A DNA stretch of 64,000 bases. Source: Lachnospiraceae bacterium (GTDB lineage: Bacteria; Bacillota; Clostridia; Lachnospirales; Lachnospiraceae). How positions within the stretch are numbered: the first letter of the stretch is position 1; each line of letters opens with the position of its first letter. The notes beneath the pieces were generated by a model. It was not told where the DNA came from. It searched no databases and saw nothing but the letters and a program-made list of their open reading frames with translations. The DNA is taken from contig JAEEQL010000001.1 in NCBI GenBank assembly GCA_016285265.1, forward strand, positions 5,003-69,002, given 5' to 3'. Made by a program: the position numbers and the translations under genes. Positions 1-64,000 of the stretch are shown here, in pieces.

Positions 1-11
1 GAGGAAGTATT

Positions 12-1151
12 TTGAGTTCGAATTTTAAACTGATCAAAAAAGACGGAAATGCAAGAAGAGGAGAGCTGATCACCGTACACGGAACCGTTCAGACCCCTCT
101 TTTTATGAATGTCGGAACCGTGGCTGCGATCAAGGGCGGAGTAAGCTCCGAGGACCTTGAAAATATCGGATGCCAGGTTGAACTTTCCAATACATATCAT
201 CTCCATGTACGTACCGGAGATGAGCTTATTAAGAGGTTCGGCGGTCTTCATAAGTTTATGGACTGGAAAAAGCCGATCCTTACAGATTCCGGAGGATTCC
301 AGGTATTCTCGCTTGCTTCAATGAGAAAGATCAAGGAAGAAGGAGTCACCTTCAGAAGCCACATAGACGGTCATAAGATCTTCATGGGACCCGAGGAGAG
401 CATGAGGATACAGAGCAATCTCGGTTCGACCATCGCAATGGCATTCGATGAATGTCCTCCCGCAAAGGCCGAAAGGGAATATGTTCTTCCTTCCGTACAG
501 CGAACGGAAAGATGGCTTGAAAGATGCAAGGCCGAGATGGACAGACTAAATTCCCTTGAAGACACCATCAACAAAAACCAGCTCCTTTTCGGAATAAACC
601 AGGGTGCCGTTTATAACGATATCCGTATAGAAAATGCAAAGAGGATCTCGGAACTGGATCTTCCCGGTTATGCGATCGGAGGACTTGCGGTCGGAGAGAC
701 TCATGAAGAGATGTATGATGTCCTCGATAATACCGCTCCTTATCTCCCCGAAGATAAGCCCAAATATCTTATGGGAGTTGGAACACCTACAAATATCCTC
801 GAAGCCGTCGACCGCGGAATAGATATGTTCGACTGCGTATATCCTTCGAGGAATGGACGCCACGGACATCTCTATACGCATCACGGCAAGATCAATATCA
901 ACAATGCCAAGTATGCGGAGGATGACAGGCCGATAGAGGAAGGATGCGGATGTCCCGCATGCAGAAGATATTCAAGGGCTTACATCCGTCATCTGCACAA
1001 AGCCGGTGAGATGCTGGGATTAAGACTCTGCGTACTTCACAATCTGTATTTTTACAATCATCTTATGGAAGAGATAAGGGATGCCATAGATGAAGGCAGA
1101 TATAAGGAATTCAAGAACTCACTGATCGAAGATCTGAACGGATCCGACTGA
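12..1151 (+). CDS. tgt: Queuine tRNA-ribosyltransferase
   Basis: TTG start after GAGGAAG; motifs NTYHL, ILTDSGGFQVFSL, DMFDCV, Zn site CGCPAC; upstream of yajC as usual. Confidence 0.97.
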   Translation: MSSNFKLIKKDGNARRGELITVHGTVQTPLFMNVGTVAAIKGGVSSEDLENIGCQVELSNTYHLHVRTGDELIKRFGGLHKFMDWKKPILTDSGGFQVFSLASMRKIKEEGVTFRSHIDGHKIFMGPEESMRIQSNLGSTIAMAFDECPPAKAEREYVLPSVQRTERWLERCKAEMDRLNSLEDTINKNQLLFGINQGAVYNDIRIENAKRISELDLPGYAIGGLAVGETHEEMYDVLDNTAPYLPEDKPKYLMGVGTPTNILEAVDRGIDMFDCVYPSRNGRHGHLYTHHGKININNAKYAEDDRPIEEGCGCPACRRYSRAYIRHLHKAGEMLGLRLCVLHNLYFYNHLMEEIRDAIDEGRYKEFKNSLIEDLNGSD

Positions 1152-1171
1152 TCCGAAAGGAGGAAATGTAT

Positions 1172-1978
1172 ATGAAAAAACTTCTTATTTCAGTTGCTGC
1201 ATTTTTTACAATGGTTTTCTGTTTCGGCGTATCGGTTGAAGCGGCTCCCGTTAAGATGGCCGACGGCCAGCTCTTTGATGCGCAGTATTATGCACAGAAT
1301 AACCCCGATGTCGTAGCAGCTTTCGGAACAGATGTAAACTGGCTCTACCTTCACTATACTGTGTGCGGTAAGACCGAAGGCAGACTTCCTTACGATCCTT
1401 CTTACGGCAGTGGTTCTTCATCAGGCGGATTCAACGCAGCATATTATGCCGCAAGATATCCCGATGTTGCCGCAGTGTTCGGAAATGATCCCACACTTCT
1501 CAGGATGCATTACGATCTTTGCGGAAAAGCAGAGGGCAGATTCCCTAATGCCGAAGCCGAGCTTGCAACCATGCCCGGACCAATGCCCGTTTATATCGTA
1601 AGCATTTCAAGTGAAGAACAGCAGGTGCTTGACCTTGTTAATGCCGAGCGTGCCAAGTACGGACTTGCTCCTTTGGCCTGGGATTCCTCAAACCTTGGAC
1701 CCGGCGCTGCACTCAGGGCTCAGGAAATCTCGGTTTACTTTTCTCATACAAGACCTGACGGATCGAGCTGCTTTACCGCAATAACCAATCCCGGAATTGT
1801 AGGAGAAAACATCGCCGCAGGTCAGCGCTCCGCCCAGGAGGTCATGAATTCCTGGATGAACAGTCCGGGACACAGGGCCAACATCCTTGATGCCCGCTTT
1901 ACCAGACTCGGAGTAGGATATTTATATTCTCCCTCGTCTCATTACAAATTTTACTGGGTACAGATGTTCTCGTCATAA
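1172..1978 (+). CDS. Secreted CAP/SCP-domain protein with two N-terminal ~40-aa repeats
   Basis: SD AGGAGG 1158-1163; signal peptide MKKLLISVAAFF..VEA; CAP motifs LVNAER, HTRPDG, GENIA, WMNSPGHRANIL. Confidence 0.88.
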   Translation: MKKLLISVAAFFTMVFCFGVSVEAAPVKMADGQLFDAQYYAQNNPDVVAAFGTDVNWLYLHYTVCGKTEGRLPYDPSYGSGSSSGGFNAAYYAARYPDVAAVFGNDPTLLRMHYDLCGKAEGRFPNAEAELATMPGPMPVYIVSISSEEQQVLDLVNAERAKYGLAPLAWDSSNLGPGAALRAQEISVYFSHTRPDGSSCFTAITNPGIVGENIAAGQRSAQEVMNSWMNSPGHRANILDARFTRLGVGYLYSPSSHYKFYWVQMFSS

Positions 1979-1987
1979 ATTTTTTAT

Positions 1988-2016
1988 TTGATACTTTTGC
2001 GGATATCGTGTATCAT
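1988..2016 (+). promoter_or_regulatory. Sigma-A promoter of yajC
   Basis: TTGATA-17bp-TATCAT. Confidence 0.6.
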
Positions 2017-2066
2017 CAGACATGTTGCGGGAAAATTCGCAAAAGAAACGATCGGAGGAATTATAA

Positions 2067-2417
2067 ATGAACTTTATGCTTCTTACAGCTGATGCTGCTC
2101 AGAGTGATGCTACAGGATCCATTCTTTCAATGGTTCTTATATACGGTGTTCTTATCTTTGCTCTCTGGTTCTTCTTCATGAGACCCCAGAAGAAAGAGCA
2201 GAAGAGAACCCAGGAGATGCTCTCCACCCTTGAGAACGGTGATATCGTTTGTACCACTTCAGGCTTCTACGGAACGATCATCGATATCCAGGAAGATATG
2301 GTCATTGTTGAGTTCGGAAATAACCGTAACTGCCGTATCCCGATGGAAAAGTCCGCTATCGCCAAGGTAGAAAAGCCCGGACAGGCTTCCGCATCCGATT
2401 CCGATTCCAAGAAATAA
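2067..2417 (+). CDS. yajC: Preprotein translocase subunit YajC
   Basis: Single TM then RPQKKEQK, GDIVCTTSGFYGTI; SD GGAGG. Confidence 0.95.
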   Translation: MNFMLLTADAAQSDATGSILSMVLIYGVLIFALWFFFMRPQKKEQKRTQEMLSTLENGDIVCTTSGFYGTIIDIQEDMVIVEFGNNRNCRIPMEKSAIAKVEKPGQASASDSDSKK

Positions 2418-2436
2418 TTTAGATCATATTATCTTT

Positions 2437-2470
2437 AAGCCCTTAGGAATCCATCCTAAGGGCTTTTTTT
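2437..2470 (+). terminator. Intrinsic terminator after yajC
   Basis: 12-bp stem AAGCCCTTAGGA/TCCTAAGGGCTT followed by a T-run. Confidence 0.9.
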
Positions 2471-2508
2471 GTATATTTGCTTCATACGAAAAAGGTTAAA
2501 TACGCCCC

Positions 2509-2537
2509 TTGAATTTCACAATTTAATACGATAAATT
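2509..2537 (+). promoter_or_regulatory. Putative sigma-A promoter of leuB-ilvD-ilvB
   Basis: TTGAAT-17bp-TAAATT. Confidence 0.45.
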
Positions 2538-2571
2538 AGAAATGTCGCATTTTTTGCGAAAAGGAGACACT

Positions 2572-3657
2572 ATGAAACTTAACATTGTATGTATTCCCGG
2601 TGACGGGATCGGTCCCGAAATTGTTGCGCAGGCCAGGAAGGTGCTTGAAAAAGTGGCTTCTGTTTACGGTCATGAGATGGTCTTTACGGATATTCTGATG
2701 GGCGGAGCATCCATTGATGCCTGCGGTGAGCCTCTTACCCAGGAAGCTATCGATACCGCAAAGGCTGCAGATGCAGTACTTATGGGTTCCATAGGCGGAA
2801 ACACCACCACGAGCCCCTGGTACAAGCTTCCTCCCGAGAAAAGACCCGAAGCAGGTCTTCTTAAGATAAGAAAAGAGCTCGGACTCTTTGCCAACTTAAG
2901 ACCCGCATATCTTTTCCCCGAGCTTGCAGACGCATGTCCCCTTGCAAGCGAGACCTCAGGTAAGGGCTTCGACCTTCTTATCATGAGAGAGCTTACCGGC
3001 GGACTTTATTTCGGAGAAAGACATACCGAGGTTGTGAACGGACTCAGAACAGCCGTCGATACACTTACATATAATGAAGAAGAAATAAGAAGAATTGCTA
3101 TCAAGGCATTCGAAGCCGCAAGGAAGAGAAAGAAGAAGGTTACTTCCGTAGATAAGGCTAATGTCCTTGATTCCTCAAGACTCTGGAGAGCCGTTACCGC
3201 AGAGGTGGCCAAGGATTATCCCGATGTAGAGCTTGAGAATATGCTCGTTGATAACTGCGCAATGCAGCTCGTCAAGGATCCCGCCCAGTTTGATGTTGTA
3301 CTTACCGAGAATATGTTCGGTGACATTCTTTCCGATGAAGCCAGCATGATAACCGGTTCGATAGGAATGCTTTCATCCGCATCACTTAACGAGACCAAGT
3401 TCGGACTTTATGAGCCCAGCCACGGCTCCGCTCCCGACATCGCTGGTCAGGATATCGCAAACCCCATCGCAACAATTCTTTCCGCTGCAATGATGCTGAA
3501 GTTCTCCTTTGACCTGAATAAGGAAGGCGATGCCATCGAAGCGGCAGTAAAGCAGGTTCTTAAGGACGGTTTCAGAACCGGGGATATTTATTCGGAAGGC
3601 TGCGAGAAGGTAGGATGCACACGTATGGGTGATCTTATCTGTGACAGGATCAAATAA
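2572..3657 (+). CDS. leuB: 3-isopropylmalate dehydrogenase
   Basis: [38 protein letters not shown]; start set at ATG after AAAGGAG. Confidence 0.97.
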
Positions 3658-3698
3658 ATCAGAAGTACTGATCAAATAAAGTAGGAGAGGTTAAAACC

Positions 3699-5372
3699 AT
3701 GAGAAGTGATTCCGTAAAAGTCGGTGACGCACAGGCGCCCCACAGAAGTCTTTTTAACGCACTTGGAATGACAGAAGAAGAGAGAAAGCGTCCTCTGATC
3801 GGTATCGTTACTTCATATAACGAGATCGTTCCCGGACATATGAATCTCGATAAGATAGCCGAGGCAGTCAAGCTCGGTGTTGCAATGGCAGGCGGTACTC
3901 CCGTGCTTTTCCCTGCAATCGCAGTATGTGACGGTATCGCTATGGGACATATCGGAATGAAGTACAGCCTTGTCACCAGAGACCTCATTGCCGACTCAAC
4001 CGAGTGTATGGCAATGGCTCACGGTTTTGACGGACTTGTATGCATACCCAACTGCGACAAGAATGTTCCCGGACTTCTTATGGCCGCAGCAAGGGTCAAT
4101 ATTCCCACCGTTTTCGTTTCCGGCGGCCCCATGCTCGCAGGTCACGTTCACGGCAAGAAGAGAAGCCTTTCTTCCATGTTCGAAGCAGTCGGAACCTATG
4201 CTGCAGGCAACATGACCAAAGAAGAACTTACCGAGTTTGAGGAGAAGGTATGCCCCACATGCGGATCTTGCTCAGGTATGTATACCGCAAACTCCATGAA
4301 CTGCCTTACCGAAGCGATCGGTATGGGCCTTAAAGGAAACGGAACCATCCCCGCTGTTTATTCCGAGCGTATCAGACTTGCAAAACATGCCGGAATGAAG
4401 ATCATGGAGCTTGTTGAAAAGAACATCCGTCCCAGGGACATCATGACCGACAAGGCATTCAAGAATGCACTTACCGTAGATATGGCTCTCGGATGCTCAA
4501 CCAATACCATGCTCCATATTCCCGCCATCGCTAAGGAAGCCGGTGTCGAGCTCAACATGGAGATGGTCAACGAGCTTTCGGCCAAGACTCCCAACCTCTG
4601 CCACCTTGCTCCCGCAGGTCCCACTTATATGGAAGACCTCAATGAGGCAGGCGGTGTATATGCTGTAATGAATGAGCTCTCCAAGAAGGGTCTCATCGAA
4701 GAGGATTGCTTGACCGCTAATGCAACCACCATCGGCGAGAATATCAAAAACTGCATTAACCGCGATCCGGAAGTCATCCGTCCCATCGACAATCCTTACA
4801 TGGCTACCGGCGGAATCGCAGTTCTTAAGGGTAACCTCGCTCCCGATACCGGTGTTGTCAAGCAGTCCGCTGTTGTTCCCGAGATGCTTGTCCACGAAGG
4901 ACCCGCAAGAGTATTTGACTGTGAAGAAGATGCGATCGCAGCTATCAAGGGCGGCAAGATCGTTGCGGGTGACGTGGTCGTCATCAGATATGAAGGACCT
5001 AAGGGCGGTCCCGGAATGAGAGAGATGCTCAATCCCACCTCCGCTATCGCGGGAATGGGACTCGGATCATCAGTAGCTCTTATCACTGACGGAAGATTCT
5101 CCGGTGCATCCAGAGGCGCATCCATCGGACATGTTTCGCCCGAAGCTGCAGTTGGAGGACCTATTGCACTTGTTCAGGAAGGCGATATCATTTCAATCGA
5201 CATCCCTAACAGAAAGCTTGATGTCAAGATTTCCGATGAGGAGATGGCTGACAGACGTAAAGCATGGACTCCCAGAGAGCCCAAGGTCAATACCGGATAT
5301 CTTGCAAGATACAGAGAGCTTGTTACCAGCGGAAACCGCGGTGCCGTTCTCGAGATCCCCGGAAATAAATAA
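3699..5372 (+). CDS. ilvD: Dihydroxy-acid dehydratase
   Basis: [46 protein letters not shown]. Confidence 0.97.
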
Positions 5373-5416
5373 GATTTACATATCAGGATAATTTAGATTT
5401 AGGAGAATTTTAAACT

Positions 5417-7090
5417 ATGGAGATGAACGGATCTGAAATAGTTGTTGCATGTCTGAAGGAACAGGGAGTTGATACCGTATTCGGATATCCCGGAGGAACG
5501 ATCCTCAATATCTATGATGCACTTTACAAGCATCAGGATGAGATCAGACACGTACTTACCAGCCACGAGCAGGGTGCCGCACACGCCGCAGACGGTTATG
5601 CAAGGGCAACCGGCAGGGTCGGTGTCGTCATGGCTACTTCAGGCCCCGGTGCAACCAATCTTGTTACCGGTATTGCGACCGCATATATGGATTCCGTTCC
5701 CCTTGTAGCAATCACTGCCAATGTTAATCTTCCCCTTCTCGGAAAGGACACCTTCCAGGAGATAGACATTGTCGGTGTTACAATGCCCATTACCAAGCAC
5801 GGATTTATCGTAAAGAATATCAAGGACCTTGCACCTACCATCCGCAAGGCATTCAAGATCGCAAAGACCGGCCGTCCCGGCCCCGTTCTTGTTGATATAA
5901 CCAAGGATGTTACCGCAGCGGTTTATGATTATGAGCCCGTTAATCCCGCTGAGCCCGAAAGAGAGACCAGGTTCACGGAGCAGGATCTTAACAAGGTTGC
6001 CGAGCTTCTCTGCAAGGCAAAGAAACCTTTCATATATGTAGGCGGCGGTGCGATCATTTCCGATGCATCCGAAGAGGTCAAGGAACTTGCGGATCTTCTC
6101 GATGCTCCCGTATGTGATACCCTTATGGGCAAGGGCGCTTTCGACGGTAACTCCGACCGTTATACCGGAATGATAGGTATGCACGGAACCAAGGCTTCCA
6201 ACCTCGGTGTTACGGAGTGCGATCTCCTTCTTGCACTCGGTGCGAGATTTTCCGACAGGGTTACAGGTAACCCCAAGAAGTTTGCCGAGAATGCCAAGGT
6301 TGTACACCTTGACGTTGATGCAGCGGAGATCAGCAAGAACATTCCCGCCGATGCATGTCTTATCGGAGATCTTAAGTCCACACTCAGGGCACTCAATCCT
6401 CTTATCACAAAGCAGGATCACTCGGAGTGGATGGCACATATCGCCGATCTTAAGAAAAAGTATCCTCTCGGATATGACGACAGCCAGCTTTCTTGCCCTT
6501 ACATCATTTCCGAGCTTGACCGAATAACAGGCGGAAAGGCCATCGTTTCCACCGATGTAGGACAGCACCAGATGTGGGCCGCACAGTATTTCCATTACAC
6601 CAGGCCCAGGACATTCCTTTCATCCGGCGGACTCGGAACAATGGGATACGGACTCGGTGCCTGTATCGGTGCACAGGTCGGCCGTCCCGATGACATCTGC
6701 GTAAATATCGCGGGCGACGGATGCTTCAGAATGAACATGAACGAGCTTGCCACAGCTTCAAGATACAATATTCCAATCATCGAGATCGTCATCAATAACC
6801 ATGTTCTCGGAATGGTAAGACAGTGGCAGACTCTTTTCTACGGAAAGAGATATTCACAGACCGTTCTCAATGATGCGGTTGATTTCTGCAAGGTAGCCGA
6901 AGGTCTCGGCTGCAAAGCGATCAAGGTTACCAAAAAGGAAGAAGTTGCAAAGGCTATAGAAGATGCGATCGCCGCTAAGGCTCCTGTTCTCATCGAGTGC
7001 ATCATTCCCGAGGATGATAAGGTCTTCCCCATGGTTCCCGCGGGAGCACCCTTGAGCGAAGTGTTTGACGCCAACGATATAAAGGAATGA
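5417..7090 (+). CDS. ilvB: Acetolactate synthase large subunit
   Basis: FGYPGG, HEQGAAHAADGYAR, SGPGATN, DVGQHQMWAAQ, GTMGYG, TPP motif GDGCFRMN..N. Confidence 0.96.
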   Translation: MEMNGSEIVVACLKEQGVDTVFGYPGGTILNIYDALYKHQDEIRHVLTSHEQGAAHAADGYARATGRVGVVMATSGPGATNLVTGIATAYMDSVPLVAITANVNLPLLGKDTFQEIDIVGVTMPITKHGFIVKNIKDLAPTIRKAFKIAKTGRPGPVLVDITKDVTAAVYDYEPVNPAEPERETRFTEQDLNKVAELLCKAKKPFIYVGGGAIISDASEEVKELADLLDAPVCDTLMGKGAFDGNSDRYTGMIGMHGTKASNLGVTECDLLLALGARFSDRVTGNPKKFAENAKVVHLDVDAAEISKNIPADACLIGDLKSTLRALNPLITKQDHSEWMAHIADLKKKYPLGYDDSQLSCPYIISELDRITGGKAIVSTDVGQHQMWAAQYFHYTRPRTFLSSGGLGTMGYGLGACIGAQVGRPDDICVNIAGDGCFRMNMNELATASRYNIPIIEIVINNHVLGMVRQWQTLFYGKRYSQTVLNDAVDFCKVAEGLGCKAIKVTKKEEVAKAIEDAIAAKAPVLIECIIPEDDKVFPMVPAGAPLSEVFDANDIKE

Positions 7091-7097
7091 TCACCGG

Positions 7098-8522
7098 ATG
7101 TCCGATTCAGTCAACAAACATAAAAAACTGATCGTCTGGATATCGATCATTTTCGGACTTCTGCTTTTGACCTATCTTGCGGTTTCCTTTTACTTCATGA
7201 ACAGGTTTCTTCCGAATACCTGGATATACGGAGTATATGCGACCGGAAGAAGCGCCGATGCGGTTGCCGCCGAAGCCAATGCGAATATCAGATATCCCGA
7301 TATTAGGATAGTATGGGCGGACGGCAGTGAATCGGTCATCGATCCTTCAAGCGTCGACCTTAATGTCGATCTCAGCAAGGGTGTATATAACATCAAGGCA
7401 CGCGAGAATGCTTTTCTCTGGCCCAAGGCTTTTTTTACCTCCGTTTATATAGGAGATGAGATAGAGATTTCCTATAACAGCGACAAGCTCAGAGCTGAAT
7501 TTGAAAAGCTTGATGCTGTACTTAAGGAAAAGAATGATACTCCGGTATATAAGATCGTATTTGACCCGGAGACCGGATACGGAGTGTTCGATAATCACGA
7601 AGGCCGTATCAATCTCGATAAAGTTCTTGCCGTATTGAATCAGAAGCTTTCCGAAGGAACCACGCTTCTTGTTCTCGATGATTCGTTCTATATCGACGAG
7701 CCTTATTCAAATGAAGAAAAGGCGCTCCAAAGAGAATGGGAAGAGCTTTCGGATTATCTTACCACCGATCTTGTTTATGACATGGGAGCCGAGAAGATAG
7801 TTTTCGATTCATCCGTTATGAGCTTTCTGATCGTATCAAGGAACGGAATGCCCGTTAAGGATGATGACGGCGGATACATGATCGATGATGAGGCTGTCGA
7901 AAAGTGGGTCGACGATCTTTGCGAAGCCTATGATACATACGGACTCGACAGGGAATTTAAAGCCAGCAACGGAAAGACCGTAACGATACCTGCTTTTTAT
8001 TCGACCTACGGAACCGAGATTGACCATGATGCCGAGCTCAGATTCCTTAAGGGAATGCTTTACTCCGACACTTTAAGGGACGGAGAAGAGGATGTACATA
8101 TTCCCCGGTATACCCACGAAGCAACCTTCAGGGGACTTAACGATATAGGCGATACTTATATAGAAGTCGATCTTTCCGACCAGTACATGTACTATTACAA
8201 AAACGGAGAGCTGATACTGGAGACCGACATCGTGTCGGGTGATATTCCCAAGGGATGGACAACTCCCAGAGGAGTATTTGCGATAAGCGGCAAATATACC
8301 GATACCTATCTCTATGGCAGGGATTACATTGATTTCGTTTCATACTGGATGCCTTATTTCAGAGGCTACGGTCTGCATGATTCCGACTGGAGGGATGAAT
8401 GGGGCGGTGACATTTACACCTATGACGGCTCGCACGGCTGCATAAATATGTGTAAGGATTCGGCCAGGACGGTATATGAGAATATCGAGATAGGAACTCC
8501 TGTCGTAGTTTACGATTATTAG
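7098..8522 (+). CDS. Membrane-anchored L,D-transpeptidase (YkuD family) with central peptidoglycan-binding-like region
   Basis: N-terminal TM; C-terminal YIEVDLSDQ, TPRG, GLHD, catalytic SHGCIN. Confidence 0.88.
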   Translation: MSDSVNKHKKLIVWISIIFGLLLLTYLAVSFYFMNRFLPNTWIYGVYATGRSADAVAAEANANIRYPDIRIVWADGSESVIDPSSVDLNVDLSKGVYNIKARENAFLWPKAFFTSVYIGDEIEISYNSDKLRAEFEKLDAVLKEKNDTPVYKIVFDPETGYGVFDNHEGRINLDKVLAVLNQKLSEGTTLLVLDDSFYIDEPYSNEEKALQREWEELSDYLTTDLVYDMGAEKIVFDSSVMSFLIVSRNGMPVKDDDGGYMIDDEAVEKWVDDLCEAYDTYGLDREFKASNGKTVTIPAFYSTYGTEIDHDAELRFLKGMLYSDTLRDGEEDVHIPRYTHEATFRGLNDIGDTYIEVDLSDQYMYYYKNGELILETDIVSGDIPKGWTTPRGVFAISGKYTDTYLYGRDYIDFVSYWMPYFRGYGLHDSDWRDEWGGDIYTYDGSHGCINMCKDSARTVYENIEIGTPVVVYDY

Positions 8523-8643
8523 TTGACTTAAGGCTCCAAAAAGAATATTTTAAAGAGGTTAATAATTTTTCGAAAGTTAGGCGGACGATCGATCCGCTTA
8601 CATAATACATTTGCCGCGATCGCGGTTACTTAGGAGGTAAAAA

Positions 8644-9726
8644 ATGTCAAGAGTTTATAATTTCTCGGCGGGACCTGCAGTATTACCTGAAGAGGTTCTC
8701 AAAGAAGCAGCAGAAGAGATGATGGATTACAAGGGATCCGGTCAGTCCGTAATGGAAATGAGCCACAGATCCAAGGTTTACGATACCATCATTAAAGAAG
8801 CTGAAGCAGATCTCAGGGATCTTATGAATATTCCTGACAATTATAAGGTTCTCTTCCTTCAGGGCGGAGCTTCACAGTTCTTCGCAGAAGTTCCCATGAA
8901 CATGATGAAGAATAAGAAAGCCGGATATATCATCACCGGACAGTGGGCAAAGAAGGCATTCCAGGAGGCTAAGATCTATGGTGAGGCTGTAGAGCTTGCA
9001 TCCAGCGCAGATAAGACCTTCAGCTACATCCCCGACTGCTCCGATCTTCCCATCACCGATGATATGGACTACGTATACATCTGTGAGAACAATACCATCT
9101 ACGGAACCAAGTACAAGACCCTTCCCAGCACCAAGGGCAAGATCCTTGTTTCCGATGTTTCATCCTGTTTCCTTTCCGAGCCCGTTGATGTGACCAAGTA
9201 CGGCGTTATCTACGGCGGTGTTCAGAAGAACGTCGGACCTGCAGGATGCGTTATCGCCATCATCAGAGAGGATCTCATCACCGACGAGTGCCTTCCCGGA
9301 ACTCCCACCATGCTCAAGTGGAAGACCCAGGCAGACAACGATTCCCTTTACAACACTCCTCCCTGCTACACCATCTACATCTGCGGCAAGGTATTCAAGT
9401 GGCTCAAGAAGATGGGCGGACTTGAGGAGATGAAGAAGAGAAACGAAGAGAAGGCTAAGATCCTTTATGATTTCCTTGATTCTTCCAAGCTTTTCAAGGG
9501 AACCGTCGTAAAGGAAGACAGATCCCTTATGAACGTTCCTTTTGTTACCGGTAACGAAGAGCTTGACGCCAAGTTCGTAAAGGAAGCAACCGAAGCAGGA
9601 TTCGTAAACCTCAAGGGACACAGATCCGTCGGCGGTATGAGAGCTTCCATCTACAATGCCATGCCTAAAGAGGGCGTTGAGAAGCTTGTAGAGTTCATGA
9701 AGAAATTTGAAGCTGAGAACGCTTGA
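8644..9726 (+). CDS. serC: Phosphoserine aminotransferase
   Basis: NFSAGPA, SVMEMSHRS, FLQGGAS, GVQKNVGP, GHRSVGGMRASIYNA. Confidence 0.97.
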   Translation: MSRVYNFSAGPAVLPEEVLKEAAEEMMDYKGSGQSVMEMSHRSKVYDTIIKEAEADLRDLMNIPDNYKVLFLQGGASQFFAEVPMNMMKNKKAGYIITGQWAKKAFQEAKIYGEAVELASSADKTFSYIPDCSDLPITDDMDYVYICENNTIYGTKYKTLPSTKGKILVSDVSSCFLSEPVDVTKYGVIYGGVQKNVGPAGCVIAIIREDLITDECLPGTPTMLKWKTQADNDSLYNTPPCYTIYICGKVFKWLKKMGGLEEMKKRNEEKAKILYDFLDSSKLFKGTVVKEDRSLMNVPFVTGNEELDAKFVKEATEAGFVNLKGHRSVGGMRASIYNAMPKEGVEKLVEFMKKFEAENA

Positions 9727-9753
9727 TCTTCAGCTATTTGAAAGGAGTTTTTC

Positions 9754-10920
9754 ATGTTTAAGATCAATTGCCTTAATCCTATTTCGCAGGTCGGTCTTGC
9801 CGATCTGACCGGTGATTTCCATATTACCGATAAGGTAGACGAAGCAGAGGGTATCCTTGTAAGAAGCGCTTCCATGCATGAGATGGAGCTTCCCGCGGGG
9901 CTTCTTGCTGTTGCCAGAGCAGGTGCGGGAGTCAACAACATCCCTCTTGATAAGTGCGCAGAGAAGGGTATCGTTGTTTTCAATACCCCCGGTGCAAACG
10001 CTAACGGCGTTAAAGAGCTCGTCCTTGCCGGCATGCTCCTTGCTGCCAGAGATATCGTAGGCGGTATCGAGTGGATCAAGGAAAATGCATCCGATGCGGA
10101 TATTGCCAAGACTGCAGAGAAGCAGAAGAAGAACTACGCAGGAACCGAGATCGCAGGCAAGAAGCTCGGTGTCATCGGACTCGGTGCCATCGGTGTTAAG
10201 GTTGCAAATGCAGCTATCCATCTCGGAATGGAAGTTTACGGATACGATCCTTATCTTTCCGTAAATGCAGCCTGGAACCTTTCCAGAAATGTAAAGCATG
10301 TTGAGAAGGTAGAAGAGATCTATAAGGAGTGCGATTACATCACCATCCATGTTCCCCTTCTTGATTCCACTAAGGGAACGATCAACCGTGATGCGATCTC
10401 CCAGATGAAGGACGGCGTTGTCGTCATTAACTATGCAAGAGACCTTCTTGTTTCCGAGACCGATATGCTTGAGGCTCTCAAGAACGGCAAGGTTGCAAGA
10501 TACGTATCCGATTTCCCCAACCCCACCACCGCAGGACAGCCCGGTGTCATCCTTACTCCCCATCTCGGAGCAAGTACCGAGGAGTCCGAGGACAACTGTG
10601 CTAAGATGGCGGTTGCAGAGATCATGGATTACCTCAACAACGGAAACATCAAGAATTCCGTTAACTATCCCGCAATCGACATGGGACCCTGCGACAACAA
10701 GGGAAGAATCGCTGTATTCCACAAGAATCAGGCTAACATGATCACCCAGTTCACCGCAGTCATCGGTGCCGAGAAGATCAACATCTCCGATATGATGAAC
10801 AAATCCAGAGGAGATTATGCGGTAACACTTCTCGATCTTGATGATGTACCCACTGAGTCTCTCGTTGAGAAGCTCGCAGCAGCTGAAGGCGTTATCCGCG
10901 TAAGAGTAGTAAAAGGATAA
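9754..10920 (+). CDS. serA: D-3-phosphoglycerate dehydrogenase with C-terminal ACT domain
   Basis: ARAGAGVNNI, GVIGLGAIG, HVP, NYAR, TPHLGASTEE; follows serC. Confidence 0.93.
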   Translation: MFKINCLNPISQVGLADLTGDFHITDKVDEAEGILVRSASMHEMELPAGLLAVARAGAGVNNIPLDKCAEKGIVVFNTPGANANGVKELVLAGMLLAARDIVGGIEWIKENASDADIAKTAEKQKKNYAGTEIAGKKLGVIGLGAIGVKVANAAIHLGMEVYGYDPYLSVNAAWNLSRNVKHVEKVEEIYKECDYITIHVPLLDSTKGTINRDAISQMKDGVVVINYARDLLVSETDMLEALKNGKVARYVSDFPNPTTAGQPGVILTPHLGASTEESEDNCAKMAVAEIMDYLNNGNIKNSVNYPAIDMGPCDNKGRIAVFHKNQANMITQFTAVIGAEKINISDMMNKSRGDYAVTLLDLDDVPTESLVEKLAAAEGVIRVRVVKG

Positions 10921-10937
10921 TATCATAACGCATAAGA

Positions 10938-10977
10938 AAGAGTCAGGAGATAACTTCTCCTGACTCTTATTTTTTCT
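10938..10977 (+). terminator. Intrinsic terminator of serC-serA
   Basis: 13-bp stem AAGAGTCAGGAGA/TCTCCTGACTCTT, loop TAACT, then ATTTTTT. Confidence 0.9.
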
Positions 10978-10979
10978 TT

Positions 10980-11148
10980 GCGGGTAACGCGAAATATATG
11001 AGGATTCGAGCTTCGTCGTCTGCGTTAGAAACGGCCGCCTGGCCTGAACGAAGTGAATGGCCTGCGGCATGAGACAGAACAGATGTCGATCCGGTTTCGC
11101 GCCTGACGACGAAAAAGCGAGAAGACTCATACATTTTGTGTTGCCCGC
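10980..11148 (+). repeat. Dispersed ~170-bp structured repeat, copy 1 (MITE-like element or ncRNA)
   Basis: Near-identical to 57379-57548 (4 mismatches in the first ~95 nt); 23-bp imperfect terminal inverted repeat; compensatory changes between copies. Confidence 0.9.
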
Positions 11149-11157
11149 TTTAGCAAC

Positions 11158-11186
11158 AAAAAAGTCAGGAGTAGTTATCTCCTGAC
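11158..11186 (-). terminator. Intrinsic terminator of the minus-strand small gene
   Basis: Minus strand reads GTCAGGAGATAACTACTCCTGACTTTTTT just past the stop codon. Confidence 0.85.
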
Positions 11187-11193
11187 CCGTGAT

Positions 11194-11457
11194 TTATTTC
11201 TTGTCGTCGTCTTCGATGTCCTTGAGGCTTTCCTGCAGCTTGTTCTCCATTTCCATCGCGAACTCGCTTGCCAGATCCATATATTCGATAAAGACATCGC
11301 TCAGCGATTTGTCCTGCTCCTCGCCGATCTTCTTCATGATCGGAGTGAGTTTGTCCAGCTGGTAGGATATCGGGGTTTTCTGCGGATCTATGTCCGGCAT
11401 TACCTCGTTGGCATAATCATTTATCCTTTTGAGCATTTCTCTTTGTTCGGTAGTCAT
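11194..11457 (-). CDS. Hypothetical acidic 87-aa protein
   Basis: Fills the intergenic gap; purine-rich SD (GGGGG); extended -10 TGCTATAAT on the minus strand at 11480-11488; own terminator. Confidence 0.75.
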   Translation of the reverse strand: MTTEQREMLKRINDYANEVMPDIDPQKTPISYQLDKLTPIMKKIGEEQDKSLSDVFIEYMDLASEFAMEMENKLQESLKDIEDDDKK

Positions 11458-11479
11458 TTTCAGCCCCCCATTTTTTATG

Positions 11480-11528
11480 ATTATAGCACAGCCTTATGCT
11501 TGTTTGAACATTTTAATGATGATAAAAT
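11480..11528. promoter_or_regulatory. Overlapping divergent promoters (small gene / DUF1015 gene)
   Basis: Minus: TTCAAA-17-TATAAT with TGn; plus: TTGTTT(11500)-17-TAAAAT(11523) with TGn. Confidence 0.5.
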
Positions 11529-11587
11529 AAAAAAGTCTATGAAATCCGCAAGGTGCGGATAAATCTAATCGAAAGGTGATCTGACCA

Positions 11588-12826
11588 ATGGCTGATGTAA
11601 GACCTTTTAACGCTTACAGACCTAAGAAAGGAATGGAGAGCGTTATCGCAGCACTTCCCTATGATGTTTATAACCGCGCCGAAAGCGTAGAGATCGTTAA
11701 GGAAAATCCCGAGAGCTTCCTTGCCATCGACAGGGCGGAAACTCAGTTTTCCGATGATGTCGATACTTACGATCCCAGGGTATATGAAAAGGCTGCCGAT
11801 ATGATCCGTGAAAGGATAGCGGACGGAAGATTCGTTCAGGATGATGGTGCACCGGGGTATTATCTGTATGAACTTACCATGGACGGACGTTCACAGACGG
11901 GTATAGTTGCCTGTGCCTCCATTGATGATTATCAGAGCGGTGTCATCAAAAAGCATGAAAATACGCGTGCCGACAAGGAGCAGGACCGCATCAACCATGT
12001 AGATATCACCGGTTTCCAGACCGGTCCGATCTTCCTTGCTTACAGAAAGAATGACATTCTCTCTGCGATCATTGCTGCGGTTAAGAAGAATGATCCCGAT
12101 TGTGACTTTACTTCAGAGGACGGTATCAGACACAGGGTCTTTTCCGTAAAGGATGCGGAGAAGGTTGAAGCCATCAGGCTTGCATTTTCCGATATGGATT
12201 CACTCTATATCGCCGACGGACATCACAGATGTGCGAGTGCGGTCAAGGTGGGGCTTAAGAGAAGAGAGGAGAATCCCGGCTATACCGGAGACGAGGAGTT
12301 CAATTATTTCCTCAGCGTTATCTTCCCCGGAGATGAACTGAAGATCCTTGATTATAACAGGGTTGTCAAGGATCTTAACGGGCTCAGCGATGTTCAGTTC
12401 TTCAACGAGGTTATCGACAGATTCGAAGTATGCGATGCCAAGAAGCTTTATTCTCCCGAGGATAAAGGGCTTTTTGGAATGTATTTTGACGGTAAGTGGT
12501 ATAAGCTCCGCGCACACCATGATCTTAAATCCGACGATCCCGTAAAGGGACTTGATGTTTCGATTCTCCAGGACGGACTGCTCGGACCCGTGCTCGGCAT
12601 AGGAGATCCCCGCACCGATAAGAGGATCGATTTTGTCGGCGGCATACGTGGACTTAAGGAACTTGAGAAGAGATGCAGCGAGGATATGAAGGTAGCATTC
12701 TCAATGTTCCCTACATCGATCGAGGAACTTTTCAATGTTGCGGATCAGGGGCTTCTCATGCCACCGAAGTCAACATGGTTTGAGCCCAAGCTCAGGAGCG
12801 GACTGTTCCTTCACAAGATCGACTGA
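11588..12826 (+). CDS. DUF1015 family protein (ParB/Srx-like core)
   Basis: LPYDV, HENT, QTGPIFL, YIADGHHR, PPKSTWFEPKLRSGL typical of DUF1015. Confidence 0.9.
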   Translation: MADVRPFNAYRPKKGMESVIAALPYDVYNRAESVEIVKENPESFLAIDRAETQFSDDVDTYDPRVYEKAADMIRERIADGRFVQDDGAPGYYLYELTMDGRSQTGIVACASIDDYQSGVIKKHENTRADKEQDRINHVDITGFQTGPIFLAYRKNDILSAIIAAVKKNDPDCDFTSEDGIRHRVFSVKDAEKVEAIRLAFSDMDSLYIADGHHRCASAVKVGLKRREENPGYTGDEEFNYFLSVIFPGDELKILDYNRVVKDLNGLSDVQFFNEVIDRFEVCDAKKLYSPEDKGLFGMYFDGKWYKLRAHHDLKSDDPVKGLDVSILQDGLLGPVLGIGDPRTDKRIDFVGGIRGLKELEKRCSEDMKVAFSMFPTSIEELFNVADQGLLMPPKSTWFEPKLRSGLFLHKID

Positions 12827-12851
12827 TCATTTCTTTAGGGGGATTTTTGTA

Positions 12852-15059
12852 ATGAATAAAAGGCTGTATAAACTGATGGACTGGGCATTCATTGAAGAGG
12901 TCATCTATTCCGAATGTTCACATCCTCAGGATCTGCTCGGACCTCACGCCAAGGGGCAGACAACACTTCTCCAGGCGTATTTTCCCGGTTCCGATTCCGT
13001 GGTGGTCAAATGGAAGGACCGCGGAGAGACCGGAGATTATTGCGAGACCAGGATGGAGGTTGCCGATGACGACGGTTTCTATGCATCGCTTCTTCCTACC
13101 AGGGATCCCGGCGCATACACATATGTCGTTACATACGAAAAGAGACAGGAAGACGGACGCACTCTCAAAAAGAAGGTCTTAAGGTGCGGCGATCCGTACA
13201 GGCATAAGGATATCCTCAGCGAGTCCGATATCAGAAAGATCACCGAGGGAACATGCACCGATGCCGGGAACGTGCTAGGTGCAAGAACAATGACCCTTGA
13301 CGGGGAGGAGGGTACTCTTTTTGCCGTATATGCTCCTTCCGCAATGAGGATCAGCGTTATCGGGGACTTCAATTCCTGGGACGGACGCATTCATCAGATG
13401 TGTAAGAGGGGAGATCTCGGCGTTTTTGAGCTTTTCATTCCCGGCGTAAAGGAAGGCGATTCATACTGCTACGAGATCAAGTACAGAAATTATGAGATCC
13501 ACAGATCCGTCGATCCTTTCGCTTCCGGGATCAGCAAAGATAACGAGTTCATATCCGTTGTCGCAGGCAAGTCTTCAAAGTCAATAAAGCCTCTTTCTGA
13601 CGAAAAAAACAGAAAGTGCACTGCATTCAGCATCTATGAGGCCGATCCTTACAGTTACGTTTCCGGTGATGCATCGGCCTTTTCCAATATGACAAAAGAG
13701 CTTTTAGCCGTATGCAGGGAGTGCGGCTATACCCATGTCGGAATAGGAAATATACTTTCATCTTCAAGAAGGTCATCCGACAAGACGCTTTCATATTTTG
13801 CCGTAGATCCCAGACTCGGTTGTGAAGAGGAGTTTGTTACTCTCGTAAAGACGCTTCACGATGATGGAGTGGGAGTTATCCTCGACTGGGTTCCTTCTTA
13901 CTTTGCCTCCGAAGACAGCGGACTTTACCGATTCGACGGAACCGGGCTTTTTGAGCATTTTGATCCCAGACAGGGCATTGCTTATGATATCGATGCATGC
14001 CTGTTCAATTATTCGAGTGTGTTTGTGAGCAATTTCCTTATGTCATCGGGTTTCGGACTTGCGGACAGATTCGGAGTAGACGGTCTTAAGGTTATCGGAC
14101 TTGCCAGAATGCTTTATCTCGATTACAGCAAGACCGAATGGGTCCCCAATATCTACGGCGGAAATGAGAATATCGACGCTATAGCGTTTATCAAAAAGTT
14201 TAATACCGAGATCAGGAAAAAGTATCCCGGCTTTATTCTTATAGCCGAGGATTCGTCTCTTCATCCCGGTATCACCGATCCCGTTTCCGACGGCGGTTTT
14301 GGGTTCGACTACAAACAAAATGATGTTTTCTTCGATGATTACAGAAACTTCATCGGCATGGATCCTTTGTTCAGGGGGCCCAATCTCCATTGCATTGCCG
14401 ATGCGTTCACTTACGCATTTGTCGACGATTATATCCTTCCTTTTGCGGGAAAAGAAAAAACTGCGGAACTCGGACCCGTAAAAGAGCTGCTTCCCGGGGA
14501 TGATGCGGCAAAGGAGTCCCAGCTCAGGCTGTCGCTCGGCTATCTCTACACGCATCCCGGAAAAAAGCTCCTGGGTGAGACATTCGGTTCGGAATATTCA
14601 CATATCCTTTCGGATCTTAATTCTCTGTATGAGAACGAACCCGCCTTAAGGTGCGATGAGTCAGATCCCGAATGTTTTGAGTGGCTCAGCAATATGAACG
14701 AGGAGCAGTGCTGCATCTCTTATGTGAGAAAGACCGACGATCCCGAGGATATGCTTGTCGTGATCGCCAATTTCTCCGGGATTGAGCAGAACTTCCAGAC
14801 AGGAGTTCCTTACGAGGGTAAGTACAAGGAGATCTTCACCACGGATGACAAGGCCTACGGCGGAACGTCCTCCGTATCCAGAACCGTAAGGAAAGCCACA
14901 GATAAGCGACTTGACGGCAGGACCCAGTCAATCTCCGTCAAGATACGTCCTCAGAGCCTTATAATCATGAAGTTCATCCCTTATACCGAGGCAGAACTTG
15001 AAAAAGTCATCGAACAGAGGATCAGGAACTATACTCCCATCAAAAAGAGTAAGAAGTGA
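12852..15059 (+). CDS. GlgB-like GH13 protein (1,4-alpha-glucan branching enzyme homolog) with degenerate active site
   Basis: GlgB architecture (PQDLLGPH, FAVYAPSA..VIGDFNSWDG, ILDWVP, LYLDYS, GGFGFDYK, FEWL); catalytic regions II and IV altered; start moved to ATG 12852. Confidence 0.85.
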   Translation: MNKRLYKLMDWAFIEEVIYSECSHPQDLLGPHAKGQTTLLQAYFPGSDSVVVKWKDRGETGDYCETRMEVADDDGFYASLLPTRDPGAYTYVVTYEKRQEDGRTLKKKVLRCGDPYRHKDILSESDIRKITEGTCTDAGNVLGARTMTLDGEEGTLFAVYAPSAMRISVIGDFNSWDGRIHQMCKRGDLGVFELFIPGVKEGDSYCYEIKYRNYEIHRSVDPFASGISKDNEFISVVAGKSSKSIKPLSDEKNRKCTAFSIYEADPYSYVSGDASAFSNMTKELLAVCRECGYTHVGIGNILSSSRRSSDKTLSYFAVDPRLGCEEEFVTLVKTLHDDGVGVILDWVPSYFASEDSGLYRFDGTGLFEHFDPRQGIAYDIDACLFNYSSVFVSNFLMSSGFGLADRFGVDGLKVIGLARMLYLDYSKTEWVPNIYGGNENIDAIAFIKKFNTEIRKKYPGFILIAEDSSLHPGITDPVSDGGFGFDYKQNDVFFDDYRNFIGMDPLFRGPNLHCIADAFTYAFVDDYILPFAGKEKTAELGPVKELLPGDDAAKESQLRLSLGYLYTHPGKKLLGETFGSEYSHILSDLNSLYENEPALRCDESDPECFEWLSNMNEEQCCISYVRKTDDPEDMLVVIANFSGIEQNFQTGVPYEGKYKEIFTTDDKAYGGTSSVSRTVRKATDKRLDGRTQSISVKIRPQSLIIMKFIPYTEAELEKVIEQRIRNYTPIKKSKK

Positions 15060-15060
15060 C

Positions 15061-15089
15061 TTGATTTTTGGCCAAGCGGTATATATAAT
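15061..15089 (+). promoter_or_regulatory. Sigma-A promoter of tRNA-Thr
   Basis: TTGATT-17bp-TATAAT. Confidence 0.75.
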
Positions 15090-15139
15090 CAAAAAGTCGT
15101 CTTGATGAGGCGGAAAAGTACAAGCTTTTCCGCCTGTCC

Positions 15140-15212
15140 GCCGGAATGGCTCAGTTGGTAGAGCGAGGCATTCGTAATGCCTAGGTCAGGGGTTCGAGTC
15201 CCCTTTCCGGCT
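15140..15212 (+). tRNA. tRNA-Thr (anticodon CGT), CCA not encoded
   Basis: Cloverleaf: acceptor GCCGGAA/TTCCGGC, D arm GCTC/GAGC, anticodon arm AGGCA-TTCGTAA-TGCCT, T arm AGGGG-TTCGAGT-CCCCT. Confidence 0.96.
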
Positions 15213-15214
15213 TG

Positions 15215-15243
15215 ATCGTCCGAAATTCTTCGGACGATTTTTT
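15215..15243 (+). terminator. Terminator after tRNA-Thr
   Basis: ATCGTCCGAA/TTCGGACGAT stem then T-run. Confidence 0.88.
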
Positions 15244-15354
15244 ATGTTTAAAAATTTAGCAAATTTTAACATATATAAGTGCAGATATTTGTTGACATAA
15301 GCTCAGATTTTTAAGAAAATAGATTAAATGTTTTATTTTGAGAAAGGTATGTCT

Positions 15355-16770
15355 ATGGCACAGTTATGGGGGGGCAGGTTTACCAAACCTACCGACGAAA
15401 AAGTATATGCTTTCAATGCATCCATAGGCTTCGATAAGAGGATGCTCAGGCAGGATGTGTGCGGAAGTATCGCACATGCCTCTATGCTTGCCGCTCAGGG
15501 GATCATTTCCGATGAAGACGGTAAGAAGATCGAAGAGGGCTTAAAAGGCATTTATTCCGATGTCTTAAGCGGAGCCCTTGAGATAACCGATAAATACGAA
15601 GACGTTCATTCCTTTTGCGAAGCTGTCCTTACCGAAAGGATCGGCGATGCCGGAAAGAGGCTTCATACCGGAAGGAGCAGGAACGATCAGGTGGCTCTCG
15701 ATATGAGGATGTATGTAAGAGGTGAGATCTGTCAGGCGGATGCGCTTCTTCAGAAACTTCTTGAGACCATCCTTGGGATAATGAAGGTTAATGTATCCAC
15801 TTATATGCCCGGATTTACACATCTCCAGAAGGCACAGCCCGTAACTCTTGCTCATCATATGGGCGCCTATTTCGAGATGTTTAAGCGTGACAGGAAGAGG
15901 CTTTCAGACATCTATAAGAGGATGAACGAATGCCCCCTGGGTGCGGGAGCACTTGCCGGAACAACATATCCCCTCGACAGGGAATATACGGCAAAGAAGC
16001 TCGGATTTGACAAAGCCACCGAAAACTCGATGGATTCCGTATCAGACAGGGATTATCTGATCGAATTCCTCGATGCGCTTTCGCTGGTCATGATGCATAT
16101 GTCCAGATCGTGCGAAGAGATCATCACCTGGAATACCAATGAATACAGATTCGTAGAGATAGATGATGCTTATTCCACAGGATCGAGCATCATGCCCCAG
16201 AAGAAGAATCCCGATATTGCCGAGCTTATCAGAGGCAAGACCGGAAGGGTATACGGAAGCCTTATGGGACTCCTTACCACCATGAAGGGACTTCCCCTTG
16301 CATATAACAAGGATATGCAGGAAGACAAGGAAGGCGCATTCGATGCCATGGACACGGCCTGCAGCTGCATCGACCTGTATGAGGGAATGCTCCGCAGCAT
16401 GAAGTTTAATGAGGACATCATGGAAAAGAGTGCGGCGGGAGGATTTACCAATGCCACCGATGCTGCCGATTACCTGGTGGGAAAAGGAATGCCCTTCAGG
16501 GATGCACATACCGTTATCGGCAGAATGGTCCTTGAATGCATCGATAAGGGAATCACCATCGATGAGATGAGCCTCGACGATCTTAAGAAGCTTTCCGATA
16601 TCATCGAAGAGGATTTCTACGATGCGGTAAGCATCAGGACATGTGTCGGAAACAGATCCACAAAGGGTGCGCCCGGACCTGAGGCTATGGCGGCCGAAAT
16701 AGATTCTTGTGAGAAATTCATTAATGATAACGCGGTATTAAAAGATCCGCTTGATGATTTTTTGAAGTGA
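15355..16770 (+). CDS. argH: Argininosuccinate lyase
   Basis: LWGGRF, HTGRSRNDQVA, MPGFTHLQKAQP, GSSIMPQKKNPD, YNKDMQEDKE; start chosen after GAAAGG. Confidence 0.97.
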   Translation: MAQLWGGRFTKPTDEKVYAFNASIGFDKRMLRQDVCGSIAHASMLAAQGIISDEDGKKIEEGLKGIYSDVLSGALEITDKYEDVHSFCEAVLTERIGDAGKRLHTGRSRNDQVALDMRMYVRGEICQADALLQKLLETILGIMKVNVSTYMPGFTHLQKAQPVTLAHHMGAYFEMFKRDRKRLSDIYKRMNECPLGAGALAGTTYPLDREYTAKKLGFDKATENSMDSVSDRDYLIEFLDALSLVMMHMSRSCEEIITWNTNEYRFVEIDDAYSTGSSIMPQKKNPDIAELIRGKTGRVYGSLMGLLTTMKGLPLAYNKDMQEDKEGAFDAMDTACSCIDLYEGMLRSMKFNEDIMEKSAAGGFTNATDAADYLVGKGMPFRDAHTVIGRMVLECIDKGITIDEMSLDDLKKLSDIIEEDFYDAVSIRTCVGNRSTKGAPGPEAMAAEIDSCEKFINDNAVLKDPLDDFLK

Positions 16771-16786
16771 TTTTGGAGGAGATATT

Positions 16787-17872
16787 ATGAGCGACAAATT
16801 AAGAGTAGGTATACTTGGCGGAACGGGCATGGTAGGACAGAGATTCATCTCTCTTCTCGAGAACCATCCCTGGTTTGAAGTTAAGGTGATCGCAGCATCA
16901 CCCCGCAGTGCAGGAAAGACTTACGAAGAAGCTATCGGTGACAGATGGAAGATGCAGACTCCCATGCCCGAAGCTGTAAAGAATATAGTTGTAAAGGATG
17001 TATCGAATGTAGAGGAAGTCGTTAAGGATATCGACTTTGTATTCAGTGCGGTCGATATGACCAAGGATGAGATCAAGGCTATCGAGGAAAAGTATGCGAA
17101 GGCTGAGATCCCCGTTGTGTCCAACAACAGTGCACACCGCTGGACTCCCGACGTTCCCATGATCGTACCCGAGATCAATGCATCCCATATCGATGTCATC
17201 GAGTATCAGAAGAAGAGACTCGGAACGACCAGAGGCTTCATTGCAGTTAAGCCCAACTGTTCGATCCAGTCCTATGCTCCCGTGCTTACCGCTTGGAAGG
17301 AGTTCGAGCCCACCCAGGTTGTTGTATCAACCTATCAGGCAATCTCCGGTGCAGGCAAGACCTTCAAGGACTGGCCCGAGATGATCGAGAATGTTATTCC
17401 TTACATCGGCGGAGAAGAAGAAAAGAGTGAAAAAGAGCCTTTAAGACTCTGGGGAAATATCGAGAACGGCGTCATTGTTCCCGCACAGGCTCCCCTTATC
17501 ACCTCACAGTGCATCAGAGTCCCCGTACTCAACGGACACACCGCTTCGGTATTTGTAAATCTTGCCAAGAAGGTTTCCAAGGAAGAGCTCATCGAGAAGA
17601 TGGTTTCATTCTCCGGTGAACCCCAGAAGCTCGGACTTCCCAGTGCTCCGGCGCAGTTCATCCGGTACCTCGAGGAGGACAACAGACCTCAGGTCAAGCT
17701 TGATGTTGATTACGAAAACGGAATGGGCATCAGCATCGGAAGACTCCGTGAAGATACCATTTTCGACTGGAAGTTCGTAGGACTTTCACACAATACCGTA
17801 AGAGGTGCCGCAGGCGGTGCGGTTCTCTGCGCTGAGCTTCTTAAGGCTAAGGGCTATATCAGCGCAAAATAA
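16787..17872 (+). CDS. asd: Aspartate-semialdehyde dehydrogenase
   Basis: GGTGMVGQRF, PNCS, QAISGAG, CIRVPVLNGH, HNTVRGAAGG. Confidence 0.96.
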   Translation: MSDKLRVGILGGTGMVGQRFISLLENHPWFEVKVIAASPRSAGKTYEEAIGDRWKMQTPMPEAVKNIVVKDVSNVEEVVKDIDFVFSAVDMTKDEIKAIEEKYAKAEIPVVSNNSAHRWTPDVPMIVPEINASHIDVIEYQKKRLGTTRGFIAVKPNCSIQSYAPVLTAWKEFEPTQVVVSTYQAISGAGKTFKDWPEMIENVIPYIGGEEEKSEKEPLRLWGNIENGVIVPAQAPLITSQCIRVPVLNGHTASVFVNLAKKVSKEELIEKMVSFSGEPQKLGLPSAPAQFIRYLEEDNRPQVKLDVDYENGMGISIGRLREDTIFDWKFVGLSHNTVRGAAGGAVLCAELLKAKGYISAK

Positions 17873-17896
17873 ATTTCCCGTTCCCGAAAGGCTATA

Positions 17897-19615
17897 ATGG
17901 ACAACACTTTTCAACTCGATCTTTTAAAAGCACAGAATGAAAGTCTTACGAAGAGCGAGCATATCTACAGATTGGTATGCGAATCTTCCGACTACGGATT
18001 TATCTACCAGTCCCTTGACAGCGATGATCTTCTTACCTTCGGTTCCTTCGAGAGCATGTTCGGTATGAAGCTTTATCGCGTCAAGGATCTGGATGTTATG
18101 CTTGAGAGGATCCATGAAGAGGACAGAGATACTTTCCTTCAGAATTTGTATCCCGAGAAGAATAACGAGAAATACGCGACCTGTGAATTCAGATCTGCCG
18201 ACGAACATACCTGGTACCGTATCATCACCAGGATCGAATCGAGCGAAGGCATTTTAGACAAGATCGTCACATTCATGAACATAACCAAGGAGAAGGCTAC
18301 GAGTTCCGACCTTCTTTATATGGCTTATTACGATACGATGACCGGTATTTATAACCGTAACTATTTCGTATCGCTTCTTACTGAGTTCCTGACAAGAGCC
18401 GATAAGGATGGCTGCAAGGTATCGATACTCATGATTGATATCGATGATTTCAAGAAGATCAATGATGTCCAGGGTATCATCATCGGCGACGAGCTTCTCC
18501 AGCAGATCGGTACCTATCTGAAGGGAACCATGGTCAAGGACCGTATAATCTGCTGTCATATCAATAATGATATTTTCTGTGTAGCCATTTATGATTCAAC
18601 GGGAAGCTTCTCTGTTGACAAGTATTACCGTGAGCTTAAGAAAAGATTTTCCGACGGCTTCACCATGAGTACCGGGCTGGAGGTCGATCTTACCGCAAGT
18701 GTCGGTGTTGCGGAGTATCCCGAAGCGGGAAGTTCCGCTCTCGATCTTATCAACTGTGCTGATATCGTTGTTTACAACTGCAAGAAGAACGGCAAGAATT
18801 CGATCCAGTATTTTGAAGCTCCGATCCTTGACGATTTCCTTAAGAATGTTGATATTGAAAATAAGCTCAAGGAAGCTGCTTTCAACAATAATTTCATATT
18901 GTATTTCCAGCCTCAGTATCATGCCAAGACAAGAAAACTCAGAGGCGTGGAATCTCTTATAAGATGGAAGGATGACGACGGAAACATGATCCCTCCTTCC
19001 GTTTTCATTCCCATTGCCGAGAAGAACGGCCTGATCGTATCCATCGGTAAATTTGTTGTTTCCGAATCACTCAGACAGTACAAGAAATGGTGTGACTATT
19101 ATGATATCCATTTCAAGCTGTCCATTAATATTTCCGCCCTTCAGTATAAGAGGGAGGATTTCGTCGACACCATAATGGATCTGATCGTTGAGCATAATGT
19201 TCAGCCTTCGGATGTTGAGCTTGAGATAACAGAGAGCATTCTCATCGATGATTTTGATTCCGTTACCGCCAAGCTCACAACGCTCAGAAATCACGGTGTA
19301 AGCATTTCACTCGATGATTTCGGAACCGGTTATTCATCTCTTTCATACCTTAAGAAGTTCCCCATCGATACGCTTAAGGTAGATAAGAGCTTTATAGATA
19401 CCATCCTTGATGATGCTTCGACGAAGATAATCACCGAATCCATTCTCAATATGTCACATGCAATGGGATTTGAAACCGTTGCCGAGGGCGTTGAGAACGA
19501 GAGGCAGTTCAATTACCTTGCGTTTGCGGGCTGTGATGTCATTCAGGGATTTTATCTCGGAAAGCCTCTTCCCGCCGAGAAGGTGGATGAGCTTCTCAGC
19601 CATATGAAAAAATAA
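17897..19615 (+). CDS. PAS-like / degenerate GGDEF / EAL protein, probable c-di-GMP phosphodiesterase
   Basis: YYDTMTGIYNR, IDIDDFKKIND; GGDEF position reads INNDIF; EAL domain ESLIRW, ELEITE, DDFGTGYSSL, AEGVE, QGF. Confidence 0.9.
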   Translation: MDNTFQLDLLKAQNESLTKSEHIYRLVCESSDYGFIYQSLDSDDLLTFGSFESMFGMKLYRVKDLDVMLERIHEEDRDTFLQNLYPEKNNEKYATCEFRSADEHTWYRIITRIESSEGILDKIVTFMNITKEKATSSDLLYMAYYDTMTGIYNRNYFVSLLTEFLTRADKDGCKVSILMIDIDDFKKINDVQGIIIGDELLQQIGTYLKGTMVKDRIICCHINNDIFCVAIYDSTGSFSVDKYYRELKKRFSDGFTMSTGLEVDLTASVGVAEYPEAGSSALDLINCADIVVYNCKKNGKNSIQYFEAPILDDFLKNVDIENKLKEAAFNNNFILYFQPQYHAKTRKLRGVESLIRWKDDDGNMIPPSVFIPIAEKNGLIVSIGKFVVSESLRQYKKWCDYYDIHFKLSINISALQYKREDFVDTIMDLIVEHNVQPSDVELEITESILIDDFDSVTAKLTTLRNHGVSISLDDFGTGYSSLSYLKKFPIDTLKVDKSFIDTILDDASTKIITESILNMSHAMGFETVAEGVENERQFNYLAFAGCDVIQGFYLGKPLPAEKVDELLSHMKK

Positions 19616-19626
19616 AGGGTCTTCAA

Positions 19627-21684
19627 TTGCCTAAGAATCTCTATATAACCGAAAAACCAAGTGTCGCAGGTCAGTTCTCACAGGCTCTTCATGAGAACAT
19701 GCGTAAAGGAGACGGTTTCTTTGAGGGTGAAAACAGTGTCATCACCTGGTGTGTCGGTCATCTAGTATCAATGAGTTACCCCGAAGAATACGACCCGGCC
19801 TTAAAGATGTGGAGGTATGACACCATACCTTTTATTCCTGATGCTTATAAGTATCAGGTCATTGATAATGTCAGAAAACAGTTTGAGATAGTAAAAAGAC
19901 TTCTTAACAGGGATGATATCGCCTGCATCTACATCTGTACCGACTCGGGACGTGAAGGAGAATATATCTACAGACTCGTAGATATGGAAGCACATGTTCC
20001 CGCCGGAAAGCCGAGGAAAAGAGTCTGGATAGATTCACAGACTGACGAAGAGATCCTCAGAGGCATAAGGGAAGCGAAGGACTGGTCATTCTATGATAAT
20101 CTTTCCGATGCCGCCTATTTAAGGGCTCAGGAAGATTACCTGATGGGAATCAATTTCACGAGAGCTCTCACCCTTAAATATTCCAGGAAATGTGCGGGGC
20201 TCCTCGGACTCGACAGACTGACCGTGACTGTCGGCCGTGTAATGACCTGTGTTCTCGGAATAGTAGTAAGAAGGGAACAGGAGATAAGGAATTTCGTAAA
20301 GACTCCCTTTTATAAGGTCATCATGAAGGGCAGTATCGGTGATGTTCCCGCTGATCTATCCTGGAAGGCTTTCGAATCCTCTGAGTATTACGCATCACCT
20401 CTTCTGTATAAGGATAACGGTTTTAAGGAAAGGGCAGCGGCCGAAAAGCTCATAAGCGGCCTTAAGGCACTTCCCGAACAGACGGCAGAGGTGACCGAAA
20501 TTTCGAGAAAGACCGAAAAGAAGAATCCGCCTCTATTATTTAACCTTGCCGAGCTTCAGAATGTATGCTCCAAGCTTTTCAAGATATCCCCCTCGGATAC
20601 TCTTAATATCGCTCAGGAGCTTTATGAAAAGAAACTGACCACTTATCCCAGAACGGATGCGAGAGTTCTATCCACCGCGGTATGCAAGGAAATAAACAAA
20701 AACATCGGCGGTCTGAAGGGCTATGCCAGGGTCAGCTCCGAAGCATCCGAAGTGCTTGCGGGAGATTCGTGGAAGAGCATTGCAGGGACCAAGTACTGTA
20801 ATGACAAAGCGATAACCGACCACTATGCTATCATTCCCACCGGACAGGGACTCGGAAACCTTTCGAGCTTAAGCAAGCTCAGTGCGGATGTTTATGAGCT
20901 TATCTGCAGGAGATTCCTTTCCGTCTTTTACCCGGCGGCTGTCTATAAGAAGACACTTCTTACCGCTCTGCAGGGAAAGGAAGGCTTTACTGCTTCATAT
21001 AAAGTTCTTGAGGATGAAGGCTATATGAAGGTCTTTTCCTGTTCATTCCAGAATAAGAATGAGGATACCGAAAAGACCGGCGAAAGCGGATCCGAGAATA
21101 ATGAGGAAGAAGCAGAAGATCAGGCAGCGGATGATGCACTCAAGAAAGCCCTTGAGACATTAAAGAAGGGTGATATCATCAAAGTCTGCGACCATGAGAT
21201 AAAGGAAGGTGAGACCGCGCCTCCAAAGCGTTATACATCGGGAAGCATCATTCTTACGATGGAAAATGCCGGACAGTTCATTGAAGACGAAGAGCTCCGT
21301 GCACAGATTAAGGGAAGCGGTATAGGAACTTCTGCGACCAGAGCCGAGATCCTTACCAAGCTCCAGACAATCGGATATCTGAACCTTAACAAAAAAACAC
21401 AGATCATTACTCCCACCATTTTGGGTGAGATGATATATTATATAGTTAACGGATCGATACCTGCGCTTCTTGACGCAAAGCTTACCGCAAGCTGGGAAAA
21501 GGGCCTGTCCGGAGTTGCGGACGGATCAATCACTTCAGCGGATTACAAGGATAAGCTCGGAAGATTCGTTAAGGATAAGACCAATGAGGTCAAATCAAAG
21601 CAGAATGCAGACGGTCTTGATGCGGTATATAAACACATCAGCGTATATTACAAGAAGGCCGAAAGCGGGAGGGGAAAGAAATGA
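19627..21684 (+). CDS. topB: Type IA DNA topoisomerase (topoisomerase III-like)
   Basis: TEKPSVA, TWCVGHL, TDSGREGE, GRVMT, catalytic TYPRTD, GIGTSATRA. Confidence 0.9.
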   Translation: MPKNLYITEKPSVAGQFSQALHENMRKGDGFFEGENSVITWCVGHLVSMSYPEEYDPALKMWRYDTIPFIPDAYKYQVIDNVRKQFEIVKRLLNRDDIACIYICTDSGREGEYIYRLVDMEAHVPAGKPRKRVWIDSQTDEEILRGIREAKDWSFYDNLSDAAYLRAQEDYLMGINFTRALTLKYSRKCAGLLGLDRLTVTVGRVMTCVLGIVVRREQEIRNFVKTPFYKVIMKGSIGDVPADLSWKAFESSEYYASPLLYKDNGFKERAAAEKLISGLKALPEQTAEVTEISRKTEKKNPPLLFNLAELQNVCSKLFKISPSDTLNIAQELYEKKLTTYPRTDARVLSTAVCKEINKNIGGLKGYARVSSEASEVLAGDSWKSIAGTKYCNDKAITDHYAIIPTGQGLGNLSSLSKLSADVYELICRRFLSVFYPAAVYKKTLLTALQGKEGFTASYKVLEDEGYMKVFSCSFQNKNEDTEKTGESGSENNEEEAEDQAADDALKKALETLKKGDIIKVCDHEIKEGETAPPKRYTSGSIILTMENAGQFIEDEELRAQIKGSGIGTSATRAEILTKLQTIGYLNLNKKTQIITPTILGEMIYYIVNGSIPALLDAKLTASWEKGLSGVADGSITSADYKDKLGRFVKDKTNEVKSKQNADGLDAVYKHISVYYKKAESGRGKK

Positions 21685-22355
21685 GCGACATGATAAAGAT
21701 CACCGATCTTTATGACCTGAATGAGACAATCGCAGCAGATTATCTTAAAGGCTTCGAGTATCCCTGGGAGGCGCTTGCCGGTATCAAGGCATTTATCCTT
21801 GAACTCGGAAAGACTCTTCCGGAAGACAGATTCGAAAAAAGAGGAGAGGATATCTGGGTAGCTAAGAGCGCAAAGGTTGCTCCCACTGCCTGCCTTAACG
21901 GACCTCTTATCATAGATGAGGATGCAGAAATCAGACATTGTGCTTTCATACGGGGATCGGTCATTGTCGGAAAGAACAGTGTGGTAGGTAATTCCACAGA
22001 GCTTAAGAATGTCATTCTTTTCAATACTGTCCAGGTTCCGCATTATAACTATGTAGGAGACAGCATACTCGGATATAAGTCCCATATGGGAGCGGGATCG
22101 ATCACTTCCAATGTAAAATCCGACAAAAAGAATGTTATTGTCAAAGGCGAGAATTCATATGAGACCGGCCTTAAGAAATTCGGCGCGATGCTCGGTGACC
22201 GTGCGGAGATAGGTTGTAATTCCGTACTTAATCCCGGCTCCGTTATAGGCCGTGACACGATAGTATATCCCACCAGCTGTTTCAGAGGAGTTCTCCCCAC
22301 CAATTCCATATTCAAAAAATCCGGAGAGATCTGCATAAGGAATGCGGAAGAGTGA
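21681..22355 (+). CDS. Left-handed beta-helix acyltransferase resembling the GlmU C-terminal domain
   Basis: Hexapeptide repeats; VPHYNYVGDSILG, GAGSITSN, GAMLGD, IGCNSVLNPG. Confidence 0.8.
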   Translation: MSDMIKITDLYDLNETIAADYLKGFEYPWEALAGIKAFILELGKTLPEDRFEKRGEDIWVAKSAKVAPTACLNGPLIIDEDAEIRHCAFIRGSVIVGKNSVVGNSTELKNVILFNTVQVPHYNYVGDSILGYKSHMGAGSITSNVKSDKKNVIVKGENSYETGLKKFGAMLGDRAEIGCNSVLNPGSVIGRDTIVYPTSCFRGVLPTNSIFKKSGEICIRNAEE

Positions 22356-22357
22356 TT

Positions 22358-22386
22358 TTGACGAATCGGTACAGATATTGTAATAT
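22358..22386 (+). promoter_or_regulatory. Putative promoter of the DUF4190/DUF2752 pair
   Basis: TTGACG-17bp-TAATAT. Confidence 0.5.
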
Positions 22387-22428
22387 GTGTATGGTTTGAC
22401 GGTTAAGTCAGCCGGTAAAGGAGTAATT

Positions 22429-23016
22429 ATGGATTACAATAACAATAATCAGAACCAGAATCAGAATGCAGGCTTCCAGAGCCAGGAACAGCCCTATTCA
22501 CAGGGGGCGGCTCCCCAGCAGCCCCGTTATTCGTCACAGAATAATTTCCAGCAGAATGCTTATTCGCAACAGGGTGCATATTCGCAGCAGGGCGGATTTT
22601 CGCAGCAGGGCGCATACACCCAGCAGGGTGCTTATTCCCAGCAGGGTGCATATAACCAGCAGAATGTGTATTCAAATCCCCAGGCATATCAGCAGCCCCA
22701 GTATAACAGCCCCTATGCACAGGGACCCGAAAAGCCCGGAGTAAATGCATGCCAGGTTATCTCTCTTATCTGCGGTATTCTTTCGATACTTTGCTGCTGT
22801 TCCGGAATAATCGGAATCATACTTGGCGGAATCGGACTTCTGCTTGCAATCATCGGAAACAGGAACAATAAGCATGGCGTAGGAACCGCCGGAATCGTAT
22901 GCTCCATCATTGGTCTCTTACTTTCGCTCATCATCCTCGGCATGGCACTTTTCGGCTCATATACCATCCCCAGAGATATAAATGATCTTTATGAGACCAT
23001 TGAAATGTATGATTGA
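22429..23016 (+). CDS. DUF4190-like membrane protein with Gln-rich disordered N-terminus
   Basis: SD AAAGGAG; SLICGILSILCCC..IGIILGGIGLLLAIIG..AGIVCSIIGL two-TM motif. Confidence 0.75.
   Translation: MDYNNNNQNQNQNAGFQSQEQPYSQGAAPQQPRYSSQNNFQQNAYSQQGAYSQQGGFSQQGAYTQQGAYSQQGAYNQQNVYSNPQAYQQPQYNSPYAQGPEKPGVNACQVISLICGILSILCCCSGIIGIILGGIGLLLAIIGNRNNKHGVGTAGIVCSIIGLLLSLIILGMALFGSYTIPRDINDLYETIEMYD
22549..22674 (+). repeat. Seven imperfect 18-bp in-frame tandem repeats (QQGAYS-like)
   Basis: Units such as CAGCAGGGTGCTTATTCC, read directly. Confidence 0.9.
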
Positions 23017-23482
23017 CCGTCGTAAAGACAAAAAGAATGATAATGATAAAAAGCCATTTCCTTTACGGAAATGGCTTTTTGAACCTGTCAGTGACAGAAG
23101 ACTGTTCTATATGGGACTTGCCGCAGGAATATTTCTTGCCGCAGGATGGCTCATCTACAGGAGATTTTTTGAAGGCATAGGCCCCGGCGAATGTGCTTTT
23201 AAAAGCGTAACCGGTCTGTATTGCCCCGGGTGCGGCGGAACGAGAGCGGTGGATGCACTTCTTTCCGGACACCTCATCAAGGCAATCATATATCATCCCT
23301 TTGTGCCTTATTGTATATTTATGTGGGTGATATATGAAGGAAGTCATCTTCTGGAGATACTACATGTTCCTCACATCAGGGGGATGAGATTCAGGAATTC
23401 CTATATGTGGATCGGACTCGCTATTTTGTTCCTGAACTGGATCATCAAGAACGTACTGCTTATTGTTCTGAACCTTCGGTAA
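23009..23482 (+). CDS. DUF2752 family membrane protein
   Basis: CAFKSVTGLYCPGCGGTRA..LLSGH..AIIYHP; start overlaps the previous stop. Confidence 0.85.
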   Translation: MIDRRKDKKNDNDKKPFPLRKWLFEPVSDRRLFYMGLAAGIFLAAGWLIYRRFFEGIGPGECAFKSVTGLYCPGCGGTRAVDALLSGHLIKAIIYHPFVPYCIFMWVIYEGSHLLEILHVPHIRGMRFRNSYMWIGLAILFLNWIIKNVLLIVLNLR

Positions 23483-23987
23483 GCGTTCCGGGCTGCGAGG
23501 TCGAAACATTCGCATCCTGTGAAACCTCGCCGTTAAGGAATGTCATGATGACCTTGATCCTCTTAAAAGCGTTTGCGTACGAGGTTGAAGCTTCGTTGTA
23601 TTTATCGGTCATTGCCTGGGAGTTAAGGGAATTGTCCGTATAGACCTGATTAAAACCGGTAACCGCTTCGGACATATATGCGGATGCTTCGTCCGCCAGA
23701 TGCTCGAGGTAATCATATTCCTCGGGAAAATCGAGCGCGGCAAAATCCGAAAATGCAGTATTTAAACTGTTCAGGCAGTTCATTATGTCGGTTGTATAGG
23801 TTTCGGATGCGGTATCGATTGAATTGATCTGTGTATCGATATCGGAGATCGTCTGGCAGAATGTATCGACCTGATCCCTGAACTGTTTTAACTCTTCAGA
23901 TCCCTGTCCTTCGGACCCGGACGAACCGCATCCCGTGATGAGCAGAAGAGATATTATAAGTGTGATCATTGTATAACGGATCTTCAT
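23460..23987 (-). CDS. Uncharacterised lipoprotein
   Basis: Lipobox LLITG-C; SD GGAG; own promoter; 23-bp convergent overlap with the DUF2752 gene. Confidence 0.8.
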   Translation of the reverse strand: MKIRYTMITLIISLLLITGCGSSGSEGQGSEELKQFRDQVDTFCQTISDIDTQINSIDTASETYTTDIMNCLNSLNTAFSDFAALDFPEEYDYLEHLADEASAYMSEAVTGFNQVYTDNSLNSQAMTDKYNEASTSYANAFKRIKVIMTFLNGEVSQDANVSTSQPGTLTEGSEQ

Positions 23988-24018
23988 ATTTATACTCCAT
24001 ATAAAAAGGATTTCTATC

Positions 24019-24047
24019 ATCCTAACAACTTAGTACATAAATGTCAA
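24019..24047 (-). promoter_or_regulatory. Promoter of the lipoprotein gene
   Basis: TTGACA-17bp-TAGGAT on the minus strand. Confidence 0.6.
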
Positions 24048-24066
24048 AAAAAGTTCCGATAATCAC

Positions 24067-24095
24067 TTGACATAACCTCTGTACATATATATAAT
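24067..24095 (+). promoter_or_regulatory. Consensus sigma-A promoter of rpmF
   Basis: Perfect TTGACA-17bp-TATAAT. Confidence 0.85.
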
Positions 24096-24172
24096 CTCTA
24101 ATTGTGTGTCGCACGAAAGTTTTGTGATGCACCTTTATATGCGAAAATACAATGGATAAGGAGGTGTTTCAA

Positions 24173-24352
24173 ATGTCCATTTGCCCTAAGAATAAATCAT
24201 CCAAAGGTCACAGAGATCAGAGAAGAGCTAACTGGAAGATGACTGCTCCCACTCTCGTAAAGTGCAGCAAGTGCGGAAGCCTTATGGTTCCTCACAGAGT
24301 ATGCAAGAACTGTGGTTCTTACAATAAGAAGCAGATCGTTGAGACCGACTGA
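24173..24352 (+). CDS. rpmF: 50S ribosomal protein L32 (zinc-ribbon form)
   Basis: PKNKSSK..RDQRRA, CSKC..PHRVCKNCGSY; SD AAGGAGG. Confidence 0.96.
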   Translation: MSICPKNKSSKGHRDQRRANWKMTAPTLVKCSKCGSLMVPHRVCKNCGSYNKKQIVETD

Positions 24353-24378
24353 TCCGTAGTTTAAATGTACCGATTAAT

Positions 24379-24411
24379 GCAGGGCATTGCTGTTTGCAAT
24401 GCTCTGTTTTT
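24379..24411 (+). terminator. Terminator after rpmF
   Basis: CAGGGCATTGC/GCAATGCTCTG stem then TTTTT. Confidence 0.8.
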
Positions 24412-24473
24412 GTTGTACCGGGAAACGCCTTAAAAAAAGCACTTGTAATGCTTAATAATACTGTCTAAATCGG

Positions 24474-24502
24474 TTGATTTTTGCATTTTGTCCTAGTATA
24501 TT
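24474..24502 (+). promoter_or_regulatory. Putative promoter of plsX-acpP
   Basis: TTGATT-17bp-TATATT. Confidence 0.55.
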
Positions 24503-24533
24503 AAGTTTTGGTATGTTTATGTAAGGAGAGCTT

Positions 24534-25550
24534 ATGGCTGATAAGGTAAATATAGCTGTAGATGCTATGGGCGGTGACAATGCACCCGCTGAAGTTGTAA
24601 AGGGATGTATTGAAGCCCTGGAACAAGCACCCGGTCTTAAGATCAGTCTTGTCGGGATCGAAGACAAGGTCCGTGCCGAACTTTCCAAATATACATATGA
24701 CCCCGACCGTATCGAAGTCATACATGCTTCGGAAGTTATAGAAATGGCCGAGCCGCCCGTAATGGCTGTCAGGACCAAGAAGGATTCCTCCCTTGTAAGA
24801 TGTATGTATCTGGTAAAGGAAGGAAAATGTGATGCTCTTGTTACCGCCGGAAGCACAGGCGCGTTCCTTGTCGGCGGTCAGATAATCGTCGGAAGGATCA
24901 AGGGTGTCGAGAGACCTCCTCTTGCTCCTTTTATTCCTACTTTAAACGGAAGATGTCTTCTTCTCGACTGCGGTGCGAATGTTGACGCAAGGCCTTCACA
25001 GCTTGTACAGTTCGCCAAGATCGGTTCCGCATATGTCAGGAAGGCATGCGGCATAGATAATCCCAGAGTCGGTATCGTCAATATCGGTGCCGAAGAGGAA
25101 AAGGGAAATGCACTTGTTAAGGAAACATTCCCTCTTTTGAAAGCAACTCCCGAGATAAACTTTATCGGAAGTGTCGAAGCAAGGGATATTCCCTACGGAG
25201 CCGCAGATGTCGTCGTATGCGAAGCTTTCGTCGGTAACGTCATTCTTAAGATGTATGAAGGTGTCGGTACCGCTCTTATGAAGTCCATGAAGGAAGCTTT
25301 TATGTCTTCAACCAAGAGCAAGATCGGTGCGCTGCTTGCAAAGCCCGCTCTAAAGAAGACACTGAAGCAGTATGATACAAACCGGTACGGCGGAGCACCG
25401 CTCCTCGGATGTAACGGTCTGCTGGTCAAGACACACGGATCCAGCAAGTCGGCTCCGATCTGCAATTCGATCTTACAGTGCAAATTGTTTGCGGATCAGA
25501 ATATCAACAATGACATTAAGGAAATGTTCAGCATTTCATCAGATATTTAA
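24534..25550 (+). CDS. plsX: Phosphate acyltransferase PlsX
   Basis: AVDAMGGDNAP, AGSTGA, LDCGANVD, NIGAEEEKGN, GNVILK, GGAPLLG. Confidence 0.97.
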   Translation: MADKVNIAVDAMGGDNAPAEVVKGCIEALEQAPGLKISLVGIEDKVRAELSKYTYDPDRIEVIHASEVIEMAEPPVMAVRTKKDSSLVRCMYLVKEGKCDALVTAGSTGAFLVGGQIIVGRIKGVERPPLAPFIPTLNGRCLLLDCGANVDARPSQLVQFAKIGSAYVRKACGIDNPRVGIVNIGAEEEKGNALVKETFPLLKATPEINFIGSVEARDIPYGAADVVVCEAFVGNVILKMYEGVGTALMKSMKEAFMSSTKSKIGALLAKPALKKTLKQYDTNRYGGAPLLGCNGLLVKTHGSSKSAPICNSILQCKLFADQNINNDIKEMFSISSDI

Positions 25551-25568
25551 GTTTTAAGGAGGCTTTTT

Positions 25569-25808
25569 ATGGAATTCGAAAAGTTAAAGACAATCATCGC
25601 AGAGGTTCTTAATGTAGATCCCGAGGAGATCACACTTCAGTCTACATTTACCGATGATCTCGGTGCAGATTCACTTGATGTATATCAGATCATCATGGGC
25701 CTTGAAGATGCTTTCGATATCAAGATTCCCGAGGAGAGCGCAGAGAAGATCACCACTGTAGGCGAAGCCGTAGAGATGATCAAGAACGCACTTTCTTCCA
25801 ACGACTGA
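25569..25808 (+). CDS. acpP: Acyl carrier protein
   Basis: DLGADSLD phosphopantetheine motif. Confidence 0.97.
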
Positions 25809-25815
25809 TATATTT

Positions 25816-25935
25816 CTGTAATAAAGTCCCGAAAGGTGAAGCCTGTCATTACGGGCAATACCTTATTTCTCCCTGTGTATTACAGGCCGGGTGAAAAAGG
25901 GTTGCCCTTATGTCAGTGACCTCTCGGGATATTTT
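25816..25935 (+). promoter_or_regulatory. Structured leader between acpP and rnc
   Basis: Several complementary segments (GTCCCGA/TCGGGAT, GCCTGT/ACAGGC, GGGCAA/TTGCCC); function inferred only. Confidence 0.45.
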
Positions 25936-25949
25936 ATGGGGGAAAGAAT

Positions 25950-26639
25950 ATGGACGATCAAGTATTGAGGGAGTTACAGGACCTTATCGGTTATTCCTTC
26001 ACCGATACGGCTCTGCTCGTCCAGGCCATCACGCATTCTTCCTTTTGCAACGAACAGCTTATTGGGAAGACGATGGATTACGAGAGACTTGAGTTTCTCG
26101 GTGATGCCGTTTTGGAAGCGGTGAGCAGTGAATTTCTTTATTCGGGATATCCCGACAAGAAAGAAGGAGAATTATCCAAGATAAGGGCTTCCATGGTATG
26201 TGAGCCTTCTCTTGCATTCTGTGCAAGGGATATCAGACTCGGTTCATTCATCAGACTCGGAAAGGGTGAGGAGAGAACCGGAGGAAGAGAAAGGGACAGT
26301 ATCATCTCGGATGTTATGGAAGCCATTATAGGAGCGATATTCCTTGACGGAGGATTTGACAAGGCAAGGGATTTCATCCACAGATTCGTTCTTTCGGATC
26401 TCGATAAAAAACAGCTCTTTTTCGATTCCAAGAGTAATCTTCAGGAATTCGTCGCAAAGAATATGAAAAAAGAGCTTGAATACGTCACCGAAGAAGAGAC
26501 GGGGGAGGGTAATGAAAAGATCTTCAGATCCAAAGTCCTGATCGGTGGTGAGACGGTATCGGAAGGCCTGGGCCGCAGCAAAAAAGCATCTCAGCAGGAA
26601 GCGGCGTACAATGCATTGATTAAGGTCAGGAGTTTTTAA
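25950..26639 (+). CDS. rnc: Ribonuclease III
   Basis: ERLEFLGDAVL, DVMEAIIGAIFLDGG, dsRBD with SKKASQQEAA. Confidence 0.97.
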   Translation: MDDQVLRELQDLIGYSFTDTALLVQAITHSSFCNEQLIGKTMDYERLEFLGDAVLEAVSSEFLYSGYPDKKEGELSKIRASMVCEPSLAFCARDIRLGSFIRLGKGEERTGGRERDSIISDVMEAIIGAIFLDGGFDKARDFIHRFVLSDLDKKQLFFDSKSNLQEFVAKNMKKELEYVTEEETGEGNEKIFRSKVLIGGETVSEGLGRSKKASQQEAAYNALIKVRSF

Positions 26640-29600
26640 TGTTTCTTAAAAGTATCGAAATACACGGATTTAAGTCTTTTGCGCAGAAGACTGTTCTTCA
26701 GTTCCATGAAGGCGTAACGGGTATAGTAGGTCCCAACGGTTCAGGTAAGAGTAATATCGCCGATGCCGTAAGATGGGTTCTCGGTGAACAGAGTGTAAAG
26801 AGCCTGCGTGGCGGTTCGATGCAGGACGTCATCTTTTCCGGTACACAGACCAGGAAACCTCTCAGCTATGCCTATGTTGCGATCACTTTAGACAATTCCG
26901 ATCACGCATTAAACATTTCATATGAAGAAGTAACCGTAGCAAGAAGGCTCTACAGATCCGGTGAGAGCGAATATCTGCTCAACGGTTCACCCTGCAGGCT
27001 CAAGGATGTCAATGAGCTCTTTTTTGATACCGGTATCGGAAAGGAAGGATATTCGATCATCGGTCAGGGCCAGATCGATAAGATCCTTTCGGGTAAGCCC
27101 GAGGAGAGACGTGAACTCTTTGACGAAGCTGCAGGTATCGTAAAGTTCAAATACAGAAAGAATGCCGCATTAAAGAAGCTCGACAGTGAGCAGAACAACC
27201 TCGTCAGAGTAAATGATATTCTTGCCGAGCTCGAGCGTCAGATCGGACCTCTCGAAAGACAGTCGGCTAAGGCTAAGGAATGGCTCAAGTATAAGGAAGA
27301 ATTAAAGACGATCGATGTCAATTCGTTCCTTCTTGAGAATGAATCCCTCAGGAAATCAGCCGCAGATCTTCAGGGAAGACTTGATGTTGCTTCTGCGGAT
27401 CTCGATAACACATCCAAAGAATATGAAAAGGTAAAGGACGACTATAACTCCGTACGCCTTGAGATGGAAGATCTTGAAGAAGCCATCGAGAAAGCAAGGG
27501 AGCTTGTTACCGGCGCCGATTCAAACAGACAGAAGCTTGAAAGCTCCATTGAACTTCTGAAGGAGCAGATCAATTCAAGTAAGGATAATATCGTTCATTT
27601 CTCCGAAAGAAAGGAAGCACTCCTCGGAGAGATTGAAAAGTATCAGGCAGAAAAGGATTCCATCCTTGCCGATAACGAGAGCGAAGAAGAGCAGGCACAG
27701 AAGGTTGAGACTGAAGCCACTCTCAGAAAGGAAGCTCTCGACAAAGCACAGGAGGAGATACAGGACCTCAATTCCAGGATTGAAGAATATGCGGCGGGTA
27801 TCATGGATGAGCTGAAGAAGCGTTCCGAGATACAGGGAAGACTCAGCCATTACGATGCCGTAATGCAGCAGATCGAGCTCAGAAAGGCAGAACTCCAGAG
27901 CAAGCTCTTAAGAGCACGCTCCGATGAGGAAGCCAGGGAAGATACCATCAAGCAGTACGAGCAGGCTTTCGAGAAGGTAAGTGAAGAGATCGCCGGCATG
28001 AACAAGACCGCATCCGATCTTGAGTTCAAGGTAAGTGATTACAGATCTAAGCTCACAAAGAAGGATGAAGAATTAAGAAGCCTTCAGGAAGAGTACCATA
28101 AAGAGAATTCCAGATACCGCGCACTTCAGGATATTGCCGAGGCCTATGAAGGATACGGCAACTCCGTTAAGAAGATAATGGAGCAGAAGTCATCCGAGCC
28201 CGGTATCATCGGCGTTGTTGCGGATATCATCAAGGTTGATGATAAGTACGAGACCGCGATCGAAACGGCTCTCGGCGGTAACATTCAGAACATCGTTACC
28301 AAGGATGAGGCAACTGCCAAGAAGATGATCACTTTCCTGAAAGAGGGAAAACTCGGAAGAGCAACCTTCCTTCCCATGGACAGTGTAAGAAAGCCCGAAG
28401 AGCTTAAGGCAAAAGATGCGCTTAATGAAAAAGGAATGCTCGGTCTTGCGAGCGATCTTGTAGAGACCGACAGGGAATATGAAGAGATCATCAAATTCCT
28501 TCTCGGCAGGTTTATCGTTGCCGACAATATGGACAATGCTACCAAAGCCGCAAGGAAGTTCAACTATACCCTCAGGGTTGTCACACTTGAAGGCGAGCTT
28601 CTTATGCCCGGCGGATCCATCAGCGGCGGTGCATTCAAGAATAACTCCAACTTCCTCGGAAAGAGCCGTGAGATTAATGATCTTAAGAAGAAGGTAGCTA
28701 AGCTTTCCGCAGATATCGAAAAGGCGCAGAAGGATATCGAGGAGATCAGGGAAAACAGAAATACTTCAAGAGCCGAGCTCGATAAGTTAAAGCTTGAGAT
28801 CCAGAACAAGGTGATCGAGCAGAATACGGCAAGACTCTCACTTCAGTCCGAGCGTGACAGATTCAATGAAGAGAGTGAGAACGCCGTAAATCTTAAGCAG
28901 GAGCAGGCGGATATCGAGAAGGAGATTGTCGATGCCGCAAATGCAAGGGATGAAGCTGCCGACATTCTCAGCGAATCCGAAAAGACTGAAAAGAGACTCC
29001 GCGAGGAAGAGGCCGATCTTAACGAGATCCTCAAGGAAAAGCAGGCCGTCGAATCCGAGGCTGCCGCACGCGTAAACGAGTGGGAAGTCGAAGTCCAGAA
29101 GATGAAACAGGCCAAGGACTTCAAGCAGGCTAACCTGACCCGTGTCGAAGAATCTCTCGAAAATGCAGGTTCGGAACTTGAGAATCTGAACACATCGATC
29201 GAATCCAACAATACTGCAATTTCCGAAAAGGAAGTTCAGATAGAAGAGATCAGGAAGACGATCGAAGCATCCTTCGAAGAGCAGGAGAAGTCCGCAGAGC
29301 TTCTCAAAAATTCTCTTTCCAAGAAGGAAGAACTTTCCAATAAGCAGAAGGGCTTCTTCGATACAACGGAAAAACTCCAGGAGAAGATGTCCTCACTCGA
29401 TAAAGAGGTCAACCGTCTTACCACACAGAGGGATAAGGCTAACGAGACCATGGAGACCCGCATCAATTACATGTGGCAGGAGTATGAGATAACCTTAAGC
29501 CAGGCTGCGGAGATGAGGGACGAATCCCTTAATGACCTTACCGTACTCAAACGTGATGCGGCCGAGGTAAGGGATAAGATCAAGAAGCTCGGCGATGTCA

Positions 29601-30199
29601 ACGTCGGTGCCATTGAAGAGTTCAAGGAAGTATCGGCAAGATACGAATCCATGAAGACCCAGCACGACGATCTGATCGAAGCTACCGATACCCTTAACAA
29701 GATCATCGAAGAGCTTGATGAGAATATGAGAGCACAGTTCTCAGAGAAATTTGCTCTCATCAACGAAGAATACGACAAGGTATTCAGGGAACTCTTCGGA
29801 GGCGGTAAGGGAACTCTTACGCTTCAGGATGATGAGGATATCCTTGAATGCGGAATCAATATCTCGGCACAGCCTCCCGGCAAGAAGCTTCAGAACATGA
29901 TGCAGCTTTCCGGCGGTGAGAAGGCACTTTCCGCCATCGCACTTCTCTTTGCGATACAGAACCTCAAGCCTTCACCGTTCGCACTCCTAGACGAGATCGA
30001 GGCTGCACTCGATGAGAACAACGTTGCAAGATTTGCAAAATATCTGCACAAGCTTACCAAGAATACCCAGTTCATCGTCATCACCCACAGAAGAGGAACC
30101 ATGAACGAGGTTGACAGACTCTACGGTATCACGATGCAGGAGAAGGGCGTATCCTCTCAGGTTGCCGTAAACCTCATCGAAGCTGAGCTTGATAATTAA
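26639..30199 (+). CDS. smc: Chromosome segregation protein SMC
   Basis: GPNGSGKSN, long coiled coils, hinge GRATFLP, LSGGEK, LDEIEAALD. Confidence 0.98.
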   Translation: MFLKSIEIHGFKSFAQKTVLQFHEGVTGIVGPNGSGKSNIADAVRWVLGEQSVKSLRGGSMQDVIFSGTQTRKPLSYAYVAITLDNSDHALNISYEEVTVARRLYRSGESEYLLNGSPCRLKDVNELFFDTGIGKEGYSIIGQGQIDKILSGKPEERRELFDEAAGIVKFKYRKNAALKKLDSEQNNLVRVNDILAELERQIGPLERQSAKAKEWLKYKEELKTIDVNSFLLENESLRKSAADLQGRLDVASADLDNTSKEYEKVKDDYNSVRLEMEDLEEAIEKARELVTGADSNRQKLESSIELLKEQINSSKDNIVHFSERKEALLGEIEKYQAEKDSILADNESEEEQAQKVETEATLRKEALDKAQEEIQDLNSRIEEYAAGIMDELKKRSEIQGRLSHYDAVMQQIELRKAELQSKLLRARSDEEAREDTIKQYEQAFEKVSEEIAGMNKTASDLEFKVSDYRSKLTKKDEELRSLQEEYHKENSRYRALQDIAEAYEGYGNSVKKIMEQKSSEPGIIGVVADIIKVDDKYETAIETALGGNIQNIVTKDEATAKKMITFLKEGKLGRATFLPMDSVRKPEELKAKDALNEKGMLGLASDLVETDREYEEIIKFLLGRFIVADNMDNATKAARKFNYTLRVVTLEGELLMPGGSISGGAFKNNSNFLGKSREINDLKKKVAKLSADIEKAQKDIEEIRENRNTSRAELDKLKLEIQNKVIEQNTARLSLQSERDRFNEESENAVNLKQEQADIEKEIVDAANARDEAADILSESEKTEKRLREEEADLNEILKEKQAVESEAAARVNEWEVEVQKMKQAKDFKQANLTRVEESLENAGSELENLNTSIESNNTAISEKEVQIEEIRKTIEASFEEQEKSAELLKNSLSKKEELSNKQKGFFDTTEKLQEKMSSLDKEVNRLTTQRDKANETMETRINYMWQEYEITLSQAAEMRDESLNDLTVLKRDAAEVRDKIKKLGDVNVGAIEEFKEVSARYESMKTQHDDLIEATDTLNKIIEELDENMRAQFSEKFALINEEYDKVFRELFGGGKGTLTLQDDEDILECGINISAQPPGKKLQNMMQLSGGEKALSAIALLFAIQNLKPSPFALLDEIEAALDENNVARFAKYLHKLTKNTQFIVITHRRGTMNEVDRLYGITMQEKGVSSQVAVNLIEAELDN

Positions 30200-30238
30200 T
30201 GTATATGTGAAGGAAGCATTCTTTCACTGAACTGACTT

Positions 30239-31312
30239 ATGGCATTATTCGGTAAAAAGAAAGAACAACCTGAAAATGATTATTCCGAGGCACTGGCAAA
30301 GCTTTCCGCCATTGCCGATGAAGCCGAAAAGGATCCGATTGCAAGGGAGCTTCACGAAGAGATTCCGGTCGACGGCAGGCTTTACGGACAGGAAGACAAG
30401 GAAGCTTTATTTGAGCGTCTGAAGAGCGGAATGGCCCGTACAAGGGAGAGCTTCTCCGCAGGTCTTTCATCCATATTCACAGCATCGGAGATCGATGAAG
30501 ATTTCTATGATGAGCTTGAGGAATTCCTGATCGGTGCCGATGTGGGAGCCGTTCTTACAGAGGAGATCCTTGACGAACTCAGGGATAAGATAAAGGAAAA
30601 GCATCTCAAGAACCGTGCCGAGAGCAGGGACCTTCTGATCGAATCCATCAGGACAAGGATGGAAGCCGGTGAAAATGCTTATGACTTCGAAAATAAGACT
30701 TCCGTTGTCTTCGTTATCGGAGTAAACGGTGTAGGAAAGACCACCACCATCGGTAAGCTTTCATCCAAGCTGTCCGCGATGGGCAAAAAGGTACTGGTTG
30801 CGGGAGCCGATACATTCAGGGCAGCAGCGGAAGACCAGCTTAAGATCTGGGCCGAAAGAAGCGGTGTTTCGATAGTTACCGGCAAGGACGGACAGGATCC
30901 CGCATCTGTCGTATATGATGCATGTACCGCCGCAAGAGCCAGAAATACCGATGTTCTTATCATTGATACCGCAGGAAGACTTCACAATAAGAAGAACCTG
31001 ATGGATGAACTTGCGAAGATGAACCGTGTCATAGACAAGGAATTCGAAGCGGCACACAGGGAAAATCTTCTCGTACTTGATGCAACAACGGGACAGAATG
31101 CATTGAATCAGGCCCGGGAATTCAACGAAGCCGCACCGCTTTCCGGAATCATCCTTACCAAGATGGACGGAACCGCAAAGGGCGGAATCGCGATCGCCAT
31201 ACAGGCTCAGATGGGAATACCCGTTAAGTACATCGGAGTCGGGGAGAAGATCGAGGATCTTCAGAAGTTCGACGCTGATGCGTTCGTTAAGGCTATATTT
31301 GATATGGAGTAA
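30239..31312 (+). CDS. ftsY: SRP receptor FtsY
   Basis: GVNGVGKTTT, DTFRAAA, DTAGRL, TKMDGTAKGG. Confidence 0.97.
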   Translation: MALFGKKKEQPENDYSEALAKLSAIADEAEKDPIARELHEEIPVDGRLYGQEDKEALFERLKSGMARTRESFSAGLSSIFTASEIDEDFYDELEEFLIGADVGAVLTEEILDELRDKIKEKHLKNRAESRDLLIESIRTRMEAGENAYDFENKTSVVFVIGVNGVGKTTTIGKLSSKLSAMGKKVLVAGADTFRAAAEDQLKIWAERSGVSIVTGKDGQDPASVVYDACTAARARNTDVLIIDTAGRLHNKKNLMDELAKMNRVIDKEFEAAHRENLLVLDATTGQNALNQAREFNEAAPLSGIILTKMDGTAKGGIAIAIQAQMGIPVKYIGVGEKIEDLQKFDADAFVKAIFDME

Positions 31313-31315
31313 GAA

Positions 31316-32539
31316 ATGGCAAAGGAAATGCTCACACTTGATGCTTTTGAAGAAGCATCGGAAGTTGTATCGAAGGTTGTAAGGGATACAAAGCTTGTAT
31401 ACTCTGAATATTTTTCGAATCAGACAGGAAATAAGGTTTATCTCAAGCCCGAGAATATGCAGCTTACCGGCGCATATAAGGTAAGGGGTGCATATTATAC
31501 GATAAGCACTCTTTCCGATGAGGAAAGGTCTAAGGGACTGATCACGGCATCTGCGGGAAACCATGCGCAGGGTGTCGCATATGCGGCTAAGGCATACGGA
31601 GCAAAGGCTGTCATCGTAATGCCCACCACCACCCCCCTTATCAAGGTGAACCGTACAAAGAGCTACGGTGCCGAGGTCATTCTTTACGGTGACGTGTATG
31701 ATGAGGCATGTGCCAAGGCTCTTGAACTTGCTGATGAGAAGGGTTATACATTCATCCATCCTTTTGACGACTTAAGGGTTGCGACCGGACAGGGATCCAT
31801 TGCAATGGAGATCGTCCGTGAGCTTCCTCTTGTAGATTATATTCTTGTACCCATCGGAGGAGGCGGACTTGCAACGGGAGTATCTACCCTTGCCAAGCTC
31901 CTTAATCCCAAGATCAAGGTCATCGGCGTTGAACCGGAAGGAGCCGCATGCCTTAAGGCATCCTTTGAAGCGGGTAAGGTTGTAACACTCGACGGAGTAA
32001 ATACCATTGCGGACGGTACCGCGGTCAAGACTCCCGGCCAGAACCTGTTCCCTTATCTTCGGAAGAATCTCGATGATATAATCACTGTTCCCGATTCGGA
32101 GCTTGTTGTATGCTTCCTGGATATGGTCGAGAATCACAAGATGATCGTTGAAAATTCCGGGCTTCTTACCGTTGCCGCACTCAAGCATATGAATGCGGAG
32201 GGCAAGAAGGTCGTATCCATTCTTTCCGGCGGAAATATGGATGTCATAACCATGAGCTCCGTTGTTCAGAACGGTCTGATCGCAAGAGACAGGATCTTTA
32301 CCGTATCCGTGCTTCTTCCCGATAAGCCCGGCATGCTCGCCAAGGTTTCGGGCATTCTCGCCGAGCAGGGCGGAAACGTTATAAAGCTCGAGCATAACCA
32401 GTTCGTATCCATCAACAGAAATGCCGCGGTTGAGCTCCGCATCACGATCGAAGCCTTCGGGACCGAGCATAAGAACCAGATCATCGATGCACTTGAAAAG
32501 GAAGGTTACAGACCCAAAGTGGTCAAGACCAATATCTGA
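31316..32539 (+). CDS. ilvA: Threonine ammonia-lyase with C-terminal ACT domain
   Basis: ENMQLTGAYKVRGA, ASAGNHAQG, PIGGGGL, SGGNMD, PDKPGML. Confidence 0.92.
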   Translation: MAKEMLTLDAFEEASEVVSKVVRDTKLVYSEYFSNQTGNKVYLKPENMQLTGAYKVRGAYYTISTLSDEERSKGLITASAGNHAQGVAYAAKAYGAKAVIVMPTTTPLIKVNRTKSYGAEVILYGDVYDEACAKALELADEKGYTFIHPFDDLRVATGQGSIAMEIVRELPLVDYILVPIGGGGLATGVSTLAKLLNPKIKVIGVEPEGAACLKASFEAGKVVTLDGVNTIADGTAVKTPGQNLFPYLRKNLDDIITVPDSELVVCFLDMVENHKMIVENSGLLTVAALKHMNAEGKKVVSILSGGNMDVITMSSVVQNGLIARDRIFTVSVLLPDKPGMLAKVSGILAEQGGNVIKLEHNQFVSINRNAAVELRITIEAFGTEHKNQIIDALEKEGYRPKVVKTNI

Positions 32540-32582
32540 TCCGCGAAAATTCGGCGTTATTACCGGATATTAATACAGATTT

Positions 32583-32631
32583 AAGGTGTCAAGCAAAAAT
32601 GCTTGACACCTTTTCACATATATACTATTAT
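32583..32631 (+). promoter_or_regulatory. ylxM-ffh promoter with a perfect 13-bp-arm palindrome over the -35
   Basis: AAGGTGTCAAGCA-AAAA-TGCTTGACACCTT (32583-32612); TTGACA(32603)-17-TATTAT(32626). Confidence 0.75.
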
Positions 32632-32666
32632 ATGCAAGGTGCGCATTTGGGAGAGGCGAATGCTAT

Positions 32667-33005
32667 ATGAATGAGATCCTCGAAAAATCACTTCTGTATG
32701 ATTTCTACGGCGAGCTTTTGAGCGAGCACAGAAGAAAGGTATATGAAGCTTCGCTTTTTGAAGATCTTTCTCTTTCGGAGATTGCCGAATCCGAAGGTAT
32801 ATCCAGACAGGCTGTACACGATACCCTGAAGAACTGCGATAAAGCACTTATGAATTATGAATCAAAGCTTCACCTTGTCGAAAGATTCCTCAAGATCAAG
32901 GGTGAAGTTACCGAGATAGAAAAGCTTTCATCCCTTGAGGGTGATGAAAAGCGCAGGCTCACCGATATCGGCAGGATCGCGGCGAGCGTTTTGGGAGAGC
33001 TTTAA
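32667..33005 (+). CDS. ylxM: YlxM/UPF0122 DNA-binding protein
   Basis: LLYDFYGELL, DLSLSEIAE..GISRQAVHD; directly upstream of ffh. Confidence 0.93.
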   Translation: MNEILEKSLLYDFYGELLSEHRRKVYEASLFEDLSLSEIAESEGISRQAVHDTLKNCDKALMNYESKLHLVERFLKIKGEVTEIEKLSSLEGDEKRRLTDIGRIAASVLGEL

Positions 33006-34387
33006 TGGCTTTTGAAGGACTCAGTGAAAAACTGCAGAACGCTTTTAAGAATCTCCGCGGCAAGGGCAAGCTTTCCGAGGCTGACGTAAAGGAAGCGCTC
33101 AAGGAAGTCAAGGTCGCCCTTCTTGAAGCGGATGTTAATTTCAAGGTTGTTAAGAATTTTGTCAGGACCGTTGAAGAAAAATGTGTCGGAGAAGAGGTCC
33201 TGAGCGGACTCAATCCTTCACAGACCGTTATAAAGGTTGTTAATGATGAGCTTACCTCCCTTATGGGAAGTGAGACCACCGAAGTGGCTTTCAGGCCCGG
33301 TAAAGAGATCACCGTCATCATGATGGTCGGTCTTCAGGGTGCAGGTAAGACGACCGCATCCGCCAAGATGGCCGGACAGTTCATCAAAAAGGGCAAGAAA
33401 TCACTTCTTGTTGCCTGCGATATATACAGACCCGCAGCTATCGAACAGCTGAAAGTAAACGGAAGCAAGGTGGGCGTCGATGTATTCGAAATGGGTACGG
33501 ATGTAAAGCCTCCCGTTATCGCAGAGAATGCCCTTGAGAAAGCAAAGAAGGAGAACTATAACGTAGTTATCCTCGATACCGCCGGGCGTCTTCAGATCGA
33601 CGAAGAGCTCATGAACGAGCTCAAAGAGATCAAGGAAAAAGTGGGAGTTTTTCAGACCATCCTTGTAGTCGATGCGATGACCGGTCAGAATGCGGTAAAT
33701 GTTGCGAAGACCTTTGACGAAGAGATCGGAATCGAAGGAGTCATCCTTTCAAAGCTTGACGGCGATACAAGAGGCGGTGCCGCGCTTTCCATTAAGGCAG
33801 TCACCGGCAAGCCCATCCTCTATGTCGGAATGGGTGAGAAACTCACAGACCTCGAGCAGTTTTATCCCGACCGTATGGCTTCCAGGATCCTCGGAATGGG
33901 TGACGTCCTAAGCCTTATCGAAAAGGCCCAGGCCAATGTCACGACCACCGAAGAAGAAAGCCGCGGCATGATGAACCGCATGCAGAAGGGTAAGTTCGAT
34001 TTTAACGATTACCTTGAGAGCATGAAGCAGATGAAGAATATGGGCGGAATCGCATCCATCCTTTCAATGCTTCCCGGTATGGGCGTTAACGCAGCCGATC
34101 TTGAAGGAGCGATAGATGAAAAGAAGCTCCGTCAGACCGAAGCTATAATCCTTTCCATGACACCCGAGGAAAGAAGCAATCCCAAGCTGATGAATCCCAG
34201 AAGAAAGTTCAGGATCGCCAAGGGAGCCGGACTCGATATCGCCGAAGTAAACAGATTCATCAAGCAGTTCGAGCAGAGCCAGAAGATGATGAAGCAGATG
34301 GGCGGCATGGGAAAACGCGGCCGCGGAATGTTCCCCGGAATGGGAGGCATGGGCGGTTTCGGAGGAAGGAAAGGCTTTCCTTTTTAA
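33005..34387 (+). CDS. ffh: Signal recognition particle protein
   Basis: GLQGAGKTT, DTAGRL, KLDGDTRGG, RILGMGD, Met-rich M domain. Confidence 0.98.
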   Translation: MAFEGLSEKLQNAFKNLRGKGKLSEADVKEALKEVKVALLEADVNFKVVKNFVRTVEEKCVGEEVLSGLNPSQTVIKVVNDELTSLMGSETTEVAFRPGKEITVIMMVGLQGAGKTTASAKMAGQFIKKGKKSLLVACDIYRPAAIEQLKVNGSKVGVDVFEMGTDVKPPVIAENALEKAKKENYNVVILDTAGRLQIDEELMNELKEIKEKVGVFQTILVVDAMTGQNAVNVAKTFDEEIGIEGVILSKLDGDTRGGAALSIKAVTGKPILYVGMGEKLTDLEQFYPDRMASRILGMGDVLSLIEKAQANVTTTEEESRGMMNRMQKGKFDFNDYLESMKQMKNMGGIASILSMLPGMGVNAADLEGAIDEKKLRQTEAIILSMTPEERSNPKLMNPRRKFRIAKGAGLDIAEVNRFIKQFEQSQKMMKQMGGMGKRGRGMFPGMGGMGGFGGRKGFPF

Positions 34388-34462
34388 GAAAGATTGAATC
34401 CGGATTATTCCGTTTTCATATAAAAACTAATCGTATTAATTATTTTACGGAGGAATTTTAAA

Positions 34463-34708
34463 ATGGCAGTTAAGATCAGACTCAGAAGAATCGGAGAGAA
34501 GAAGGCTCCTTTCTACCGCATCATTGTTGCAGATTCAAGAAGCCCCAGAAACGGAAGATTTATCGATGAGATCGGAACCTACGATCCTTCAACCGATCCT
34601 TCAACTTTCAATATCGATGAAGAGGCAGCAAAGAAGTGGATCGCTAACGGTGCACAGCCTACCGAGGTTGTAGGAAAGCTTTTCAAGGTAGCCGGCATCA
34701 TTAAATAA
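34463..34708 (+). CDS. rpsP: 30S ribosomal protein S16
   Basis: [28 protein letters not shown]. Confidence 0.98.
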
Positions 34709-34734
34709 TCCTGCATTTTTTCCAAGGAGGCCTT

Positions 34735-34965
34735 ATGAAAGAACTTGTAGAAGTTATTGCAAAGGCTCTCGTAGATCATCCCGAAGAGGTAGTCGTTACC
34801 GAGAAAAAGGATGGAGCAGATTATCTTATCGAGCTTCATGTAGCAAGCTCCGATATGGGTAAAGTCATCGGAAAACAGGGCAGGATCGCTAAGTCCCTTC
34901 GTTCCGTTGTAAAAGCTGCAGCATCAAGGGAAAATGCAAGAGCTGATGTTGAAATAACCGATTAA
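34735..34965 (+). CDS. khpA: KH-domain RNA-binding protein
   Basis: DMGKVIGKQGRIAKSLR; between rpsP and rimM. Confidence 0.93.
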   Translation: MKELVEVIAKALVDHPEEVVVTEKKDGADYLIELHVASSDMGKVIGKQGRIAKSLRSVVKAAASRENARADVEITD

Positions 34966-34970
34966 TCATA

Positions 34971-35003
34971 GCGGACCGCATATTTCCTGCGGTCCGTATT
35001 TTA
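34971..35003 (+). terminator. Hairpin / possible partial terminator between khpA and rimM
   Basis: CGGACCGCA/TGCGGTCCG stem followed by TATTTT. Confidence 0.55.
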
Positions 35004-35008
35004 AATCC

Positions 35009-35521
35009 ATGAAAGAATACATAAAAGTAGGTACCATCACACAGCCTTTCGGGATCAAGGGAGAGACAAAGGTATATCCGGATGTCGACGATCCCGCGTA
35101 TTTCAAGAAATTAAAAAAGGTATTTTTTGAAAAAGAAGGATCATACGAAGAATTCGGGATCGAATCCGTCCGTATGGCTCTTCCTCTTGTTATAATCAAA
35201 TTCAAGGGCATTGAAGCTCCCGAAGAGATCAGAAAGTACAGACAGACCGATCTGTATGTACTGAGAAAGGATGCTCCTCCTCTCAAAGAAGGGGAACATT
35301 ATTATGCGGATCTTCTTGGGCTTGATGTAACCGACGATACCGGAGTTTACAGGGGTAAGATCACCGATATTATCGAGACCGGCGCCAATGATGTATATGA
35401 GATAACGTCGGATGACGGAAAATCTTTTCTGCTTCCTGCCATAAAGCAGTGTATACTTGATGTGGATGCAGAAGCCGGTACAATGAAGATTCATATTCTG
35501 GAGGGATTACTTGATCTATAA
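35009..35521 (+). CDS. rimM: Ribosome maturation factor RimM
   Basis: VGTITQPFGIKGE, YYADLLG, ETGANDVY, LLPAI. Confidence 0.96.
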   Translation: MKEYIKVGTITQPFGIKGETKVYPDVDDPAYFKKLKKVFFEKEGSYEEFGIESVRMALPLVIIKFKGIEAPEEIRKYRQTDLYVLRKDAPPLKEGEHYYADLLGLDVTDDTGVYRGKITDIIETGANDVYEITSDDGKSFLLPAIKQCILDVDAEAGTMKIHILEGLLDL

Positions 35522-36758
35522 GGTTCTGACACTTTTTCCCGAAATGATCAGATCGGTCATGGAAACGGGTATCATAGGACGTGCGCTTAACGAAGGGGCT
35601 CTTGGACTTGAGACCTTTAATATTCGTGAGTATGCGGATAATAAGCGTGCACAGGTTGACGATTATCCCTACGGCGGCGGTGCAGGTCAGGTAATACAGG
35701 CCGAGCCTGTTTACAGGGCATATCTCGATGCCATAGGACTTCTTCCGGATTCTGCGGGTAAAAAGAATTCTCCCGTATCCGTTTCGCTTCCCGAAAAGAA
35801 ACCCAGATGCATATATCTTTCTCCCCAGGGAAAAAGATTTGATCAGAGAATGGCAAGAGAGCTTGCTTCTGAGGATGAACTTATCTTCCTTTGCGGACAT
35901 TATGAAGGGATAGACGAAAGAGTACTCGAAGAGATAGTTACGGATTATATTTCATCGGGTGATTATATACTCACCGGCGGAGAGCTTCCCGCACTTACCG
36001 TTATGGATGCGGTTTCCAGGCTTCTTCCCGGAGTTCTCGGAAATGACGAATCTCCCGAGATAGAAACTTTTTACAGGGATCTTCTCGAATATCCCCAGTA
36101 TTCAAGGCCCGAGATATGGCACGACAAAGCCGTTCCGTATGTTCTTACGACGGGTAACCATGCAGATATTGAGACCTGGAGGCTTGAGCGCAGCATAGAA
36201 AGAACCAGGCGCGGAAGACCGGATCTGTATCTTGTCTACCGTAGTAAGGAAGAGCTCATGTCCGGGATGAAACAGGCCAGGGTCCAGAATATTCCCGCGA
36301 TAGAGGCTCTGCTTTATGACGATACCGATATCCTGTATGCGGGAGTTTCCTATTACCTGCTTCAGGATCATTACAATAAGACCCTTTATGCCGGATGCTT
36401 TGCCAAGAACAATCCGATAATCGACGGTTACGATGCCGATATCGTCAAAAGAACCATATCGGATCATCTGCACGAGGTCAGGAATATCATCCTTCTGAAT
36501 GCGCCCGATCCCATGTATGACGGAATGCTCACCGAGAAGATCATGATAGCGTTCACCGAAAAGAGTCCGCTTTCTTCACAGAGAGTCAGGGAGTACGGCT
36601 CGCTCGGAAAGCGTCTTAAGGATGAGGTTGCGGAGTCTCTTAAGAAAGGAAGGACCTATTACGAATTTATGGATCCTTCGGATAAGGAAGACATCAATAA
36701 TGCCCTCAGAATGGGCTTTTATTCGTCGAGAGTGCTGGTAAAAACGCTTGTGGACTGA
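35511..36758 (+). CDS. trmD: tRNA (guanine37-N1)-methyltransferase with ~170-aa C-terminal extension
   Basis: VDDYPYGGGAG, YLSPQG, LCGHYEGIDER, GDYILTGGE, LLEYPQY.RP; TTG start after GGAGGG. Confidence 0.95.
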   Translation: MIYKVLTLFPEMIRSVMETGIIGRALNEGALGLETFNIREYADNKRAQVDDYPYGGGAGQVIQAEPVYRAYLDAIGLLPDSAGKKNSPVSVSLPEKKPRCIYLSPQGKRFDQRMARELASEDELIFLCGHYEGIDERVLEEIVTDYISSGDYILTGGELPALTVMDAVSRLLPGVLGNDESPEIETFYRDLLEYPQYSRPEIWHDKAVPYVLTTGNHADIETWRLERSIERTRRGRPDLYLVYRSKEELMSGMKQARVQNIPAIEALLYDDTDILYAGVSYYLLQDHYNKTLYAGCFAKNNPIIDGYDADIVKRTISDHLHEVRNIILLNAPDPMYDGMLTEKIMIAFTEKSPLSSQRVREYGSLGKRLKDEVAESLKKGRTYYEFMDPSDKEDINNALRMGFYSSRVLVKTLVD

Positions 36759-36766
36759 AATTCTGC

Positions 36767-36795
36767 TTGCATTTTACGTTAACTTATGATAAATT
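36767..36795 (+). promoter_or_regulatory. Promoter of rplS
   Basis: TTGCAT-17bp-TAAATT with TGn extension. Confidence 0.6.
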
Positions 36796-36814
36796 ACCAA
36801 TGTTGCGTTAAAAA

Positions 36815-36853
36815 GGTGGTCCGCTGTTAGCTCCATAGCTATTATGAACATCC
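36815..36853 (+). ncRNA. L19 ribosomal protein leader (putative autoregulatory element)
   Basis: GGTGGTCCGCTG..hairpin..ATGAACATCC matches my recollection of the Firmicute L19 leader pattern; directly upstream of rplS. Confidence 0.65.
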
Positions 36854-36912
36854 GTAGGAGCTGTCATAAAGCGTGTACTTTATAGACAGAGCTAAGAGAA
36901 GGAGTAAATATT

Positions 36913-37260
36913 ATGTCAGACATCATTAAGGAAATTGAAAACGAACAGCTTAAGAGCGAAGTAGCTGAGTTCAGCGTAGGTGATACCGTTAAGGTTCACA
37001 ACCGCATCGTAGAGGGCGAGAAGTCCAGAATTCAGATCTTCGAGGGAACCGTTATCAAGAGACAGAACGGATCTAACCGTGAGACCTTCACCGTACGTAA
37101 GATCTCAAACGGCGTAGGCGTTGAGAAGACCTGGCCCCTTCATTCTCCCAATGTAGAGAAGATCGAAGTTGTCAGAAAGGGTAAGGTTCGCAGAGCAAGA
37201 CTTAACTACCTCAGAGACAGAGTCGGTAAGGCTGCTAAGGTTAAGGAAGCTGTTAAATAA
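36913..37260 (+). CDS. rplS: 50S ribosomal protein L19
   Basis: GDTVKVH, RIQIFEG.VI, FTVRKIS.GVGVE, GKVRRA.LNYLR. Confidence 0.98.
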
Positions 37261-37277
37261 TCTGTTTTCAGATACTG

Positions 37278-37307
37278 AAGCCGGTGCTTATGCACCGGCT
37301 TTTTTTA
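37278..37307 (+). terminator. Terminator after rplS
   Basis: AAGCCGGTGC/GCACCGGCTT stem then T-run. Confidence 0.92.
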
Positions 37308-37319
37308 TGTCCTTTTTGG

Positions 37320-37348
37320 TTCAAGAAACCACGGATTTATGGTATAAT
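37320..37348 (+). promoter_or_regulatory. Promoter of the lepB-rbgA operon
   Basis: TTCAAG-17bp-TATAAT with TGn. Confidence 0.6.
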
Positions 37349-37396
37349 ATCAGAGATTGTGCAAACGGGATTTAACTTTATTTTTGGCCTTTTAAA

Positions 37397-37972
37397 GTGA
37401 GACAGGACGGATACTATTTTTACAAAAAAAGACGAAGGTTCAGTGAGGAATTTTTGCGTGATACGGTTCACCTTATCATAGGGATCCTGATCAGTCTTCT
37501 TTTTGCGTTCATACTTGTATATTTCCTGGGAATGAGCACAACGGTATCGGGAGATTCGATGAAACCGGTGCTCGTAAGCGACCAGAAGGTGCTGGTAAAC
37601 CGCTTCATATACAAGCTTTCCCAGCCAAAACCCGGCGATGTTGTTATCTTTCTTCCGAACGGCAATGAAAATACGCATTACTATATGAGAAGGGTTGTTG
37701 CGGTTCCGGGGGACAAGGTTCTTATCGAAGACGGAGTGCTGTATGTGAACGGCACACCCTCGGATGTTGTTACCGGAAGGGTTAACGAAGCGGGACTTGC
37801 TTCGAATGAACTTACCCTTGAGCAGGGAACTTATTTTGTTCTATGCGACGATCTGAGCGATACGGATGATTCGAGGAGCGCCAATATAGGACCTGTCGAA
37901 AGCAGGTTCATACTCGGCAAAGTCTGGCTGGCTTTTCCCGAAGGTGATTCCGGGATGCATATGGTGGATTAA
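37397..37972 (+). CDS. Signal peptidase I paralog with altered catalytic Lys
   Basis: TM, SGDSM (box B), GDVVIF, YYMRRV (box D, Lys position is Arg), CDDLSDTDDSR (box E degenerate). Confidence 0.85.
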   Translation: MRQDGYYFYKKRRRFSEEFLRDTVHLIIGILISLLFAFILVYFLGMSTTVSGDSMKPVLVSDQKVLVNRFIYKLSQPKPGDVVIFLPNGNENTHYYMRRVVAVPGDKVLIEDGVLYVNGTPSDVVTGRVNEAGLASNELTLEQGTYFVLCDDLSDTDDSRSANIGPVESRFILGKVWLAFPEGDSGMHMVD

Positions 37973-38821
37973 ATGGCAGGAAACGATTACGGCTGGTACC
38001 CCGGACATATGACTAAGTCCGTAAGGGCTATCAGGGAAGAATTAAAACTTGTGGATCTGTGCATAGAGGTTCTTGATTCAAGGATCCCTTTATCGAGCAG
38101 AAATCCCGATATAGACGAGCTTGCAAAGGGCAAGTTCAGAATGGTCGTCCTTAACAAGGCGGATCTTTCCGATGAAAGGAAGACCGCTCTGTGGACATCG
38201 TATTTTAAGGATAAGGGCATTGAGAGCCTTGTTCTTAATGCGAAAGAAAAAAAGGCTTCGGATGCCGTCAAAAAGCTTGCAACAAGCGTTTGTGCCGAGA
38301 AGATAGAACGTGACCGTAAAAGAGGTATAGTGGGACGCCCCATAAGGGCCATGGTCTGCGGCATACCTAATGTCGGCAAATCAACACTTATCAATTCCAT
38401 CACCGGCAAAGCTCCTGCCAAGACGGGAAATAAACCGGGTGTGACAAGAAGCAACCAGTGGGTCAAGACCGGAGCGGGCATCGAGCTTTTGGATACCCCC
38501 GGACTCCTCTGGCCCAAATTTGAAGACAGAAGTGTGGGACTTAAGCTTGCCGCGATCGGAAGCATCAATGACCAGATCCTCAATACAATACTTCTTGCTT
38601 CGGAAACAATCCTTTTGCTCAGGGATATATACCCCGATGCAACAGTTTCAAAATACGAGATATCCTGCAACGAAAAACCCGAGGATGTTCTTAAGGCGGT
38701 AGCTGTAAGAAACGGTCTCATCCTGAAGGGTGCGGATCCGGATATCAGAAGAGCTGCCGAAACACTGCTCGCAGAGCTCAGGAGCGGTAAGCTCGGACGT
38801 ATGACTTTGGAGGAGCCTTAA
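37973..38821 (+). CDS. rbgA: Ribosome biogenesis GTPase RbgA/YlqF
   Basis: WYPGHM, LDSRIP.SSRNP, NKAD, GIPNVGKSTLIN, DTPG. Confidence 0.96.
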   Translation: MAGNDYGWYPGHMTKSVRAIREELKLVDLCIEVLDSRIPLSSRNPDIDELAKGKFRMVVLNKADLSDERKTALWTSYFKDKGIESLVLNAKEKKASDAVKKLATSVCAEKIERDRKRGIVGRPIRAMVCGIPNVGKSTLINSITGKAPAKTGNKPGVTRSNQWVKTGAGIELLDTPGLLWPKFEDRSVGLKLAAIGSINDQILNTILLASETILLLRDIYPDATVSKYEISCNEKPEDVLKAVAVRNGLILKGADPDIRRAAETLLAELRSGKLGRMTLEEP

Positions 38822-38824
38822 GCA

Positions 38825-39382
38825 ATGAGCAGTAAAACCAAAACCAATAAATTTTTGAAGGAAGCATTCAGTACGGGTGTCTATTTTCTTGTAGTATTCC
38901 TGCTGGCCGCATTTGTACTTAAGTTCGTCGGACAAAGATCCGTTGTAGACGGAAGCTCGATGAATGACACTCTTTATGACGGTGAAAGCGTATGGGTCAA
39001 TAAGTTCACATACAGATTTAACGATCCCGAAAGATTCGATGTGATTGTATTTCCTTACAAGTACGCCGAAAATACTTTCTTTATCAAAAGGGTCATCGGA
39101 CTTCCCGGTGAAACCGTACAGATACTTGAAGACGGAACCATTCTGATAAACGGAGAGGTTCTTGAGGAGAACTACGGAAAGGAAGTCATACGCTCGGACA
39201 GACGCGGAACGGCTTCGGAACCTGTTCTTCTCGGTGAGAACGAATATTTCGTCATGGGCGACAACAGGAATGATTCGATGGATTCCAGATATCCGAATGT
39301 CGGCCCCATAACAAAGGATGAGATGATAGGAAAAGCCGTATTCAGACTTTTCCCCATAACCAAGATTGGCGGTATAGATTGA
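38825..39382 (+). CDS. lepB: Signal peptidase I
   Basis: VDGSSM, IKRVIGLPGE, MGDNRNDSMDSR all intact. Confidence 0.95.
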   Translation: MSSKTKTNKFLKEAFSTGVYFLVVFLLAAFVLKFVGQRSVVDGSSMNDTLYDGESVWVNKFTYRFNDPERFDVIVFPYKYAENTFFIKRVIGLPGETVQILEDGTILINGEVLEENYGKEVIRSDRRGTASEPVLLGENEYFVMGDNRNDSMDSRYPNVGPITKDEMIGKAVFRLFPITKIGGID

Positions 39383-40137
39383 TGGAGAGTATTTCCGATA
39401 TCAAAAACAGACTTGCCGAAACGGATGATGAATCCCTTCCGCATGTCATGAGCCTGTATGCGGGGGATGACAGAGCGGGTGTGAAGAAGGCTCTTGAAGG
39501 CGCACAGAAAAGATACGATAAGCTTCTTGCGGAAAAGAAGAGGATCTATGATCTTGGTGCCTACGAAAGACAGTATTCGGATCACCTGTATATCTGCGGG
39601 ATCGATGAGGTCGGAAGAGGGCCGTTTGCAGGTCCCGTCGTTGCCGGAGCCGTTATCCTGCCCAAGGATTGCGACATCCTGTATATAAACGATTCCAAGA
39701 AACTCTCCGAAAAAGTAAGAGAAAGACTGTATGAGGAGATAAAGGAAAAAGCCGTTTCCGCAGCCGTGGGGATCGTGGAACCTTCAAGGATCGATGAGAT
39801 CAATATACTTCAGGCGACATACGAGGCCATGAGGATCGCGATATCAAAGCTTGACCCTGTGCCGGATCTTCTTTTGAACGATGCGGTCACGATCCCGGGT
39901 GTCGATATAAAGCAGATTCCCATCATAAAGGGAGACGCAAAGAGCATTTCCATCGGAGCCGCAAGTATATTTGCCAAGGTGACCAGAGACAGGCTCATGC
40001 TTGAATATGACAAGCAGTATCCCGAGTACGGTTTTGCCAGGAATGTGGGATACGGAACCGCCGAGCATATTGCGGCACTCCAAAAATACGGACCCACTCC
40101 GATCCACAGAAGAAGCTTTATTCATGATTACGTATGA
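39382..40137 (+). CDS. rnhB: Ribonuclease HII
   Basis: GIDEVGRGP.AGPV, NDSKKL, LNDA, KGDAKS, AASIFAKVTRD, HRRSF. Confidence 0.97.
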   Translation: MESISDIKNRLAETDDESLPHVMSLYAGDDRAGVKKALEGAQKRYDKLLAEKKRIYDLGAYERQYSDHLYICGIDEVGRGPFAGPVVAGAVILPKDCDILYINDSKKLSEKVRERLYEEIKEKAVSAAVGIVEPSRIDEINILQATYEAMRIAISKLDPVPDLLLNDAVTIPGVDIKQIPIIKGDAKSISIGAASIFAKVTRDRLMLEYDKQYPEYGFARNVGYGTAEHIAALQKYGPTPIHRRSFIHDYV

Positions 40138-42011
40138 GTGCGATTAGCGACATCTTTTTAAATCCGATAAGGAATGTCACTGATAAGCCTGCCACCGATG
40201 TTTCGGGGGAAGGCGTAGCCACTCTGTCCAAAATGAAGAACGGTGATACGTTCTCCGCCAGGGTCGTAAATACCACGGGCGAGAATGTGACGCTCAGGCT
40301 TTCAAACGGTAATCTCGTAAATGCAAAGCTTTCAGCGGATATGAATATCTCGGAAGGACAGACTGTTTCCTTTGAGGTCAGAAATTCCGGAAGCTCCATA
40401 AAGATATCGCCGCTGCTTACCAATACATCCGCCGATGTAAGCGTGCTCAAAGCACTGAACCAGGCATCGCTTCCCGTAAACGATACAACCGCCGCTATGA
40501 CCACGGAGATGATGAAGGCCGGACTTTCGATTGACAGGCAGTCGCTTTCCGGAATGTACGAAAGCATTCTGAACAATCCGGGTGCGAAGATCGGTGATGC
40601 GGTGGATCTTGCTAAGCTTGGTCTTCCGGTCAATGAGTCCAATCTTGCAAATATCGAAAACTATAAGAATCTTTCCTATCAGATAGATCAGGGAATGCAG
40701 AGCATTGCGGAAAAGACCGACCGGGCGCTTCTTGATCTTGTTTCCGGAGGTGATACCGCGGGCGCTTCCAAGGTCATGGCTTCGCTCCTTGAATCCGTGA
40801 CCGCATACTTGTCCGAAACAGGTGATCCGCTTGCTGCGGAAAATGCACTTCAGGGCGCACAGGCGGCTGAACTTTATTCGGAGATGGGAGCACCTTCGGA
40901 TAATGCACAAAACGTAAATGCAAACGGCGATAATCTGCAGGCTGTCAGCTCCGGAAATGAAAAGTCCGATCCCGAAGCGGTCAGCGCTGCTGCGGGATAT
41001 ACATCCGCAGGTGCGGAGTCAATAGCTTCACAGGAAAACAGCGATCCCGCATCCAAGGCTCTGGAACTTTTGAGATCACTTCAGGGTAGTCAGTCTGAGA
41101 GCAGGGATACTGTGGTTTCCGTTAAGAACCCGGTACCGGATAATGCGGCAGTAAATGATACTGCGGCAAAGTCATCAACAATATCCGAAGATTTCGGCAG
41201 GGCGGTTGAGGTGTTCAGACAGATCACCGGTGATGCGGATTATAAGCCTGCGGATCTTCAGAGCTTTCTTAAGGATATCTCCGCATTTCAGGCTAAGGCT
41301 TTTGCAGAGGAAAACACAGACGGATTAAAGGAACTTGTTTCCTCTAAGTCCGTAAGAAATCTTGTATTTGATGTCCTTAAGGATCAGTGGAGGATATCAC
41401 CTTCGGAGGTTGCCGACAAGGATAAGGTCGAAGCTTTATACAGGAGGCTCGGAGATCAGATAAATATTTTAAAAGAAGGACTCGCAAGCGTTAATGCCGA
41501 GAACAGTGCAGCGTTCCGTGCGGCCGACAATATGAGTTCCAATCTTGATTTCCTTAATCAGATCAATCAGATGTATGCATATATCCAGCTTCCTCTCAAG
41601 CTTTCGGGAGGGGACAATGCGCACGGCGATCTGTATGTTTATTCGAACAGGAAGAATATGTCATCCGATGATTCGACCGTGACCGCATTCATGCATCTTG
41701 ATATGGATCATCTCGGACCCGTTGATGTCTATGTCTCAATGGATCTTAAGTCCGGCGGAAAGGTTCAGACAAACTTTACCGTGGCCGATGATGAGATACT
41801 TACTTTCCTAGAGGAGAACATTCATATCCTCAATGAAAGACTGAATAAAAGAGGATACGATCTGTCCTGTAAGATGACGCTTAAAGGCGAGGAAGAAACT
41901 CCCGAAGAAGATGCGCTCTCGGGCGGCGGAGTAAATCTCCTTCTTTTGCATGCGGGCGGCATGGGCGGATCTTTCCAAGCGGGAATGAGATCTTTTGATG
42001 TGAGGGCATAA
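40134..42011 (+). CDS. FliK-like (YlqG-type) flagellar hook-length control domain protein
   Basis: Low-complexity middle; C-terminal YIQLPL..GDLYV..LHLDMDHLG.VDV; rnhB-ylqG-ylqH context. Confidence 0.75.
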   Translation: MSAISDIFLNPIRNVTDKPATDVSGEGVATLSKMKNGDTFSARVVNTTGENVTLRLSNGNLVNAKLSADMNISEGQTVSFEVRNSGSSIKISPLLTNTSADVSVLKALNQASLPVNDTTAAMTTEMMKAGLSIDRQSLSGMYESILNNPGAKIGDAVDLAKLGLPVNESNLANIENYKNLSYQIDQGMQSIAEKTDRALLDLVSGGDTAGASKVMASLLESVTAYLSETGDPLAAENALQGAQAAELYSEMGAPSDNAQNVNANGDNLQAVSSGNEKSDPEAVSAAAGYTSAGAESIASQENSDPASKALELLRSLQGSQSESRDTVVSVKNPVPDNAAVNDTAAKSSTISEDFGRAVEVFRQITGDADYKPADLQSFLKDISAFQAKAFAEENTDGLKELVSSKSVRNLVFDVLKDQWRISPSEVADKDKVEALYRRLGDQINILKEGLASVNAENSAAFRAADNMSSNLDFLNQINQMYAYIQLPLKLSGGDNAHGDLYVYSNRKNMSSDDSTVTAFMHLDMDHLGPVDVYVSMDLKSGGKVQTNFTVADDEILTFLEENIHILNERLNKRGYDLSCKMTLKGEEETPEEDALSGGGVNLLLLHAGGMGGSFQAGMRSFDVRA

Positions 42012-42292
42012 TGGCTGAGGAAAAGAAAAAGATAAAAACAGCGGTCGCCCTCGAATACGATCCGAGCGATGAGGCGCCCAGGGTCATAGCTTCCGGTAAG
42101 GGAGCCCTGGCCGAGAAGATAATCGAAAAGGCAAAGGAAAGCGATGTTCCCGTACACGAGGATGATAAGCTCGCAAACACGCTTTCAAAACTTGAGATCG
42201 GCGATCTGATACCTCCCGAGCTTTATGAGGTGGTTGCCGAGATCCTGATCTTCGTTGATTCGATGGATAAGATCAAGAGTAAGCTGAAGTGA
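42011..42292 (+). CDS. FlhB/EscU C-terminal-like small protein (YlqH-type)
   Basis: AVALEYD..APRVIASGKG.LAEKII, IPPELYEVVAEIL. Confidence 0.9.
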   Translation: MAEEKKKIKTAVALEYDPSDEAPRVIASGKGALAEKIIEKAKESDVPVHEDDKLANTLSKLEIGDLIPPELYEVVAEILIFVDSMDKIKSKLK

Positions 42293-42648
42293 CAGATAAC
42301 CGGGAAAAAGGTTCTTTTCACGAGACCATTGCAATTGAATATCTCAAAAAGAAAGGACATCGGATAATCGCGAGAAACGAGCTCAACAAGTTCGGTGAGA
42401 TAGATATCATTTCTGTCACTCCGGACCGCAAGATTGTTTTTACGGAAGTAAAATACAGAAAGAGCTCAAAGAACGGATATCCTTTGGAAGCCGTGACTGC
42501 GGCAAAGCAGCGGAAGATAAGCAGGGCTTCCGCATACTATCTGAATTCTCACCGTGAATACATGAATCATCAGGTCAGATATGATTGCATCGGAATCACC
42601 GGTGATGAAATAAAACATATAGAAAATGCATTTTACTACGTGGGGTGA
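42289..42648 (+). CDS. YraN family (UPF0102) putative PD-(D/E)XK endonuclease
   Basis: G..HE..A..YL, GEIDII, VFTEVKYR, RYDCI. Confidence 0.92.
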   Translation: MTDNREKGSFHETIAIEYLKKKGHRIIARNELNKFGEIDIISVTPDRKIVFTEVKYRKSSKNGYPLEAVTAAKQRKISRASAYYLNSHREYMNHQVRYDCIGITGDEIKHIENAFYYVG

Positions 42649-42650
42649 CT

Positions 42651-43346
42651 ATGGCAAATATTCTTGTTTGTGATGATGATAAAGACATTGTTGAGGCGAT
42701 AGAAGTCTATCTCAAGGATGACGGACACTTTATATATAAAGCATATAATGGAGCCGATGCGCTTGAGATCCTCGGAAAAGAGGACATTCAGCTCGTTATC
42801 CTCGACATCATGATGCCTGTTATGAACGGCATCGAAGTTGCGGAAAAGATAAGGGAGAGCAGTACTCTTCCCATAATCTTCCTGTCCGCAAAATCGGAGG
42901 AAAACGATAAGGTCACCGGACTTAATGCCGGTGCGGATGATTATATCACCAAGCCTTTTTCTCCTGCGGAGCTTACCGCAAGAGTCAGGTCAAACTTAAG
43001 GAGATACACGCTTCTCGGAAGCATCAACGAAGGCGGTAATACTCATATCTACAATTGCGGCGGACTCAGCATAAATGATGAGACCAAGACCGTTACCGTC
43101 GATTCACAGCCCGTAAAGCTTACACCGATTGAGTACAACATCCTCCTGCTTCTTCTGAAGAATAAGGGAACCGTTTTTTCCACTGACAAGATCTATGAAT
43201 CCATCTGGAACGAAGCTCCCATTGCGACGGACAATACCGTTGCTGTCCATATCAGACATATCAGGGAGAAGATCGAGATAGATCCCGGTCAGCCCCAGTT
43301 CCTTAAAGTTGTATGGGGAGTAGGATATAAGATAGAAGATCTATGA
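42651..43346 (+). CDS. OmpR-family response regulator
   Basis: ILVCDDD, LDIMMP..NG, GADDYITKPF, LTPIEY.IL, HIRHIREKIE, VWGVGYK. Confidence 0.96.
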   Translation: MANILVCDDDKDIVEAIEVYLKDDGHFIYKAYNGADALEILGKEDIQLVILDIMMPVMNGIEVAEKIRESSTLPIIFLSAKSEENDKVTGLNAGADDYITKPFSPAELTARVRSNLRRYTLLGSINEGGNTHIYNCGGLSINDETKTVTVDSQPVKLTPIEYNILLLLLKNKGTVFSTDKIYESIWNEAPIATDNTVAVHIRHIREKIEIDPGQPQFLKVVWGVGYKIEDL

Positions 43347-46036
43347 AAAAGACCAGAGCCAAAAAATTAATGTTCCATCTCGGAATGCACTTATGTGCAT
43401 TTATTTCCGTACTCTTTTTGGCCGACATATTTTTCTGCAGTTATATTTCCGTAAGCTATCTCGGAGGAGATTCCAGGTATGCGCTCAATCCCTTTCCCTC
43501 TCAGGAGACCGAAGAGATCGACGGCATAATCACCGATATATTCTCCCGTCAGGCATCCGATATCATGAAGTATACTGCCGCAAAGGAAATACTCGGTGCC
43601 CAGAACGGATTAAAGGATAACCGTATAGTTGAACTGTCCGATTATTATCACGGTGCTTATAAGGTGAGCATCAAGCTCTATCTTTCCGATCTTATCAACC
43701 TCGGAAGAAGAGGTATTGAATATAACGAAAGAAGCCTTACCGTTCAGGACTTTGTCTATTATTTCGGAGATCCACTCTATGCGGAAAATTTCGCTCTTGA
43801 TCCTTACGGAAATCTTTACTTCATCGGCTTCGAGACCATTAACAGATATAAGTTCTCGGAGAAATATACGACCAATGTTTCCGAAGAAGACGAAGAGGGT
43901 GTGGATGAGAATGTCGTAAAGGCCATACGCAACACTGCGCCTTCGGATCTGATCAACCTTGTAGCCCAGTACTGTGTCAGGGAATATCCCGAGCTTGTTT
44001 CATTGTCCAGCTGGGAAGACGGCATGATCTATGTCACCTTCAAGGAGCCCGTAATCGATGATGCCGGCTTTAACTCATTCATGAGCTATAAGGAGTCCAT
44101 CCGTAACTGGGACGGATACTTTACGGCCATTGATGAACTTAAGGTAACTTCCTCGCTCTTTTCCGCAGCATACGATGTTTACAGGGAAGGAGAAAAGCTT
44201 TACGAAGACGACAATTCCAATCTCGTATATACCATAAGGACTAAGGATACCGAAGGCAATACAAGGGTGTATACGAATTATCCCGATTCGAAGAAGTACG
44301 ATGATGCTTCTCTTGCGGATATATACTCAAGCCATTTGTATTACATCATATGCTATTATGACGATCTTGAGTATTCGACACTTTCCGATATTCCCGAGAA
44401 TGTCATCACCGATTCCATAATGATCTATCCCGATGTCTATCCCGACAATACCCATGTCTGGATGTATATTGACGACACGACATCCAGGGCGAACGATATC
44501 TATTACGATCTGCTCTGCAGATATGATTCCGTAAAACAGATCTCGGGCTTGTTCATGATAGTCATCGCATTCCTTACTTTTATCTATCTTGCTCTTTTCG
44601 TTTATCTGCTCTTTATCACCGGTGTCGAATATACCGATGAAGGAGAAGAGTTCAGGGTTTTCCCTCAGGATAAGATCTGGATCGAGGTGATGGCCGCATT
44701 TGCAGTCGGTGCATTTTTCCTTGCCAGATTATATTTCGATTATCTGAAGCAGCTTATCAATGTAAATTATTGCAGGGTAACCTTTGAAAACGGAGGCCCC
44801 TTCAAAAATGCCGGAATATCGTCCTATCTTATATTCGGCATGTTCGGATTCCTGCTTTCGCTTACCGGTGCTTTTATTATTTTCTCCTTTGTAAGAAGGA
44901 TAAGAGCGGGCGTTCTCTTTGAGTATTCGTTCCTCAAAAGGATCAAGATGTTCTTCGACTGGTTCGCTCTCATTTATTCGGGCGGTTCATCGGCTTCGTG
45001 GTATGTTCTGATCCCTTACGGAGCTTTCCTTATCGTAAATGTCGGCGGTGCTGTCTACGGTATGATGAATCTTGATAATGTTGCGATCTCCGCCATCGTA
45101 TTCTCGGTACTGGTTCTGGTCGATATCTTCGTCGGCATCACGCTTTTCCTTGTGACAGCCGAAAAGAAGGAACTGCTTGACGGAATTGCCAGGATAAGGG
45201 CCGGTGAAGTCGATTACAAGATAGATGTTTCTAACCTCCGCTATGAGAACAGGAAACTTGCGGACAGCATCAACAATATCGGAGACGGTATCAAGACGGC
45301 GGTAGAATCCTCTCTTATGGAAGAACAGCTCAGGTCCGAGCTCATAACCAATGTTTCGCATGACCTTAAGACGCCTCTAACCTCGATAATCAACTATTCC
45401 GATCTTCTGAAGAGGGACAATCTTACCGAGGAAAAGAAAAAGGAATACCTTTCCGTTATCGGTGAAAAATCCATCAAGCTTAAAAAACTTCTTGAAGATC
45501 TCCTCGAAGCATCCAAGCTTTCTTCCGGACAGGTTGAGCTCAACAGGGAAAAGACGGATCTTACCGAACTTTTGAACCAGGCGCTCGGAGAATATGAGGG
45601 AAGGTTTAAGAATTCGAAGCTTGAGCTTGTCACGAATGATTTCCCCAGGGCATTTATCTATACCGATCCCGGATGTACATGGAGGATATTCGATAATATT
45701 TTTGAAAATATCTGCAAATATGCCATGAGCGGAACAAGGATCTATGTCGATTACACCGCATCGGACGGATTCGCCTATATCAAGATCAAGAATGTATCCG
45801 CCATAAGACCCAGATTCCAGGGCGACGAGCTCACGGAAAGGTTTATCAGGGGAGATGAGAGTAGGAGCGGTGAAGGAAGCGGACTCGGACTCTTTATCGC
45901 AAAGAGCCTTACACAGGCGCAGGGCGGTACCTTTAAGGTCATAGTTGACGGCGATTTGTTCGTGACCGATATCTCGATCCCCGAGTTCAGCTCCGAGCTT
46001 GAAGAAAAAAGTACAAACCGCAGCGAAGAACAATAA
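43343..46036 (+). CDS. Large membrane sensor histidine kinase
   Basis: Multiple TMs, large extracellular region, H-box NVSHDLKTPL, N-box ENICKY, GSGLGL. Confidence 0.94.
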   Translation: MKKTRAKKLMFHLGMHLCAFISVLFLADIFFCSYISVSYLGGDSRYALNPFPSQETEEIDGIITDIFSRQASDIMKYTAAKEILGAQNGLKDNRIVELSDYYHGAYKVSIKLYLSDLINLGRRGIEYNERSLTVQDFVYYFGDPLYAENFALDPYGNLYFIGFETINRYKFSEKYTTNVSEEDEEGVDENVVKAIRNTAPSDLINLVAQYCVREYPELVSLSSWEDGMIYVTFKEPVIDDAGFNSFMSYKESIRNWDGYFTAIDELKVTSSLFSAAYDVYREGEKLYEDDNSNLVYTIRTKDTEGNTRVYTNYPDSKKYDDASLADIYSSHLYYIICYYDDLEYSTLSDIPENVITDSIMIYPDVYPDNTHVWMYIDDTTSRANDIYYDLLCRYDSVKQISGLFMIVIAFLTFIYLALFVYLLFITGVEYTDEGEEFRVFPQDKIWIEVMAAFAVGAFFLARLYFDYLKQLINVNYCRVTFENGGPFKNAGISSYLIFGMFGFLLSLTGAFIIFSFVRRIRAGVLFEYSFLKRIKMFFDWFALIYSGGSSASWYVLIPYGAFLIVNVGGAVYGMMNLDNVAISAIVFSVLVLVDIFVGITLFLVTAEKKELLDGIARIRAGEVDYKIDVSNLRYENRKLADSINNIGDGIKTAVESSLMEEQLRSELITNVSHDLKTPLTSIINYSDLLKRDNLTEEKKKEYLSVIGEKSIKLKKLLEDLLEASKLSSGQVELNREKTDLTELLNQALGEYEGRFKNSKLELVTNDFPRAFIYTDPGCTWRIFDNIFENICKYAMSGTRIYVDYTASDGFAYIKIKNVSAIRPRFQGDELTERFIRGDESRSGEGSGLGLFIAKSLTQAQGGTFKVIVDGDLFVTDISIPEFSSELEEKSTNRSEEQ

Positions 46037-46052
46037 AGCCCGCTGCCTTTTG

Positions 46053-46061
46053 TGTTATAAT
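46053..46061 (+). promoter_or_regulatory. Extended -10 promoter of prs
   Basis: TGTTATAAT; no good -35. Confidence 0.5.
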
Positions 46062-46097
46062 CTGTATCGAAAATGTATTAAGAACAGGAAGCAAATC

Positions 46098-47288
46098 ATG
46101 CCTAACGTACTGGAACTTGAAAATTCAATGCCCGTAGGGCAGCTCGGACTATTGGTCCATCCTTCGTTCGGAATGAAGGGAGACCGTGTGAATTCGTATC
46201 TTGCGTCATTCCGTAAGGACATTCACAACGATCTGGTCAAGAATGATCCCGCATTCCAGGGATACCAGATGGACGATTACAGGGTTCCTTTTTCAATTCC
46301 GAGATTCGGAAGCGGTGAAGGAAAATGCCACATCCAGCAGTCAACAAGAGGCAAGGACCTCTTTATCCTCGTGGATGTGACAAACCATTCGCTCACCTAT
46401 AAGATGAACGGATTTGAGAACCATATGTCACCCGATGACATATATCAGGATCTTAAGAGGATCATCGCAGCGATCGACGGAAAAGCATACCGTATCAATG
46501 TCATTATGCCTTTCCTCTATGAAGGAAGACAGCACAGAAGGCACGGTCGTGAATCCATGGACTGCGCTTATATGCTCAAGGAACTCAGCGATATGGGCAT
46601 GGCCAATTTCATAACCTTCGACGCACACGATCCCAGGGTTCAGAATTCCATCCCCCTTATCGGCTTTGATAATTTCATGCCTCCCTATCAGTTCATCAAG
46701 GCTCTTCTTACGAATGAGGACGATCTTATCGTGGATGAGGACCATATGGTCGTTATCGCACCCGATGAAGGTGCACTTGAAAGAGCTATCTATTTTGCGA
46801 ATGTTCTCGGTCTCAACACCGGTACTTTCTATAAGAGACGTGATTATTCCAAGATCGTAAACGGCAAGAACCCCATCGTTGCTCACGAATTCCTCGGCGA
46901 TAACATAGACAGTAAGGATGTTGTCATAATCGATGACATGATCTCTTCGGGTGGTTCGATGGTTGATACCGCAAGACAGCTCAAGGAGATGAATGCGAGA
47001 AGAGTATTCATCTGTACCACATTCGGTCTGTTCACCGAAGGACTCGATAATTTCGATAAGGCTTACGAGAAGGGTTATTTCGACAGGGTCATCACCACCA
47101 ACCTGACTTATCTTCCTCCCGAGATCTATGACAGACCTTATTTCATCGAAGCCGATATGTGCAAGTTCATTGCCTCCATAATCGACTTTATGAACCATGA
47201 TTCATCCATGTCCAATGTTATGGACAATACACAGAAGATGCATGCCGTTCTCGAGAACTACAATGCACGTCTGAATGTAGAGATCTGA
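46098..47288 (+). CDS. prs: Ribose-phosphate pyrophosphokinase (long clostridial type)
   Basis: RFGSGEGK, MPFLYEGRQ, FDAHDP, APDEGA, IIDDMISSGGS. Confidence 0.93.
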   Translation: MPNVLELENSMPVGQLGLLVHPSFGMKGDRVNSYLASFRKDIHNDLVKNDPAFQGYQMDDYRVPFSIPRFGSGEGKCHIQQSTRGKDLFILVDVTNHSLTYKMNGFENHMSPDDIYQDLKRIIAAIDGKAYRINVIMPFLYEGRQHRRHGRESMDCAYMLKELSDMGMANFITFDAHDPRVQNSIPLIGFDNFMPPYQFIKALLTNEDDLIVDEDHMVVIAPDEGALERAIYFANVLGLNTGTFYKRRDYSKIVNGKNPIVAHEFLGDNIDSKDVVIIDDMISSGGSMVDTARQLKEMNARRVFICTTFGLFTEGLDNFDKAYEKGYFDRVITTNLTYLPPEIYDRPYFIEADMCKFIASIIDFMNHDSSMSNVMDNTQKMHAVLENYNARLNVEI

Positions 47289-47301
47289 TCCGGAGCAAGA
47301 C

Positions 47302-48630
47302 TTGAGTAAAAGCCATATCATCAAAAGCGTTAATAAAGGTTCGATCGCAGATTCGCTGGGCATTTTGCCCGGCGATATTGTAATCAGGATAGATGATCAG
47401 GAGATAGAGGATATCTTCGATTATCAGTTTTTCACCATGTCCGACAATCTCATCCTTACTGTCTTAAGGGACGGTGAGGAATGGGAATATGACATTGAAA
47501 AGGGTGAGAATGAGGATCTGGGCATCGTATTCGAAAACGGTCTCATGGACACATACAGGAGATGCTCGAACAACTGCATTTTCTGCTTTATAGACCAGAT
47601 GCCTCCCGGAATGAGGGATACCCTGTATTTCAAGGATGACGATTCGAGACTTTCTTTCCTTCAGGGCAACTATATAACCCTTACCAATCTGTCCGAAAAG
47701 GACTTAAACAGGATCGTCAGATACAATCTTTCCCCCGTAAACGTATCCGTTCATACGATGAATCCCGAACTCAGATGTAAGATGCTGGGTAACCGTTTTG
47801 CGGGTTCGTCACTTTCCAAGCTTAATGTTCTTGCCGAGGCAGGGATCGAGATGAACGGACAGATAGTTCTCTGCAAGGGCATCAATGACGGTAAGGAGCT
47901 TGAATACTCGATTTCGGAGCTTATGAAGTTCATTCCTTCTTTCAGGAGCCTTTCCGTTGTTCCCGTCGGGCTTTCCAAATACCGCGACGGTCTGTTTCAC
48001 CTTGATCCCTTTGAAAAGGAAGACTGCATAGAGGTCATCGGGATCATCGAAAAATACCAGAAGATCGCTTATGAAAAGTACGGAATTCACTTCGTACACG
48101 CAAGCGACGAGTGGTATCTTACAGCAGAGACGAATCTTCCGGAAAGCGACCGCTATGACGGGTATCTTCAGATTGAAAACGGTGTCGGAATGATGCGTTC
48201 ATTCATGGATGAGACGGATGAACAGATCGCAAAGAGGGAAAAGGACGGAAGCTTTGAGTCAGTCGACCGTTCAAGGCATATTTCGCTGGTGACCGGACTG
48301 CTGGCATATCCGATAATCAGATCTACAGCCGAAAAGATCGAATCGAAGGTGCCCGGACTTAAGCTTAACGTGATCCCCGTAAGGAACGATTTCTTCGGTG
48401 AGAGGATCACGGTTTCGGGTCTTCTTACGGGCAGGGATATCATAGCCCAGCTAAAGGGCACTGACCTTGGAACGGAGGTTCGTTTGCCCGAGTCCGTCGT
48501 GAGGGCCGGAACCGACGTTTTCCTTGATGATTACACGGTTTCACAGGTCTCGGATGCTTTACAAGTACGCGTATATACGATAAAATCTAATGGTTACGAC
48601 TTTGTTGATTCCTGCTTGGGGATCAGCTGA
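47302..48630 (+). CDS. DUF512 protein with N-terminal PDZ-like domain and radical-SAM-like CxxxCxxC
   Basis: CSNNCIFCFIDQ, YFKDDD.RLSFLQGNY, Q.ENGVG; upstream of der as in clostridia. Confidence 0.9.
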   Translation: MSKSHIIKSVNKGSIADSLGILPGDIVIRIDDQEIEDIFDYQFFTMSDNLILTVLRDGEEWEYDIEKGENEDLGIVFENGLMDTYRRCSNNCIFCFIDQMPPGMRDTLYFKDDDSRLSFLQGNYITLTNLSEKDLNRIVRYNLSPVNVSVHTMNPELRCKMLGNRFAGSSLSKLNVLAEAGIEMNGQIVLCKGINDGKELEYSISELMKFIPSFRSLSVVPVGLSKYRDGLFHLDPFEKEDCIEVIGIIEKYQKIAYEKYGIHFVHASDEWYLTAETNLPESDRYDGYLQIENGVGMMRSFMDETDEQIAKREKDGSFESVDRSRHISLVTGLLAYPIIRSTAEKIESKVPGLKLNVIPVRNDFFGERITVSGLLTGRDIIAQLKGTDLGTEVRLPESVVRAGTDVFLDDYTVSQVSDALQVRVYTIKSNGYDFVDSCLGIS

Positions 48631-48662
48631 TATTTTTGTGTTTAAACAGGTGTTTTTCAGTT

Positions 48663-49988
48663 ATGAGCAGCAGACCCATAGTTGCCGTCGTCGGCAGACC
48701 GAATGTCGGAAAATCGACACTTTTCAATGCCCTTGCGGGTGAAAGGATATCCATTGTCAAGGATACCCCCGGAATCACCAGGGACAGGATCTATGCCGAC
48801 GTTTCATGGCTTAATTACAATTTCACGATGATCGATACAGGCGGAATCGAGCCCGAGTCCAAGGATCTCCTTTTGTCATCCATGAGGGACCAGGCTCAGA
48901 TCGCCATTGATACGGCGGATGTCATTCTTTTCGTCACCGATGCCAAGACCGGACTTCAGGATGCCGATTCGGGTGTGTGTTCCATGCTCAGGAAGTCAAG
49001 AAAGCCGGTCATCCTTGTCGTAAACAAGGTGGATTCATTCGAAAAGCAGCAGTCCGATGTTTATGAGTTCTATAATCTCGGAATAGGTGAACCTTATCCC
49101 ATTTCAGCCACCAATATGCTCGGCTTCGGTGAACTTCTCGATAAGGTTGTAAGCTATTTCGACGAAGATACCGAGGCTGCAGAGGATGAGGATACTCCCA
49201 AGGTTGCCGTTATCGGAAAGCCCAATACCGGCAAATCGTCACTTATCAACAAGCTTCTCGGTGAGAACAGACTCATAGTTTCGGATATTGCCGGTACAAC
49301 CCGCGATGCCGTTGATACAAGGGTTCAGTATGGCGATAAGGAATACATCTTCATCGATACCGCAGGACTTCGAAGGAAGAACAAGATCAAGGATGATCTT
49401 GAGCATTATATGATCGTAAGAACCGTCAGTGCGGTCGAAAGAGCGGATATTGCAGTTCTGGTCATCGATGCTACGGAAGGCGTTACCGAACAGGATGCGA
49501 AGATCGCAGGTATTGCTCATGACCGCGGCAAAGCAGTCATCATCGCCGTCAACAAATGGGATGCCGTTAACAAAGACGACAAGACAATCTATAAATTCAC
49601 TGAAAACGTCAGGAATATACTTTCATTCATGCCCTATGCGGAGATAATCTTCATTTCCGCACTTACCGGGCAGAGACTCGGCAAGCTTTTTGAGACCATA
49701 GATATGGTCAGGGAGAGCCAGGACAAGAGAGTCGGAACCGGTGCGCTGAACGAGATACTTGCGGAAGCGGTTGCAATGCAGCAGCCTCCCAATGACAAGG
49801 GTAAGTTCCTCAAGCTGTATTACATTACCCAGGTCTCGAGCAGGCCGCCCACGTTCGTTATATTCGTGAATGACAAGGAACTGGCACATTTCTCATATAT
49901 CAGATACATAGAAAATCAGGTACGTGAGAATTTCGGATTTAAGGGTACGCCTCTCAAATTCATTGTCAGGGAAAGAAAAGGTGAATGA
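48663..49988 (+). CDS. der: Ribosome biogenesis GTPase Der/EngA
   Basis: Two G domains (GRPNVGKS, GKPNTGKS; DTGG, DTAG), KH-like C-terminus. Confidence 0.98.
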   Translation: MSSRPIVAVVGRPNVGKSTLFNALAGERISIVKDTPGITRDRIYADVSWLNYNFTMIDTGGIEPESKDLLLSSMRDQAQIAIDTADVILFVTDAKTGLQDADSGVCSMLRKSRKPVILVVNKVDSFEKQQSDVYEFYNLGIGEPYPISATNMLGFGELLDKVVSYFDEDTEAAEDEDTPKVAVIGKPNTGKSSLINKLLGENRLIVSDIAGTTRDAVDTRVQYGDKEYIFIDTAGLRRKNKIKDDLEHYMIVRTVSAVERADIAVLVIDATEGVTEQDAKIAGIAHDRGKAVIIAVNKWDAVNKDDKTIYKFTENVRNILSFMPYAEIIFISALTGQRLGKLFETIDMVRESQDKRVGTGALNEILAEAVAMQQPPNDKGKFLKLYYITQVSSRPPTFVIFVNDKELAHFSYIRYIENQVRENFGFKGTPLKFIVRERKGE

Positions 49989-49989
49989 T

Positions 49990-50649
49990 ATGGCTCGTTT
50001 ATGGTGCTTTCTCATTGGATACGCACTGGGACTCATCCAGACGGCATACATAGTCGGTAAATGCAAAGGCGTTGATATCAGGAATTACGGAAGCGGTAAT
50101 TCCGGTACCACCAACGCACTCAGGGTCCTGGGCACCAAGGCAGGACTTATTGTGTTTGCCGGAGATATGCTCAAGGCCATCATCACCACGCTCATAATCA
50201 GATTTACTTTCGCACAGATGTATCCCGATCTCAGATTCCTGCTTATTCTCTACGGCGGAGCGGGATGCATTCTCGCCCACGATTTTCCTTTCTATATGCA
50301 TTTCAAAGGAGGAAAGGGTATTGCGGCTACAGGCGGAATGATCCTTGCTTTTCACGGATCCTTCTTTTTCCCGGGACTCGCATATTTTTTCGTTCCGTAC
50401 CTTCTCACTCATTTTGTAAGTCTCGGATCCCTCATTCTTTATGCGGGATTCTTCATACAGCTTGTTGTAACCTGTCAGCTCAACCTTTTCGGTATATATG
50501 ACGGAATTCCGCAGGCTGTTAAAACAGAGATGTATGTCATAGCACTTTTCCTGATGATCCTTGCTTACTGGCAGCACAGATCCAACATAGTCAGGCTGAT
50601 CAAGGGAGAAGAGAGAAAAACCTATCTTAGGAAAAAGAATGAAGTATAA
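49990..50649 (+). CDS. plsY: Glycerol-3-phosphate acyltransferase PlsY
   Basis: DIRNYGSGNSGTTNALR, DMLKA, AHDFP..FKGGKG.A, HRSNI.RL..GEE. Confidence 0.96.
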   Translation: MARLWCFLIGYALGLIQTAYIVGKCKGVDIRNYGSGNSGTTNALRVLGTKAGLIVFAGDMLKAIITTLIIRFTFAQMYPDLRFLLILYGGAGCILAHDFPFYMHFKGGKGIAATGGMILAFHGSFFFPGLAYFFVPYLLTHFVSLGSLILYAGFFIQLVVTCQLNLFGIYDGIPQAVKTEMYVIALFLMILAYWQHRSNIVRLIKGEERKTYLRKKNEV

Positions 50650-50670
50650 CGTTCCCGAAAGGAGTCAGAT

Positions 50671-51675
50671 ATGGCAAAGGTAACAGTTCTCGGCGGAGGT
50701 ACATGGGGTATAGGACTTACCATCCTTCTTGCAAATGCAGGACATGATGTAATTGTATGGTCGGCAGTCGAATCCGAGATTGAAATGCTTTCCACCACTC
50801 ATGCACACAAGATGCTTCCCGGGGCAACGATCCCCGAAAGCGTCAGATATACCCTTGATGACAGGGAAGCGGTAACTGACAGGGATATCCTTGTCATGGC
50901 CGTCGCTTCTTCCTTTACCAGAAAGACCGCAAGGAGGCTTGCTCCTCAGATCAAAGACGGACAGATCATTGTTGACGTTGCAAAGGGTATTGAGGAAGGA
51001 ACTCTCAAGACACTTTCCGAGCAGATAAGCGATGAGATACCGAATGCTGACGTGTGTGTTCTTTCCGGTCCCACACATGCCGAGGAGGTTTCCAGACTTA
51101 TGCCCACAACGATCGTAGTGGCTTCCCATAACAAGGAAACCGCACATTTTGTACAGGACGTATTTATGACGGAGACCTTCAGGGTTTATACAAGCTCGGA
51201 TGTAAAGGGCGTTGAACTTGGAGGATCACTCAAGAATGTTGTAGCTCTTGCGGCAGGTATTGCGGACGGACTCGGCTACGGAGATAACGCAAAGGCGGCT
51301 CTTATCACCAGAGGAATTGCGGAGATCTCAAGGCTCGGAGTCAAGATGGGCTGCAGACCCGAGACATTCAGCGGACTTACCGGAATGGGTGACCTTATAG
51401 TAACCTGTGCCAGCATGCATTCCCGCAACAGAAGATGCGGAATACTTCTCGGTGAAGGCAAGAGTCTTAAGGAGGCACAGGAAGAAGTGGGAATGGTTGT
51501 CGAAGGAATATATTCCGCAAAAGCTGCCATCGAACTCGGAAGGAAATATGAAGTAAGTCTTCCCATCATAGAACAGGTCAATCTGATCCTCTTCGAAGGA
51601 AAGGATGCCGGAGAAGCGGTCAAAGAACTTATGCTCAGGGAAAAGAAGGATGAAGTATCCGATACTCAGTGGTGA
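50671..51675 (+). CDS. gpsA: NAD(P)H-dependent glycerol-3-phosphate dehydrogenase
   Basis: GGGTWG, AKGIE, LSGPTHAEE, GGSLKNV, GMGDLIVTC.S.HSRNRR. Confidence 0.97.
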   Translation: MAKVTVLGGGTWGIGLTILLANAGHDVIVWSAVESEIEMLSTTHAHKMLPGATIPESVRYTLDDREAVTDRDILVMAVASSFTRKTARRLAPQIKDGQIIVDVAKGIEEGTLKTLSEQISDEIPNADVCVLSGPTHAEEVSRLMPTTIVVASHNKETAHFVQDVFMTETFRVYTSSDVKGVELGGSLKNVVALAAGIADGLGYGDNAKAALITRGIAEISRLGVKMGCRPETFSGLTGMGDLIVTCASMHSRNRRCGILLGEGKSLKEAQEEVGMVVEGIYSAKAAIELGRKYEVSLPIIEQVNLILFEGKDAGEAVKELMLREKKDEVSDTQW

Positions 51676-53113
51676 TGCCTCTTTTCAAATCTTAATATTT
51701 TCCTCTGTTTTGATAATCGCGGTGCTGTTTCTGACAGCATCCGGTACTTTTTACATCAAAATGAGGAAAAAATACTTCCTTGAGAACATAAGATTAAATG
51801 AAAAGATCAGACAGATCGGTGATGACAGAAATATCCTGTTGAGCAATCTGACCCGTGAAGTTAAAAGCGGGATGATCCGCGTGCTCGGAATGAATGAGCT
51901 GATCATTCGCGAAAGTCATGACGACATTATCAGGGATCATGCGTATCACATCAAAACATCCGGAGAGGATGTGATAGCCCTTATGCAGGGAACACTCGAT
52001 TACACGAAGCTTGAACGGGGACTGATCGAAGTTCACAGGGAAGACATCGATCTTGCCTCTCTGCTTATAGATGTCATAAGCATTTCCGGACCTTCGCTTC
52101 GAAACAAGGGCATTATCCTTGATCTGTTACTGGATAAAGATACTCCGAGCATCATAAGGGGAGATTACGAGAAAACCAGGCGCAGTCTGATCAATCTGTT
52201 TTCTTTTATCAGCAAGAATTCCACCAAAGGTTATGTTAAGTTTTCGTCCATACACAAAGAGACCGGAGACGGAGAGTGTGAGATCACTTTCAGGATAATT
52301 TGCGAGTCTCTTGTTTCCGATGCTTCCAATCTCGAGAACCTTCTTTTGAACGGCCTTTCCGATAATAAGCTTCTGTTTTCCAAGAAAGAAACCGGTCTGC
52401 TGGAATTCTTTATTGCCGGTAATGTCATCAAAGCCATCGGAGGAGATTTCAAGGTTTTTGAGACCGTTGACGAAGAGCTGGCATTCGACCTTACTGTCAA
52501 TACGGAGATCGTGGATTCAACCGGAATAGGTGACATCAAAAAGGTTGTAAGGAAAAAATCCTTCATCGACAGTGTTGAATCAGTGAGGTTTTATTCTCCT
52601 TCTTCCAGGATCCTTTATGCGGAAAAGGACCGCAGCAGCATTTCCGTGATCAAGACTCTTCTTGAGCCTTCCGGAGTATCCATTGACGTTGCATCGGACT
52701 GTGAGGAAGCACTTACACTGATAAGGATCAATGAGTATGATGTCATCTTTGCCGATCTCGATATGAAGGATGACAAGGGCATCAAGCTGATAAAGCATAT
52801 AAGAAGCGGTGAGCCCAATATACTCGATGTGAGAAAACCATGCATTGCCATAGTGGATGAATCGGATACGATCACCGAAGAAGACATTGGAAGAGGCGGA
52901 TTTACAGATTCCGTTTCCAAGCCTGTCAATCCCGCAACCTTTGAGGATATGATCATAAAATATCTTCCTTCCGACAAGATCGATATCAATGATGAATCGT
53001 ATTTTTGTCCCGGTATCAGATCCGAACATGATATCAGGAAGTATTCCGAAGGCTATGACGATCTTTACAAGTCGGCATTGGGAATTTACAAGAGAGCCAG
53101 GAATTACAGGTAA
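51650..53113 (+). CDS. Degenerate hybrid histidine kinase (TM - HisKA without His - eroded HATPase - REC)
   Basis: H-box position reads LLSNLTREVKSG..VLGMNELIIRES; N/G boxes eroded; REC FADLDM..VSKPV. Confidence 0.8.
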   Translation: MKYPILSGDASFQILIFSSVLIIAVLFLTASGTFYIKMRKKYFLENIRLNEKIRQIGDDRNILLSNLTREVKSGMIRVLGMNELIIRESHDDIIRDHAYHIKTSGEDVIALMQGTLDYTKLERGLIEVHREDIDLASLLIDVISISGPSLRNKGIILDLLLDKDTPSIIRGDYEKTRRSLINLFSFISKNSTKGYVKFSSIHKETGDGECEITFRIICESLVSDASNLENLLLNGLSDNKLLFSKKETGLLEFFIAGNVIKAIGGDFKVFETVDEELAFDLTVNTEIVDSTGIGDIKKVVRKKSFIDSVESVRFYSPSSRILYAEKDRSSISVIKTLLEPSGVSIDVASDCEEALTLIRINEYDVIFADLDMKDDKGIKLIKHIRSGEPNILDVRKPCIAIVDESDTITEEDIGRGGFTDSVSKPVNPATFEDMIIKYLPSDKIDINDESYFCPGIRSEHDIRKYSEGYDDLYKSALGIYKRARNYR

Positions 53114-53125
53114 GGTAAAGATAAG

Positions 53126-55792
53126 TTGATCTTCAATGAGAGCTACAATATATACTTTGAACTTTCGGTATTGCCCATTGAGCTGATACTGCTTATTTTT
53201 GTGTACGGCAATTACAAGGATGACCGTGACACCAAGGCTACGAATTACAGGTTCAAGATATATGCCCTTCTTACAACGGTGGGAACACTTTTAGACATTG
53301 TCACCGGCATAACCTTTATGTGGGGTGATACGCTCCCCGCATGGTTCCATATTGTTTTCCTTTCGCTCAATTTCCTGATGGGACTCAGCAGTTCCATGGG
53401 ATTCTATTTGTACATGGTCGCTTTTTCGGGTCTTACCAAAAACGAACATGTGCTGAACATGATCGCTTATGCGATCAATTCTGTCTATGTGATCATATTG
53501 ATCATAAACTATTTCACCGGCATCGCTTTTACGTACGTACCGGGTATCGGTCTTGTCAGAAATGTTCTGTACGAAACGGTCGGTTATCTGTTCCCGCTTT
53601 ATTATATTGCCCTCGGAGTATCTCTTTCCTTTTTCAGGAAAAAGAGATTCACAAAGGTTCAGAGGACATTTCTTTCCAGCGGATTTCTGATAGTTCTCGT
53701 GATTTTCATAGTTCAGGTCAAGCTCGAGGAAAGAGCGCAGATGGCATATTTTGTCGGAGGCATCTGTCTCCTTATGCTGTTCCTTACTCTGGAAACTCCC
53801 GAATATACCGAACTGGTCAATACGCTGGATGAACTTGACCGTGTCAGAATGGACGAAAAAAGGGCGCTCGAAAGGATCAAAAGATCCGATGAAGCAAAGA
53901 GCGCATTCCTTTCCCATCTTTCACATGAGATCAAAACTCCCATTAACGCGATAATGGGTTATACCGAAGAGATCCTTAAAGCCAATGTTTCCGATGATGT
54001 TAAGGAAAATGCGGCAAGTGCATTCAAGGGGGCAAGAAGGCTCGATCAGTTCTTCACGGATATAGTCGATAACATGTCCGATATCAGCGAGTACGGGAGC
54101 AGTGCGCTGATCTCCCTCGAAGATATAGAAAAAGAGCTTTATCTGAATGTCGGTTTCGATATCGAAGAAAAGAAGAATTCGAAAGATTTCGTATCCAAAT
54201 CCGGCTTTGAAGGCCTTGCATTATCCGATACAGGTTCATATCCCGATTCCTCGATGTACAGGATACTCTGTGTTGACGATAATGAACTGAACATGGAGCT
54301 TTTGGTGCGTACCGTTAAACAGTTCGGTTTTACCGTTGAAGGAGCTGCAGACGGCAAGACCGCCATCGAGATGGTCTCCAAAAATGATTACGATCTTATC
54401 CTGATGGATCATATGATGCCAGTCATGGACGGCGTTGAGGCAATGCATTATATCAGGGATAATTCCCTTTGCGACCTGACACCGATAATCGTTGTAACGG
54501 CAAATGCGGTCAGGGGCGAAAAGGAAAAATATATTTCTGAAGGCTTTGATTCATTCCTTCCCAAACCATTCACAGGCGGATCCCTTCTCAGGGCAGTGGG
54601 TAAATTCCTTCCTCTTGCCACGATGGATACGCTTATCAAGGCGGGTAGCAGATCGGGTATTTCGGGATTCATGCTTGCTTCCACATTTTCAAGACCTCTT
54701 ATCGCACCGGGTACCAAGATCCTCATCGCTGGCCGGGACAGGGAAAGTATTAACAGATTTTCAAGACTTTTCCTTACCACCATGGCAAGGATAGATGTCG
54801 TATACGGTTGTGACGAATGTATCGAAAGACTTTCAGGCGGCGATTACGATATCGTATTTGTTGAAGACGGTCTGCGTTCTGATGATAACCGTTCCATCAA
54901 GACATATATCTGGAACAGCGTGGACATACCTGTAATTCTTATTACCGGGAAGAATACTGTTATCGACCCTGCGGTCATCTACGACACTTATACCGATTAC
55001 CTCAGTATCGATGATGATTCCGATATCATCGACGCGATGCTTCTTCTGTATCTTCCCAAGGATAAGGTCAGCGTTGTCGGTACAGGTGAGGATAAGAAGA
55101 AATTATCACTCGATATCACATCATCCTATGATCTGGCTGACGGTACCGAAAAGGTTAAAACACATACCCAGGTCAAGGAAGAAAGCTTTAAGCCGGAACG
55201 GACCGGGGAAGCGGATATGTTTATCGGCATTAAAGGCCTCGATGTGGAACAGGGAATCTATAACTGCGGTTCCGAGGAAGGCCTCAAAAAGGCCGCAGAG
55301 ATCTTTGTAAGCACGGCTGATGCCAAGGCAGATGAGATCAGTGAACTTTATACCACGGGAGATATTGACGGATATACGATCAGAGTCCATGCTTTAAAGA
55401 GTTCCGCACGGATAATCGGTGCAACCGAGCTTTCGGAACTTGCAAGAGCTTTGGAAGCCGCGGGCAAGGATCATAACACTGATTTCATAAATGACAAGAC
55501 AGAAGACCTGCTTAAGGAATACAGAACATTAAAACAGCTTCTTTCGGAGAGAATGTCCCCGTCCGAACAGGTTGATAAGATTCCCGCAACACCGGATGTT
55601 ACGGTCGATGCTTACAGGACCATTTATGAACTGGCACTTATGATGGATTATGACAGCATAGAGATCATCTTCGAATCACTTCGCAAGTATGAATTCGAAA
55701 AAGCCGATGCGGACAGACTTGATAAGATAAAAAGATCCATGGAAGCGCTTGACTGGGATGCCGTTCTCAGCAGCGCAAAGGAGGCATTATGA
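53126..55792 (+). CDS. Multi-TM sensor with HisKA, two REC and Hpt domains but no HATPase
   Basis: About 7 TMs; FLSHLSHEIKTPINAIMG; REC1 VDDN..LMDHMMP..KPF; REC2 degenerate; Hpt VHALKSSARIIGA. Confidence 0.85.
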   Translation: MIFNESYNIYFELSVLPIELILLIFVYGNYKDDRDTKATNYRFKIYALLTTVGTLLDIVTGITFMWGDTLPAWFHIVFLSLNFLMGLSSSMGFYLYMVAFSGLTKNEHVLNMIAYAINSVYVIILIINYFTGIAFTYVPGIGLVRNVLYETVGYLFPLYYIALGVSLSFFRKKRFTKVQRTFLSSGFLIVLVIFIVQVKLEERAQMAYFVGGICLLMLFLTLETPEYTELVNTLDELDRVRMDEKRALERIKRSDEAKSAFLSHLSHEIKTPINAIMGYTEEILKANVSDDVKENAASAFKGARRLDQFFTDIVDNMSDISEYGSSALISLEDIEKELYLNVGFDIEEKKNSKDFVSKSGFEGLALSDTGSYPDSSMYRILCVDDNELNMELLVRTVKQFGFTVEGAADGKTAIEMVSKNDYDLILMDHMMPVMDGVEAMHYIRDNSLCDLTPIIVVTANAVRGEKEKYISEGFDSFLPKPFTGGSLLRAVGKFLPLATMDTLIKAGSRSGISGFMLASTFSRPLIAPGTKILIAGRDRESINRFSRLFLTTMARIDVVYGCDECIERLSGGDYDIVFVEDGLRSDDNRSIKTYIWNSVDIPVILITGKNTVIDPAVIYDTYTDYLSIDDDSDIIDAMLLLYLPKDKVSVVGTGEDKKKLSLDITSSYDLADGTEKVKTHTQVKEESFKPERTGEADMFIGIKGLDVEQGIYNCGSEEGLKKAAEIFVSTADAKADEISELYTTGDIDGYTIRVHALKSSARIIGATELSELARALEAAGKDHNTDFINDKTEDLLKEYRTLKQLLSERMSPSEQVDKIPATPDVTVDAYRTIYELALMMDYDSIEIIFESLRKYEFEKADADRLDKIKRSMEALDWDAVLSSAKEAL

Positions 55793-56544
55793 GTGAATCC
55801 GTTCTTATGGTGAGCAAAATAGACAGCTTTATGGTAAATGCCATCAAGTATAAGCTTGAAGCCGAAGGTTTTCTGTGTTCCTTTTCATCTACCGAGTCGC
55901 CTTACATAAAGAATTCGATAGACGAAAAGAGGATAATCATCCTGTATATGGATGAATCCATTCTTGAAAGACCGGATCTGCTCATTTATCTGAAGGATAA
56001 ATGCAACGACGACGAAAAGAAGCTCATACTGATCGGATCGCCTGCCGATTTTGCGGTCGTTAACGAATACATTTCGGATAACTTCCTTGCCGGTAAACTG
56101 GAAAGACCGATCGATATGCAGGTTCTCATCGCGCTTTTAAGAGGCGTTCAGACGACCGCCCGTGAAGACAGCGATAAAAAGAGCGTATTGATCGTTGATG
56201 ATGACACGACTTATCTTCGAACGGTAAGAGACTGGCTCAAAGATAAGTATAAGGTTTATATGGCCAACTCGGGCATACAGGCACTTACATGGCTTGCGAA
56301 GAATCATGCGGATCTTGTACTTTTAGATTACATGATGCCCGTGGCATCGGGGCCCGAGATCCTCGAGATGATCAGGAGCGAAGAGTTTTCGAGGGATATT
56401 CCGGTAATATTCCTAACGAGCAAGTCGGACAAGGACAGTGTCAGAAATGTAATGAAACTTAATCCTCAGGGATATCTTTTGAAATCGATAAGCAAAGATG
56501 TTCTCAGGACTGAACTTGATAAATTTTTTAACGGAGATATTTAA
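55789..56544 (+). CDS. Tandem-receiver response regulator with no output domain
   Basis: N-terminal degenerate REC; C-terminal REC VLIVDDD..LLDYMMP..FLTS..YLLK. Confidence 0.88.
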   Translation: MSESVLMVSKIDSFMVNAIKYKLEAEGFLCSFSSTESPYIKNSIDEKRIIILYMDESILERPDLLIYLKDKCNDDEKKLILIGSPADFAVVNEYISDNFLAGKLERPIDMQVLIALLRGVQTTAREDSDKKSVLIVDDDTTYLRTVRDWLKDKYKVYMANSGIQALTWLAKNHADLVLLDYMMPVASGPEILEMIRSEEFSRDIPVIFLTSKSDKDSVRNVMKLNPQGYLLKSISKDVLRTELDKFFNGDI

Positions 56545-57357
56545 ATGGAAAAATTTGAAGGAACAAGTGGATACGTTGCAAGCCCGGAGCTTATGGATTC
56601 CGTTAATATTGCGATAGCCCTTAAAAAGCCTCTCCTCATCAAGGGAGAACCCGGAACCGGCAAGACCATGCTTGCACAGTCCGTTGCCGATGCTCTCGGC
56701 AAAAAGCTCATCATCTGGAACATTAAGTCCACTACCAAGGCCCAGGACGGTCTTTATATGTATGACACCATCCAGAGACTCTATGACGGTCAGTTCGGTG
56801 AGGGCGGAGTAGATGATATAGCCCACTATATCAAGCTCGGAAAACTCGGTGAAGCTTTCGAGAGCGAAGATCAGGTTGTTCTTCTTATCGATGAGATAGA
56901 TAAGGCAGACCTTGAATTTCCCAATGACCTTCTCTGGGAACTCGACCAGATGGAATTCTATATAAACGAGACCAAGAGAACCGTAAAGGCTAAGAACAGA
57001 CCCATCGTGATCATCACTTCAAATGCGGAGAAGGAACTTCCCGATGCATTCCTCAGAAGATGCATTTTCCATTATATTGAATTCCCCGGTAAGGAACTCA
57101 TGGAAGAGATCATCAGGGTTCACTTCCCCGATGTCGAGGAGCATCTTCTTGCCGAGGCAATGGATGTTTTCTATCAGATACGTGATATAAGGGATATCCG
57201 CAAAAAACCCTCCACATCAGAGCTCATTGACTGGATCAATGCACTTCAGATAGGCGGAATTCCTTACGGACAGATCAAGACCAGGCTTCCTTTCATCGGA
57301 GTTGTAGTCAAGAAAGATGAAGACCTCGAGCAGACCGCTCATCATAATTTCGAATAA
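56545..57357 (+). CDS. MoxR-family AAA+ ATPase (CoxD-like)
   Basis: Walker A GEPGTGKT, Walker B LLIDEIDKAD, IITSN.EKELPDAFLRRC. Confidence 0.93.
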   Translation: MEKFEGTSGYVASPELMDSVNIAIALKKPLLIKGEPGTGKTMLAQSVADALGKKLIIWNIKSTTKAQDGLYMYDTIQRLYDGQFGEGGVDDIAHYIKLGKLGEAFESEDQVVLLIDEIDKADLEFPNDLLWELDQMEFYINETKRTVKAKNRPIVIITSNAEKELPDAFLRRCIFHYIEFPGKELMEEIIRVHFPDVEEHLLAEAMDVFYQIRDIRDIRKKPSTSELIDWINALQIGGIPYGQIKTRLPFIGVVVKKDEDLEQTAHHNFE

Positions 57358-57378
57358 ATAATTTATAGAAGTAAATTT

Positions 57379-57548
57379 GCGGGTGACGCGAAATGTATGA
57401 GGATTCGAGCTTCGGCGTCTGCGTTAGAAACGGACGCCTGGCCTGAACGAAGTGAATGGCCTGCGGCATGAGCTGAAATATTCGTCGAATAAGTTTCGCG
57501 CTTTACGCCGAAAAAAGCGAGAAGACTCATACATTCCGTGTCAATCGC
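57379..57548 (+). repeat. Dispersed ~170-bp structured repeat, copy 2
   Basis: Homologous to 10980-11148 in the same orientation; terminal inverted repeat preserved. Confidence 0.9.
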
Positions 57549-57562
57549 GGAGTAGTTTAAAA

Positions 57563-58771
57563 ATGTTTTTGAATTTCTTTGAAAGTTTAAGAAAGCACGG
57601 TATCAATGTTACTTTGGGAGAGTGGCTCGATCTGGAGAATGCACTTGATGCTTCCCTGATCGGAGGCCAGCTCTCAAGGTTTTATCACTGTGCAAGAATG
57701 ATACTGGTAAAGTCCGAGACGGATTACGACAAGTATGATGAGGCATTCGAGGAATGTTTCGGTAAGATCAAAAGTGACCCTGAAGTGGGCAAGGAAATGC
57801 TCCGCTGGCTGGATAAGTCCGATATGATGCAGCTTGCAGAGATGGAAGCCAAGGATCATCTGAACAAGATGGAAGGCGAAGGCATCATAATCGACAAAGA
57901 AGATGTCGAGCAGAAGTTCAAGCAGCGTCTTAAGGATCAGGATTCCGAGCATAACGGAGGGTCCTTTTGGATAGGAACAATGGGTAAGACTTCCTTCGGT
58001 AATACCGGAGGTAATATCGGAGGCGTAAGAGTCGGAGGTGCAACGGGTTACCAATCCGCATTTGCGGTCATCGGAGCCAAAAAGTACCGCGATTTCCGTG
58101 ATGACAGGGTCATGACCAACCGTCAGTTCCAGCTGGCATTCAGAAGACTCAGACAGTTCTCTTCCAGACTCGATACTCCCGAGAGGGAACTTGATATCGA
58201 CAAGACGGTTGATGAGACCTGTAACCAGGGCGGAGTTCTTAAGATAGAGATGAGAAAGCCGAGGAAGAATTCGGTCAAGCTCCTTCTTCTCATGGATTCG
58301 GGCGGTACGATGATACCTTATTCGGAGCTTTTGAACGATCTTTTCCAGGCCGTAAATAAAAGTAACCACTACAAGGAAGTAAAATGTTATTATTTTCATA
58401 ACTGCATTTACTCCCATGTATATAAGACACCGGAATGCGAAAACGGTGACTGGGTTGAAACAAAATGGCTTTTCCGCAACACGGATTCCGATTATAAGGT
58501 TATAATAGTCGGGGACGCCGCAATGGCACCCGAAGAGCTTTATTCGGACACCGGAAACTACCGCGGCCCGAATGACGGCCTCAGCGGTGAGGAATGGCTC
58601 AAGTCCCTAAAGAGACACTATAAAAAGGTCGTCTGGCTCAATCCCAAGATGGCTCCCGGAAATGCTCCGTGGAGAGAAGTCGAGACGGCCGTAAAGCAGA
58701 TGTTCCCTATGTATAAATTATCCGTGAAAGGCCTTGATCAGGCGATGACCAAGCTCATGGAAACAAGATAA
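57563..58771 (+). CDS. VWA-domain protein (CoxE-like partner of MoxR ATPases)
   Basis: Start at ATG 57563 after GGAG; GGSFWIGTMGKTSFG, LLLMDSGGTM (MIDAS-like), YFHNC, IIVGDAAMAP.EL, WLNP. Confidence 0.9.
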   Translation: MFLNFFESLRKHGINVTLGEWLDLENALDASLIGGQLSRFYHCARMILVKSETDYDKYDEAFEECFGKIKSDPEVGKEMLRWLDKSDMMQLAEMEAKDHLNKMEGEGIIIDKEDVEQKFKQRLKDQDSEHNGGSFWIGTMGKTSFGNTGGNIGGVRVGGATGYQSAFAVIGAKKYRDFRDDRVMTNRQFQLAFRRLRQFSSRLDTPERELDIDKTVDETCNQGGVLKIEMRKPRKNSVKLLLLMDSGGTMIPYSELLNDLFQAVNKSNHYKEVKCYYFHNCIYSHVYKTPECENGDWVETKWLFRNTDSDYKVIIVGDAAMAPEELYSDTGNYRGPNDGLSGEEWLKSLKRHYKKVVWLNPKMAPGNAPWREVETAVKQMFPMYKLSVKGLDQAMTKLMETR

Positions 58772-58794
58772 ATTATTAAAAGGAGATTTTTAAG

Positions 58795-60018
58795 ATGGGT
58801 ATTTTTGAAGAGCTGCAGCAGAGACAGCTTCTTGCACAGCTTACCGACGAAAATGAAATAAAGGAGCTTGTCAACAACGGCAAAGCTACATTCTATATAG
58901 GATTCGACCCTACCGCAGATTCGCTTCATGTAGGTCACTTCATGGCTCTTTGCCTTATGAAGAGACTTCAGCAGGCGGGAAATAAGCCCATAGCTCTTGT
59001 TGGAGGCGGTACCGGAATGATCGGAGATCCCACCGGAAAGAGCGATATGCGAACGATGATGACCAAAGAGACAATCAATCACAATGTCGAGTGCTTTAAG
59101 AAGCAGATGTCCAGATTCATCGAATTCGGCGAAGGAAAGGCAATGCTCGTAAACAATGCAGACTGGCTTCTTGACCTTAACTATGTCGAGTTCATAAGGG
59201 ACATCGGTCCTCATTTCAGTGTTAACAACATGCTCAGGGCTGAGTGCTACAAGCAGCGTATGGAAAAGGGACTTACCTTCCTTGAGTTCAACTACATGCT
59301 GATGCAGTCATACGATTTCCTTGAGCTCTACAAGAGATACGGCTGTAACATGCAGTTCGGCGGAGACGACCAGTGGAGCAACATGCTCGGCGGTACCGAG
59401 CTTATCAGAAAGAAGCTCGGCAAGGATGCATATGCAATGACCATAACCCTTCTTCTCAATTCCGAAGGAAAGAAGATGGGTAAGACCGCAAAGGGTGCCG
59501 TATGGCTCGATGCCGATAAGACCACTCCTTACGAGTTCTACCAGTACTGGAGAAATGTCGACGATGCCGATGTCTTCAAGTGCCTCAGAATGCTCACATT
59601 CCTTCCTCTCGAGCAGATCGAGGAGATGTGCAAGTGGGAAGATTCGAAGATCAATGAAGCCAAGAAGATCCTTGCTCACGAGCTTACAGAGCTTGTTCAC
59701 GGCAAGGAAGAAGCAGACAAGGCTGAGGCAGGTGCAAACGCACTTTTCGGAGGCGGTGATCTTTCGGGAGCCGACATCCCCACTGTACAGATTGAAGAGG
59801 GTGATTACAGAGACGGCAAGATCGATATTCTCGGTATCCTTGTAAAAGCAGGTCTCTGTCCCACAAGAAACGAAGCACGCCGTGCCGTTGAGCAGGGTGG
59901 TGTAACCGTTGACGATGAGAAGGTAACCGATGTTAAAACACTGTATTCCGCAGATGATCTCAAGGACGGAAAGCTTGTCAGACGCGGAAAGAAAGCATTC
60001 AAAAAGGTGATCTCATGA
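58795..60018 (+). CDS. tyrS: Tyrosine--tRNA ligase
   Basis: YIGFDPTADSLHVGH, QFGGDDQW.N, KKMGKT, C-terminal S4 domain. Confidence 0.98.
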   Translation: MGIFEELQQRQLLAQLTDENEIKELVNNGKATFYIGFDPTADSLHVGHFMALCLMKRLQQAGNKPIALVGGGTGMIGDPTGKSDMRTMMTKETINHNVECFKKQMSRFIEFGEGKAMLVNNADWLLDLNYVEFIRDIGPHFSVNNMLRAECYKQRMEKGLTFLEFNYMLMQSYDFLELYKRYGCNMQFGGDDQWSNMLGGTELIRKKLGKDAYAMTITLLLNSEGKKMGKTAKGAVWLDADKTTPYEFYQYWRNVDDADVFKCLRMLTFLPLEQIEEMCKWEDSKINEAKKILAHELTELVHGKEEADKAEAGANALFGGGDLSGADIPTVQIEEGDYRDGKIDILGILVKAGLCPTRNEARRAVEQGGVTVDDEKVTDVKTLYSADDLKDGKLVRRGKKAFKKVIS

Positions 60019-60836
60019 GTGAAGCTTACGATAAACTGCAGACAGCATTAAAGGCCGTAAGAGAAAAGACTGATTTTGTTCCTGACATTGCACTTGTACT
60101 CGGATCCGGACTCGGAGCATATGCCGATTCCATCAGGACCGTTTGCGAGATACCTTACTCCGAACTTCCCGGCTTCCCCGTATCAACCGTGCAGGGTCAT
60201 TCGGGAAAGTTCATATTCGGATACGACGGAGAAAAGAAGGTCGTATGCATGAAGGGCAGGGTACATATGTATGAAGGTTATGAACCTTCCGATGTCGTTA
60301 TGCCCATCAGGCTCATGTATCTCATGGGAGCAAAGATCCTCTTTCTTACTAATGCTGCAGGCGGTATTAACGAAAGCTTCCATCCGGGATGTCTTATGCT
60401 CATAGAGGATCAGATATCATTTCTTGTAAGAAATCCTCTTATCGGTCCCAATGTGGAGGAGCTCGGAACAAGATTCCCCGATATGACCAGGATCTATGAC
60501 AAGGATCTTTCACAGATCATCATTGATAAGGCTGCCGAGCAGAACTCCGAGCTTTTTAAGGGAGTGTATGTCCAGCTCAGCGGACCTTCCTATGAATCAC
60601 CTTCGGATGTTAAGGCTCTCAGGATCCTCGGCGGAAGTGCCGTCGGAATGAGCACCGCCATCGAAGCGATCGCCGCAAGACATGCCGGAATGAAGGTCTG
60701 CGGTATATCCGTGATCTCCAATATGGCTGCCGGCATTACCGGAGAAGAGCTTAATCACGAAGAGGTCCAGAAGGCTGCGGATTCGGTATCAAAGAGATTT
60801 GAAGAACTTGTAAGGGCATCCATTGCCGCATTCTGA
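60015..60836 (+). CDS. punA: Purine nucleoside phosphorylase (PNP I family)
   Basis: VLGSGLG, STVQGH.G, GRVHMYEG, TNAAGG, GPSYES, VGMST..E, SNMAAG. Confidence 0.93.
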   Translation: MSEAYDKLQTALKAVREKTDFVPDIALVLGSGLGAYADSIRTVCEIPYSELPGFPVSTVQGHSGKFIFGYDGEKKVVCMKGRVHMYEGYEPSDVVMPIRLMYLMGAKILFLTNAAGGINESFHPGCLMLIEDQISFLVRNPLIGPNVEELGTRFPDMTRIYDKDLSQIIIDKAAEQNSELFKGVYVQLSGPSYESPSDVKALRILGGSAVGMSTAIEAIAARHAGMKVCGISVISNMAAGITGEELNHEEVQKAADSVSKRFEELVRASIAAF

Positions 60837-60859
60837 ACTTACTCAAACGGTGAACCCCA

Positions 60860-61282
60860 ATGAATGAAGAAGATATCCAGAATCTGATACTTAATGCGTT
60901 TGAAGGAAGAACAAAGTCGTATTGTCCCTATTCGGGATATGCGGTTGGTGCCGCAATACTTACATCTTCCGGTGAGATCTACAGAGGATGCAATGTTGAG
61001 AACTCATCATACGGAGCAACCATATGTGCCGAAAGGTGTGCCGCCCTCAAGGCTGTAAGTGAAGGCGATAAGAAGTTTACAGCCGTTGCTATCGTCGGAG
61101 GTCTCAAGGACGCATCCGAAATTACCGATTATGCTTATCCCTGCGGAATATGCAGACAGTTTCTTTCCGAATTCGGCGGAAGCGATATGACCGTCATCGT
61201 TGCCCGCAGTATCGATGATAAGAAAGTATATAAGCTTTCCGAACTTTTGCCCGAAGCTTTCACATCCGATTCCATCAGATAG
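60860..61282 (+). CDS. cdd: Cytidine deaminase
   Basis: YCPYSGYAVGAA, GCNVEN, CAERCA, PCGICRQ. Confidence 0.95.
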   Translation: MNEEDIQNLILNAFEGRTKSYCPYSGYAVGAAILTSSGEIYRGCNVENSSYGATICAERCAALKAVSEGDKKFTAVAIVGGLKDASEITDYAYPCGICRQFLSEFGGSDMTVIVARSIDDKKVYKLSELLPEAFTSDSIR

Positions 61283-61334
61283 TCCGCCTCCTTCCGTGTT
61301 CAAGATCTGCGTAAGTTTATAGAGGTTTTCTTTT

Positions 61335-62618
61335 ATGAATATTCGTCTGTACAACGCAAGAATACTTGATCTTGATGAATCTCACAGCGTGAGAGCGGGT
61401 GAGGTGCGCGTAAGTGACGGCAAGATTGCGGAAGTCATATATGACACTGTGATAAAGCCTGAAGACAGGATGTTTGACAGGGAGATTGACTGTAAGGGAA
61501 ATCTTCTGATGAGGGGCTTTAACGATGCCCATACGCATTCGGCAATGACATTCTTAAGGTCACTTGCTGATGACAAGCCGACTCCGAACTGGCTTGAAGA
61601 GGATATTTTTCCCAACGAAGCTAAACTCACCGATGATGACATAGCCGATTTCCAAAGACTTGCGATAATGGAATATGTATCCGCAGGCATAGTTTCCGCT
61701 ATGGATATGTATTTAAGGCCCGACGTAACCGCACAGGTTTTTGCCGATGCGGGCATGAGGGCTGTTATTGTTTCGGGACTGAATAATTTTACCTCGTCAC
61801 TTTCCGAGCTTGAAGATCAGTTTGACAGGCTTAACCGATACGATCCCCTGATTTCTTTTAAGGCAGGCATTCACGCCGAATACACAACCTCCCGTGAAAT
61901 ACTTGAAAACCTTTCCGAATTTGTCCGTGAAAAGAAAACCGGGCTCTATTGCCATGCCTCGGAGACGGAGAGTGAGGTTTCGGGATGTATCGAAAGGTAC
62001 GGACTTTCTCCTGTCAGATTCCTTGCCGGGCTCGGGCTTTTCGACTACGGCGGGGGCATTTATCACGGAGTACATGTAACCGATGAGGAGATCGATATCC
62101 TCAGGGAAAAAGGCATTTATACCGTTACAAACCCTGCATCAAACTGTAAGCTTGCAAGCGGTATCGTTCCGCTTAAGAAGCTTTTTGACAGGGGAGTAAA
62201 GCTTGCGATAGGTACCGACGGCCCCGCAAGCAATAACTGCCTTGATATGTTCAGGGAAATGTATCTTGCAAGCGTCCTTTGCAAGATAAGGGAAAAAGAT
62301 GCCGCAGGAATCGACGCATCTGTTATACTTGATATGGCCGTTAAGGGCAGTGCCGGATGTATGGGACTGGAGGATTCCGGACTGATCAAGGCAGGATGTC
62401 CTGCCGATATCATAATGGTCGATATGGCAAGGCCGAATATGCAGCCGGTCAACAATATCGTGAAAAATCTCGTATATTCCGGTCAGACGGCAAATATAAA
62501 AATGACAATGGTCTCCGGACGGATATTGTATTACAATGGAGAATATGATCTGGGATTTGATCCCGAAGAGATAATAAGAAGATGTGGGGAGAGAACTGAC
62601 AAAATAGTATCCGGCTAA
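61335..62618 (+). CDS. Metal-dependent amidohydrolase (MTA/SAH deaminase-like)
   Basis: DAHTH, HAEY, HASET..E, HGVH, NPASNCKLASG, GTDGPASNN. Confidence 0.88.
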   Translation: MNIRLYNARILDLDESHSVRAGEVRVSDGKIAEVIYDTVIKPEDRMFDREIDCKGNLLMRGFNDAHTHSAMTFLRSLADDKPTPNWLEEDIFPNEAKLTDDDIADFQRLAIMEYVSAGIVSAMDMYLRPDVTAQVFADAGMRAVIVSGLNNFTSSLSELEDQFDRLNRYDPLISFKAGIHAEYTTSREILENLSEFVREKKTGLYCHASETESEVSGCIERYGLSPVRFLAGLGLFDYGGGIYHGVHVTDEEIDILREKGIYTVTNPASNCKLASGIVPLKKLFDRGVKLAIGTDGPASNNCLDMFREMYLASVLCKIREKDAAGIDASVILDMAVKGSAGCMGLEDSGLIKAGCPADIIMVDMARPNMQPVNNIVKNLVYSGQTANIKMTMVSGRILYYNGEYDLGFDPEEIIRRCGERTDKIVSG

Positions 62619-62699
62619 GATAGCAGACGGAAATTATTTTCTGTTCTCTATAAAAGTATTTATTTAATGTTCTCATGAAATGAGAAAGGAGAATTAAAA

Positions 62700-64000
62700 A
62701 TGCTTGAAAAATTCTTTAAACTGAAGGAGAACGGCACTGATTTCAAGACAGAGATCATAGCCGGAATCACTACCTTCATGGCCATGGCTTACATCCTGGC
62801 TGTCAATCCCGATATTCTTTCCGCTTCGGGTATGCCCAAAGATGCTGTCCTCATTGCCACCGCTCTTTCCGCTTTTATCGGAACCATGTGCATGGCACTT
62901 ATGGCCAATTACCCCTTTGCCCTTGCACCCGGTCTCGGACTCAATGCTTACTTTGCATTTACCGTCTGCGGTATTATGGGCTATTCCTGGCAGTTTGCTC
63001 TTTTTGCCGTATTCATTGAAGGACTTATCTTCATAGTTCTTTCCGTGACTCCGGTAAGAGAAGCGATCTTCAACGCAATTCCTCTTCAGCTTAAGAAGGG
63101 TGTTTCCGTAGGCATCGGACTTTTCATTGCTTTCATCGGTCTTCAGAACGGTAATATCGTTGTAAACGATGATGCCACCCTTGTTACTCTTGTTAAATTC
63201 AAAGCCAGCTTCAACGATGTCGGAATATGGGCTGTTCTTACCATTATAGGCGTCCTTATAATCAGCATTCTTCATATCAAGAAGATCAAGGGTGCAATCC
63301 TCATCGGTATCTTTGCTACCTGGATCCTCGGTATCATCTGTGAACTTGTCGGAATCTATGTTCCCAATCCTGCAGCTGAATGCTATTCCACACTTCCTTC
63401 GGGTTTTGCGGATTTCTCTTTTGCATCCATCGGACAGACCTTCGGTGCATGCTTCTCCGAAGCTGCTTTTGCCAATTTCAATGTTCTTGATTTCATCGTT
63501 ATCATGTTTGCATTCCTTTTCGTTGATGTGTTCGATACTCTCGGAACACTCATCGGATGTGCTGACAAGGCTGACATGCTTGATAAGGAAGGAAAACTTC
63601 CCCGCATCCGTCCCGCACTTCTTGCAGATGCCATCGCAACCAGCGCCGGTGCGGTTCTCGGAACCTCCACTACAACTACCTTCGTTGAGAGCTCTTCAGG
63701 TGTATCCGCAGGCGGACGTACCGGTCTTTCTTCTGTAGTGACCGGACTTCTTTTCCTCGTATCCCTGATCTTTTCGCCTCTCTTCATTTCGATCCCCGGC
63801 TTTGCAACGGCTCCCGCTCTTGTATTTGTCGGATTCCTTATGATGAGCGCTGTCACCGGTATCGATCTTAAGGATCCCACCGAAGCAATTCCCGCTTTCC
63901 TTTCATTCCTCGTTATGCCTCTTACCTACAGCATTTCCGAGGGTATCTGCATCGGTGTTATCTCTTATGTAGTGATCAATCTCTTCACCGGTAATTTCAA
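62700..64000 (+). CDS. NCS2/AzgA-type nucleobase permease (3' end beyond the window)
   Basis: Translated by eye from ATG 62700 after GAAAGGAG: MLEKFFKLKENGT..AGITTFMAMAYIL.VNP, ALAPGLGLNAYF, DVFDTLGTL, TTTTFVESSSG..AGGRTG. Confidence 0.93.
   Translation, partial: MLEKFFKLKENGTDFKTEIIAGITTFMAMAYILAVNPDILSASGMPKDAVLIATALSAFIGTMCMALMANYPFALAPGLGLNAYFAFTVCGIMGYSWQFALFAVFIEGLIFIVLSVTPVREAIFNAIPLQLKKGVSVGIGLFIAFIGLQNGNIVVNDDATLVTLVKFKASFNDVGIWAVLTIIGVLIISILHIKKIKGAILIGIFATWILGIICELVGIYVPNPAAECYSTLPSGFADFSFASIGQTFGACFSEAAFANFNVLDFIVIMFAFLFVDVFDTLGTLIGCADKADMLDKEGKLPRIRPALLADAIATSAGAVLGTSTTTTFVESSSGVSAGGRTGLSSVVTGLLFLVSLIFSPLFISIPGFATAPALVFVGFLMMSAVTGIDLKDPTEAIPAFLSFLVMPLTYSISEGICIGVISYVVINLFTGNF

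Follow-up and report, generated by a model that had tools for sequence, protein, structure and literature searches.

Two ~170-nt repeats at 10980-11148 and 57379-57548 of the window (the whole 64,000-nt stretch of Lachnospiraceae DNA that was analyzed) are members of one multicopy family, a previously undescribed set of gene-less, hairpin-shaped repeats that lie between genes in one group of rumen bacteria. The family is, or recently was, mobile DNA, as orthologous sites in close relatives are found filled, empty, bearing a remnant, or inverted. We favor, at a probability of roughly 0.6, the reading of the family as a foldback (palindromic, MITE-like) mobile DNA element that is non-autonomous and specific to one lineage, and the best-supported reading of its single-strand fold is that the fold is under selection or constraint. 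The earlier note on this DNA had offered, as one of two alternatives, a non-autonomous mobile element of MITE or REP type with a preserved fold, and that interpretation is supported by the multiple copies, the single lineage, the filled and empty sites, and the covariation.

The two window copies and the reach of the family

The two copies and their immediate surroundings comprise the following features:

10938..10979, + strand: copy 1, left arm; terminator hairpin AAGAGTCAGGAGATAACTTCTCCTGACTCTT followed by a T-run (terminator scan)
10980..11148, + strand: copy 1, core; 169 nt, covariance-model score 169.7 bits (fold; covariation)
10980-11020 with 11101-11148, + strand: copy 1, outer rod, with tandem G.A internal loops at TCGAG/CGAGAA
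11021-11100, + strand: copy 1, three-way junction, with the conserved hairpin GGCCUGAACGAAGUGAAUGGCC and a variable hairpin
11149..11188, + strand: copy 1, right arm; an A-run, then the inverted hairpin copy GTCAGGAGTAGTTATCTCCTGAC
57358..57378, + strand: copy 2, 5' side; ~21 nt ATAATTTATAGAAGTAAATTT, absent from the empty site
57379..57548, + strand: copy 2, core; 170 nt, "naked", without hairpin arms
57549..57562, + strand: copy 2, 3' side; ~14 nt GGAGTAGTTTAAAA, absent from the empty site, its GGAG lengthening the terminal helix

Copy 1 carries inverted terminator hairpins at 10938-10968 and 11162-11188, outward of the core. Its left arm is the exact reverse complement of its right arm, loop included, and is predicted by the terminator scan to terminate the upstream 2-hydroxyacid dehydrogenase gene; read on the - strand, the right arm is predicted by the same scan to be a terminator for the convergent 87-aa gene. 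The computed + strand fold of copy 1 reaches -84.2 kcal/mol (z = -9.1, with 0 of 200 dinucleotide shuffles as good) and the - strand fold -68.3 kcal/mol; in the 261-nt fold of the copy together with its arms, the arms pair with each other, at -125.7 kcal/mol (z = -11.9). A consensus promoter scan found no + strand promoter for copy 1. Copy 2 is flanked by the stop codon of an AAA+ (MoxR-like) ATPase gene on one side and by the start of a VWA/CoxE-like gene on the other, and its ~21-nt 5' stretch arrived with the copy, since that stretch too is missing from the empty site.

Aligned over ~165 nt, the two copies are 88% identical and differ at exactly 4 of the first 95 positions, so that the alignment confirms the same-orientation copy at 57379-57548, with 4 differences in the first ~95 nt, that had been reported from inspection of the letters. 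The terminal helix, nested helices, and invariant hairpin GGCCTGAACGAAGTGAATGGCC described at that time are all present, and the structure-preserving changes that had been singled out (A-U to G-C at position 7 and U-A to G-C in the inner helix) are seen both in the alignment and in the alifold table. The label "copy 1 of 2" has to be revised, however: the window's own genome (G000; 2.7 Mb in 190 contigs) contains about 15 full-length copies and ~6 partial ones by BLAST and covariance model, plus short remnants. The covariance model alone gives 16 matches there, drawn from full-length copies and contig-end pieces; the copies cut by contig ends are C8 and C75, and 3' partial copies lie at C152:13800 and C51:3924. 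The proposed correspondence to Clostridiales-1 RNA or another described motif is not supported, as no Rfam match to the repeat appears even at E <= 10. Over the window, Rfam returned only one tRNA at the gathering score, and over 10900-11250 only chance matches (E > 3). That tRNA gene, at 15140-15212 on the + strand (71 bits), is the sole Rfam match in the window.

Only a single sub-clade within one genus of rumen Lachnospiraceae has the family, and the isolates AC2028 (G041) and P6A3 belong to it. AC2028 carries 2 full copies, and P6A3 gives 7 matches, of which 5 are full-length and 2 measure ~123 nt. The family is present in 16 of 16 genomes of the sub-clade (MoxR-like identity to that of the window at least 91%), at 1-16 copies each, with 1-15 covariance-model matches per genome in the relatives; in the sister sub-clade (81-85% MoxR-like identity), 17 genomes have 0 copies except for one weak match, in G007. 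A broader model found no match in 400 genomes from 181 other genera of the order. When the genomes of 185,579 species were scanned for the core pattern and the hits were checked with the covariance model, only rumen Lachnospiraceae remained: buffalo, yak, sheep, and cattle MAGs, and two Hungate isolates, AC2028 and P6A3. Matches to the core pattern in actinobacteria and elsewhere are due to chance, none of them fitting the covariance model, and a phage, plasmid, or viral origin was rejected for want of any match in phage, plasmid, and IMG/VR collections. Several contigs end inside copies (C8, C75, C38, and C130), indicating that the element breaks these rumen genome assemblies.

Fold, covariation, and variants

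The core ranges from 124 to 230 nt, and its + strand is modeled as a long rod capped by a three-way junction. All copies begin at the 5' end with (G/A)CGGGU(G/A)(A/G)CG, and most end at the 3' side with GCGGCAGGACCCGC. From the ends inward, the modeled rod consists of P1 (the paired ends), an internal loop of GA versus GCAGG, a 3-bp helix, a helix of 9-10 bp, two tandem G.A loops around UUC/GAA (UCGAG versus CGAGAA), a 9-bp helix, and a GCG/CGC helix. The predicted junction is closed by GAAAC/GUUUC and contains a CCGCC-U-GGCC...GGCC-U-GCGG hairpin, a CAUGAG strand, and the variable hairpin. Conserved nucleotides that the model leaves unpaired are GGGUGAC, UCGAG/CGAGAA, CUGCGGCAUGAG, and GGCAGGACCC. 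GUCC often stands just 5' of the element (e.g. at C113, C152, C117:1927, and C73) and GGA(G) follows its 3' end, which together give a 9-bp terminal helix, UCCGCGGGU/ACCCGCGGA; GGUCC could instead pair with GGACC inside the conserved CAGGACCCGC, a possible alternative conformation. We considered a k-turn for the GA/GCAGG internal loop and for the apical GA.GA hairpin and rejected it, as position 8 can be A or G and as some copies have Watson-Crick pairs or long hairpins where others have the tandem G.A pairs. We also rejected the 55-aa minus-strand open reading frames of both copies as coding: 1-nt indels between the copies disrupt the frame, and the family is therefore not coding.

The core occurs in several variants. 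At the 3' end there are three forms, namely a near-perfect complement of the 5' end, the common GCGGCAGGACCCGC, and a form with an additional ~55-nt two-hairpin domain between GCGG and CAGG; the last is an indel within one orthologous copy, since at the C87 locus the window's genome has the domain and G046 does not. This module reads GACAGGAKGTC-MGAAAGACATG-nnn-GCAAGTACAnGGATGTACTTGC-ATGTCC and is present inside the copies C54:3174, C87:4825, C113:2221, C152:13820, and C51:3944 of the window's genome, and also away from the element, inside other palindromes (C33:401 and C59:3451 of the same genome); it looks like a second family of small, nested repeats. The diverged copies C113 and C152 have UGUAUGAGGAUUC/GAAGACUCAUACA swapped for GAGAAAAAAGUC/GACUUUUUUCUC, and some other diverged copies carry a long hairpin in place of the apical hairpin. 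A mini subfamily of 124 nt is without P4, P5, and the 5' half of P6 and keeps the rod and CUGCGGCAUGAG; this deletion derivative has multiplied to up to 6 copies per genome (6 in G044).

To quantify covariation, a covariance model built on 14 copies from the window's own genome was used to gather 41 distinct copies from 13 genomes. In the resulting alignment, which was fitted to the covariance model and thus leans toward structure, 96% of cells hold standard pairs, 41 of 49 pairs have changed on both sides, and 0 of 500 shuffles match the observed pairing and compensation; with the partners slid by 1-3 columns as a control, 33-43% of cells are paired. Aligning the genome's own copies with MAFFT and folding them with alifold gives 20 compensatory pairs of 43. 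With an effect this large, and with the MAFFT/alifold result beside it, chance is untenable as an explanation. The bias of imperfect pairs toward G.U on the + strand, which the earlier note had drawn from the two window copies, extends to the 41-copy alignment (38 G.U versus 19 A.C cells), where the modeled + strand is the stabler one in 38 of the 41 copies, by a mean of 6 kcal/mol. These figures are to be read with some caution, because the copies share ancestry and because some of the symmetry may reflect copying from arm to arm and not selection.

Such strong covariation also bears on a second reading, in which the family is a set of multicopy structured noncoding RNA genes whose product is the ~170-nt + strand RNA (for example, a protein-binding scaffold or a ribozyme-like molecule), with the flanking terminators insulating each small transcription unit and dispersal being secondary. 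We regard this as possible but rather unlikely. It would account well for covariation that extends to inner helices of 3-5 bp, for conserved unpaired nucleotides and G.U pairs that favor one strand, and for an optional extra domain that, like those of real RNAs, sits in an internal loop; a locus downstream of rqcH that is occupied across the whole sub-clade is also in keeping with it. It accords poorly with the dispensability of the apical hairpin and of the whole P4/P5 region in variants that are still multiplying, with copy numbers of 1-16 and the free loss of copies, and with the absence of the family from the sister sub-clade (one weak match aside) and from the other genera searched.

Filled, empty, and inverted sites

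The case for mobility of the foldback element comes from comparison of orthologous loci. At the copy 2 locus, G046 (99% amino acid identity) is empty and reads TAA-T-ATG, G006 has a copy, G048 has a diverged member of the family, G002 retains only a 35-nt 3' fragment in reverse orientation, and more distant species are empty. The copy 1 locus is filled in G002, in G046, and in one allele of G006; it has shrunk in AC2028 to both hairpins around GCTGCAGGACCCGCAG, and elsewhere unrelated terminators occupy the site. The two G006 alleles (C121:62362-63525 and C15:13414-13881) both carry the 3' end of the 2-hydroxyacid dehydrogenase gene, followed in one by the element and in the other by an unrelated terminator, so that two strains are probably mixed in this bin. 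When 12 loci were compared with those of four close relatives (flanks 85-99% identical), we found filled, naive empty, internally deleted, and remnant states. The junctions of the remnants fall at short direct repeats (GCGG, CTGTC, and GGA), which points to loss by slippage-type deletion and not by precise excision. New insertions, together with the multiplying 124-nt derivative, show recent activity. The flanks of one copy in the window's genome (C189:1044) lie on separate contigs, at C1:49213 and C7:319741, in the near-complete 10-contig assembly of AC2028, which hints at a rearrangement at the element site.

What travels with the core is informative as well. For nearly every copy, the 20-45 nt on each side are reverse complements of one another, loops included, and the arm sequences are unrelated between loci; the commonest arrangement in the window's genome is a terminator hairpin with a T-run on the left and an A-run with the inverted hairpin on the right. 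These arms (H1 hairpins) travel with the element, since 15 of the 16 H1 hairpins in the window's genome adjoin an element copy, and arms arrive with the copy, since the naive sites at locus B (in G018 and P6A3) are missing both arms. The same two observations led us to reject, for H1, the alternative in which a terminator family common in the genome serves as the insertion site of the core. The outer arm stem GGGGACGG/CCGUCCCC of the C73 locus matches the resident terminator of the empty sites. Two mini copies lie in the loop of a different, longer palindrome. Copies thus tend to lie at the apex of a longer hairpin, and one arm seems to derive from its partner or from the adjacent flank.

Two further palindromic families were noted along the way. 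Long perfect palindromes of ~90 nt in total, with the arm GGTGACAGnCGGGGACGCTnCTnTTTTGTCATC..., are intergenic in P6A3, G044, and G009 (L250 and L254, at P6A3 C1:828081-828580 and C1:406795-407307, with L251, L291, and L300), and two of these have a mini element in the loop. A dispersed terminator-like hairpin family, GAGTCACnGGGGACAGTCCCCnGTGACTC, is found in AC2028 (L232, L237, and L238) and in the arms of C148:17212 of the window's genome, with its hairpins sometimes standing as inverted pairs around a short spacer.

The element prefers the 3' ends of genes. Among 55 copies, 17 lie between convergent genes and 3 between divergent genes; co-directional genes flank another 31, with the element in the same sense in 16 and in the opposite sense in 15, and the remaining 4 have one flanking gene uncalled at the end of a locus or contig. 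Over these 55 copies, orientation is unbiased with respect to transcription and, with transcription as its proxy, to replication, which argues against a cis-regulatory RNA and against strand-specific insertion of the IS200/IS605 type. A common neighbor gene was also rejected, the flanks being unrelated housekeeping genes.

Inversion is frequent at occupied sites. At loci A and C, the arms are identical between P6A3 and G018/G044 and the core lies the opposite way round. The locus 3' of rqcH, which encodes an NFACT protein, is occupied in 7 species (G000, G012, P6A3, G009, G018, G023, and G044), with a core that reads in the sense direction of rqcH in some of them and in the antisense direction in the rest. 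Segments bounded by inverted repeats and present in both orientations, as in invertons, are thus found between species at three orthologous loci. One could accordingly regard the copies as invertible DNA switches, in which the arms or ends would be recombinase sites and flipping of the asymmetric core would alter termination or read-through of the neighbors. The size, the inverted-repeat flanks, and the end sequences common to all copies suit such switches, as does the fact that terminator-like hairpins belong to the unit; the same copy and arms do occur in opposite orientations between related species at the three loci. We nonetheless consider this highly unlikely. Self-complementarity spans the whole element and not its ends alone, the setting with the most copies is between convergent genes, where a switch would have nothing to control, and ordinary homologous recombination between inverted arms of 20-40 bp explains the flipping. 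Within samples, the contigs showed a single orientation, although assembly would hide a mixture. The cwpV and flgB switches of Clostridioides difficile, which are 150-200 bp long, bounded by inverted repeats, and found in either orientation, are single-copy, lie between promoter and gene, are flipped by RecV, and are not self-complementary throughout. The present family resembles them in its 150-200 bp scale, inverted-repeat bounds, occurrence in both orientations, and clostridial host, but differs in being multicopy, located mostly at gene 3' ends, and self-complementary throughout.

The abundance of remnants and deletions could also be taken to mean that the family is a functionless, decaying relic repeat without a dedicated mechanism, its covariation arising purely from quasi-palindrome correction (template switching or hairpin mismatch repair) and shared ancestry. 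Arms that are perfectly symmetrical, loops included, go beyond what selection on local hairpins would need and so favor this account, and the searches for Y1 and reverse transcriptase genes found no partner enzyme. It is nevertheless very improbable in our view: palindrome correction should erase bulges, tandem G.A loops, and an asymmetric junction, all of which are conserved across copies differing at >40% of positions; G.U strand asymmetry is unexpected from a symmetric DNA process; and the new insertions and the multiplying derivative amount to recent activity.

Candidate mobilizers, expression, and relation to known elements

The earlier note had named IS200/IS605 TnpA, RAYT, and reverse transcriptase as possible partners, none of which is present in the high-copy genomes. 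PF01797 (Y1 transposase) is absent from G000, G002, G006, G009, and G018, which have 8-16 copies each, and is found in several element-free genomes; PF00078 (reverse transcriptase) is absent from G000, G002, G006, G009, G014, G018, and G041. As their presence is uncorrelated with that of the element, we rejected all three as mobilizers. A partner gene could have been missed, because most of the genomes are incomplete MAGs. A parent insertion sequence was rejected for the window's genome, in which none has the same ends.

Expression data bear chiefly on the noncoding RNA gene reading. Rumen metatranscriptome contigs cover copies, at low depth, strandless, and possibly with DNA in the libraries, and one such contig runs from the ATPase gene into copy 2. 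A TATAAN box stands 13-16 nt upstream in only about 12 of 40 copies. The coverage and the boxes upstream of some copies are consistent with small transcription units. Against these, the promoter is not conserved, GC-rich arms abut the 5' end in most copies, and the combined depth of all copies is lower than that of single-copy neighbor genes.

Judged against MITEs, the family is short, noncoding, and multicopy (124-230 nt; 1-16 copies per genome), has terminal inverted repeats (the GCGGGU.../...ACCCGC ends pair, and the rod runs on into the inverted arms), and occupies sites that are filled and empty between close relatives. Several points count against a MITE-like reading. Covariation in the short inner helices and the conserved unpaired nucleotides exceed what ordinary MITEs show and could mean an RNA function, and some of the sites scored as empty are deletion remnants and not naive. 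A consistent direct target-site duplication was not found at the copy 2 site, at locus B, or at the other filled and empty pairs compared, the sole candidate being CCGTCC(C) at the C73 locus. Within the window's genome, the terminal motif is present only in element copies, and no larger element has the same ends. Y1 transposase and reverse transcriptase are, as described above, absent from high-copy genomes.

A literature search with broad terms found nothing specific to the family, and the family does not qualify as REPIN/RAYT, PATE, a retroelement, or any Rfam family. The closest known kinds are nevertheless instructive. As summarized in PMC3184786 from Okstad 2004, Klevan 2007, and Kristoffersen 2011, bcr1 (the group A bcr of the Bacillus cereus group) is a gene-less repeat of ~155-170 nt that is dispersed between genes and unevenly distributed between close strains; it has a predicted cruciform or rod maintained through compensatory changes, is mobile without a transposase of its own, has 5-bp direct repeats on its flanks, and is a known transcript (PMC3184786). 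The present family shares with bcr1 its size, gene-less intergenic dispersal, uneven distribution, compensatory changes, and lack of its own transposase. It differs in that no target duplication was found, its transcription is putative, the sequence is unrelated, and the copies have private inverted terminator-like arms and invert in place. The same summary describes Correia/nemis in Neisseria and SPRITE in Streptococcus pneumoniae as MITE-like repeats that serve as terminators (PMC3184786), and the present family is like Correia and SPRITE in consisting of small gene-adjacent repeats with terminal inverted repeats, long stem-loops, and motifs resembling Rho-independent terminators. Correia elements, however, are bounded by terminal inverted repeats of a defined 26 bp, come with a TA duplication, and have no conserved multi-helix junction at their center, whereas the present core has a covarying three-way junction and outer arms that vary between copies. 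Dispersed extragenic hairpins, compensatory change within hairpins, and a presumed single-stranded DNA form recall REPIN/RAYT and the palindromic elements derived from IS200/IS605. Unlike REPIN/RAYT, the top-copy genomes lack the Y1 (RAYT/TnpA) gene; unlike both, the family is without the orientation bias expected of lagging-strand insertion; and a REP doublet is much smaller and simpler than the element. Four differences thus separate the family from bcr1, Correia, and SPRITE: the lack of a target duplication, the private symmetrical arms, the frequent inversion in place, and the covarying three-way-junction core.

If the family is a non-autonomous foldback element, as we favor, new copies would form by way of a folded single strand or else by template switching at the hairpin, with the moving enzyme acting in trans. 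One arm would be templated by the other during copying, whether by fill-in of the folded single strand or by template switching at the quasi-palindrome, which would explain why the arms are private yet symmetrical and would also account for some of the "compensatory" change. The conserved bulges, tandem G.A loops, and asymmetric junction would be preserved by selection acting on the fold of the single strand. Landing mostly at gene 3' ends, the element would replace or double the resident terminator and then act as a bidirectional terminator or insulator cassette. A more ambitious proposal, which we think unlikely, is that the conserved rod and three-way junction form the recognition or guide structure of a new type of mobile element that moves as a folded single strand, is handled by an unrecognized enzyme specific to the sub-clade, and leaves flanking duplications that are inverted and not direct, or else that the copies are genome-wide invertible terminator cassettes flipped by one recombinase.

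Should the foldback reading be true, the family would be an unusually clear natural case of a small mobile repeat that persists by its single-strand fold, and not by its sequence or by target duplication. Its symmetrical private arms, its frequent inversion in place, and the lack of a known transposase, RAYT, or reverse transcriptase would then point to an unrecognized route of hairpin-DNA copying, either template switching or a new enzyme. As two cultured isolates, AC2028 and P6A3, carry the family, the question can be tested at the bench. In practical terms, the family would supply ready-made bidirectional terminators.

Follow-up and report, generated by a model that had tools for sequence, protein, structure and literature searches.

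A conserved Lachnospiraceae phosphorelay locus that lacks an ATP-binding domain, and a candidate ATPase-bearing partner encoded elsewhere in the genome

Histidine kinases are usually regarded as self-sufficient homodimers, and we know of very few heteromeric kinases with a division of labour (FasBC, RetS-GacS). In the RcsC-RcsD-RcsB system of enterobacteria, RcsC has its own His and RcsD has none. FasB/FasC of group A Streptococcus is a heterodimeric sensor kinase with split labour, in which one subunit contributes the sensor and the phospho-His, its kinase domain being dispensable, and the other contributes the DHp and the ATPase (PMC12675982). RetS of Pseudomonas aeruginosa acts on another kinase via DHp-DHp contact and not through its own autophosphorylation (PMC8498467). 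DivL (PMC4211667) and PsmA (PMC12963549) are conserved kinase-like proteins without the His that act by partner binding; PsmA, a soluble receiver-bearing hybrid, is missing the ATP-binding residues too (PMC12963549). The ChrS pseudokinase of Corynebacterium glutamicum, in which the CA domain is frameshifted and the DHp kept, works via a heterodimer with its paralog HrrS (PMC9491836).

We analysed a 64,000-nucleotide stretch of a Lachnospiraceae genome (the window) containing three tightly linked signalling genes, A, B and C; the trio and its flanking genes lie on the + strand. Upstream, gpsA (50671..51675; Pfam) is outside the signalling system and overlaps by 26 bp gene A (51650..53113), which encodes a membrane-anchored pseudo-hybrid histidine kinase of 487 aa and whose start at 51650 (MKYPILSG) is common to all orthologs. 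The stop of A at 53113 is separated by a 12-bp gap from the TTG start codon of gene B (53126..55792, 888 aa), and B overlaps by 4 bp gene C (55789..56544), a tandem-receiver regulator without an output domain (Pfam, AF2, Foldseek). Downstream (56545..58771; Pfam, NCBIfam) lie a MoxR-like AAA ATPase (56545-57357), with a 0-bp gap to C, and a VWA protein (57452-58771). These coordinates agree with the gap and overlaps reported by a first-pass annotation of the window made from sequence alone. Public records label A, B and C ‘response regulator’ or ‘hypothetical protein’. Scans for promoters and terminators did not rise above chance level.

Gene A comprises one TM helix, a pseudo-DHp, a pseudo-CA, a pseudo-receiver and a conserved C-terminal tail. 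At E<=1, Pfam recognises Response_reg alone (336-450, counted along the longer 51605 ORF), and NCBIfam aligns A full-length with TorS, BarA and ArcB, but far under the cut-off. The protein is collinear with the intact kinase P0125 (25% identity, E 2e-42), and its AF2 model (pLDDT 79.5) retains the DHp-CA-REC fold, including the DHp hairpin and a Bergerat-type alpha/beta fold. Its best Foldseek matches are ShkA, GacS and RetS, with HK853 matched also (E down to 5.5e-17). The position of the phospho-accepting His (51854..51856) is occupied by R69, an Arg in 15/15 orthologs (S/T-R-E/L) and in the database member P0142. In the pseudo-CA domain (residues 131-300, 52040..52549, by ortholog alignment), the Mg-binding Asn of the N box is replaced by F186, the G1 Asp is missing (C218) and G2 is degenerate; a custom CA HMM still picks up homology, the model forms an alpha/beta sandwich and dN/dS is 0.08-0.20. 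There is no Pfam HATPase_c match in A at E<=1 and no such annotation in any of the 24 A-family clusters. The pseudo-receiver (residues 321-440, 52610..52969, by the same alignment) has D369 and K424 here, neither of them conserved: orthologs have D, E, N, H or R at the phospho-Asp position, and several have lost the Lys. The best conserved part of A is its tail (PGI..DIRKYsEGY..L..A..iYKR..Y in the alignment, 53009..53110), with dN/dS of 0.01-0.09 and two predicted helices (459-465 and 470-486).

Gene B begins with a six-helix membrane sensor (residues 7-225, 53144..53800, by hydropathy) that ends in a juxtamembrane ETPEY motif. Pfam at E<=1 then finds HisKA (257-314), Response_reg (380-491) and Hpt (725-794), and no HATPase_c. 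The HisKA match scores 40.8 bits (cut-off 26.9), and its H-box, HLSHE[IM]KTP.NAI.GY, contains H267 (53924..53926), which is invariant in 16 orthologs; the E-x-x-T motif, with its described phosphatase role (PMC3510030), is kept in all of them. Where a CA domain would sit, B has a linker of ~50 residues (326-376, 54101..54253), variable in sequence and length and with a GPGM repeat in two species; no ortholog has a CA domain. REC1 (54254..54616) is a canonical receiver (Pfam, 95.3 bits) with a complete residue set (DD, D428 at 54407-54409, T and K480), nearly invariant among orthologs (dN/dS 0.00-0.04). The following region (54656..55075) opens with the invariant alignment motif GIS.FMLASTFSRP and continues as a pseudo-receiver that keeps the fold and has E580 at the Asp site; it is homologous to the receiver of P0128, a separate REC-Hpt protein in relatives. 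The C-terminal part (55226..55789; Pfam) consists of the Hpt (34.5 bits, cut-off 24.6), with invariant H755 (55388-55390), and a conserved helical extension. Within the Hpt region, which is 34% identical to P0128, YTIRVHALKSSARIIGA is invariant among orthologs. A complete HATPase_c in B, which the first-pass annotation had said would count against its reading, was found neither by Pfam nor in a six-frame search of the whole genome, in which no HATPase_c match with E<=0.01 fell on either A or B; PF02518 is likewise not found in the B family (at least 43% identity, ~45 database clusters). B is the only protein of this genome with a complete His-bearing DHp and no CA domain.

In gene C, the AF2 model (pLDDT 90.1) shows two (beta-alpha)5 receiver folds, and the best Foldseek match spanning both domains is the PleD receiver pair. 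The N-terminal domain (1-128) keeps the fold, with the acidic pair missing and R106 in place of Lys, so it is a pseudo-receiver. The second (132-247; Pfam Response_reg 133-243) is canonical: DDD, D180 (56326-56328), T210 and K232 are invariant in 34 family members. The domain layout proposed by the first-pass annotation thus stands for the degenerate kinase part of A, for the His, single good receiver and Hpt of an ATPase-less B, and for the two receiver folds without output of C; the receiver it assigned to A, the second one of B and the N-terminal one of C are pseudo-receivers. Its central claim also holds, as A, B and C show no canonical ATP site in the 15 orthologous loci or in ~45 database clusters. 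C-type regulators number 2-8 per genus genome, many beside hybrid kinases with an Hpt 40-49% identical to that of B. This family of hybrid kinase-Hpt proteins and output-less tandem-receiver regulators is abundant in rumen Lachnospiraceae, Butyrivibrio, Selenomonas and Treponema and, to our knowledge, unstudied to date.

The trio lies between gpsA and the MoxR-like AAA gene in 15/34 genus genomes, all within one 17-genome clade. In sister genomes this junction is a variable insertion site: in G003, the single trio-less member of the clade, it is empty and gpsA adjoins the AAA gene directly, and in the other clade of the genus it is occupied by metF or a different kinase pair. We therefore rejected a functional tie to der-plsY-gpsA or lipid metabolism, put forward in the first-pass annotation as a speculative membrane-lipid input. 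A tie to the AAA/VWA pair is unsupported, since the pair occurs in 34/34 genus genomes, trio or no trio.

Purifying selection acts strongly on A (dN/dS 0.07-0.17), B (0.06-0.10) and C (0.01-0.07), with low values in every domain, the pseudo-domains of A included. B H267, D428 and H755, C D180 and their motif neighbours are invariant, and the ORFs have no stops or frameshifts across 15 species. Because dN/dS is low and the ORFs are intact, we reject the view of the trio as decaying pseudogenes, the other outcome that had been named as adverse. Rumen metatranscriptome contigs cover the trio as well as the unlinked kinase gene K described below, and one RNA contig spans the A-B junction, indicating co-transcription.

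Comparison with relatives shows that the trio descends from a four-gene module consisting of an intact hybrid kinase, a CA-less 6TM-DHp-REC protein, a REC-Hpt protein and a C-type regulator. In the trio lineage A died, and the two middle genes fused into B. Other lineages, too, encode 6TM-DHp-REC proteins without a CA domain, combined with different outputs (HD-GYP, for example), and these proteins are always accompanied by a neighbouring intact kinase. The A position is filled in relatives by an intact His-bearing A-type kinase, which adjoins a CA-less B-type gene; the ancestral partner of B was thus A and not K. We also considered A and B as the two parts of one split long hybrid kinase and rejected this, as each of them aligns with one and the same half, the C-terminal one, of a 1410-aa kinase (genome G021).

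The missing enzyme half is probably encoded elsewhere in the genome, by a related sensor that kept its ATPase and lost its phospho-histidine. A first tblastn found no paralog of the B membrane part in the genome; gene K, outside the window (C189:14177-16066, a contig of the same genome), came to light solely with a profile made from relatives. In its 6TM sensor and DHp, K is of the same type as B; it has no Hpt, and its Pfam scores are 35.4 bits for HisKA, 104.7 for HATPase_c and 73.9 for Response_reg. The two proteins align collinearly from the 6TM part through the DHp (26% identity, E 1e-21), with an ETP[DE]Y motif in both and DHp helices that are not strikingly similar; the B sensor is homologous to the N-termini of P0050, P0058, P0061 and P0072 as well as K. 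The K H-box reads FLSFVSRELKTP. In 17/17 K orthologs the His site is Arg and the N, G1 and G2 boxes and receiver residues are intact, so that, as in the FasB/FasC type, one protein has the His and the other the ATPase. Since K complements B exactly (B has a His and no CA, K a CA and no His), it is the favoured partner, and of the options raised by the first-pass annotation the evidence favours a kinase elsewhere acting in trans.

Orthologs of K (56-96% identity) occur in 17/17 genomes of the trio-bearing clade and in 0/17 remaining genus genomes, where the best matches reach 35-38% identity and have the H-box MSHEIRTP; the K-like kinase of G050, the genome of a relative with an intact A-type kinase (locus L058), also retains the His. 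Being confined to one clade, the co-distribution of K and B represents a single evolutionary event. K is under purifying selection (dN/dS 0.05-0.09; 0.02-0.11 for its CA domain and 0.01-0.07 for its DHp). In the lineage without A and C, B' and K are both retained, with a dN/dS of 0.077 for B' between two species. In G003, K is altered at 37/233 otherwise invariant positions, against 0-7 in other genomes and 7/306 for an unrelated neighbour gene of G003; the EAL neighbour of K is somewhat accelerated too (13/186). This count is clearer than a tree-based rate comparison, whose branch ratio of 6.0 versus 2.1-4.4 is only mildly informative. G003 is a single natural experiment for K without the trio. 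K forms a conserved pair with this membrane EAL protein and is unlinked to B, and may therefore have a job of its own. Within the same genomes, the nucleotide-binding boxes are gone from the CA domain of A and preserved in that of K, a protein that itself lacks a His. With A as an internal control for what becomes of an unused CA, their retention in K counts in favour of a K-B partnership.

Taken together, our preferred reading, whose chances we regard as evenly balanced, is that the trio represents one half of a heteromeric phosphorelay, the half without an ATPase, with K as the ATPase, B as the His and Hpt carrier, C as the end acceptor and A as a pseudokinase modulator. From the shared homology, the co-distribution and the acceleration in G003, we infer that K and B would pair via their homologous membrane and DHp parts. 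B would be a membrane sensor giving H267, D428 and H755 and would receive its catalytic domain from K in trans. The K CA domain would phosphorylate B H267, from which the phosphoryl group would pass to a receiver Asp (B D428, possibly that of the K receiver too), then to B H755 and finally to C D180. A would most likely be a RetS- or DivL-like binding partner modulating the K-B complex. Judged from residue losses, K and B may further constitute an obligate natural split histidine kinase that arose by reciprocal degeneration, K having only the ATPase, B only the phospho-His and Hpt, and A neither, with purifying selection on all three related sensor proteins throughout a genus-level clade of rumen bacteria; we advance this claim tentatively and place it slightly short of the balance point. 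A consideration against a K-B partnership in general is that a kinase without the His, such as K, could be a DivL-like sensor with regulatory ATP binding.

Some of the same observations can be read without K. Without a kinase dedicated to it, B might work as a signal-gated phosphatase or as a sink for phosphate; phosphatase or sink activity and priming by acetyl phosphate were both among the options of the first-pass annotation. REC1 and C would then be charged by acetyl phosphate or cross-talk, and the B DHp (H-E-x-x-T), controlled by the 6TM sensor, would remove phosphate or return it via the Hpt. The E-x-x-T motif in every B ortholog, the recurrence of CA-less 6TM-DHp-REC proteins with HD-GYP or other outputs, the purifying selection on B' in a genome without any C-type regulator and the precedent of kinase-inactive, phosphatase-only sensors (PMC8292422) would all suit this reading. 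It leaves unexplained, however, why K keeps intact ATP-binding boxes without a His, is confined to the same clade and changes faster where the trio is lost, and the CA-less proteins of other lineages always adjoin an intact kinase; we consider it unlikely. An ordinary kinase other than K could instead charge the relay in trans, and the genome has ~36 HATPase_c matches and 9 Hpt domains. Two Hpt-less hybrid kinases with an intact His (C49:536-2785 and C136:17628-19985) could feed the B Hpt from their receivers, or a paralogous hybrid kinase-Hpt protein, of the kind that stands beside many C-type regulators, could cross-talk to C. Neither the sensor of B nor a complementary defect is seen in any of these candidates, insulation between paralogous pairs is the norm and the invariant H267 would be left without a role, which makes this source of phosphate quite improbable. 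The kinase at 43343-46036, named as a possible donor by the first-pass annotation, was set aside, since an OmpR-type regulator of its own accompanies it and trio-less genomes have it in synteny.

The first-pass annotation had also suggested an A-B split kinase, which would now demand that A bind ATP non-canonically. The two genes are adjacent and co-transcribed, A retains a CA fold under purifying selection and the A-position gene of relatives is an intact kinase beside a CA-less B-type; against this, the Mg-binding Asn and adenine-binding Asp are missing in all 15 orthologs and P0142, G2 is degenerate, HATPase_c is recognised in 0/24 family clusters and the B' lineage does without A. We therefore find this pairing extremely improbable. 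Slightly less remote, though still very unlikely, is that the trio moves no phosphate at all and is a pseudo-enzyme scaffold or vanishing relic. In its favour, degeneration of A is complete, sequence change is faster in the trio than in its flanks (34-82% identity for A versus 82-98% for the flanking genes), G003 has cleanly lost the trio and one lineage retains just B'. Yet every domain has a dN/dS far below 1, no ORF is interrupted in 15 species, the four phosphotransfer residues H267, D428, H755 and D180 are invariant with their motif neighbours, and the genes are transcribed.

If the K-B split kinase is real, phosphate would enter the relay only when two membrane sensors meet. It would offer a clean natural case, each partner being irreversibly without what the other keeps, and heterodimer-only signalling could be tested directly with a few purified fragments. 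For annotators the case is a practical warning, given the public labels of A, B and C and the fact that K would pass for an ordinary hybrid kinase.

The proposed system shares features with several described ones. Like Rcs, it would join an Hpt-less hybrid kinase (K) to a membrane ATPase-less kinase-like Hpt protein (B), and NCBIfam gives a weak RcsD alignment for A. Unlike in Rcs, the Hpt carrier B keeps its His and the ATPase carrier K has lost it, and the end regulator C has neither a DNA-binding domain nor any other output. B also departs from the Spo0B/ChpT type, a sensor-less DHp with a degenerate CA-like domain, in having a 6TM sensor and no CA-like domain. It resembles the ChrS variant as a kinase that retains its DHp without a CA domain; that variant is laboratory-arisen, whereas B is natural, with a cleanly deleted CA, genus-wide conservation and its own receiver and Hpt. 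A shares with DivL and PsmA the state of a conserved pseudo-histidine kinase without the His. DivL, however, has Tyr at that site, according to the PDB title ‘tyrosine kinase DivL’, and PsmA is soluble with no phosphotransfer partner nearby, whereas A lies inside a relay operon. The model of A is nearest to the RetS and GacS kinase regions (PDB 6dk7, 7n0e), but RetS keeps its His and CA domain, whereas A has lost both residue sets and a reliable receiver Asp. K and B resemble FasB/FasC as two membrane kinase-like proteins that would divide the His and ATPase roles. The Fas genes are adjacent and keep all domains, whereas K and B are unlinked and their losses complete and reciprocal; K and B are, moreover, receiver-bearing hybrids accompanied by an Hpt, a tandem-receiver regulator and a third, dead kinase.

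Three linked genes on the forward strand, A, B and C, lie between gpsA and a gene for a MoxR-like AAA ATPase. Gene A (51650-53113) overlaps the end of gpsA by 26 bp and begins with MKYPILSG in all orthologs, gene B (53126-55792) starts with TTG 12 bp past the A stop codon, and gene C (55789-56544) overlaps B by 4 bp. These ORF coordinates agree with the first-pass annotation on the span of the trio (51650-56544), the 12-bp gap and both overlaps. The AAA gene starts with a 0-bp gap on the base following the C stop codon and is succeeded by the gene of its partner, a CoxE-like VWA protein (56545-58771 for the pair, forward strand). The ATPase aligns with the NCBIfam MadB family far under the cut-off. 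Just past the gpsA stop codon, within the first 100 bases of A, the forward strand carries a terminator-like hairpin with a T-rich tail (51721-51741); RNA contigs span this region despite its terminator-like form.

The order der-plsY-gpsA-A-B-C-AAA-VWA-tyrS is conserved in 15 genomes, all from one clade of 17 within a genus of 34, and all compared genomes are rumen MAGs. The AAA and VWA proteins keep more than 90% identity throughout the clade. The gpsA-AAA junction (51675-56545 in the window; loci L023 and L029-L036) is variable in the genus, with the trio in these 15 genomes. In genome G003 the trio is absent and the AAA gene directly follows gpsA, leaving the junction empty. Genome G012 carries B' alone, without A and C; B' is a shortened B-type protein of 623 aa (6TM-DHp(H)-REC-Hpt) with the A start codon fused on, and no C-type regulator was found anywhere in that genome. 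B' also occurs in a second species (87% identity, dN/dS 0.077). Several genomes of the other clade have an opposite-strand metF at the junction, and in G021 metF shares it with a Reg_prop/Y_Y_Y hybrid kinase-Hpt (1410 aa) that has a C-type regulator of its own.

The trio is a functional set of genes. Across the 15 genomes it carries no stop codon or frameshift, even though orthologs of A can share as little as 34% identity, those of B 44% and those of C 70%. By the Nei-Gojobori method dN/dS spans 0.07-0.17 in A, 0.06-0.10 in B and 0.01-0.07 in C, compared with 0.01-0.08 in the flanks, with dS close to saturation in the deeper genome pairs; the pseudo-domains of A each mostly give 0.04-0.28. 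Intact reading frames and low dN/dS thus contradict the alternative of decaying pseudogenes, with frameshifts and neutral evolution, that had been set out earlier. Bovine rumen metatranscriptome contigs of 98-99% identity, which are assemblies and may contain DNA, match gpsA and A, run across the A-B and C-AAA junctions and include parts of B.

Gene A encodes a dead hybrid kinase. Pfam (E<=1) recovers only its receiver, and its full-length NCBIfam alignments to TorS, BarA and ArcB score far under cut-off. In the AlphaFold model (pLDDT 79.5) a TM helix leads into a dimerisation-histidine (DHp) hairpin, followed by an alpha/beta domain resembling the catalytic ATPase (CA) domain, a receiver fold and, at the C terminus, two helices. 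Structurally the model comes closest to ShkA, GacS and the kinase region of RetS, with DivL also among the matches. An intact hybrid kinase is collinear with A across DHp, CA and receiver (25% identity, E 2e-42), and the HisKA-HATPase-REC layout first read from the sequence stands. So does the reported loss of the phospho-His and ATP-binding boxes: R69 occupies the phospho-His site (Arg in 15/15 orthologs), the N box has F186 in place of its Mg-binding Asn, G1 lacks the adenine-binding Asp and G2 is degenerate. In the receiver, the Asp column reads D, E, N, H or R among the 15 orthologs, and the Lys is often gone. Given these losses of His, CA boxes and receiver Asp, A is a pseudo-enzyme in all three domains. 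The most conserved part of the 15-ortholog alignment is the 35-residue C-terminal tail. The A family forms an island of 24 clusters at >=35% identity, none with HATPase_c, followed by a fall to 28% identity, where the intact kinases are found. Because the fold relatives RetS (PMC8498467) and DivL (PMC4211667) act through binding partners, and the fully dead hybrid kinase PsmA (PMC12963549) is comparable, we infer that A may be a modulator.

In B, Pfam (E<=1) identifies HisKA, one receiver and a phosphotransfer (Hpt) domain. Six predicted membrane helices precede the H-box HLSHE[IM]KTP, which is invariant and contains H267. In the would-be CA position, roughly 50 residues of variable linker lead to a canonical receiver (D428, K480). 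In two species (L020 of G024, L021 of G020) the linker holds a GPGM low-complexity repeat of 30-40 residues and is thus free to vary. An invariant motif (GIS.FMLASTFSRP), a pseudo-receiver with E580, an Hpt with invariant H755 and a conserved C-terminal extension complete the protein. When all six frames of the entire 2.7-Mb assembly were searched for HATPase_c, 39 matches were obtained, of which 36 exceeded the family cut-off; A and B had none. This and the Pfam map bear out the first-pass description of B as having an intact His, one good receiver and an Hpt, with no HATPase.

For C, described earlier as two receivers, Pfam (E<=1) reports one. The AlphaFold model (pLDDT 90.1) contains two (beta-alpha)5 domains best matched over both by the PleD receiver pair; both folds are thus receivers, but the first is a pseudo-receiver that lacks the acidic pair and has Arg instead of the conserved Lys, and only the second is canonical (D180).

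A profile of the B membrane domain, built from B relatives and run against the trio's own genome, found one other protein, K (contig C189:14177-16066, outside the window). K matches B from the six helices through the juxtamembrane ETP[DE]Y motif to DHp (26% identity, E 1e-21). Its Pfam domains are HisKA (35.4 bits), HATPase_c (104.7 bits) and a receiver (73.9 bits), without Hpt, and its H-box reads FLSFVSRELKTP, with Arg at the His site. Orthologs of K (56-96% identity) occur in 17/17 trio-clade genomes, including G012 and G003, and every one has this Arg, with the N, G1 and G2 boxes and the complete set of receiver residues intact. No ortholog was found in the other 17 genomes, where the nearest paralogs (35-38%) read MSHEIRTP; a K-like protein of the same sensor in G050, the genome whose locus L058 has an intact A-type kinase, also retains the His. 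K is under strong purifying selection (dN/dS 0.05-0.09 overall, 0.01-0.07 in DHp, 0.02-0.11 in CA), and the metatranscriptomes that cover the trio also cover K. The assembly has 190 contigs and 5% estimated contamination; K is assigned to the organism because it is present in all 17 related assemblies and its tree broadly matches the major groups of the housekeeping tree. K is followed by a membrane EAL protein (654 aa; C189:12169-14133, reverse strand, also L120:3-1454; Pfam EAL 217.8 bits) in all 16 clade genomes with contig sequence beyond the K stop codon, the G002 contig ending inside K. Together with relatives of B that are fused to HD-GYP domains, this EAL neighbour makes c-di-GMP turnover a possible output of the network. 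G003, which lacks the trio, departs at 37 of the 233 K positions on which the other 16 genomes agree (0-7 in the others), against 13/186 for the adjacent EAL gene and 7/306 for an unrelated neighbour. This faster change fits a pairing of K with B; as G003 is a single lineage and the K/B co-distribution a single clade, both are suggestive.

More distant relatives of B (32-34% identity) belong to a four-gene module. Its first gene encodes an A-type hybrid kinase that has an extracellular sensor, a His, an intact CA and a receiver; the second, a B-like 6TM-DHp-REC protein lacking CA; the third, a REC-Hpt protein; and the fourth, a C-type regulator, 40% identical to C. The focal B is a fusion of module genes 2 and 3, and A holds the place of gene 1. 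Other relatives with the same sensor retain CA (P0050). Beside C-type regulators, the six-helix domain is also found in proteins that have neither DHp nor CA (L045, 6020-7276; L055, 9777-12143), and it behaves as a mobile sensor module.

C-type regulators (pseudo-receiver plus receiver, about 250 aa, without output domain) form a large family (L039-L104). A survey of some 60 C-type loci from rumen Lachnospiraceae, Butyrivibrio, Selenomonas and Treponema, mapped with profiles built in this analysis rather than curated ones, shows that these regulators, some orphans aside, adjoin a hybrid kinase-Hpt, or a split version, with intact CA. Among the locus types surveyed, only the focal trio has no intact CA in any kinase-like neighbour. 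Many of the kinase-Hpt partners are about 1400 aa with HTCS-like beta-propeller sensors. The trio's own genome also has an orphan C paralog (C46:32929-33699, reverse strand; 42% identity) with no kinase or Hpt gene near.

B is the sole complete protein in the genome with an invariant His and no ATPase, and K has an ATPase kept by selection without a phosphate-accepting His of its own. The simplest account is that K and B would act together as one heteromeric kinase, for which FasB/FasC offers a genetically demonstrated case (PMC12675982), and that phosphate would then follow the ordinary His-Asp-His-Asp route to C. The CA of A shows the fate of an unneeded CA in the same genomes, loss of its boxes. 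We give the K-B kinase an even chance of being correct. In another, unlikely but credible, reading B acts under the control of its sensor as a phosphatase or sink and is supplied by acetyl phosphate or cross-talk, consistent with its retained E-x-x-T motif (PMC3510030) and with the persistence of B' without any C-type regulator.

It is rather doubtful that the relay is charged through the B Hpt by another, ordinary kinase. A phosphate-free scaffold or relic seems very improbable, as the H, D, H and D residues are invariant and dN/dS is low. The A-B heterodimer listed as one option in the first-pass annotation fares worst, and we consider it extremely improbable: A lacks the Asn and Asp in every ortholog, and B' exists without A. 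The split between K and B remains our preferred reading.

Public records describe these proteins only as 'response regulator' or 'hypothetical protein', and a full-text literature search found no paper on such a split system. FasBC and RetS-GacS are precedents for heteromeric kinases, DivL and PsmA for His-less pseudokinases. Laboratory-evolved ChrS (PMC9491836) is a CA-less kinase working through a paralog, and in RcsD/RcsC an Hpt protein that has a kinase-like region accompanies a hybrid kinase lacking Hpt. Each ingredient has precedent; we found none for their combination, with complete reciprocal losses in two unlinked paralogs of one sensor type and a third copy fully dead, all conserved throughout the clade.
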